Of a DNA stretch of 64,000 nt, positions 1 through 64,000 are shown one piece after another. The first letter of the stretch is position 1, and each line of letters starts with the position of its first letter. Under the pieces are notes generated by a model. The model was given only the letters and a program-made list of their open reading frames with translations. It was not told the origin of the DNA and did not search any database. The stretch is from Octopus sinensis (Eukaryota). The position numbers were made by a program, and so were the translations under genes. The stretch spans positions 106,144,001 to 106,208,000 of the forward strand of contig NC_043003.1 in NCBI RefSeq assembly GCF_006345805.1, in the 5' to 3' direction.

Positions 1-117
1 TCGTAAAGATATATCCTCGAAGAAGGACAGACCAGCCGATGTGTGAAAATGCTTTGATATGGCATGAGCCAAGTTACTTACAAAAATTCCCCTGCCTAAA
101 TAGGTTCTGTGTCTATT

Positions 118-570
118 TTTTTTTTATTTCATCTAGTTTCAGCTCACGAGCTGTGGCCATGCTGGGGCACCGCCATTTGGTGTTGCAACATAATTTTACT
201 TCACGAATGCTTTTTAGCAATTGACATTTCGTGCATGATAGAGTTTGATGCAGCTGCCCTCATCTGCACCTCCTGCCGCGAAGTTGGTTCATCTGGGACA
301 CCTGACAGGAAGAGGGTCAGCTTTATTTTGAAGACATCTGCATCCACCTCATGCAGGTCTCTCGGGTTCTTCGGGAGGATATTGAAGAGCTGTGGACCTC
401 TGAAGCCCAGGCTATCGCAGTATCTTGTCCTACATCTTGATGGCAAATTTGGAGTCCTTGGCACTACGCAGTGACGCCCAGTTCTAGTATTTGTGTTCTC
501 GATGCCAAAGTTTGGGACAAGTCCTTCCAGGATCTTCCAGATGTATATTATGGCATATCTTTCTCGTCTA
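118..570 (-). mobile_element. Non-LTR retrotransposon (CR1/L2-group) 3' end remnant
   Basis: C-terminal peptide IIYIWKILEGLVPN...GPQLFNILPKN...FKIKL..FLSGVPDEP...RAAASNS, stop, short 3' UTR, A-rich tail. Confidence 0.8.
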
Positions 571-964
571 TTTTACTCTTAGGCAGAAGATCTTTGGTGC
601 GACCTCGGCAGAGTAGAAGACTTGAAGAGTAAACTTTAATGAAACCAGCAGACGGTAATCTGAACCACTGCCGTATTTTTCCTGGGAAAAGTCACGTGTT
701 TTAAAGCTTTATGTGAAATAATGATATAGAGGGCGAGACTCGTCCCATAGGAGAGCACGTGAGTCACAAATGACGTCTGACCATCATCAATAAAATATGA
801 ATCTGGAAATTGAGGTAAAGCAGCATCATAATTAGCACCAAGAACTTGTGTACAACGTATCTGAAGGGAAAACCGGATACTTTCAAAACCGAGACCCTAC
901 ATTTCGAAGCATTGTTTGCATGTATATGCACATTCAGATCTATTTCTGACTCAGGATCCAGATA

Positions 965-1300
965 CAAAAGTATAAAAGCTCTCTTATATCAAATTGAGTG
1001 AACTCAGCAAAAGACATATTTCTAATATTACAAATCCACGATGTTCTTGAGGTTTTGCGTCTCCACTCTTGTAAATTTCTATTCCCCGAACAATAATTAT
1101 TAAAATCACAATGTATTTTTGTTACTGGTCAGCGCTAAATCATATCCAGACAAGTTTATTCAGATACAGTTTGCTCTGTCCATAAAGTTGGCTTTATACT
1201 TCTCCAGTGCTATGAATACTTCACGTTTAGCTAAGTACTTAATTCTCTTATCAATATTGATATCATTTCCGGTGGCCTTGGATTCTTCGTTTATAGGTTT
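965..1300 (-). pseudogene. Decayed Penelope-like element reverse transcriptase fragment (Naiad-like)
   Basis: INEESKATGNDINIDKRIKYLAKREVFIALEKYKANFMDRANCI*IN ... LQEW ... FTQFDIRE resembles the recalled pattern INxEAKxIA..DRI..A..AFITLKDHKxNF..CRLIN..NQW..FIQFDIxEFY; has stops and frameshifts. Confidence 0.7.
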
Positions 1301-1427
1301 ATGTCCTTTCAATACTTTTATGCTACTTTCTCTTTAGGCTATTGAGCTGCGTGGATTTATCATTATTTACTTCACACAAGTTGATAGTCTAATCAGAAAA
1401 TAAATAAGTTTTCAGAAAACTCGGATA

Positions 1428-1478
<51 letters not shown>

Positions 1479-1531
1479 ATACGCATGTACACACACACAC
1501 ATATATATAAACATATATGTATTTGTGAATT

Positions 1532-1569
<38 letters not shown>

Positions 1570-2063
1570 CATACACAATACCAAATATATACGTTTTATT
1601 TATTATTTTGCAATTTACTTAATCATCGGTATATTATTGTTATTTTAATTTTAATATTTCTATTATATGTAATTTTCTAGATGGTGTAATTTAATTGTTC
1701 ATTCTGAATTGATAAAAGTGTTTTTTTTTTTTCTAATTTATATATATATTTGAATGTGTATATGCAATTATATGTGTATATATCAACACATACGAGTTTA
1801 CATATGTGCATATATATGTGTGTGCGTTCGTGTGTATTGATGCTTCTTATGAGTGGCAAAAGTAGTATTAGTTCAAAATAGCAATCTGTGCATCATAATT
1901 ATAGCAAATGCAATGCTTAAAACCTGATAAATTGCTGTATTCGTCACAATATCGCATCTCTGATAGACATATAGAGTTTAAAAAAAACAAAGAGGAAGAA
2001 GTGCACATGTAGCAATGCCACCACCGCTGCTCTTATTTTTTACATTAATCTTAATCTTATTTC

Positions 2064-2108
2064 GGCCAGAGTTCTTTCGTCACACTTCTGTGACCTCATC
2101 AGTGGTCC
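2064..2108 (-). ncRNA. Minimal type I hammerhead ribozyme motif (mirror copy)
   Basis: Reverse strand ggacca-CTGATGA-G-GTCACA gaag TGTGAC-GAAA-gaac-TC-tggcc. Confidence 0.7.
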
Positions 2109-2174
2109 TTTGCTTCTTATTTGTGTGTCTCTCCTTACTAACGGTCAGCCATTTTGTACAAAGAAGAAAGAAAA

Positions 2175-2219
2175 GGACCACTGATGAGGTCACAGAAGTG
2201 TGACGAAAGAAATCTGGCC
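2175..2219 (+). ncRNA. Minimal type I hammerhead ribozyme motif
   Basis: ggacca-CTGATGA-G-GTCACA gaag TGTGAC-GAAA-gaaa-TC-tggcc. Confidence 0.7.
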
Positions 2220-2384
2220 GAAATAAGATTAAGATTAATGTAAAAAATAAATAAAGCTGAAGCAAATTAACACCAAATATATAGTGCATGGGTTTTTATT
2301 GGCTAAACTGGCAAAATGACCGTCCCTAAATACAACAATATCTGTTTCAACACACAATTTCACATCAAGAATCTTGCAAAACAA

Positions 2385-2491
<107 letters not shown>

Positions 2492-2686
2492 TAGTTGAAT
2501 GAATTATCCTAGTATGGATAATTCGGTTAACCGATACCCGGGTAGCAAATTCACGTCAGAAAAACACGGTTGAAGCTACATGCCAAGGGCAGAGATCACG
2601 TGCTTTCGTGTGGAAATTTGTGTGTTTTTTTTAATACAAATAAATTAAAGAATGGAGTTGAACGACGATTTAACAAAATTCCTTTA

Positions 2687-2768
2687 TTCTCGACATATGT
2701 TTCGAAGACTGCATTTTCCTAATTTCGAAGGAATAAGGGGTGCATTATGCCGCCTTCTCATCAGGAAA
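2687..2768 (-). ncRNA. Type I hammerhead ribozyme motif with long stem II
   Basis: tttc-CTGATGA-GAAGGC...GTCTTC-GAAA-C ATAT G-TC-gaga; palindromic loop III; decayed paralog at 49431-49494. Confidence 0.8.
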
Positions 2769-2833
2769 GACAAGGAACTTATGTCAGCATCATGATGAAC
2801 AAAAACTTTTAGATGACTGCCCACACGGAGTCC

Positions 2834-2894
<61 letters not shown>

Positions 2895-2902
2895 GTATAT
2901 TT

Positions 2903-3292
2903 GCCACTCAAATGTGGCTAACCACTAAGGGTGGATGCTACTGTAGCTTGTAACCCCAGGAGAACATACTGACAGGGCACAGAATACTGATAGGGCACAG
3001 AATACTGATAGGGCACAGAATACTGATAGGGCACAGAATACTGATAGGGCACAGAATACTATAGGGCATAGTAAGTGTGTCAATAGCCAGCTGTGCGTTT
3101 CGTAAAAGGCGGTTGAAAGAGGGTCGAGGTAGGATTTGCACTCCGACCTCGTAAAACCCCCAGCAGCAACGACTGCCCGAACAGACCCAAATGATGGAGG
3201 GTCGTCGACTAAGTGGTGTAAAAGTGCCATCCACCGGAAGTAGGGAATCACCAACAAACGCTGGATGCAGCGACATACTGTTACAGCGCTTG

Positions 3293-3327
<35 letters not shown>

Positions 3328-3337
3328 CACCACCACC

Positions 3338-3380
<43 letters not shown>
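2903..3380 (+). mobile_element. Unclassified retroposon-like repeat with internal 18-bp tandem repeat and (ACT)n/(ACC)n tail
   Basis: About 5 x GGGCACAGAATACTGATA at 2967-3069; trinucleotide tail 3293-3380. Confidence 0.45.
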
Positions 3381-3381
<1 letters not shown>

Positions 3382-4053
3382 ATATGAGTATATATATGTA
3401 TTGTGTGTGTGAGTGAGTGTATACACGTATGTACATACGCAAAACACGAACATTTGTGTGTGTGGATATGCATATATATATATTTCTATATTTATAGATT
3501 GTTTACATATACATCTTAAAGATCGACATAGCTATGAAAAATGTATCATCCTTATGCATTCGTGTGTGTTTGTCTACAATAATATAATCACAAAAAGATG
3601 CGCTAGAGACACACTAGAAAACTCTGATGACTATATTGTAGTAGCATAGTTTCCTAAATCTTAATTATTCCAAAACAGTTTAAAATCTCTTAATAGATAT
3701 CTAATAACCCCTCACCAATTTGAACCTCAATCGGATCGATGATGTGTGACCAACTGGTTTATATAGAAAAATTTGTAGGGAATATTAAAACAACAAAATC
3801 GATTTTCCTTTGAAAAAACCTTTTACACATTTACTTCTACTCTTAACTAAATCCCAAACAATAAAATCCCCTTATCAAACCAAAATAAATCTCCACATAA
3901 TAAAATTTCCATCAACTTGCATCTTACAAACAATCTTCCTTTATCACCCCTTCTTACAGAACTATTTCTCCATTCTGCTGCACCTAATTATCATTTTACA
4001 TAGCTCCATCTACTAAAGAAAGCAATTCTGCAATATGTATGATTAATAATATA

Positions 4054-4386
4054 TCTTCATATATAAAAGTGAGGTTAACCAAAACCGGGTATCTTATAGT
4101 CATGATTCATATCGAGCCCTTCTGGGTATTAGCGCGCGTCTACGATGAGTCTACGATTAAAAAAAAATTGACCATCAATTTTTCCCATTTTTAATGCATT
4201 TTTGGCATATATAAGGGAAGTAACTCTCTAAAAATTTATTATTAAATCTCAGAACGTAAAAAGCTACAGTAACACACCCCCTTTGTGGTTAGCCATATTG
4301 AGATGGCTATTATACTTTATATCTCTAAAAATGCTTATATAGTTATTTCCCTTACAAACCCGAGCAACGCCGGGCGATACTGCTGG
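4054..4386 (+). mobile_element. Non-autonomous Helitron, family 1
   Basis: a|TC start, subterminal hairpin CCCGAGCAACGCCGGG, CTGG|t end, no TSD; four copies in window. Confidence 0.8.
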
Positions 4387-4904
4387 TATTCCATAAATAC
4401 GAATTGCAAAAGAATTATTCAGTAAACAACCGTTTATTCTATGTTTGGGTTCAACCCAAACTCTCAGCCTCAGCCATTGTTTTCTAGCCCCCCCCCTATT
4501 CTTGTTTTCATTTATTCACATATCTTGTCTCCTTTCACTATAATTTATAATTTCCCCCCCTTTTTCATCCCGCACAATGAATCATTAAGTGAATGTCCTA
4601 AACTCGTCAACCCAACAGATCTCCATTTCAAAAGACACCACTTCACAATTCAAGTCTACACTGCATTGTATATATCCGACACATAAATCAAGCCCAAACA
4701 TATAAGCAGCACCTTGGACTAAAGGTTTGCAGTTTAAGGAAACTGACCCACGGGGAAGCTTCAGTCACTTTCAGCCTTTCCTAGGAAAAATGATGTAGGT
4801 ATGCATCGTCAGTCAAACCGTCCAACCCATGCCAGCATGGGAAAGGGACGATGATGATGATGATATGTGTGTGTGTGTGTGTGTATACATACATATATAT
4901 ATAC

Positions 4905-5050
4905 TGTGTCACACTGAATCTCCCCGAGAACTATGTTAAGGGCACACGTGTCTGTGGAGTGCTCAGCCACTTGCACGTTAATTTCACGAGCAGGCTGTTC
5001 CGTTGATTGGATTAACTGGAATCCTCGTCGTCGTAACCGACGGAGTGCCA
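4905..5050 (+). mobile_element. 3' part of tRNA-Arg-headed SINE family A
   Basis: Matches reverse complement of 29497-29640. Confidence 0.75.
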
Positions 5051-5367
5051 CGATATATATATAAAAGGTGCAATAAGCAACTTTAAATGAAATATAGTCA
5101 TGTACAATAATTTTTTACATGATTTTTTTACACTCGCTCATGGAAAGACAATTCGCGACGGCATGAACTGTCTTGAGAGAAGAAAATCTCCTCAGAGATT
5201 ATATGGCTTTAAACTCACCGTTAGATCATGAATGAAATTATCGAATCATAACATGTATGCGTTTCTTCCTCTTTACGCCTCATCAGCTAAGTATACAGAG
5301 CCGTTGTTCATGATAGTCGCTCTTATACAAAAATAGCAAATGGTACATTTGCTGATATTCGGTGAGC

Positions 5368-5579
5368 TTTGTCAAGCTGGAATTAATCAATTAGAGACTC
5401 ATTAGGCAGCGTTGAATGCGACATAGTTATGTACAGTCATATTTCACATATTCGTGCGGTGCGACGTATCAACTTTCTATATCTTGTGTACACGAACGTC
5501 TTAAATATGATTGTACCCAAAATAATTCATTCAACGCTGTTTAGTGAGTCTCTAACTTAATTAATTCCAGCTTGACAAA
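5368..5579. mobile_element. MITE/foldback element with long imperfect inverted arms
   Basis: TTTGTCAAGCTGGAATTAAT...GCGTTGAATG pairs with CATTCAACGC...ATTAATTCCAGCTTGACAAA. Confidence 0.75.
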
Positions 5580-6201
5580 CTAATTCCTCCTTTTGTTATC
5601 ATTCAGCTGCTGACCAAACCCGCTCCAGCAGATTTGTAATAAAAGACGTTACAGCCATGGCCTCTCGATCTTTTATTAATAGTTCTTATCTTTTATAAGA
5701 AGTGAGAGTTGAGGGAGATATATCTGATGCTTCGAGAAGGTGGAGCAGGTGCATTGAGTCGTTCTCGTCATCTCGGACAGATAAAAGTACATCAGAAATA
5801 ATTAATTTCAGAATCAATTTTCCTATACTCAGCTCAGAAGGCTGCAAGTAACTAAGCCAATGGAGATTAATGAAGCTTAACGCCATTGCATTTGATCTAT
5901 AGTGAAGAAACTAACAGGAAAAATACGGAGCCTAGTTCGCTCATCATCAGTCTATTCTGCTTTTGTTGTTATTGTTTAGAACCAGGTTAGCACAGAATGG
6001 TCAGAACTATGATTAAAACGAGCTTCGATCATAAAATCGGACATGAGAATGCCGAATAATCAGAATATTAAAAGCTTGAAACAATCGAGTATTCAAAACA
6101 ACGAATTTTGAAAGATTTTTAGAGAAAGATGATACGAAAATCGACCTTTAAAACATCGACCGTTTAAAAGGGAATTTATTATAGAAACATCTTGTAACAT
6201 A

Positions 6202-6626
6202 TTTACTCTTTACTCTCTTTTACTCTTTTACTTGTTTCAGTCATTTGACTGCGGCCATGCTGGAGCACCGCCTTTAGTCGAGCAACTCGACCCCGGGACT
6301 TATTCTTTTTGTAAGCCCAGTACTTATTCTATCGGTCTCTTTTTGCCGAACCACTAAGTGACGGGGACGTAAACACACCAGCATCGGTTGTCAAGCAATG
6401 CTAGGGGAACAAACACAGACACACAAACACACACACATACATATATATATATATACATTTATACGACAGGCTTCTTTCAGTTTCCGTCTACCAAATCCAC
6501 TCACAAGGCATTGGTCGGCCCGGGGCTATAGCAGAAGACACTTGCCCAAGATGCCACGCAGTGGGACTGAACCCGGAACCATGTGGCTGGTTAGCAAGCT
6601 ACTTACCACACAGCCACTCCTGTGCC
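6202..6626 (-). mobile_element. Major tRNA-derived SINE (about 420 bp, internal TA/TG microsatellite)
   Basis: Head with A-box-like TGGCTGTGTGG and B-box-like GGTTCAGTCCC, central CTTGGGCAAGT, (GAGTAAAA)n tail; about 20 copies or fragments in window. Confidence 0.9.
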
Positions 6627-6679
6627 TACTAACTTTTTTTTAATAATGCTACATCAGAAATATTTTTGAAGAAAAACAG

Positions 6680-7800
6680 AAATTATTTGAGGAACATATG
6701 ACTTAGTTATGGGTCCAAATGGATAACGAAAGTTTAGAAACAATTCCGGACATCATAAATTTACCAGATGGCACCAACCTCCACGTAACCGTTGAGGGTA
6801 GAGAGCCGAGGTGTCATCTGTGTGGGGACATAAATCATCTGCAGGCTTTCTGCTCATCCTAAATAGAAAACTTTAGGCCCATAATGCTACCGAATACAGA
6901 TTTCAAAATGTTGGCCTAAGTGTTAGAAAAGAGGTTGGCGCTTGTCTAGGAACTGATTTGTTATGCGCAAACATGTGCAATCCCAAGTAGGTCCGTCCAC
7001 GACAACCTCCACCTTATGCGATACATCATAGACATAATGAGTAAAGAAGCTGGCATGGGTGAGGCCCTGACCCCTTTGGGTCAGTTTAAAGCCTTTGATA
7101 AGGTCGACCACTAGTACTTGGCGGCCGTTCTCACGGCGGGCGGTTTCAGTTCTGTTTTCCGTGGCTGCAATGTACAGCGACGTCTGCTCGGTAGTTCGGG
7201 TGAATGGTTACCTGTCGGAACCATTCAGCGTCGTACGTTCGGTCCGTCAATAGAGTCCGCTCTCGTCTCTGATGTATGTACTGTCTCTAGAGCCACTACT
7301 ACGGGGATCGGAGGCGTTGAGAGGCATCCCGCGTGAACTAGAACGTGGGAGAACCGTGTCAGCATACATAAACGACATCACTGTCACAGTGTCGAACAGC
7401 AAACAGATGGTCCTGGTCGGCACTGCTTTCAAGGAAACGAGCAAAAATTAACCAAGAGCAGTCAGTGGGCCTGCAGCTCGGCACCTGGGAAGGCAGAACC
7501 ATGCCGTCCAGTAACATCGTGGGACGCTGGACGGAGGGGCCGGTTAAATTGTTCGGGATCTAATTCGGTCCAGGTCTCCAAATGAAGAAGAACTGGGACG
7601 AATTGACGAACAGGGTGGCCAATCTCACCCAGAAATGGGCCGAGAGAATGCTACCCCTGAAAGGTCGAACAGAGGTGGCGAATGCTTACATCACCTTCGT
7701 CATATATTACTGCCTAACTGTCGTGCCTAGCTCCAATTTACGTCTGACCAAACTGGGGAGCGTACTCTTTCACCTTCCACGGAAGGAACGCATTCCAACA
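6680..7800 (+). mobile_element. Decayed L1/Tx1-type LINE remnant
   Basis: CCHC knuckle CHLCGDINHLQAFC (6812-6853), then RT motifs NFRPIMLPNTDFKMLA, KAFDKVDH, AYINDI, and QKWAERMLPLKGR; stops and frameshifts. Confidence 0.8.
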
Positions 7801-7817
7801 GGGTTCGCTACCACACT

Positions 7818-7947
7818 CTGCCAGAGCCTCGTGGAGCTTTAGGTGTTTTCGCTCAATAAACACTCACAGCGTCCGGTCTGGGAATCGAATCCGCTATCCT
7901 ACGACCGCGAGTCCGCTGCCCTAATCACTGGACCATTGCGCCTCCAT
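7818..7947 (-). mobile_element. 5' part of tRNA-Arg-headed SINE family A
   Basis: Matches 29745-29876; tRNA-like head with GGACTCGCGGTC and TTCGATTCCC. Confidence 0.8.
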
Positions 7948-8016
7948 ACATATACATATATTTATATATCTATATATATGCATGTATATACATATATTTA
8001 TATATCTATATACAAT

Positions 8017-8080
<64 letters not shown>
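8017..8080. repeat. (GATA)n microsatellite
   Basis: Direct observation. Confidence 0.95.
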
Positions 8081-8109
8081 TTTTTTCAAAATGTAACCAC
8101 ATGTGAGAT

Positions 8110-8285
8110 CGTTGGTGATTTTTTCCCCTCCGTCTTCCTTTCTATTGGACTTTACTCTATTTATGAAGAAGAGGTAAACTCGAAACGTTAAACTATCTTT
8201 CTTTCCTTCCCTGAGCGTCTGCTAATACTTTTCATGTACCACGTCCTCACGTTGTTTTTTGTTTGTTCTTCGTTTGTTTTTTGGG
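8110..8285 (+). mobile_element. Short dispersed repeat containing a hammerhead-like motif (copy 1 of 3)
   Basis: ttt-ATGAAGA-A-GAG gtaaa CTC-GAAA-CG-TT-aaa; homologous to 12500-12665 (-) and 24280-24450 (+). Confidence 0.7.
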
Positions 8286-8308
8286 AGGGATTTACTAGAT
8301 ATATATAC

Positions 8309-8393
<85 letters not shown>

Positions 8394-8467
8394 TGTGTGT
8401 ATACATATGTATATATATATATATATATGTGTGTATATATATATGTGTGTGTATATATATATGTGTG

Positions 8468-8540
<73 letters not shown>

Positions 8541-8552
8541 TGTGTGTGTGTG

Positions 8553-8585
<33 letters not shown>

Positions 8586-9206
8586 ATGTGCAAAGAACAA
8601 TAAGAATTACATTAAGATACTTTCGGAATATACAGACTACATAAAAATGTTTACTATGCGTGTATTTGTCCTCTGAACGCCCTCATGATTTTCCTTACAA
8701 GGGTCTTTGTAACATGGAAAGATTGCTTATCTGGAAAAGTTCCTTAGACCCCGCTACATGTTTAAATTCAAGAACTGCACTCTTTGGATCATGCCGATAT
8801 GTCACAAATTACCTTTTTACGGTTTGGGGACCCCTAGATCACGGCCGGAGTCCACATTTCTACTAAGTTCCTGTACAAATATTCCCATACGTTTTAACTC
8901 CCATTAATTTATAATTTTATTTCTAATATTTTTATTTTTGTTTTTTTTGTATATATTTTTCATAAATTTTTCATATATTTTTTTCCTTTTATATGTGTGT
9001 GTGCGCGTGTATGTATATATATATATGTATATCTATATATATTATATACGTGTGTATACATGTGTGTGTATGTATGTTTGTATATATATATATATATATA
9101 TATGTACGTATAAATATATGTCTATATATGTGTGTTATGTTACGTGTATGCATGTAAGCACCTATGTGTATATGATGATGAGGTTACGTATATATATATA
9201 TGTATG

Positions 9207-9242
<36 letters not shown>

Positions 9243-9243
<1 letters not shown>

Positions 9244-9536
9244 TAGCAGTATCGCCCGGCGTTGCTCGGGTTTGTAAGGGAAATAACTATAGTAACATTT
9301 TAGAGAGTTACTTCCCTTATATAACCCGAGCAAAAATCATTAAAAATGCGGAAAAATTATGGTAAATTTTTTTTTTAATCGTAGACTCATCGTAGACCCA
9401 GAAGGGCTCGATATGAATGACGACTGTAAGATACCCGCTTTTGGTTAAACTGCACCGCAAAATGTGGGAGTAGTTAGGAATCTAAATCGGAGGAGACAGA
9501 GTCTCACACACACAACTTGAATTTTATATATAAATA
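9243..9536 (-). mobile_element. Non-autonomous Helitron, family 1
   Basis: Same hairpin + CTAG terminus and body as 4054-4386. Confidence 0.8.
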
Positions 9537-9743
9537 TATACACGTGTGTGTGTACATGTATGTATACATGCTGGTGTGCGTCTGTACGTATGTAGACGTT
9601 ATGAACGCAGATGTTTTGTGTCTGTGTAGCTTCTGTCGCCAATTAATAACCGACGGGAATGTAGCGTAGCTTCTCGCTCCGACTTTCGAAACTCTGAGTA
9701 CTAATAATGACAACCCTTTACTGTTTGCTCTATGATATATATA

Positions 9744-10606
9744 CTAGATGATGTACCCGGTAATTCCCGGGAAAACGGGGTTTATCCCTTGGTTCCGTTC
9801 TCATAATTGTTTCGCTAATCCAGTAACAACAATACGAAGTATGTAGCCCTTAAAACGGTTTTTGTGCATTTACAGAGAATACCGAACTGTCTTACACAGG
9901 ATCTTGTTTCTAGGAATTTCCAATAAGTTATGAAAACCCAAATAATGAAGTCACTTATGTAATAACATGAAATTAGTTACCTGATAGTAAGAATTCAGAT
10001 AAAGTAGCCTCCAAAAGGGCTTTAATGCATTCTCAGAGTATATAGAACTTAGGAGGAAATACTAATAAGGTATGCATACTAAAATCATGAAGCATGTTAC
10101 ATAATAACAGGCTAATCAGATATGAGATGATAACAATTCAAAGTAAATAGCTCTGAAAAGGGGTTTTGTGCATTCCTGGAGAATATTACCCTCAGCGGTG
10201 CTAGTGTTGGTATATTCGTAAATAAATCACTAACCGAAATAAGTGGATCTATTGTTTAGGAAAATACTATTTACTTGTTTAAGGGTTGTACTGGATAAAT
10301 TGAGAAAATAACTCTAACAGTTCAAATACTAAGAAATAAGTATACTCAATTTCATTTATACCAAATGATTTAGGAATATGAATGGGTTAGTTCACTTGGC
10401 TTTTAAAATAAAATATATTTATATAAAAGGATCCTTTCCAGGGGGCTCTATTATCGATTTTGTCGACAATCTGAGAAGGCCATGAGGTTTTCAGACATGA
10501 GTTCTAGTCACGTGTCAAGTTTCATCAAAATCAATAAAACGATGTAGGAGGAGTTAGCTAACAACTCCACAAACACACCCACAGACAGAATTTCCCACAA
10601 ATGTAG

Positions 10607-10610
<4 letters not shown>
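9744..10610 (-). mobile_element. Non-autonomous Helitron-like element, family 2, with about three diverged internal repeats
   Basis: Minus-strand end CCCGGGAATTACCGGG...CTAG|t; recurring TAGC...GG.TTT.TGCATT units at about 9845, 10005, 10150. Confidence 0.55.
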
Positions 10611-10650
<40 letters not shown>

Positions 10651-10782
10651 AACAGAGGTCATAAAGGTACAGAGGGTACTGACTAGCACCACTTGTGCTA
10701 AAATGACGGTTAAATTAACTCCAAAGCCACTAAAGCACTGTAGTTAATGACTGACAGGGGGAGATAAGTCCCTAGCGTATGT

Positions 10783-10838
10783 AACCGTATCGCGATTTCG
10801 CATTTTGGTGTAGACCACCTTATTTCTCATCAGTGGCT
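10783..10838 (-). ncRNA. Hammerhead ribozyme motif (tandem copy)
   Basis: gcca-CTGATGA-G...GGTG gtcta CACC...C-GAAA-T CGCG A-TA-cggt. Confidence 0.6.
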
Positions 10839-10897
10839 CTTAACGCCAGTGATTAAACTCAACCTCCTTTGTCAATCTTATAAGAAAAATCGTTGAA

Positions 10898-10953
10898 AAC
10901 GTACTAAGTTTCAAAACAGCGAAGTGTAGACCACCTTAATTCTCATCAGCGAC
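10898..10953 (-). ncRNA. Hammerhead ribozyme motif (tandem copy)
   Basis: tcg-CTGATGA-GAA...GTG gtcta CAC...TTT-GAAA-C TTA G-TA-cg. Confidence 0.6.
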
Positions 10954-11355
10954 TATTAACGCCTATGTTTGAACTCAACTTCCTTTGTTAATATAACAAA
11001 AACCGTTAGGGACCTACTTTCCTCTCTCAGTCATTAAGTATAGCGCTTTAGTGACTTTGGGGTTCATTTGACTGCTATTTTAGCATAAGCGGTGCTAGTC
11101 AATACATTCTGTCACTTTTGTAATCTCTGTTAATTTTTGCCTTCATGTTCTAATTGCTAATAAGCCACCCTTTAATTTATATGTGTGTGTTGATGCAAAC
11201 AGGAAAAATAGAACTCAAAACGTGAGTATATGTATATTCATTCATATCAATATTTAGCAGACGAAGAAGAGCGACTCAAGGTCGCAGACTTTCGTGCCTT
11301 GGAACTTACCAAACTTGTCACAAGTCAAATGCCTGTGATTTTATATAGCTGTCGA

Positions 11356-11386
<31 letters not shown>

Positions 11387-11972
11387 ATATATTTCCCTGT
11401 AGAATGATCTAGAATGAATTATAATATCACGCAAATAATTCAAAAGGTTTGCATGTCATGTCGTTCAATAAGCAAATACATAGATTAATATGAAAATAAG
11501 GAGGGGGAAAAAGTAAAAAGAAATCTTGTGCGTGTAATCACACACGCATACACACATATTCACACACATACACACACCAAAACAAACACCCCCCCCACAA
11601 AATTCGCACATGCATATAGTGTTCATAAATTAGGCGCATAAACGCGGATACACGTATGTATGCGCACGCAGAGTAATCGTGTCCGTACAGACTCGTGTAT
11701 GTGCTTGAAAGCGCATGCGTACACACGTATACATACGTAGACAATCCTAAACGCATTAATTACGCACACATACACCGTTTAACTTTTACTTGTTTTACTG
11801 TAATTGGATTTGGAACATGCTGGGGCACCGCCGTGAAGGGTTTTGTCAAACAAGTCAACCTCGGTGCTCCTTTTCTTTAAGTCTGGTACTTATTCTATCG
11901 TCTTTTGTTGTCGGACCGCTAAGTTACGGGGACATCTAGAAACCAACGCCAGTCGTTAAACGGTGGCTGGGG

Positions 11973-12019
<47 letters not shown>

Positions 12020-12028
12020 CACACACAC

Positions 12029-12068
<40 letters not shown>

Positions 12069-12076
12069 TCACTCTT

Positions 12077-12111
<35 letters not shown>

Positions 12112-12126
12112 ACACACACACACACA

Positions 12127-12182
<56 letters not shown>

Positions 12183-12227
12183 GTTTAACGTACACAGTTA
12201 ATAGTTAAGAGCTACTAATAGTTTCAT

Positions 12228-12465
12228 GTGGAGGTACATGGCCTAGTGGTTTGAGCAGCGGACTCACGGTCGAGGGATCGCGGGTTCAAATCTCAGACCG
12301 GGCGATGTGTGTATTTATGAGCGAAACACCTAAGTTCCACGCGGCTCCGGCAGAAGGTAATGGCGAACTTCTGCTGACTCTTTCGGCACAACTTTCTCCA
12401 GGTGGGGAACCCATACGCCATGGAAACCGGCCCTTATGAGCCTGGCGTGGCTCGAGAAGGAACAA
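12228..12465 (+). mobile_element. tRNA-Arg-headed SINE family B (internally deleted)
   Basis: TGGCCTAGTGG...GGTTCAAATCTC head; body matches 32180-32475; possibly the octopus OR1/OR2 type (unverified). Confidence 0.8.
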
Positions 12466-12499
12466 ACTAATAGTTTCATAAAGTTAATCCAAACAATGA

Positions 12500-12665
12500 A
12501 AGCACAAAAAAACTCAACAACGCGAGGACGTGGAACAAATATAGCATTATTGGACGCTCAGGAAAGAAGGAAGGTTTAACGTTTCGAGTGGAGCTCTTCG
12601 TCGGAAACATAGGAGAAGGAAAGATCCAGAGAAGGGAAGACAGAGGACAAAAAATCGCCAACGGT
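12500..12665 (-). mobile_element. Short dispersed repeat containing a hammerhead-like motif (copy 2 of 3)
   Basis: ttt-CCGACGA-A-GAGC tcc ACTC-GAAA-CG-TT-aaa at 12575-12607. Confidence 0.7.
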
Positions 12666-12936
12666 GCACACGAGGTCGCGATCTTTTTCAGCTAGTGTCT
12701 CCAAGCAATATTTAAAAAAGGTAAGGGGGAAAATTAGCTGCATTGTTAAAACGTTACAGCTCGCAACGTCTACAGCGGAAACGGTACGAGGCAAGAGTAC
12801 TAGAGAGAGAAAATGATACCAAATCCTCAAGAGGTTACACCGTTAACTGCTCAGACCTTATTTTTCGTAGATTTATTGTGACGCTTAAAACGGAACGGCT
12901 CTTGGTTGTGCCAATGAACACAATGGTAAAGCCAAT

Positions 12937-13129
12937 ACTTTACTCTTTTACTCGTTTCAGTCATTTGACTGCGGTCATGCTGGAGCACCGCCTTTAGTCG
13001 AACAAATCGACCCCGGGACTTATTCTTTGTCAGCCTGGTACTTATTATATCGGTATCTTTTGCCGAACTGCTCAGTTACTGGGACGTAAACACACCAGCA
13101 TCGGTGTCAAGCGATGGTCGGTGAAGGGA

Positions 13130-13168
<39 letters not shown>

Positions 13169-13362
13169 CACACACACACACACACACACACACGTATATG
13201 ACGGGCGTCCTTCAGTTTCCGACTACCAAATCCACTCACAAGGCTTTGGTCGGCCCGAGGCTATAGTAGAAAGACACTTGCTCAAGGTGTCACACAGTGG
13301 GACTGAACCCGGAACTATCTGGTTGTGCAGCAAGCTTCTTACCACACAGCCACTCCTGCGCC
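12937..13362 (-). mobile_element. Major tRNA-derived SINE
   Basis: Full-length match to 6202-6626. Confidence 0.9.
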
Positions 13363-13429
13363 TGTTTAGAAGACAATTAAAAAAAAAAAAAATTAAAGTG
13401 AAACTTCTCTGAAAAGTTATTTTTTTCTG

Positions 13430-13845
13430 GGATCTTTTCGGTTTGAACGGCAGTTTTTTTTAGCGGTGTCACATGAAATTGTCACCCATATTTATGACCC
13501 TAGTATCGATCTATTGTATTTCAATCTGTTTTAGGGTTAGGGTTAGTTAGGGTTAGGGGTGGGGGGAAGGGTATCTTTTTTTCTTCACAAATGTAAATAA
13601 ACCCAATCTGTTTCTTAAACGAGGGACATATTCATACGGCACAGAATGTTTTCACCTCAATAGACGTCATTGATTGGTTGAAATTGCAGAAATTGAAGAA
13701 AAGACAACAACAAATATCTTACAAACCATAGAATTTTCTCAATAAAGCGAAGAGAAAAAGATGTTTTATAAACACATTCTTCCAGTATAGGTAGTTTAAA
13801 ATTTTTTAGTTACCTAGAAAACTGCCGTTCAAACCGAAAAGATCC
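13430..13845. mobile_element. MITE with about 28-bp TIRs, 8-bp TSD and internal TTAGGG tract (Merlin- or hAT-like)
   Basis: GGATCTTTTCGGTTTGAACGGCAGTTTT / AAAACTGCCGTTCAAACCGAAAAGATCC; TTTTTCTG on both flanks. Confidence 0.9.
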
Positions 13846-14583
13846 TTTTTCTGACTAGAAAATTCCAGTTTGAAATGTTTAAGAAGCACTTGAAATTGCA
13901 CAAGATAAAAATGACTCTTGAAGCTGTTTTCATTTTCGAATTACAACTCGTATTTCCGTTACTCGTTGTATAGAGTATAAAGCGATGGCACTAAATTATT
14001 CATTTTCACTGAACTCCTTGCTGAAATGTTCCTCACAAAAATGATCTACTGTTGGATCAGTGATATTTGTTTCTCTTATTCCTATTTAGTATATGTGTGT
14101 ATGTGAAAAAACCCACACATTAATCATTGAATATCTACCAATATAGTACACGTGGTGACACGCTTTATAACAATAGATATGCGTTAACGGATGGGCAAAC
14201 ATTCGCATGATGCTTAAACAAAAGCAACAGATATGTCAATTCCAATAACTAAACCACTTCTTCCCTTATTATTAATTGTCGAGCTATATCATCGTTTTAG
14301 ATTACGTTTATTCTTTACTTTATTATGATCGGTTATCGCTTACATCAAAAGAAACAATCGAAACCAATGCCATACGATATATACACACACACTTACATGC
14401 GTCACGATGATACCAGCAATCAAGCAACGCTGTGTATGATATTTATTTGACGTAGTGAGAAAGAAACGACCAACCACCGACCACACCAATAGGAATTTAT
14501 TTTTAAATAGAGCAATTTGCCCTGGAATATATGGTTAATAGATCAACACCTTTGTACCAGTTTACTACAGGTATAACACCATC

Positions 14584-14744
14584 GAGCTGGCAGAAACGTT
14601 AGCACGCCGGGCGAAATGCGTAGCCGTATTTCGTCTGCTGTTACGTTCTGAGCTCAAATTCCGCCGAGATCGACTTTGCCTTTCCTCCTTTCGAGATCGA
14701 TAAATTAAGTACCAGTTACGCACTGGGGTCGATGCAATCGACTT
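14584..14744 (+). mobile_element. SINE family C
   Basis: GAGCTGGCAGAAACGTTAGC...GTCGACTTTGCCTTTCATCCTTTCG...CTGGGGTCGAT consensus; further copies at about 19560-19730, 21334-21490, 36040-36130, 41770-41935, 46725-46870. Confidence 0.8.
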
Positions 14745-15007
14745 ATATATATATATATATATTTGAGATTCAATATTTCATCTATTCAATAAGACAATCA
14801 ATACTTCAATTCATTTTACTATATATTATTTATACTATATATTCTATATTCTACATAAATAATATAAAGAATATAAGTAAAACATAAAAAACAGACAGAG
14901 TTGGAATTCATTTGAATAATATAGCCCTCTATACACAACCATACAAACCCCTTTATATATATATATATATATGTGGTGTGTGTGTGTATGTAATATGTGT
15001 ATGTATG

Positions 15008-15058
<51 letters not shown>

Positions 15059-15061
<3 letters not shown>

Positions 15062-15503
15062 CTCTTTTCTCTTTTACTTGTTTCAGTCATTCGACTGCGG
15101 CCATGCTGGAGCACCGCCTTTAGTCGAGCATATCGACCCCGGGACTTATTCTTTGTAAGCCCAATACTTATTCTATCGGTCTCTTTTGCCGAACCGCTAA
15201 GTGACGGGACGTAAACACACCAGCATCGGTTGTCAGGCAATGCTATAGGGGGACAAAACCAGACACACAACCCCCCCCCCCCACACCACCACACACACAC
15301 GCACACACACACACACACACTATATATATATACATATATACGACAGGCTTCTTTCAGTTTCCGTCTACCAAATCCACTCACAAGGCTTTGGTCGGCCCGG
15401 GGCTATAGCAGAAGACACATGTCCAAGATGCCACAGAGTGGGGCTGAACCCGGAACCATGTGGTTGGTTAGCAAGCTACTTACCACACAGCCACTCCTGC
15501 GCC
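15059..15503 (-). mobile_element. Major tRNA-derived SINE
   Basis: Full-length match to 6202-6626. Confidence 0.9.
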
Positions 15504-16908
15504 TATAATATACATATACATATGTGTGTGTGTGTGTGTGTATGTAAGTCGTTCCGTCACAGGATTACTCATGTTTGCCAGATTAATGGACTGGAACAAC
15601 GTAAAATTAAGTGTTTTGCTCAAGAATACAAAGCATTGCCCAGTATCGGACTCGAAATCACAATCTTACGATCACGACTCCAACACCCCAACCACTAAGC
15701 CATTTACCTCCATGGTACACTGACATCATTCATAGACCAGTGGTATGCTTCACACACATTGTCTATAACGAGATTTTTCTCTCTAGTGAAAGTCTTCTAA
15801 GTTTGAATGAGTGTACACGAACGTGCTAAATATAATTGTACGCGCCTATGTCACTTGACAAGTGTCTTTCACGCATTGCTTATTCACTGAATAAATAATC
15901 TGTTGTTTGTGTCATAAGATTCTAGAAACTTCGAGGGACATGAAACTATTCGTTTATAGAACTCGAAGTTGACCATGCTACAAACGTTAGCATGCTCATA
16001 TTGGTTTTAAAAAACTCTTGAATAGAAAAAATCGAAGGCTACCCGTGGAATACTAAGTTACATCTGTGACCCTGACAGACGTACAACCCCTGGACACATT
16101 CGTGTCCCATGCGAGGCTTTCGATCTTTCCTATTCAAAATGTTTTAAATCCAATATTTACGCGCTATTGTTTATAGCTTCATCTACTTCGAGTCCCTCAG
16201 TTACAACAAGTACTTTATTCTCTGAAATATACTAACGTTCTGCACCTACTCATCTACAATGTTGGACAACTCCCTTAATGATTCTCTGTTCACAACTTTA
16301 GCAAAGAAAGAGCCAAGGTTTCGCTGATGAGGTCTAATGACACCAAAACGTGTTCCCAGTTGTTTCCCTTGCTAGAATAATTGGTATAATATCAGTCATT
16401 GACTAAGATTGTCTTTTTCTCTCACCACTTAGTTATTTCTAGTAAGTTGTTTAATGCTTACTACGTTAAATATAATAACACTAATTTGACTGCTGTTTTG
16501 TGGCTATCTAAGCAATGTGTTCACGGATGACTGATGGGTTGGACGGGTGTTGATCAAGGAGCAAAAACTCCCGAAATATGGCACATGCACTCACTACCCA
16601 TTTTTCATCTTCCATATATATATATATATATATATCTGCCTTTACCTTCGAAACACGCATTGAGTTGAAACAGGGGCAGCTGATGAAGGGGAATATTCCT
16701 TGTATTGTTTGTCTTGTACTCTGTTTTTTCGTTGTTAAAAAAAGTCTGTTTCCTTGTTTGATTTTATGTTTTCGTTTCTCGTTGTGTTCTACGTTTATTT
16801 GTGGTGTCCTGTACTCGTATATGCATGTATATATACATCTAGATGTAGGTATGTACATATATGTATGTATGTAGTATGTATGTTTATGTTTTATTATTAA
16901 ATTGTTAT

Positions 16909-16956
<48 letters not shown>

Positions 16957-17278
16957 GGATGACCTGTAAGTGGACATCCATTATGCTAGAAGAAGATCGC
17001 TATGGTCTTACTACTAAGGAAGGAATGTTCTCAAGAAAAATTTAGCAAACGCCAGAACGTAAGCAAGCAAGACAAATGAAAAGAAACAAAATATAGATTA
17101 ATAACAGGTTTCGTTGTTAATGTGTTACGTAACCATTTACGTAATCATCAACAAACTCGTCAGTGTGATCGTTTTAGTAACTATAATTTGCAGAACTATA
17201 CACGAGACGTCCCCATGAGATAGAACATGTATACAGTTCTACCAATTACAATTGGAGTCACTTTTCAAAAGCCTTCGT

Positions 17279-17292
17279 TTTGGCGCGCCAAA
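17279..17292. promoter_or_regulatory. Palindromic E2F-type motif TTTGGCGCGCCAAA
   Basis: Perfect 14-bp palindrome in unique sequence, with CCAAT/ATTGG at 17242-17255 and TTCAAA at 17264-17269; no linked gene identified. Confidence 0.3.
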
Positions 17293-17506
17293 CTACCGGG
17301 AATATTTCTGCAGAAAATAATTCTCTGCAGTGAATTTTGCAGGTTAGAGAACATAGCTATTTAAATTTAAAATAATAAGGGTGAAAAATTGAATATTAAT
17401 TCAATTAATATCAAAGAATTTATGTTGTATGATATTTGATAGACTTGTATTTGCCTGCCACTGGTCACCTGACCACACTGAGTTAAATCATGCTTCCTTA
17501 TATATA

Positions 17507-18809
17507 CGAGAGGAAGTCAAAAATTATCTGCACTTTCGCCTTAACATATCTTTATTATTGTCACACTGCCTTCTGCGCATGCTTGCTTATAGTTGGTACT
17601 ATTGTGGTCATGTGATCGAAGTTTGAGCCTGATCGCGCCCATTTTTCTTTCCGGCTTTACAGTGTAAGCATGGCCGCTCCACTAGCAATGTGCACCAAAG
17701 AAGAACAAAAAGCAGTGATCTGATTTCTCTGGTCATCAGGTGTGTGAGGTGCTGAAATTTATTGGAGGCTTTTAGCACAATACAGGGATAGTGCACTACC
17801 ATGTAGACGTGTGTATGAGTGGATTGAGAAGTTTAAAAGTGGCCAGACAAGAGGGAGAAGGGACCCCGTCAACCTCCACCACTGACGAGAAGATTCAGCA
17901 AGCTCAAGAGATGCTATTGGTGAACCGGTGAGTTACCATTGATGAGGTGGCTCGTTCTCTGCAGATTAGTCATGGTTCTGCCAATCAAATCATCCAAAAT
18001 GAGCCCCGGCCTCGATAAAGTCTGTGCAAGATGGGTGCCAAGAGAGCTTACTGCAGAGCACAAGCCCAAACGTCTTCAGGGTCTGCCAATGTTTACTCGA
18101 TCTCTACAACAATGAGGGCGAGGAATTTTTGAGCAGAATAGTCACAGGAGATGAAACGTGGGTTCATCATTATGAGGCAGAATCTAAAAGACGGAGTATG
18201 GAGTAGAAACATCCTGATTGGCCAGCGACGAAGAAATTTGAATTTCTTGAGACTCAGTCTTCCGCAGCAAAAACGATGCTAACCGTTTTTTGGAGACTCA
18301 AATACTAGATTACCTGGAGAAATGGGTGTATGATCAAAAGTGCAAGATACAGTGCTTTGTTGGCCAATAAACTGAAGCCAGCAATTTGCACCAAATGCCA
18401 AAGCCTATTGTCAAAGAAAGTTTTGTTGTTGTATGACAATGCACACCCATACACGGCCACCCAGACTGTTGAAACCATTAATCAATTAGGTTTTGAGGTG
18501 CTGGAATACCCTGCCTACAGCCCAGATCTCGCCCCTTTCAACTATCGTAGTATTTTGGACCGCTCAAAAAGATGGTTTACGAGGTCGTCCGTTTCCTACG
18601 GATGAAGATGTGAAGGAAACGGTGCATAAATGGTTGCATGAACAACCGAAAACCTTCTTCTTGGAGGGAATACGCAAGATTGAGGGCCGCTGGACCAAGT
18701 GCATCGGAAAGGAAGAAGGCTATAGGAAAATTACATACTTGTTTATCCCTTGCTTTTGTGTAAATACACTGAAAAAACAAGAATGCGTATAATTTTTTAC
18801 TCTCCCTCG
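17507..18809 (+). mobile_element. Full-length defective mariner transposon (irritans-like)
   Basis: Imperfect TIRs CGAG.G...AAAAATTAT in TA context; transposase from 17670 with CARWVPRELT, IVTGDETWVHHYE, YDNAHP, YSPDLAP; stops and frameshifts. Confidence 0.93.
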
Positions 18810-18810
18810 T

Positions 18811-18860
<50 letters not shown>

Positions 18861-18937
18861 GCAACGTGGAAGATGTTTATAAGCCATTTAAAAGCACACA
18901 GCAAACGTTAGATTCACTTCAACATTTAAATTTAATT

Positions 18938-18984
18938 TGCCAAAATATTTTCGGCGCTTTGAGACCGCGACCTGATCACTGACA
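18938..18984 (-). ncRNA. G3-C8 variant hammerhead motif (mirror copy)
   Basis: TGTCA-GTGATCA-G-GTCGC ggtctcaaa GCGCC-GAAA-ATAT-TT-TGGCA. Confidence 0.68.
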
Positions 18985-19004
18985 AAATTATGTGCTGCCG
19001 GAAT

Positions 19005-19051
19005 TGTCAGTGAACAGGTCGCGGTCTCAAAGCGACGAAAATATTTTGGCA
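19005..19051 (+). ncRNA. G3-C8 variant minimal hammerhead ribozyme motif
   Basis: TGTCA-GTGAACA-G-GTCGC ggtctcaaa GCGAC-GAAA-ATAT-TT-TGGCA. Confidence 0.72.
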
Positions 19052-19204
19052 AATTAAATTTAAATGTTGAAGTGAATCTAACGGTTTTGTGTGTTTCTTA
19101 AATGGCTTATAAAACACCTTCCACGCTGCAATTGTTTTCGTTCCAGCACACGATCTCTGATCAGGTCACTTGCTATGGAAGTACATCTCCGTAACACACA
19201 AACC

Positions 19205-19239
<35 letters not shown>

Positions 19240-19272
19240 CCACAACACAACCACCACACACATATATATATA

Positions 19273-19348
19273 TATAAAAGTAAATAAATGGTACAACGAA
19301 GCACCCATATTACTGGAAAATAGCGAACGTAATAAATACGACGCTAAG

Positions 19349-19388
<40 letters not shown>

Positions 19389-19452
19389 TAAATAAATGGT
19401 ACAACGAAGCATATTTATGGAAAATAGCGAATAATAAATACGACGATAATGT
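19273..19452. repeat. Tandem duplication of about 75 bp separated by (TA)n
   Basis: TAAAAGTAAATAAATGGTACAACGAAGCA...GGAAAATAGCGAA...AATAAATACGACG occurs twice. Confidence 0.85.
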
Positions 19453-19453
19453 A

Positions 19454-19491
<38 letters not shown>

Positions 19492-20262
19492 CTACTACTA
19501 CTGCTAATAATAATCCTTTCTACTATAGGCACAAGACCTGAAATTTGGTAGGAAATTTGGTCAAGTCGATTACATCGACCCCAGTACTCAACTGCTACTT
19601 ATTTTATCCACCCCGAAAGGATGAAAGGCAAAGTGGATCTGGATAGAATTTGAGCTCAGAAAATAAGGACGGCAGAAATGCCACGAAGCATTTTGCCCGG
19701 CGTGCTAACGCTTCTGCCAGCTCACCACCTTCAATAATGATTAATCATAATAATAATAATGATGATGATGATGGTGATAGTGTGTATCATCATAATTAAC
19801 TGTTGCCATGGATACTACTACATCACTTACCTCTCACTTTATGAATGCTTTTGTTACTTTTCTGTTGTCTTTTTTCTCTATTCACTGACACACACACACA
19901 CACACACACACTCACTCACACACACACGCACACACGCACACACACACGCACACACACTCACTCACACACACACGCACACTCACACACGCACACGCACTCA
20001 CTCACACACACACACACTCACACACACTCACTCACACGCACACACACACACTCACACACACCACACGCACACACACACCCACACTCACTCACACACTACG
20101 TTTATTCACACACATTATCTTCGTTGTTCGCATCATCATCATCTTCATCATACACACCTGTCTATACACCTCTTACTCTCTTTACGTCTCTCCTGCTTCC
20201 CCCCTCTCTCTCTCTATCTATCTCGCACTCTCCCTCAATTTCTCATCTTGCACAATTTCGTT

Positions 20263-20367
<105 letters not shown>

Positions 20368-20372
20368 ATATA

Positions 20373-20752
20373 GGCGCAGGAGTGGCTGTGTGGTAAGTAG
20401 CTTGCTAACCAACCACATGGTTCCGGGTTCAATCCCACTGTGTGGCACCTTGGGCAAGTGTCTTCTACTATAGCCTTGGGCCGACCAATGCCTTGTGAGT
20501 GGATTTGGTAGACGGAAACTGAAAGAAGCCTGTGATATATGTATATATTATATAATATATATATGTGTGTGTGTTTGTCCCCCTAGCATTGCTTGACAAC
20601 CGATGCTGGTGTGTTTACGTCCCCGTTACTTAGCGGTTCGGCAAAAGAGACCGACAGAATAAGTACTAGGCTTACGAAGAATAAGTCCTGGGGTCGATTT
20701 GCTCGACTAAAGGCGGTGCTCCAGCATGGCCACAGTCAAATGACTGAAACAA
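20373..20752 (+). mobile_element. Major tRNA-derived SINE
   Basis: Full-length match. Confidence 0.9.
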
Positions 20753-20827
20753 CCCATACACACCTTTTGGCTACCCTGTCTGTTTCTTATCCTCTCACTA
20801 CCTCTCCAGATTTCTCTTCTTCACCCA

Positions 20828-20888
<61 letters not shown>

Positions 20889-21287
20889 TAAGCTGTCCTC
20901 CTCCTCTCATTCAGTTCTATCTTCTTTCTAATCTTCTCCCATTCTCGCCCGTCTTTTGGCTTTCCAGTTTCTTCTCTGCAATATATTTGATTTACCTCCC
21001 TTCATCTGTCACACATCTTCTAAAATCTGTCCCTTTAATTATCATATTTTCATCATCACCGCTCCTAATCTTCATTTTCTACCTCCCTCCCACCGTCTCT
21101 TTCTTTCCCAACTCTCTCTCTCTCTCTCTCTCATTCATTTATACCATCATCATCATCATTCGCCTTACCAAAAGTCAATTATTCCACAACAAATACATTA
21201 TATCGTCTCCTAGAACAGTTTCAAGTGTGTGTGTGTGTGTGTGTATATAAAATGTTTCAGTCCGAAAGCTGCGGCCATACTGGGGCA

Positions 21288-21335
<48 letters not shown>

Positions 21336-21510
21336 TTCAAATTCCGCTGAGGTCGACTTTGCCTTTCATCCTTTCGAGGTCGATAAATTAAGTACCAGTT
21401 ACACACTGGGTCGATGGAATCGACTTAATCGCTTTGTCTGTCCTTGTTTGTCCCCTCTGTGTTTAGCCCCTTGTGGGTAGTAAAGAAATATATATATATA
21501 TATTATATAT

Positions 21511-21541
<31 letters not shown>

Positions 21542-21696
21542 GAGTGTGTATAATAATGTATATAGTATCGGGCGAGCGAGTCTATTTGCATTTCCAACAC
21601 AATGAAACGTGTGGATAAAATTACATGACAGGTGTGTATGATAATATATATACACATATATGTATGTATACAAACATAGATGCGTGCATACAAAGG

Positions 21697-21758
<62 letters not shown>

Positions 21759-21976
21759 CGTGTGTGTAATATGTTTGGTCAGAATACAACACCTATATAT
21801 ACCTGTGTGTTCAGGTGTGTGTATTTCATTGAATGAATGAACGTGGCTCGATGGATGGGAATATACAGAATGAAAGAAGGAGAGAGAAACGAATAAGGAA
21901 GGAAAGGTGTATTGTAGTGACAAAGACTGCAACTAGAAAACCAGAGAAGGATGAGAGATGCAGAGGGAGAGAAAGA

Positions 21977-22017
<41 letters not shown>

Positions 22018-22600
22018 TTGCAAGCTTGAAGCTACAACATTACAAGCAGCAGATAAGAAAACAGCAGACCTTCAAGCAAATGAAATGACAAGAAAAATTA
22101 ACATCAACTGGGGAATATGATGACACGCACGACACAAGCAACAATGACTCATAAATAAAATGATAATGAATGATAAAAGATAAATAAATAAGATGGAGCA
22201 AGGAGGCTGGTGTGATTGTGATGAATGACAACAAAAAAATGATGATGATGGTGATGAGGAAAAAGATGTGATGCTTGATGACAATGTGTTGTGTGGTGTT
22301 GTCACGCTCGTCAACGACAATTGCACGAAAACAGTGTCACATGGATCTGATGTCGCTAACCAAGCTCAGATCCAGAAAAGTCAATGGATCCGACAGGGAA
22401 GCGATATCAGACAAATTATTGAATGCTAAGATGACATTCTCTCTACTGCTGCTGCTGCTGCCGCTGCTGTTTTTTTCCCCTTTCGCTTTGTGACTTTCAT
22501 TTTTTTTATTTATTTCTTAATCCTTCACGTATTTTCCCCGGTTTTCCAGTATTTCTTCGATTTATATTTTACATTATTCACAAGATCTCCCCCCCCTCCT

Positions 22601-22645
<45 letters not shown>

Positions 22646-22709
22646 TAATTTGATTCTATCAGTAAAACTGACTGAAAATGGAAGACGAGCACACGACATA
22701 TTCTCCCCT

Positions 22710-22777
<68 letters not shown>

Positions 22778-22959
22778 TGTATGTATGTATGTATGTATTA
22801 TACGTACATACATGTACGTATGTTATATTATTTGAAAATACACTTAAATACACCCACGCATACCAATATCGATCCACCTACCTTTATACATATTGATTTC
22901 ATTTATTTACCTGTATAACGTACTATCTCTTTAACTCTCCCTCTCGCTCGCTTCCTATT

Positions 22960-22994
22960 TATCTATCTATCTATCATTCTATCTATCTATTTAC

Positions 22995-23025
<31 letters not shown>

Positions 23026-23040
23026 CCTATATCTATCTGC

Positions 23041-23075
<35 letters not shown>

Positions 23076-23079
23076 CCTA

Positions 23080-23113
<34 letters not shown>

Positions 23114-23141
23114 CCTATATCTATATCTATCTATCTACCTA

Positions 23142-23183
<42 letters not shown>

Positions 23184-23250
23184 CCTATATCTATCTATCT
23201 ATCTATCTCCTATATCTATCTGTCTGTCTATCTATCTATCTATCTATCTG

Positions 23251-23310
<60 letters not shown>
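22960..23310. repeat. (ATCT)n compound microsatellite
   Basis: Direct observation. Confidence 0.95.
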
Positions 23311-23311
<1 letters not shown>

Positions 23312-23484
23312 GTGTGTGCGTCTATGTATGTATATATTATAATGTATGTATGTCATTATTCCGTTTCATTTCAAGATTTCTTGCCAACAGAGAAAGAACT
23401 GGTTTCGAACCCGAATCCAAGGCTCCTTCATTCGAATTTCATCAAATTCAACAGGGTATTTTTTTTTTTACGTATGTGTGTGTA

Positions 23485-23620
23485 CAGTAATTCCTCGACT
23501 ATCGCGTGGGTTACGTTCCCAAACCTGCCAATTGGCCGCAGAATTCCACGATATAAATTTACATAGCCAGGAAAATCCGCGATGTACTGAGCGTGTGATA
23601 GGTGAACCGCGATATGGCGG
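23485..23620. mobile_element. Tc1/pogo-type MITE truncated by a SINE
   Basis: TA|CAGTAATTCCTCGACTATCGCG start; CCGCGATATGGCGGG at the right end. Confidence 0.45.
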
Positions 23621-24028
23621 GCTGTGTGGTAAGTAGCTTGCTTACGAACCACATGGTCCCGGGTTCAGTCCCTCTGCGTGGCACCTTATGCAAGTGTCTT
23701 CTACTATAGCCTCGGGCCGACCAAAGCCTTGTGAGTGGAGTTGGTAGACGGAAACTGAAAGAAGTCCGTCGTATATATGTATATATATATATGTATGTGT
23801 GTGTATATGTTTATAGCTTCTGTATATGTTTATTGTGTCTGTATTTGTCCCCCCAACATCGCTTGACAACCGATGCTGGTGTGCTTACGTCCTTGTAACT
23901 TAGCGGTTCGGCAAAAGAGACCGACAGAATAAGTACTTGGCTTACAAAGAATAAGTCCTGGGGTCGATTTGCTCGACTAAAGGCGGTGCTCCAGCATGGC
24001 CACAGTCAAACGACTGAAACAAGTAAAA
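23621..24028 (+). mobile_element. Major tRNA-derived SINE (slightly 5'-truncated)
   Basis: Match to family. Confidence 0.9.
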
Positions 24029-24279
24029 ATATATTCGCTCAAATTTTTATCTTCCGATGCTTTATCTGTTTATCTTCGCAATATATTTATCATCTTTATC
24101 CAGTTAAAGCCTGTTTTATCAAAACACACACACATTGCATTTAAAACAAAAATATTAGGATATATAAAGCGATTATCAAAGAGCTCAATAAAAGGGCAAA
24201 ATATCTTTAGACCCACCAAAATAATAATGGTATATCAAAACAAAATCGCTTTATATACATACATACATATATATATATA

Positions 24280-24450
24280 TTGGCGTTTTTCTTTCTCCGT
24301 CTTCCCTTCTTTGGACTTTTTTCTATATTTCTGACGAAGAGCTCCGCTCGAAACGTGAAATCCACTTTCTTTTCTTTCCTTACCTGAGCGTCCAATAACA
24401 CGATTTGTACCACGTCCTCGCGTTGTTGTTTTTTCTTGCTTGTTCTTGTT
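24280..24450 (+). mobile_element. Short dispersed repeat containing a hammerhead-like motif (copy 3 of 3)
   Basis: ttt-CTGACGA-A-GAGC tcc GCTC-GAAA-CG-TG-aaa at 24328-24360. Confidence 0.7.
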
Positions 24451-24456
24451 TGGATT

Positions 24457-24506
<50 letters not shown>

Positions 24507-24613
24507 GTATATATATACACGTAAAATATATATAGGGTGGTGAGTTTTTTTTTTTTGAATTTCACCACCAGTGGCCTAGCATGTATAAAAAGTCAATAGA
24601 CAACGTATTCTCA

Positions 24614-24876
24614 ATATAAAATAGTGTACATTTAAACACAAGAAGAGAAAACTGCCTTCAACAGGCAGTTTTTACACGCTAGAAGAAGCAGTCAAAACGA
24701 CCAAAACCACATTTAAGAGCAATGTTCAAAAGGAATGAAAAATAACGTATTTATTTTTCATTCCTTTTGAACATTGCTCTTAAATGTGGTTTTGGTCGTT
24801 TTGACTGCTTCTTCTAGCATGTAAAAATTACCTGTTGAAGGCAGTTTTCTCCTGTGTTTAAATATACAGTATTATA
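24614..24876. repeat. Near-perfect palindrome, about 130-bp arms, 5-nt loop
   Basis: Centred on CGTAT at 24746-24750. Confidence 0.92.
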
Positions 24877-26014
24877 TATATATGTATAATTGCTTGAAAT
24901 ACGGATTAGAAAAACAGCCGACAACTGATGAAGGGTCGTTTCTTGTGTTGCTCATCTTGTTCACCATTTATTTATTTCGTTGCTTGCAAAAAAGTCATTT
25001 TTCCATGTCCACGTATTTTTTGCTTATGTTTTGTGACGTCCTGTACCCACATATGCATATGTATATACGTATATGTATGTATGTGTGTATATATATTTAT
25101 ATTATATAAAGTAAACGAAAAGGGATTTGGAATTCGGGCTGGTACCTTATTAGCATTCTGATACAATCTAGATCTTGCAAATCACATCGAATGATAGGGT
25201 ACATACAGAAGTGTTTAAGAGTAAAAGGTCATTCTAAGTTTAAATGGTACCAGAACTAGAGTCATATCGTATTTCAAAGCAATCTCTGCTGTCATATACC
25301 CTGAGGTGTTTCTTTTTATTCCTCACCTAAAATATACCTTAAGAAGGACTATCTAACACTAGAAAACTCTGTTCGCTTCATCCACCCGCATGGATAATAC
25401 CTCCAATAAATTTCTACATAATATGCACTGCAAGTGAATCAACTAAATGCACGTAAATACTATGTCAAGGGACATTAGGACACTTATGCAGCAGAAACAC
25501 GTGTCGGGTTGGAATTTAATGAGAAAAATACTGTAATAATTAAGTTTTGAAGATGTATAATTCTCCATTCGCCATTGATATCTTGAGTGCATATGAGTTC
25601 AGGATTCTAGCGAATCAGGTACCTAAACAGTAAAACATCAAGTTCTGTCAAAGAAATAGTAATCGTGTACAAAACCAAATGAGAACATATACGTACATAT
25701 CAAAGTACAGACGAATTAATATCCCAGTGGCATATGCGATCAGAAGCGCCCGACTGAATACACCACGAGACTCAAAGCTGTACCTAGGAACACACACACA
25801 CTGCACCAATTGTACAGTGTTTAATAGACTCCAGATCCATGATAATTGCAGGTTCTGAGAAAGGTGAATAATAAATAACAACAGGTGAAAATTGGTTCAT
25901 TCACTACAAGCTAGCTTTTTTTGGAATCATGAAGTGGCATAATGTTGATTCTAGGAATGTTTTTTTTAATGTTTAATTCGTGTGTCTCAAAGCTGTACCT
26001 AGGAACACACACTA

Positions 26015-26092
26015 CACCTGATGAAAACGGTTTTTTCCCCCATAGATAACGCTATTCATCAATTAAAAAACTCTTTTGAAACAGCTGTAGTG
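26015..26092 (+). ncRNA. Type I hammerhead ribozyme motif with long AT-rich stem II
   Basis: CAC-CTGATGA-AAACGGTTTTTT...AAAAAACTCTTTT-GAAA-C AGCT G-TA-GTG. Confidence 0.75.
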
Positions 26093-26277
26093 AATGAACC
26101 ATTTTCCATTTGTTATATATATATAATCATCAGTTTTAAAATCCTTTATCCTTAATTCCAAAATCCAAAAACATATTTTTGATTGCTAGCATGACACACC
26201 AGAAATGGAAAATTCCATTTCCAGTTTTCCTTACATTTACCTGTAATCAAAATCCATGTTTTGTTTTTATATAAAAA

Positions 26278-26675
26278 CTAGCAGTATCGCCCGGCGTTGC
26301 TCGGGTTTGTAAGGGAAATAACTATATAAGCATTTTTAGAGATGTAAAGTATAATAGCCATCTCAATATGGCTAACCACAAAGGGGTGGGGTGTTACTGT
26401 AGCTTTTTACGTTCTGAGATTTAATAATAAATTTTTAGAGAGTTACTTCCATTATATATGCCAAAAATGCATTAAAAATGGGAAAAATTGATGGTAATTT
26501 TTTTTTTAAATCGTAGACTCATCGTAGACGCGCGCTAATACCCAGAAGGGCTCGATATGAATCACGACTAAAAGATACCCGGTTTTGGTTCAACTGCACC
26601 GCAAAATGTGGGAGTAGTTAGGAATCTAAATCGTAGGAGACAGACAGCACACAACCTCACTTTTATATATAAAGA
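26278..26675 (-). mobile_element. Non-autonomous Helitron, family 1
   Basis: a|TCTTTATATATAAAA start on minus strand; hairpin + CTAG|t end. Confidence 0.85.
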
Positions 26676-27709
26676 TTTTACTGTAACTTTTTTAATGAAA
26701 ACACAACTTGGTAAGTGATTACCAATAACTCACAATGATGTCATCGATGACGTAATCTCTCTCTCTCCGACTCGACATAGTTGTAAGGTTCTGGGACTGC
26801 ATTTATCTTCAAGCTAATCAGCAACAATGATCATGCTTTGTACTGTTGTTTTTTGTGTCTAGCAGCAGAAAACGTTACTTTCACATGAGACCTGGATTTC
26901 ATTTCCATGTACGAGTGTCACATGACTAGCACTATTACTTATAAGATGCTTTAAAAATAAAACCTTTTATCTTTTACTTGTATCATTCATTAGACTGCGG
27001 CCATGCTGGGGCAGCGCCTGGAATAATTTTTAGTCGAATAAATCGACCTCAGTACTTTTTCTTTTGAAGCGAAGCACTTGGTCGGACAGCTAAGTTACGG
27101 AGGTTGGAAAAATAGTAATACCAGTTGTCAAGCAGTCGGTGGTGGTGGGGATAAACACACACACACACACACACACACATGTATAGGACGGACTTCTTTA
27201 AGTTTCCATCTACCAAATCCGCTTAAGGATTTAATCGGCCCGGCGCTACAGAAGACACTTACCCTAAGTGCCACGCTGCTGTTAAAAATTTATGTATAAA
27301 CACATCCAAGGTGTACGTATAAGCTATATTATGAAATGAAATCCGAAACACATTCGATTTTATAAATTTCGGATACGGGATCCGTAATATCTCCGGTGTT
27401 CGTGTGTGTACGTATGTGTGTGATTATGTGACTGCATTTATGGGAGCCATGTGGCATTGTATGGATGACCCTAAACTGTTTTCCGATCGTGTTTTACGCG
27501 CGTCTAAGTACACTCACCGACCCCACCCATTTTAACTGGCGTGTTTTTCCATTTTCCATTGCTTCAGATGCTGAAGACTGGCGGGATTTCCACTATGGCA
27601 GCCAACTTATGCTGCAGAAATGAGACCGTTTTCCACAATCAATATTATGTTTGGTTTCAAGTCAAATCGTCCAACCCATGCTAGCATGGAAAGCGGACGT
27701 TAAACGCTG

Positions 27710-27768
<59 letters not shown>

Positions 27769-28216
27769 AAATGCTTCTAAATATGGGGAAAACCTTTTCT
27801 GTTTGTATGCTTCATTAAAAATACAACTATGTTCAAAGTTTATCTTTTATTTTATATTTAATAGATTTTTGCAGTCGGTCTAGAACGGTAGAGTTTCTAA
27901 ATCCATAACCGACGTTTCTAAGCCTTCATATTCTCATTATCAAGAAGTAGATTGAATTCCTGTAGACGTTGCCTCAAAAGTTTTTTGACTGTTCGCATCG
28001 TGCATCATGTCACGTATTGATATGCATATTGCAGTCAACTTTTGAGCGACCGCTCGATTTATTTTTTTATGTTAGTAACCACGTGTTAATTTCTGATGTG
28101 TTTGCCTGTAAATCTTGTTACTGCTTGTGAGAGTGTGTGTTTGTATACACACACGCGCGCACATGTTACTATCGAACAGTGAGAATGAGTCCTCAGCGCC
28201 GCATTGGTAGATATTC

Positions 28217-28586
28217 TTTATTTGTGCGTTAACAAAGCTACCAATGGTTTCATGCCGAGAGAAATATTTCAACAATTATCAAACCTGCCCCATGGGAACG
28301 TTGATACTCGCCCACATCTTGGCTGAGAATACACGAAGCTACACAACACACCACGGGGTTTAGGGATAAACAAGCAATTAGGCAATTTATTATTATGATT
28401 TTCCAATAAGTTATCTCTCATGATCTGTATATTTGTTTATCCCGAAATCCCGTACATACTCATGTAGCTTCGTGTATTCTCATCCGAAATGAAGGCGAGT
28501 TCTAACGTTCCCACGGAGCAGGCTTGATAACTGTTGAGATTTCATCTGCATGGAACCATTGATAGCCTTGTTGATCCACAAATAAA
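28217..28586. mobile_element. Foldback/MITE element with about 155-bp diverged arms
   Basis: For example TGAGAATACACGAAGCTACA pairs with TGTAGCTTCGTGTATTCTCA, and GGGATAAACAA with TTGTTTATCCC. Confidence 0.8.
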
Positions 28587-29039
28587 TTTTACGTGTGCGT
28601 ATATTTATATACATCTATGCTTGTCCAATCATACTTTGGTTTTCAACACCAGGTATAAAGCCGTCTCCCTCTTTCTTGAATATACCCGAGAACCGTCTTA
28701 ACAGCATTCTAGGCACCCGGGAAAATCAATGCACTGAGCTCTGTAGCAGTTATCTATTGACAGCAAGGCACAACATACATCGATCAGAATCGAGTCCCTT
28801 GACCTATGAGGCTCCGGGTAACTACCCAGTGTGCCCAAGCTTTAAGACAGCACTGACACACCCTATCCCACTCAGCCAAGGGGGGTGGGGTTTCCTTTTC
28901 TCTTGCAAGCATCTTTACTCTCACCAAATGTTCTCAACATGACCCGGGCCGAAGTCTCGGTCCTCTGCGACTTCCTCTCATTTTTCCACGTCTGCACCTT
29001 ATCCAATTGCTGTAAAATCCTGTACGTCTTCTGCCTCCT

Positions 29040-29420
29040 CCAGTCAAACCCACCATCCTCCTCTCCTCATTTAAGCGTGCCCGTAACCTACTCAAATTCA
29101 TGATCCGTAGCTCCATCTTCTCTCCCCTGTCTTGGATTCTCCTTTTGTTTTCAGTTTTGTTCCATTGTCAGTTTGTCACCCCAACCACCATCTCCATCAT
29201 GAAACCCAGTTGTCACGCTTCCATATTTATGATACCTCAACCGCAGCCATCTATTACCTCAAACGTTCTCTCTCTAATGCCTCGTATCTAGGTAAAACCG
29301 GACACTAACAGATTCCCGAAACACTCTCGCGACATCTGGCTCGGCCACTTCCACTCCGTGGATTAATCAACATGCCTTTCCGTGTTCGACTTGTAAGGTT
29401 GGACCAATCTGGCAAATTCC
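29040..29420 (+). pseudogene. Decayed Penelope-like GIY-YIG endonuclease fragment
   Basis: PPILLSSFKRARNL..IRSS linker, then AIYYLKRSLSNASYLGKTG and, after a frameshift, RFPKHSRDI...HFHS. Confidence 0.65.
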
Positions 29421-29489
29421 AGGCTTCGCAGAGAGCTTCTCGTGAAATTAACGTACAAGTAGCTGAGCACTCCACGCACACGCGTATGG

Positions 29490-29876
29490 ATGGAAGCACT
29501 CCGTCGGTTACGACGATGAGGGTTCCGGTTGATCCGAATCAATAGAACAGCCTGCTCGTGAAATTAACGTGTAAATGGCTGAGCACTCCACAGACACGTG
29601 TACCCTTAACGTAGTTCTCGGGGATATTCAGCGTGACACAGAGAGTGACAAGGCCGGCCCCTTGAAATACAGGTACAACAGAAACAGGAAGTAAGAGTGA
29701 GAGAAAGTTGTGGTGAAAGAGTATAGCAGGGATCACCACCATCCCCTGCCGGAGCCTCGTGGAGCTTTATGGCGTTTTCGCTCAATAAACACTCACAACG
29801 CCCGGTCTGGGAATCGAAAACGCGATCCTATGACCGCGAGTCCGCTGCCCTAACCACTGGGCCATTGCGCCTCCAC
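29490..29876 (-). mobile_element. tRNA-Arg-headed SINE family A, full length
   Basis: TGGCCCAGTGGTTAGGGCAGCGGACTCGCGGTC...TTCGATTCCC head; tail differs from family B. Confidence 0.85.
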
Positions 29877-30684
29877 ACGCGTATACTAAGCGTTGCTCTC
29901 AAGGATACACAAAATATGACAAGGCTGGCTCTTTAAGTCCAACTCATTTTTGCCAGCAGAGTGTACTGGAACAACGTTAAATAAAGCGTTTTGCTTAAGG
30001 ACAACGCTCAGCCGGAAATCGAACTCATGGTCGTACAATCGTGAGCAGAACACCCTAACCACTAAGCCATGCGCCTTTACCAGCCTTGTACATACAACAC
30101 ACAACATAGTGGTGAAGATTAGTTTTCTGCACATGATAAACAACTCTACCACTTTCCTCATACAAACGGACACACACCATTTCACTCTCCTGCCTCAATA
30201 ATTTCCAGACGTTCATTGACCAGTAGGTACATGTGAACACAAACCTGTGCAAAGATGTATACAGACTGTGCACACAAGAAATACTCTTGCATCCATCACA
30301 CACACACACTTGGATGCAGGCACATGGCTAATTTACTCTTATCTCTAAAAGTAAGCCCATTTAACACACCACCCAACTTCCGGTCAGTCAATGGCCAGCA
30401 TGTTGACCAAGTGGATTTTTCACCTGTATAACACAATTTTTTCTCTTACTTTTTTATCTTCTATCACTCTCCATCTTATTCCAAAGAAGTGCAAATTCTC
30501 AAATGTCATAATAATTTAACTCTTTCTATTCCTTTGGGTGGCAAACATTTTTTTTAATGGTGAACTTATCTGAATTTGTTTACATTTTCGTTCTTTGCCA
30601 GACGCACACGTAATTCCTTCACAGTACTCTCAAAGATACTCACCTGATAATGTGTGAGTACACAGCTACTGCTGTATCATATAA

Positions 30685-31070
30685 TCTATATATATAAAAC
30701 TGTAGTTGTGTGAGTGTCTGTCCCCTTCGATTTAGATTCCTAACTACTCCCACATTTTGCGGTGCAGTGTAACCAAAAGTGGGTATCTTATAGTCATGAT
30801 TCATATCGAGCCCTTCTGGGTATTAGCACGCATCTACGATGAGTCTACGATTTAAAAAAAAATTTACCATCATTTTTTCCATTTTAATGCATTTTTTTCG
30901 CTATTATATAAGGGAAGTAACTCTCTAAAAATGTCTGATGAGTCAACGATTAAAAAAAATTTACCATAATTTTTTTTCCATTTTTAATGCATTTTTTTGG
31001 CTATAACTCTAAAAATGCTTATATAGTTATTTCCGTTACAAACCCGAGCAACGCCGGGTGATACTGCTAG
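30685..31070 (+). mobile_element. Non-autonomous Helitron, family 1
   Basis: a|TC start, hairpin, CTAG|t end; internal duplication. Confidence 0.85.
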
Positions 31071-31176
31071 TATTTAAATAATTTGTATAACAGGGAAAAC
31101 TCAGCAACTGACAATTGCTACTAATATACACCAAAACAATTGAAACAGCTGTAGTGAATGAACCATTTTCCATTTG

Positions 31177-31209
<33 letters not shown>

Positions 31210-31437
31210 CATCAGTTTTAAAATCCTTTATCCTTAATTCCAAAATCCCAAAAAATGTTTTGATTGCTCTTTCACATGAGACCTGGATTTCATTTCCATG
31301 AACGAGTGTCACATGACTAGCACTATTACTTACAAGATACTTTAAAAATAAAACCTTTTATCTTTTACTTGTATCATTCATTAGACTGCTTCGTGTGTTT
31401 GTGTGCAATTTCTGCCATCTAGAAAAAAGGATATTCT

Positions 31438-31823
31438 CTTACTTGTTTCAGTCATTTGACTGTGGCCATGCTGGAGCACCGCCTTTAGTCAAACAACTCG
31501 ACCTCGGGACTTATTCTTTGTAAGCCTAGTACTAATTCTATCGCTCTCTTTTGCTGAACCGCTAAGTTATGCGGATGTAAACAAACCAGCATCAGCTGTC
31601 AATCGATAGTGGGGGGGGGGGGCAAACAGATATGCACACGCACACATATATATATATATACGACGGGCTTCTTTCAGTTTCCAACTACCAAATCCACTCA
31701 CAAGGCTTTGGTCAGCCTGAGACTACAGTAGAAGACACTTGCCCAAGATACCATGCAGTGGGACTGAACCTGGAACCAAGTGGTTGGGAAGCAAGCTTCT
31801 TACCACACAGCCACGCCTGCACC
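31438..31823 (-). mobile_element. Major tRNA-derived SINE (diverged, CpG-decayed)
   Basis: Match to family. Confidence 0.85.
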
Positions 31824-32179
31824 TACAAGGAAATAAAATTTCAATTTCCATTCCTCCCTCTTGGCTCTGTGATATAGATTCACCATTCTTAGCATCATGA
31901 AGCCAGATGGGTAAGTTTGTGATAAACACACACACACACGTATGAAAATGTGTGGTTATAGGGCCTTATGTGATTGACCACAGAGTGCTGGATGTTATAC
32001 ATCAGTGATCACAATTCACTTTGCATTGGTTTAGCTTTTGAATGATGCCACTCTGCTGGTTAGGCATCATTCTCCTTCACTGGATGGTTAGTCAGTAGCA
32101 ATGTCACTCATTTACAGCTGAGTGGACTGGGGCAACATGTAATGAAGTGTTTTGTTCCAGAGCATAGTGTGTAGCCAGT

Positions 32180-32475
32180 TTCCTTCCTTCTCGAGCTATG
32201 CCTAGCTCATAAGGGCCGGTTTCCCGGTTTCCTTGGCGTATGGGTTCCCCACCTGGACGGGATGCCAGTCCGTCACAGGTGAGCTGCAAAATGCAGGAGG
32301 AAAGAGTGAGAGAAAGTTGTGACAAAAGAGTCAGCAGAAGTTCGCCATCACCTTCTGCCGGAGCCGTATGGAGCTTAGGTGTTTCGCTCATAAACACACA
32401 CATTGCCCGGTCTGAGATTCGAACCTGCGATCCCCCGACCACGAGTCCGCTGTTCTAACCACTAGGCCATATGCT
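32180..32475 (-). mobile_element. tRNA-Arg-headed SINE family B, full length
   Basis: Head shared with family A; GGTTCGAATCTC B-box; distinct tail ending GAAGGAAGGAA. Confidence 0.85.
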
Positions 32476-32572
32476 TCTAGGTGTAGCCAGTTTGTGAATT
32501 GAAACCACGATCCCATGATTGTGAGCACAACATGCTTAACCACTAGACATGTTTTCACTCACACACACGCAG

Positions 32573-32773
32573 GTACTGAAAAGCTCCTGGTTTTAATGGT
32601 ATTGCGAAAGGCCTGGTTGGAGGCCCAACCTCCCGAGTTCTTTTACAGTGCTTAGAAAAACTGATGGATTGCTGCAATAAGTGTGTGAATCTGAGAGAGG
32701 AATATGTTTAATAAAATCATAATTAACTGATCTTCTTGTATTTTCTTTTACCCAAAGCCAGGGACTTTTCAGC
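32573..32773 (+). mobile_element. Internally deleted mariner derivative (MITE)
   Basis: TIRs CTGAAAAGCTCCTGG / CCAGGGACTTTTCAG; retains transposase C-terminus WLEAQPPEFF..LEKLMDCCNKCVNLREEYV. Confidence 0.7.
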
Positions 32774-32792
32774 AGAGTGTGTGACTCTTTAA

Positions 32793-32990
32793 CCCTTTCG
32801 TTACCAACCCGGCTCAGGATCTTTAATATACATGTCTTGTTTCCATAAATTTTGAATTAAAATCTTCCACCAATTTATGTTCTTAACACTAGCTGAATGA
32901 TAACTAAGTTATTTTACTAAATTCTTTGTTATATTTAAAATAATTGAAAGAAACACAGGGCATTTCTAAATAAATTCAGTAACGAAAGGG
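32793..32990. mobile_element. piggyBac-type MITE
   Basis: TTAA|CCCTTTCGTTAC ... GTAACGAAAGGG|TTAA; second copy at 60272-60490. Confidence 0.88.
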
Positions 32991-33578
32991 TTAAATGCTA
33001 TTGTGTTATATGTAGCAAACCATATTTGATGGCTAAAAAAGATGCATAAGCATATAAGATGCACCCCAAGTTTGGCAGAGAACAATCAAGGAAAAAGGTT
33101 TCAAATGAATTAATATTTAAGGCAGCCCAGATTGGCATAGGGCCCAGGCAATTTTTTGAGAATAATTTTTTTTGGGGGAAAAGAGAGCCGCCAGGTGGCA
33201 CGTAAAAAAACCATTTGGGCGTGGCTGATGCCAGTGCCACTTGACTGGCACTTGTGTCAGTGACATGTAAAAGGCCCCCACTACACTCTCGGAGTGGTTA
33301 GCGTTAGGCAGGGCAACTAGCTGTAGGAACCTTGCCAAATCAGATTGGAGCCAGGTGCAGCCTCCTGGTTTACCAGTTCTCAATCAAATTGTCCAATGCA
33401 TGCCAGTATGGAATGTGGGTGTTAAACAATGACGATGAATGCATCTTATATTCCATCAAATAGGGTTCAGTGCCACCGCATGGCACTTTGGGCAAGTGTC
33501 TTCTGCTATAGCAGAAGCTTTGTGATTGAATTTGGTAGGCGGAAGTTACTGCCATGTGTGTAGATGCTTGTGCTTCTG

Positions 33579-33641
<63 letters not shown>

Positions 33642-33659
33642 TGGTAATTGTTATTGCTT

Positions 33660-34525
33660 AACAAAATTTATTTGCAGACCCCATGAAAAATAACAACCAT
33701 GTTAATTGTCAAATATATCTGTATATTATCGTATATACAATTTAAAACAAAGACATCCCTAGTGGTGGTGGTGGTGGTAGTGGGGGTCATTTTTTCTTTT
33801 GGGTTTTACAAGTTTTTCACATATTCTTTGGCTTTTTGGTAAACAAAACTCAAAATAATGAGTGAGAAATAAAACAATTTGTAACAGTGTGTATATGTGT
33901 GTGCATATATATATACACACACACATACACTTGTATAATATATATGTGTATGCATATATCTATATATCCCTGAAGAAAATATAGGGTGGGTATATTTATC
34001 GCTATGTACCCACGGATGCAAGCATAATAAAATGAATAGACCATTGAAGAATTCCCACTTCTTTTTTTCTTTGTGTTTGTTGATTGTTTTTGGTGTCTTA
34101 TTGTTAGTCTTCTTCTTTTTCTTGTTTACCGCCATCCACCCCACCCCCACCCACTCCAAATATGAAGAACCAGCTGTCATTTTCAGCACAATTTTTTCAC
34201 ATTTTTTTCTGTTTTTCTTCTCTTTTTTTTTTTTTTGGGTCAAGTCAATGATATTTACGGAGAAAGAAGTGAATCGGAGTACAAAACAGCTAAGTACCTG
34301 GGTGGGTGGGGTAGACAGGGAAACTTGTCAGCTAAATGTGAACTAAACACAGGAGGATTAATATGGATTAAAATGTTGCTTTTCTTTTAAGAACCAAGCC
34401 ACGGTACCTTTTTGCTTTTTTATTATTTCCATATATTTTTTCAGAGGCAGCAGTTTTGCCAACAGCATGGTTGACCTTAGAACACCTTCAATGAGACAGA
34501 CAAATGGCCCTTGTTTGACAGTTCA

Positions 34526-34556
<31 letters not shown>

Positions 34557-34817
34557 AGTGTGTATAGCCATGGTACACATATGTACATGCAATTACCATT
34601 TGATGATGAATGGTGCCAAGAGGGCTGGGGTGGGTAGGTGATTGGTTAAATCAAAGAGGAGGGGAGGCTGGCAAGTTGGAGGTGAGGACCATTTGCATAG
34701 CAGTGGTGTTCATTCATTTCTCATAGCTTCACACAATGAAACATATATATATATATACATATATATTTGTATATAAAATACTTGACTCCAAAACATAGTA
34801 AATGAGAATAAAATCCT
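33660..34817 (-). other. Probable 3' UTR of the sorting nexin gene
   Basis: Follows the stop codon and is largely free of SINEs; minus-strand AATAAA at 34419-34424 and 33667-33672. True end unknown. Confidence 0.45.
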
Positions 34818-63562
<28,745 letters not shown>

Positions 63563-63717
63563 TTATGATGTATCTACACAGATTAGAGAGTGACAAAGAC
63601 AATATTGCTTATAGAGAGAATTATAAAGAAGGGTGGTTCTAGGAGATGATCAAATAAGCTGAGTGAGATTAATTTATAACACAGCTGGATGCTGAGAACA
63701 GGAAATGAATAGAAATT

Positions 63718-63940
63718 CATCATCATTAGGTGTCATCTGCTCCCAGCAGGTTCAATATCAAGTATCTCCATTTGGGTCTTTTCCTTGCCATTCTTAGGCA
63801 TTCACCATGGGATGGTTTAATCCAGTCCTTGATGTTAGGAAACCAGTTTGTTTGAGGTCTTCCTCTCAAGCATTTGCCATAATTCTTTCATTAACCATGG
63901 TGTGCTAGAATATTCTACACGATAATACCAGTGAAGGGAG
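63718..63940 (-). mobile_element. RTE-type LINE 3' fragment
   Basis: GKCLRGRPQTNWFPNIKDW followed by short UTR and (GAT)n. Confidence 0.55.
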
Positions 63941-64000
63941 AGAGAAATCCAAATAGGATTGATTAGTGTCAACATATGCTGTATATGTCAGGTGTAAAGT

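What the first reader, a model, noticed from the sequence alone, without database searches (positions are those of the whole stretch)
10651..11131. Foldback element that encloses two tandem hammerheads 116 nt apart
Seen: about 125-bp diverged inverted arms surround a direct repeat in which both minus-strand units carry CTGATGAG...GAAA..TA with different loop III (TCGCGA, CTTAG). Established: tandem hammerheads can cleave as dimers and release unit-length RNA, as in retrozymes and some satellite transcripts. Inference: an unusual architecture with ribozymes in the loop rather than the arms; double cleavage would release an RNA of about 115 nt that could circularise. Stems are decayed in this copy.
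Basis: partly seen in the sequence, partly recalled or inferred. Interest (0 to 1): 0.75.

Follow-up and report, generated by a model that had tools for sequence, protein, structure and literature searches.

The report
Decayed head-to-head hammerhead repeat copies
This is an old, mutated insertion of a short non-coding repeat whose family carries a hammerhead (self-cutting RNA) motif; its mirror-image arms are two back-to-back copies of that repeat, likely laid down by a Penelope-type retrotransposon enzyme, and this copy's two ribozyme-like motifs are predicted to be dead, so it is an ordinary member of a known kind of element.

Summary
There are inverted arms of 115-127 nt (79% alike), a 116-nt direct repeat, and two minus-strand CTGATGAG...GAAA...TA motifs.

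It is not a foldback transposon. It is a composite of one interspersed repeat family with a unit of about 335 nt. The family has at least 500-640 first-look candidates in this 2.72-Gb genome, and its copies are at most 82-86% alike.

The family carries a type I hammerhead with a 2-bp helix III capped by a palindromic loop (the dimer type). Three base pairs covary between subfamilies. An intact natural copy is a sub-threshold Rfam HH9 match.

The arms are the 3' parts of two head-to-head copies. Across 73 loci I counted 40 head-to-head junctions, 0 tail-to-tail and 34 same-strand. The 3' ends are fixed and the 5' ends scattered. One arm of a pair carries an extra tail of about 55 nt (22 of 24 pairs), and the ends abut microsatellites. 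This is the published anatomy of Penelope-like-element insertions.

The second "hammerhead" is a private 116-nt duplication that joins a CTGATGAG box to an unrelated GAAA. Both motifs have lost their stems, and their loops III cannot pair with each other. A 115-nt product is therefore not supported.

Verdict: a fossil member of the animal retrozyme / PLE-hammerhead kind.

The parts
10607..10650 (.). (TA)n microsatellite abutting the 3' end of the main copy; likely part of the insertion target
   Evidence: Sequence and repeat family D1. In the family, 67 of 91 outer 3' ends have a microsatellite within 110 nt, against 139 of 518 control segments.
10651..10922 (-). Main copy of the ~335-nt repeat (profile positions 44 to about 322). 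It ends at the 'short' 3' end. Its 3' region, 10651-10777, is the left arm.
   Evidence: nhmmer hit L001 1488-1772 (-), profile 44-330, which is window 10638-10922. End type 'short'.
10771..10847 (-). Decayed family hammerhead (downstream unit). CTGATGAG is at 10826-10833, GAAA at 10796-10799, loop III TCGCGA at 10790-10795. The predicted former cleavage site lies between 10788 and 10787.
   Evidence: Aligned with 78 other copies. Compared with intact copies it has lost pairs in helix I and at the base of helix II. The energy of the imposed hammerhead fold is -8.8 kcal/mol, against an MFE of -18.4.
10924..11007 (-). Partial duplicate (profile 74-160) lying upstream of the main copy. It carries the second CTGATGAG at 10942-10949. 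The duplication has a 116-nt period and is private to this copy.
   Evidence: nhmmer hit L001 1774-1857 (-), profile 74-160. This is the only same-strand double core at about 116 nt among 73 loci.
10902..10949 (-). Chimeric pseudo-hammerhead. The CTGATGAG box and distal helix II come from the duplicated piece. They are joined to a GAAA-CTTAG-TA that belongs to the unit's upstream region.
   Evidence: The fold has z = +0.99 against shuffles. The imposed hammerhead fold costs +18.7 kcal/mol.
11004..11180 (+). Inverted 5'-truncated copy. Profile 191-329 is window 11004-11143 (the right arm). An extra terminal tail of about 40-55 nt follows and ends at the 'long' 3' end.
   Evidence: nhmmer hit L001 1854-1993 (+). 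The tail sequence continues as in other copies.
11181..11192 (.). TG-rich microsatellite remnant abutting the long 3' end
   Evidence: Sequence.

Best explanation
Window 10651-11180 is two head-to-head copies of a ~335-nt non-coding interspersed repeat whose family carries a type I hammerhead motif. They were likely inserted together into a TA microsatellite by a Penelope-like-element (PLE) reverse transcriptase/endonuclease, and both hammerhead-like motifs of this copy are predicted to be inactive.

Shown by the calls or the sequence:
- The family exists and is old.
- Its hammerhead helices are conserved and covary between subfamilies.
- Copies have fixed 3' ends and scattered 5' ends.
- Neighbouring copies are either same-strand partial tandems or head-to-head, never tail-to-tail.
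- In a head-to-head pair one outer end is short and the other carries an extra tail.
- The outer ends abut microsatellites.
- The window's second motif comes from a private 116-nt duplication.

Inferred:
- In the active ancestors, transcripts holding two units would pair their palindromic loops III into one long helix III and cut themselves as a double hammerhead. This would release RNA of about 335 nt (not 115 nt), which a host ligase could circularise, as reported for animal retrozymes.
- A PLE enzyme supplied in trans would nick a TA-rich microsatellite.
- Both DNA ends would prime cDNA on the repeat RNA at two different TA-like sites.
- The two incomplete cDNAs would be joined in the middle. 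This would give inverted arms with a variable inner junction.

After insertion the copy decayed. Its arms are now 79% alike. A slip or unequal exchange duplicated 116 nt.
For: Family and age:
- 133 matches from 505 first-look candidates, and 78 matches from 641 candidates. Only 40 candidates were scored each time, so these are lower bounds.
- The best identity between different copies is 82-86%.
- Only 13 exact matches to a 35-place core pattern occur in 2.72 Gb; the reversed control gives 0.

Hammerhead, in 79 distinct copies:
- UGAUGAG and the AAA of GAAA are at least 90% conserved.
- 89.3% of 1632 cells are paired in the stated three-helix structure, against 19-52% when the partners are slid.
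- 0 of 500 shuffles reach the observed pairing, the both-sides-changed cells (99 vs 46.5) or the covariation score.
- Three pairs switch between subfamilies: CG 39 / UA 24; GC 32 / AU 28; AU 46 / GC 25.
- Among the 13 exact-pattern hits, the two degenerate helix II pairs are G-C 6, A-T 5, G.T 2, A.C 0, and A-T 9, G-C 4.
- The intact natural copy L038:1473-1549(-) matches Rfam Hammerhead_HH9 end to end. The score is 21.3 bits, E 0.0025, with core, helices and site in register.
- The two-strand MFE of that copy is a double hammerhead with an 8-bp intermolecular helix III: -47.9 kcal/mol against 2 x -20.9.

Insertion anatomy, in 144 distinct copies from 73 loci:
- 40 head-to-head, 0 tail-to-tail and 34 same-strand junctions. 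In the loci fetched with queries that were not foldbacks (L031-L073) the counts are 22, 0 and 15.
- 117 of 144 3' ends lie at profile position 311 or beyond. 48 of 144 5' ends lie at 1-10, and the rest are spread over 11-280.
- Of 24 head-to-head composites with both outer ends readable, 22 are short+long, 2 short+short and 0 long+long. One-orientation chains are 16 short and 12 long.
- 67 of 91 outer ends have a microsatellite nearby, against 139 of 518 controls.

Published anatomy and context:
- All these features are listed for PLE insertions in PMC8557442 (passages read): 5' truncation, partial tandems, an inverted 5'-truncated copy at the 5' end, a tail at one end only, and a (TA)n target bias.
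- Short palindromic helix III and action as dimers are described in PMC4209133 and PMC7229834 (passages).
- The genome holds many GIY-YIG candidates: 5029 at first look, with 149 of 150 scored over the cut-off. Some sit in open frames of 780-883 aa.
Against: - No Rfam hammerhead reaches the gathering score anywhere. There is nothing in the window, and the intact copy scores 21.3 bits against a cut-off of 52.
- Covariation rests on a few subfamily-level events. The count of pairs with a both-sides change (10) is not above shuffles (220 of 500 reach it).
- Only 1 of 4 natural copies tested gave the double hammerhead as dimer MFE. No monomer MFE formed helix III (0 of 5).
- No autonomous partner was found. 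The family profile hits none of the 20 best GIY-YIG loci at E<=10. The 68 ORFs of 110 aa or more in 72 family loci show no recurrent RT or GIY-YIG.
- 5' ends do not pile up at the predicted cleavage site, profile 180/181. Only 4 of 144 fall in 171-190. There is thus no footprint of cleavage in vivo.
- Head-to-head partners are barely more alike than unrelated copies (0.794 vs 0.779). The partner is the single best match in 1 of 25 pairs. Co-insertion therefore rests on the orientation and tail rules, not on similarity.
- Loci L001-L030 were fetched with the foldback itself as query, which may favour inverted layouts.
Confidence: 0.78

Rival explanations
1. The units are 5'-truncated tails or solo pseudo-LTRs of an autonomous Penelope-like element, not a stand-alone non-autonomous (retrozyme-like) repeat. 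The hammerhead would then belong to that PLE's pLTR.
For: PLE hammerheads sit in pLTRs, and PLE insertions are heavily 5'-truncated (PMC4209133 and PMC8557442, passages). The genome is rich in GIY-YIG frames. Only 1.5 kb of flank was examined per locus.
Against: - 48 of 144 copies begin at the same profile start.
- Of the 52 such copies listed, nearly all (by my reading of the list) are preceded by the end of another unit or by unique DNA, not by a shared longer sequence.
- None of the 68 flanking ORFs shows a recurrent RT or GIY-YIG.
- The profile finds nothing in 20 PLE loci.
Confidence: 0.12
2. One reading: a foldback or MITE-like DNA element whose terminal inverted repeats enclose two tandem hammerheads, which cut out an RNA of about 115 nt.
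For: - Inverted arms of 115-127 nt with fixed outer ends.
- A possible TAA on both sides, by my reading.
- Head-to-head layouts recur in the family.
Against: - The arm plus unit occurs without a partner in 30 one-orientation chains and in 34 same-strand partial tandems.
- The length of the inverted partner varies. Its 5' end falls anywhere from profile 2 to 279.
- The two outer ends differ by a tail of about 55 nt in 22 of 24 composites.
- The 116-nt double motif is unique to this copy.
- Neither unit folds as a hammerhead, and the loops III are not complementary.
Confidence: 0.04
3. There is no ribozyme at all. CTGATGAG...GAAA would be a chance motif in an ordinary SINE-like or satellite repeat, and the pairing reflects shared ancestry only.
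For: - The bare motif is expected 1.26 times per window by chance.
- No Rfam gathering-level hit.
- Related sequences can exceed shuffles without any structure (the tool's own caveat).
- There is no cleavage footprint at 5' ends.
Against: - Three separate pairs in two helices are compensated between subfamilies, with few mismatched intermediates.
- The only Rfam match with E below 0.01 on an intact copy is a hammerhead, aligned over the full model.
- Core, helix lengths and the palindromic loop III fit the published metazoan type I layout (PMC4209133).
- The insertion anatomy is that of the element class known to carry hammerheads.
Confidence: 0.05

Closest known systems
Animal non-LTR retrozymes (Cervera and de la Pena 2020, PMC7229834, passages read; Li, Clavereau and Pollet 2026, bioRxiv 10.64898/2026.07.22.740005, abstract, section 14 and passages read)
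   Same: - A non-coding, AT-rich unit within the published 170-400 nt range (about 335 nt).
- A type I hammerhead.
- Monomers, dimers and partial tandems all occur.
- PLEs are present in the same genome.
   Different: - Mostly 1.0-1.2-unit copies and head-to-head pairs rather than long tandem arrays. Full same-strand double cores were seen in only 3 loci.
- The family is extinct (copies at most 86% alike).
- No unit-length or circular RNA was shown here.
- No sequence link to a PLE pLTR was found.
Penelope-like element insertions and their pLTR hammerheads (Craig et al. 2021, PMC8557442; Cervera and de la Pena 2014, PMC4209133; passages read)
   Same: - 5' truncation and partial tandems.
- An inverted 5'-truncated copy at the 5' end.
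- An extension present at one end only.
- TA-microsatellite targets.
- A hammerhead with a minimal palindromic helix III.
- Paired motifs 100-700 bp apart on opposite strands are reported.
   Different: - There is no RT/GIY-YIG ORF in or beside the unit.
- Helix II is long and interrupted (5 bp + AA/AA + 4 bp).
- The tail is about 55 nt, not the published 30-40 bp.
- The hammerhead lies mid-unit.
Dimeric type I hammerheads of amphibian satellite/retrozyme repeats and Rfam Hammerhead_HH9 (RF02275)
   Same: - Type I topology.
- Helix III is too short to fold alone, and its palindromic loop allows a double hammerhead (PMC7229834 passages).
- HH9 is the best Rfam match for an intact copy.
   Different: The score is far below the family cut-off (21.3 vs 52 bits). 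The loop-loop tertiary contacts were not examined. Activity is untested.
Foldback / MITE DNA transposons
   Same: Long inverted arms with fixed outer ends next to TA-rich DNA.
   Different: - The arms are unequal, since one carries a tail.
- The inner junction varies.
- The same sequence occurs alone and in direct partial tandems.
- No consistent target-site duplication is seen.

Membership tests
Hammerhead ribozyme, type I | Conserved core boxes CUGAUGA ... GAAA ... UH in this order | tested here: met
   Present in both window units. In 79 family copies UGAUGAG and AAA are at least 90% conserved. C3 and G12 fall below 90%; G12 sits in a CpG.
Hammerhead ribozyme, type I | Three helices around the core, with helix I open and helices II and III closed, supported by covariation | tested here: met
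   This holds for the family. 89.3% of cells are paired, against 19-52% for slid controls, and three pairs are compensated between subfamilies.
Hammerhead ribozyme, type I | The same three helices are formed by the window's own two units | tested here: not met
   The downstream unit has lost pairs at the base of helix II and at 1.1/2.1. The upstream unit is a chimera. Imposed hammerhead folds give -8.8 and +18.7 kcal/mol, against MFEs of -18.4 and -11.1. No Rfam match at E<=10.
Hammerhead ribozyme, type I | Rfam covariance-model score at or above the gathering cut-off | tested here: not met
   The best is Hammerhead_HH9 at 21.3 bits against a cut-off of 52, E 0.0025, on the natural copy L038. 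Nothing in the window.
Hammerhead ribozyme, type I | Site-specific self-cleavage | not testable with these tools
   This needs in vitro transcription of natural copies as monomer and as tandem dimer.
Animal non-LTR retrozyme | Non-coding unit of 170-400 nt with a type I hammerhead, arranged in tandem | tested here: inconclusive
   The unit is about 335 nt and non-coding. There are 34 same-strand junctions, but most are partial. Complete double cores 309-326 nt apart occur in 3 loci only.
Animal non-LTR retrozyme | Unit-length linear and circular RNA in tissues | tested here: inconclusive
   Only contigs of four runs guessed to be RNA could be laid. A few low-depth pieces resulted, mostly embedded in unlike sequence. 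No verdict.
Penelope-like-element type insertion | Fixed 3' end, 5' truncation and partial tandems | tested here: met
   117 of 144 3' ends lie at profile 311 or beyond. 5' ends are spread over 1-280, with 48 at 1-10. 34 same-strand junctions.
Penelope-like-element type insertion | An inverted 5'-truncated copy adjacent to the 5' end | tested here: met
   40 head-to-head against 0 tail-to-tail junctions. The window copy is one of them.
Penelope-like-element type insertion | Terminal extension (tail) at one end only | tested here: met
   22 of 24 readable composites are short+long. In the window the left end is short and the right end long.
Penelope-like-element type insertion | Microsatellite (TA)n target bias | tested here: met
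   67 of 91 outer ends against 139 of 518 control segments. TA/AT units account for 41 of the 67.
Penelope-like element (autonomous) | ORF with an RT and a GIY-YIG endonuclease | tested here: not met
   None in or beside the unit. Such ORFs exist elsewhere in the genome but share no sequence with the unit.
Foldback / MITE DNA transposon | Equal terminal inverted repeats that define both ends, a target-site duplication, and no solo half-elements | tested here: not met
   The ends are unequal. There are 30 one-orientation chains. The inner junctions vary.

The most novel reading that the evidence does not exclude
The family's insertion rules are strict. Junctions are never tail-to-tail (40 to 0). 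One short end and one tailed end occur per head-to-head pair (22 of 24), although single copies use either end about equally (16 to 12). This is the footprint of one event in which the two DNA ends of a cut TA microsatellite prime at two different fixed sites on hammerhead-repeat RNA. If so, fossil families like this one give a countable read-out of how PLE enzymes copy retrozyme RNA. That link has been proposed but not demonstrated.
Probability: 0.35. Interest if true: 0.5.

Novelty: new member of a known kind. Interest (0 to 1): 0.28.

Why it matters
For this locus it matters little. It is a dead copy, and no 115-nt ribozyme product is expected.

For the family it adds an old hammerhead-bearing repeat with clean, countable insertion rules to the animal retrozyme / PLE picture. 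The rules are head-to-head only, one tail per pair, and microsatellite targets.

It also shows that Rfam's gathering thresholds miss such motifs. They missed the second, younger pair in the same window as well. Annotation pipelines will therefore under-report them.

Tried and rejected
1. An Rfam E-value scan of 20 family loci. The 150 listed rows were microsatellite/miRNA-like noise and 74 rows were not shown, so it was uninformative. A short stretch of an intact copy was then scanned instead.

2. The idea that the unit's upstream region is an ancient diverged copy of the hammerhead, that is, an ancestral two-ribozyme unit with a 116-nt period. Local alignments of the two regions in 8 natural full-length copies gave z from -1.7 to 2.3 against shuffles. 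Rejected; only a short patch (...TACAC) is shared.

3. A test for co-insertion by partner similarity. Mean identity was 0.794 for partners and 0.779 for other copies, which is inconclusive for so old a family.

4. A search for an autonomous partner. PF01541 in the own genome, the unit profile on 20 such loci and Pfam on 68 flanking ORFs gave no link.

5. A cleavage footprint at 5' ends. None was seen.

6. RNA evidence.
   - No RNA holder is listed for the locus.
   - Contigs of four runs guessed to be RNA, laid at 80% likeness on a natural unit, gave 4-18 low-depth pieces per run. Most ran on into unlike sequence. One tandem-type joint appeared, which also exists in DNA. No verdict.
   - Three earlier tries of that call did not complete.

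7. Earlier notes of this scan by place and by sequence: nothing.

8. A tRNA-like (SINE) head. No tRNA or other family match in the Rfam E-value scan of the region. ARAGORN was not run.

Full report
**1. The observation**

The + strand holds inverted arms at 10663-10777 and 11004-11118. They are 115 nt long, 79% complementary and 226 nt apart. It also holds a direct repeat, 10808-10886 and 10924-11002, with spacing 116 and 82% identity.

On the minus strand both units read CTGATGAG ... GAAA ... TA, with TCGCGA and CTTAG between GAAA and TA.

The bare motif is weak evidence. The descriptor CTGATGA N15-40 GAAA N4-8 TH is expected 1.26 times per window by chance. Rfam finds no hammerhead in 10300-11500 even at E<=10, and nothing at gathering level in the whole window.

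**2. It is a copy of a repeat family**

The 481-nt stretch has 133 matches in the window's own genome, which is 2.72 Gb in 13,516 contigs. There were 505 first-look candidates, of which 40 were scored. A natural full unit gives 78 matches from 641 candidates. The best identity between different copies is 82-86%.

Most matches cover one arm plus one inner unit, not the whole foldback. I built a profile of 333 positions from 32 copies. It defines a unit with a period of about 335 nt. Read in the hammerhead sense, the unit runs upstream region, spacer, hammerhead (profile 121-197), then the 'arm' (3' region).

**3. The family motif is a hammerhead**

I aligned 79 distinct copies of the 77-nt hammerhead region. 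UGAUGAG and the AAA of GAAA are at least 90% conserved.

I stated a type I structure:
- helix I of 5 bp, an internal loop with one isolated A-U pair, then 4 bp;
- helix II of 5 bp, an AA/AA internal loop, 4 bp and a 5-nt loop;
- helix III of 2 bp closing CGCG.

Under this structure 89.3% of 1632 cells form standard pairs, against 19.0-51.7% when the partners are slid by 1-3 columns. No shuffle out of 500 reaches the observed pairing, the 99 both-sides-changed cells (46.5 expected) or the covariation score.

Three pairs switch cleanly between subfamilies:
- helix I: CG 39 / UA 24;
- base of helix II: GC 32 / AU 28;
- distal helix II: AU 46 / GC 25.

A 35-place core pattern with five two-fold positions has 13 exact hits in the genome and 0 for the reversed control. 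Its two degenerate pairs are never A.C. The counts are G-C 6, A-T 5, G.T 2, and A-T 9, G-C 4.

Caveats:
- These are a few subfamily-level events.
- The count of pairs with any both-sides change (10) is not above shuffles (220 of 500).

The intact natural copy L038:1473-1549(-) matches Rfam Hammerhead_HH9 over the whole model, with core, helices and site in register. The score is only 21.3 bits against a cut-off of 52, with E 0.0025.

Monomer folds form helices I and II in L038 and L064 but never helix III (0 of 5 sequences). Two strands of L038 fold into a double hammerhead with an 8-bp intermolecular helix III, at -47.9 kcal/mol against 2 x -20.9. The three other natural copies tested did not.

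This layout, a short helix III with a palindromic loop acting as a dimer, is what PMC4209133 and PMC7229834 describe for metazoan type I hammerheads (passages).

**4. The arms are two head-to-head copies, not terminal inverted repeats**

In the window the profile finds three pieces:
- 10638-10922 (-), profile 44-330;
- 10924-11007 (-), profile 74-160;
- 11004-11143 (+), profile 191-329.

Beyond 11143 the + strand continues as other copies do, up to about 11180.

Across 73 loci there are 144 distinct copies. Neighbours within 100 nt give 40 head-to-head, 0 tail-to-tail and 34 same-strand junctions. In the loci fetched with queries that were not foldbacks the counts are 22, 0 and 15. Under equal odds 40:0 has a probability of about 1e-12 (my arithmetic).

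3' ends are fixed: 117 of 144 lie at profile 311 or beyond. 5' ends are not: 48 lie at 1-10 and the rest are spread to 280.

There are two alternative 3' ends. The 'short' one lies near ...CTATTAAT. The 'long' one lies about 55 nt further on, near ...AATTTGTTAT. One-orientation chains use them 16 to 12. Of 24 head-to-head composites with both ends readable, 22 are short+long, 2 short+short and 0 long+long. That has a probability of about 1e-5 if the ends were drawn independently (my arithmetic). The window fits the rule, with its left end short and its right end long.

Outer ends have a microsatellite within 110 nt in 67 of 91 cases, against 139 of 518 control segments. TA/AT units account for 41 of the 67. 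The window has (TA)n on the left and a TG repeat on the right.

PMC8557442 lists exactly this anatomy for Penelope-like elements: strong 5' truncation, partial tandems, an inverted 5'-truncated copy at the 5' end, an extension present at one end only, and (TA)n targets (passages).

**5. The second 'hammerhead'**

The piece at 10924-11007 repeats profile 74-160, which is the spacer plus the 5' half of the hammerhead. It lies directly upstream of profile 44. This gives the 116-nt period.

Its CTGATGAG is followed by the unit's ordinary upstream region, whose GAAA-CTTAG-TA has no core partner in other copies. Among 73 loci this is the only double core at about 116 nt. The three others are 309-326 nt apart, which is a full unit.

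The chimera folds no better than shuffles (z +0.99). An imposed hammerhead fold costs +18.7 kcal/mol.

The downstream unit keeps its core and its palindrome but has lost pairs at 1.1/2.1 and at the base of helix II. TCGCGA and CTTAG cannot form a joint helix III. No 115-nt product is expected. The sites would in fact be 114 nt apart.

**6. What it most likely did**

Shown: everything in sections 2-5.

Inferred:
- Active ancestors were transcribed across at least two units.
- They cut as double hammerheads into RNA of about 335 nt, which a host ligase could circularise (PMC7229834).
- They were copied by a PLE enzyme supplied in trans.
- Both ends of a cut TA microsatellite primed at two different sites.

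The genome has many GIY-YIG frames, some of them open over 780-883 aa. I found no sequence link between them and this unit. I also found no 5'-end pile-up at the cleavage site (4 of 144 within profile 171-190) and no partner-similarity signal.

Li et al. 2026 argue, from co-occurrence and pLTR homology in Xenopus, that animal retrozymes derive from PLEs (abstract and section 14 read).

**7. Age**

The arms are 79% alike. No copy pair exceeds about 86%.

Contigs of public DNA runs under three organism labels carry 10710-11211 with 0-1 differences. A fourth label carries 10860-11084 with 6 differences and bridges the head-to-head junction. The composite is therefore old and shared.

**8. Verdict**

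This is a fossil, rearranged member of the animal retrozyme / PLE-hammerhead kind.

Earlier notes of this scan describe other hammerhead repeats with head-to-head, two-end-site insertions in the same genome. One of them led me to test the end rule here.

Noticed in passing
window 2033-2115 and 2168-2250: A second, much younger inverted pair with 83-nt arms, 98% complementary and 52 nt apart. Each arm carries CTGATGAG + GTCACA-GAAG-TGTGAC + GAAA, that is, a 6-bp helix II with a bulged G (the minimal PLE-type hammerhead). The arms lie head-to-head, and a long (TA)n at 2385-2490 is nearby. Rfam gives only RAGATH-1-hammerhead at 16.7 bits, E 2.3, among hairpin noise.
   Followed up: partly
window 2705-2764 (-) and 49435-49490 (-): Two related hammerhead-like motifs of a further family (CTGATGAG AAGG ... 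CCTTC GAAA, and a decayed relative). Overall 15 descriptor matches occur in the window against 1.26 expected. Those at 26093-26133 and 31157-31215 look like chance matches inside TA repeats.
   Followed up: no
own genome, e.g. L080, L081: GIY-YIG (PF01541) gave 5029 first-look candidates, and 149 of 150 scored were over the cut-off. Many have identical scores and open frames of 780-883 aa, which suggests abundant Penelope-like elements, some possibly intact. None of the 20 loci fetched shares sequence with the repeat studied here.
   Followed up: partly
window 15249-15698, 35210-35572, 38533-39078, 51858-52229, 57955-58287, 58331-58711, 62935-63300: Stop-free frames that repeat a peptide-like string (...[18 protein letters not shown]...) on both strands. 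This is probably another abundant interspersed repeat. It was not examined.
   Followed up: no
window 201-572 (-): An open frame of 123 aa (NRRERYAIIYIWKILEGL...). By recollection only, it resembles the C-terminal part of LINE-type reverse transcriptase ORFs. It was not searched.
   Followed up: no
window 10351-11450 in public runs: The flanking stretch 10462-10609 has very high summed contig depth (up to about 3e5) and many variants, so it is a separate, very abundant repeat next to the (TA)n. The composite itself is shared by contigs under four organism labels.
   Followed up: partly

Follow-up and report, generated by a model that had tools for sequence, protein, structure and literature searches.

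The window analysed here is a 64,000-nucleotide stretch of the Octopus sinensis genome, and the insertion under study occupies its positions 18857–19194. It begins as a near-perfect inverted repeat with arms at 18857–18985 and 19004–19133, the 83-nt core of which is 96% complementary, and it ends with a tail of about 60 bp. The inverted repeat agrees with the palindrome described earlier at 18857–19133, but the right limit given then falls short of the end of the insertion, as the tail, which is common to other copies, adds a further 61 bp (19134–19194). Palindrome and tail together make up one copy of a non-coding repeat of about 209 nt. At its centre lies a head-to-head junction (18985–19004) that holds remnants of a 5′ leader of about 20 nt and varies between copies. 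Read from this junction outwards on the minus strand, the inverted partner arm (18857–18998) lacks the tail and contains the second of two hammerhead motif copies (18938–18984). The first, of the minimal type I, lies on the plus strand at 19005–19051 with a predicted cut after 19046. It is followed by the rest of the pLTR-like arm (19052–19133), which reaches a first 3′ end point and has weak homology to the C3–G8 sister families described below, and then by the optional tail, which reaches a second 3′ end point. A (TA)n tract at the left edge (18812–18856) is the likely insertion target, and a CA/TA tract follows directly after the tail on the right; no target duplication was discernible for this copy at 18857–19194. 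A broken transposase fragment at 18420–18810, which from its motif we take to be of mariner type, runs up to the very edge of the (TA)n tract in which the element sits.

In the plus-strand arm, stem I is formed by 19005–19009 and 19047–19051 (5 bp) and leads into the core GUGAACA (19010–19016), which supplies G3, C8 and A9. One extra G, absent from the original prediction, follows A9 at 19017. Stem II (19018–19022 with 19032–19036, 5 bp) opens with a G10.1–C11.1 pair, GAAA occupies 19037–19040, the 6-nt self-complementary AAUAUU spans A15.1 to U16.1, and U17 is position 19046. The G3–C8 core, stem I, GAAA and self-complementary stem III that had been read from the sequence are all found on this strand. 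The 5-bp stem II claimed for both arms holds in the plus arm but is broken in the minus arm by a private mismatch at 18954. The minus arm carries G3 at 18979, C8 at 18974 and a U7 at 18975 that is private and arose after insertion, so the difference between the arms at position 7, once taken as a sign of a free N7, loses that meaning. An A stands at N7 in 97 of 104 arms, and in 44 of the 45 scored arms among the best BLAST matches.

Compared with the strict hammerhead consensus, the motif has U4, G5, A6 and A9, G12, A13 and A14, the A15.1–U16.1 pair and H17, which is U in all 115 arms of the G3–C8 family (115/115). Stems I and II flank the core as the consensus demands, except for the broken stem II of the window's minus arm. 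Positions 3 and 8 form a Watson–Crick pair, with G3 and C8 in place of the C3 and G8 of CUGANGA. The extra base between positions 9 and 10.1, the G10.1–C11.1 pair and the short palindromic helix III are features of the min-HHR class. The G3–C8 core departs only from the literal C3/G8 consensus. We regard it as a new natural form of a ribozyme already known from Penelope-like elements (PLEs), one for which the comparative support is unusually strong, and we consider it very likely that the motif is a hammerhead homologue. An Rfam scan of the element gave zero hammerhead model matches at E ≤ 10, and a canonical sister at window 2151–2219 reached only E = 1.6 at best, indicating that Rfam is nearly blind to both. 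A mir-358 match on the element was set aside as generic hairpin scoring, far under the gathering score.

The predicted fold of the plus arm recovers stem II with probabilities of at least 0.99; of the five stem I pairs, three also reach this value and the remaining two stand at 0.93 and 0.54. In the predicted monomer, G3 pairs with U17 (probability 0.67), and this pairing depends on the base at position 17, rising to 0.98 with C and falling to 0 with A. In the literature searched, which lacked several key papers, G3–C8 appeared only as an engineered change; for one such variant a data-not-shown statement gives more activity with G17 than with C17 (PMC3884650), which fits a G3–C17 trap. A hand-built active dimer has a predicted energy of −20.6 kcal/mol, compared with −22.6 for two monomers and −25.6 for the best dimer, which places the active dimer above the predicted ground state. 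We nevertheless predict that the motif quite probably has measurable cleavage activity.

The original prediction had called for a genome-wide census of G3–C8 motifs. A pattern left open at positions 3, 7 and 8 has 6,218 exact matches in the genome and none in a reversed control, and these divide into 4,915 with G3–C8, 725 with C3–G8 and 578 with other combinations; all such pattern counts are lower bounds, and their units are arms, not insertions. The exact G3–C8 pattern likewise gives 4,915 matches compared with 0 for its reversed control, which shows that the motif is not a chance occurrence and puts the census at no fewer than 4,915 intact cores. The tail pattern has 5,114 exact matches, and a DNA search with the element returned 2,555 candidates, of which 40 were scored, at about 90% identity. 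For a sample selected independently of the core letters at 3 and 8, we used 90 of the first 100 tail matches, all on one contig (C1), with some neighbours and duplicates included and seven sharing a single junction. The tail-selected arms have G–C at positions 3 and 8 in 87 of 97 cases and C–G in 0 of 97. G3–C8 characterises the family as a whole and came down from its source element, as the original prediction had held for the double swap. It was also right that a CUGANGA search misses the family: combined with the family's stem II ends, that search finds six matches only, 0 of them from the G3–C8 family.

The copies themselves are decaying. Private substitutions affect 32 of 1,261 core positions (0.025) and 320 of 12,392 positions in the rest of the element (0.026), and from these near-equal rates we conclude that inserted copies decay neutrally and that selection on genomic copies is absent. 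A young copy is present in 20 of 24 listed public sequencing runs under five organism labels, nine of which may stem from the very DNA analysed here, and no variants at or above 5% at positions 3 or 8 were listed in three well-covered runs. Part of the copy number reflects passive duplication, as the same junction recurs at many loci: one identical-junction G3–C8 insertion lies inside a larger duplicated unit, as at L184, L191, L218, L229, L234, L255 and L257 and at L057–L062.

One copy (L215:485-691, minus strand) showed two further peculiarities. The six bases with which it begins can pair with a complementary stretch of six directly preceding the 3′ end, and in the predicted fold of the unit a segment of the 5′ leader pairs with the last bases; this pairing may close the RNA or may record an old inverted-tail junction. 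At L215:547-617, three sequencing runs that we guess to be RNA (X14, X16 and X18) carry additional A>G and T>C differences, such as one at position 578 with 14–24% of the depth, which were not listed at 5% in the other, well-covered runs. Palindromic copies that are transcribed and undergo A-to-I editing would give this pattern, and alleles or other copies could explain it too. Penelope repeats are heavily edited in a lizard (PMC5625713).

The anatomy of the insertions was examined at the 90 tail-selected loci. An inverted partner is present in 52 of the 90 and the remaining 38 are monomers. The partner arm stops before the tail in 44 of 54 cases, at 145–153 on the element ruler, and the sequence of the junction and the length of the arms differ between copies. 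Two 3′ end points bound the tail, which is one-sided. Flanking repeats of 7–20 bp, mostly 8–14 bp, were called in 38 of 90 loci with no shuffled control; 18 of these lie in microsatellites, where the call is unsure, and 20 lie outside. When the subfamily letters of the two arms of one insertion are compared, they agree in 265 of 308 cases, whereas independent arms would give 159; this argues that the palindrome is built from one template lineage at insertion. The occurrence of the motif on both strands, earlier counted as two observations, is for the same reason not a pair of independent ones. The palindrome itself is ordinary.

The family has a sharp 5′ limit, which lies about 20 nt upstream of stem I. 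Of the 548 copies with a full 5′ end, 30 were inspected; every one of them ends at the same base with no shared sequence upstream, and 83 of 144 arms begin within the first 13 nt. Contigs from two other sequencing runs also drop off at this limit, leaving loose ends at L215:691. Arm starts lie no further than 2 nt from the predicted cut in only 3 of 144 cases, showing that cleavage does not set the ends of copies and that uncut RNA is the usual template.

These features recall the insertion units of PLEs, which include 5′-truncated copies, an inverted partner, an optional one-sided tail, short target duplications and AT-rich or (TA)n targets. In described PLEs (Arkhipova et al. 2013, PMC3846280; Craig et al. 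2021, PMC8557442), the unit likewise has head-to-head pLTRs with a one-sided tail, microsatellite targets and duplications of 8–10 bp, and pLTR-bounded sequence is mobilised in trans. The family here differs in its tail (about 60 bp, compared with 30–40 bp), in its sharp 5′ limit and in that no coding copy was seen in the 30 of 548 inspected. A PLE origin of the family is highly probable. A MITE, that is, a non-autonomous DNA transposon with a hammerhead-like string in long inverted repeats, would account for a palindromic unit of about 280 bp beside TA repeats and a mariner-type fragment. However, monomers make up more than a third of the loci (38/90), neither the junction nor the arm length is constant, the tail is one-sided, the flanking repeats are mostly 8–14 bp, and the arms are homologous to the ends of GIY-YIG elements. 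Having found neither a fixed-length unit, nor symmetric inverted repeats, nor a fixed short duplication, we regard a MITE as largely refuted and very improbable. The family also resembles the non-LTR retrozymes (bioRxiv 10.64898/2026.07.22.740005) in being non-autonomous, hammerhead-bearing and PLE-linked, but those form tandem arrays. Here an adjacent same-orientation copy occurs at 0 of 90 loci, with one partial tandem in L165, and a tandem non-LTR retrozyme was rejected for this lack of monomer arrays.

A PLE origin could also mean that the copies are heavily 5′-truncated products of an autonomous, low-copy G3–C8 PLE still residing in the genome. Sister families do extend 5′ into UTR, GIY-YIG and RT sequence, and the upstream region was inspected for only 30 of the 548 full-5′ copies. 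Yet those 30 all end at the same base, more than half of the arms (83/144) start in the first 13 nt, none was seen to continue into shared sequence, and the run contigs drop off at the same place. One sharp 5′ limit makes random truncation an unlikely source, and we consider such an element improbable as the origin of the copies. No ORF combining RT and GIY-YIG was present among the G3–C8 copies examined, and 0 of the 30 full-5′ copies (of 548) extend into a coding parent. Six pairs of same-strand or close matches were considered as full-length elements and rejected, being mostly duplicated segments with no PLE ORF.

The open pattern also caught two C3–G8 families, S1 and S2, that share the layout of the G3–C8 family and have a similar tail. 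Long copies of both carry GIY-YIG-like or RT-like sequence upstream: in L139 and L144 the sister ribozymes have GIY-YIG-like sequence 500–800 bp upstream, and in L142 the upstream sequence is RT-like. A member of S2 is present in the window itself as a second palindromic hammerhead insertion (2045–2375), with the palindrome near 2070–2215, a CUGAUGA core on both arms (2181 on the plus strand, 2102 on the minus strand) and its own tail before (TA)n. A further family, S3, was found through the GIY-YIG domain (PF01541). The motif lies downstream of the domain in 18 of 30 loci and is U3–A8 in all of them; in the example at L274:2741-2786, a GIY-YIG-coding PLE carries a U3–A8 core in a layout homologous to that of the G3–C8 family, with 17 further loci alike. 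The G3–C8 motif was absent from the top 30 GIY-YIG loci and from 30 loci related to the L146 endonuclease.

Other hammerhead-bearing sequences turned up alongside these families. At L148:1753-4092 (L076; also L085 and L089–L091), an open RT + GIY-YIG frame of 780 aa with a CxxCxxC-type linker is followed by a U3–A8 motif with A17. We presume this element to be Neptune-like, and its many near-identical copies make it a candidate recent source of PLE protein. Older-looking C3–G8 motifs at L065:1496-1541 and in L066 begin stem II as the G3–C8 family does; the flanks of L065 showed no significant homology to the G3–C8 family by stringent local alignment. Within the window, a simple scan flagged hammerhead-like strings at 24331 (plus strand), 2764 (minus) and 27943 (minus), two C3–G8 and one U3–A8, which are probably other PLE-derived families. 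Long hairpins at 24708–24788, 28296–28511, 39899–40005 and 54328–54416, flagged by generic miRNA models only, may be further inverted retroelement stubs.

Outside the ribozyme, homology between the G3–C8 family and its sisters is modest on alignment. Stringent local scoring of the flanks gives a weak signal, with the best scores reached by 7 and 8 of 500 shuffles. Against a profile of the sister families, six of eight G3–C8 copies score above all 200 shuffles and the other two are reached by 2 and 1 of 200; by global alignment, 6 of 12 sister copies score above all 300 shuffles. Across 18 hand-picked rows from five groups, the 3–8 pair is C–G in nine, G–C in six and U–A in three. Two stem II pairs change in a compensatory way over the same rows (CG/UA and GC/AU), and the G10.1–C11.1 pair is G–C in 18 of 18. 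In this alignment 107 of 108 cells are paired, compared with 6–55% in slid controls, and the covariation amounts to about four family-level events, not 18 independent rows. In a tree of 20 of 24 rows, leaving out four short or outlying ones, the G3–C8 and U3–A8 sequences each form one well-supported group; this 20-row tree does not resolve the branching order of the C3–G8, U3–A8 and G3–C8 families. The C3–G8 sisters mostly have C17 and the G3–C8 family has U17. U17 is also found in the U3–A8 sister S3 and A17 in an unrelated U3–A8 family, so a link between N17 and the core swap is only suggestive, and U17 may predate the swap, given its presence in S3.

Three Watson–Crick forms of the 3–8 pair and two compensatory stem II pairs within one clade are likely to reflect selection, and the flipped pair was probably favoured because it preserves the function of a putative self-cleaving RNA. 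The original prediction had drawn selection on ribozyme function in the source element from the double swap. That conclusion is supported by the covariation among homologous families, but the comparison of the two arms does not serve as evidence for it. Within the G3–C8 family, subfamily changes fall neither in the core nor in stems II and III, and the one in stem I keeps its pairing (U–A or U–G). In loop II, five of nine columns vary among subfamilies, a contrast with p = 0.0015 that counts columns and probably stands for only two to three events. Shared variants affect 2 of 38 columns in the ribozyme and 9 of 129 elsewhere (p = 1), so within the family the ribozyme shows no higher conservation than the remaining sequence.

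This lack of excess conservation is what one would expect if the hammerhead were a dead or irrelevant relic in a family that spread because its pLTR and tail suit the PLE protein, the fold perhaps serving as a protein-binding structure and G3–C8 perhaps being two hitch-hikers. The rarity of arms beginning at the cut site (3/144) points the same way, as do a predicted ground state other than the active dimer, the ability of G3 to pair with U17, and the finding that ribozyme mutants left insertion unaffected in vitro (Frangione et al. 2024, PMC11167929); a flip of the 3–8 pair would moreover have to pass through an unpaired intermediate. However, two changes that restore a tertiary Watson–Crick pair while the other core letters are kept are hard to obtain without selection on the active fold. 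The same clade shows U3–A8 and two compensatory stem II pairs, and the 3–8 pair belongs to the catalytic conformation (Perreault et al. 2011, PMC3088659). We consider a relic unlikely, though of all the alternatives it deserves the most serious attention.

The account that we favour as probable is that of a non-coding family of about 209 nt, derived from a PLE 3′ end (pLTR and tail), with a fixed G3–C8 core and predicted weak self-cleavage as a dimer. A related PLE would supply the RT/GIY-YIG protein that binds, in trans, a short transcript from a few source copies; this protein would nick AT-rich DNA and begin reverse transcription at either 3′ end point. In the one PLE reconstituted in vitro, PAc from Anolis, nicking and extension take place on both DNA strands, and two RT start sites bound the tail (PMC11167929), which would explain the two end points seen here. 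Two copying events on the same template lineage would then yield a head-to-head pair with the tail on one side, making the palindrome a by-product of insertion. The template would mostly be uncut RNA, as is reported for PAc, for which ribozyme mutants did not affect insertion in vitro (PMC11167929).

Any action of the ribozyme would be confined to the few source copies. There, two RNAs would pair through the AAUAUU palindrome to form stem III, and the flipped 3–8 pair would complete the active fold, with U17, in place of the C17 of C3–G8 sisters, likely weakening the competing G3–N17 pair. Weak dimer cleavage, perhaps aided by protein, may regulate or process a minority of the RNA, and cutting would not define the inserted unit. 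Inserted copies, including the one in the window, would be neutral passengers, and when a palindromic copy is transcribed, a long hairpin is predicted to hide both motifs. More tentatively, and with somewhat less than balanced confidence, we propose that a SINE-like Penelope parasite whose 5′ end is defined carries the first G3–C8 hammerhead that is both natural and catalytically active, and that one clade sampled C3–G8, U3–A8 and G3–C8, the last by way of an unpaired intermediate and with U17 as its permissive partner.

Literature searches, which missed several key papers and supplements, found no natural G3–C8 core, U3–A8 being known, and no hammerheads or short Penelope families in octopus. 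The closest described relatives are the min-HHRs in the pLTRs of metazoan PLEs (Cervera & de la Peña 2014, PMC4209133). Like the motif here, they have a type I topology with a 5-bp helix I, an unpaired base between 9 and 10.1, a G10.1–C11.1 pair and a palindromic helix III suited to dimers, and they occur as dispersed truncated copies and opposite-strand pairs. In the accessible portions of that paper, positions 3 and 8 are given as C3–G8 and natural U3–A8 only, whereas G3–C8 is fixed over thousands of copies here. Natural U3–A8 (PMC3088659) is, like G3–C8, a compensatory 3–8 change in nature. It keeps the pyrimidine–purine order and would be reachable through a U–G wobble, whereas G3–C8 reverses the order by two transversions. 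The same swap has been made in the same ribozyme class as the C3G/G8C double mutant of PAc, with partial rescue (PMC11167929); there it was a laboratory control, whereas here a successful family carries it naturally.

PLE hammerheads are nearly universal, yet they cut poorly and were dispensable for insertion in vitro (PMC4209133, PMC11167929). A clade with three natural 3–8 forms argues for selection on the active fold and offers a ready panel of natural 3–8 variants. The family widens the natural core consensus: CUGANGA descriptors miss the larger class of this clade (4,915 exact matches compared with 725), and animal hammerhead censuses may therefore be incomplete. If the natural G3–C8 motif is indeed active, cleavage would be selected in PLE source elements although it is uncut RNA that gets inserted, and G3–C8 ribozymes would be an overlooked class in animal genomes.
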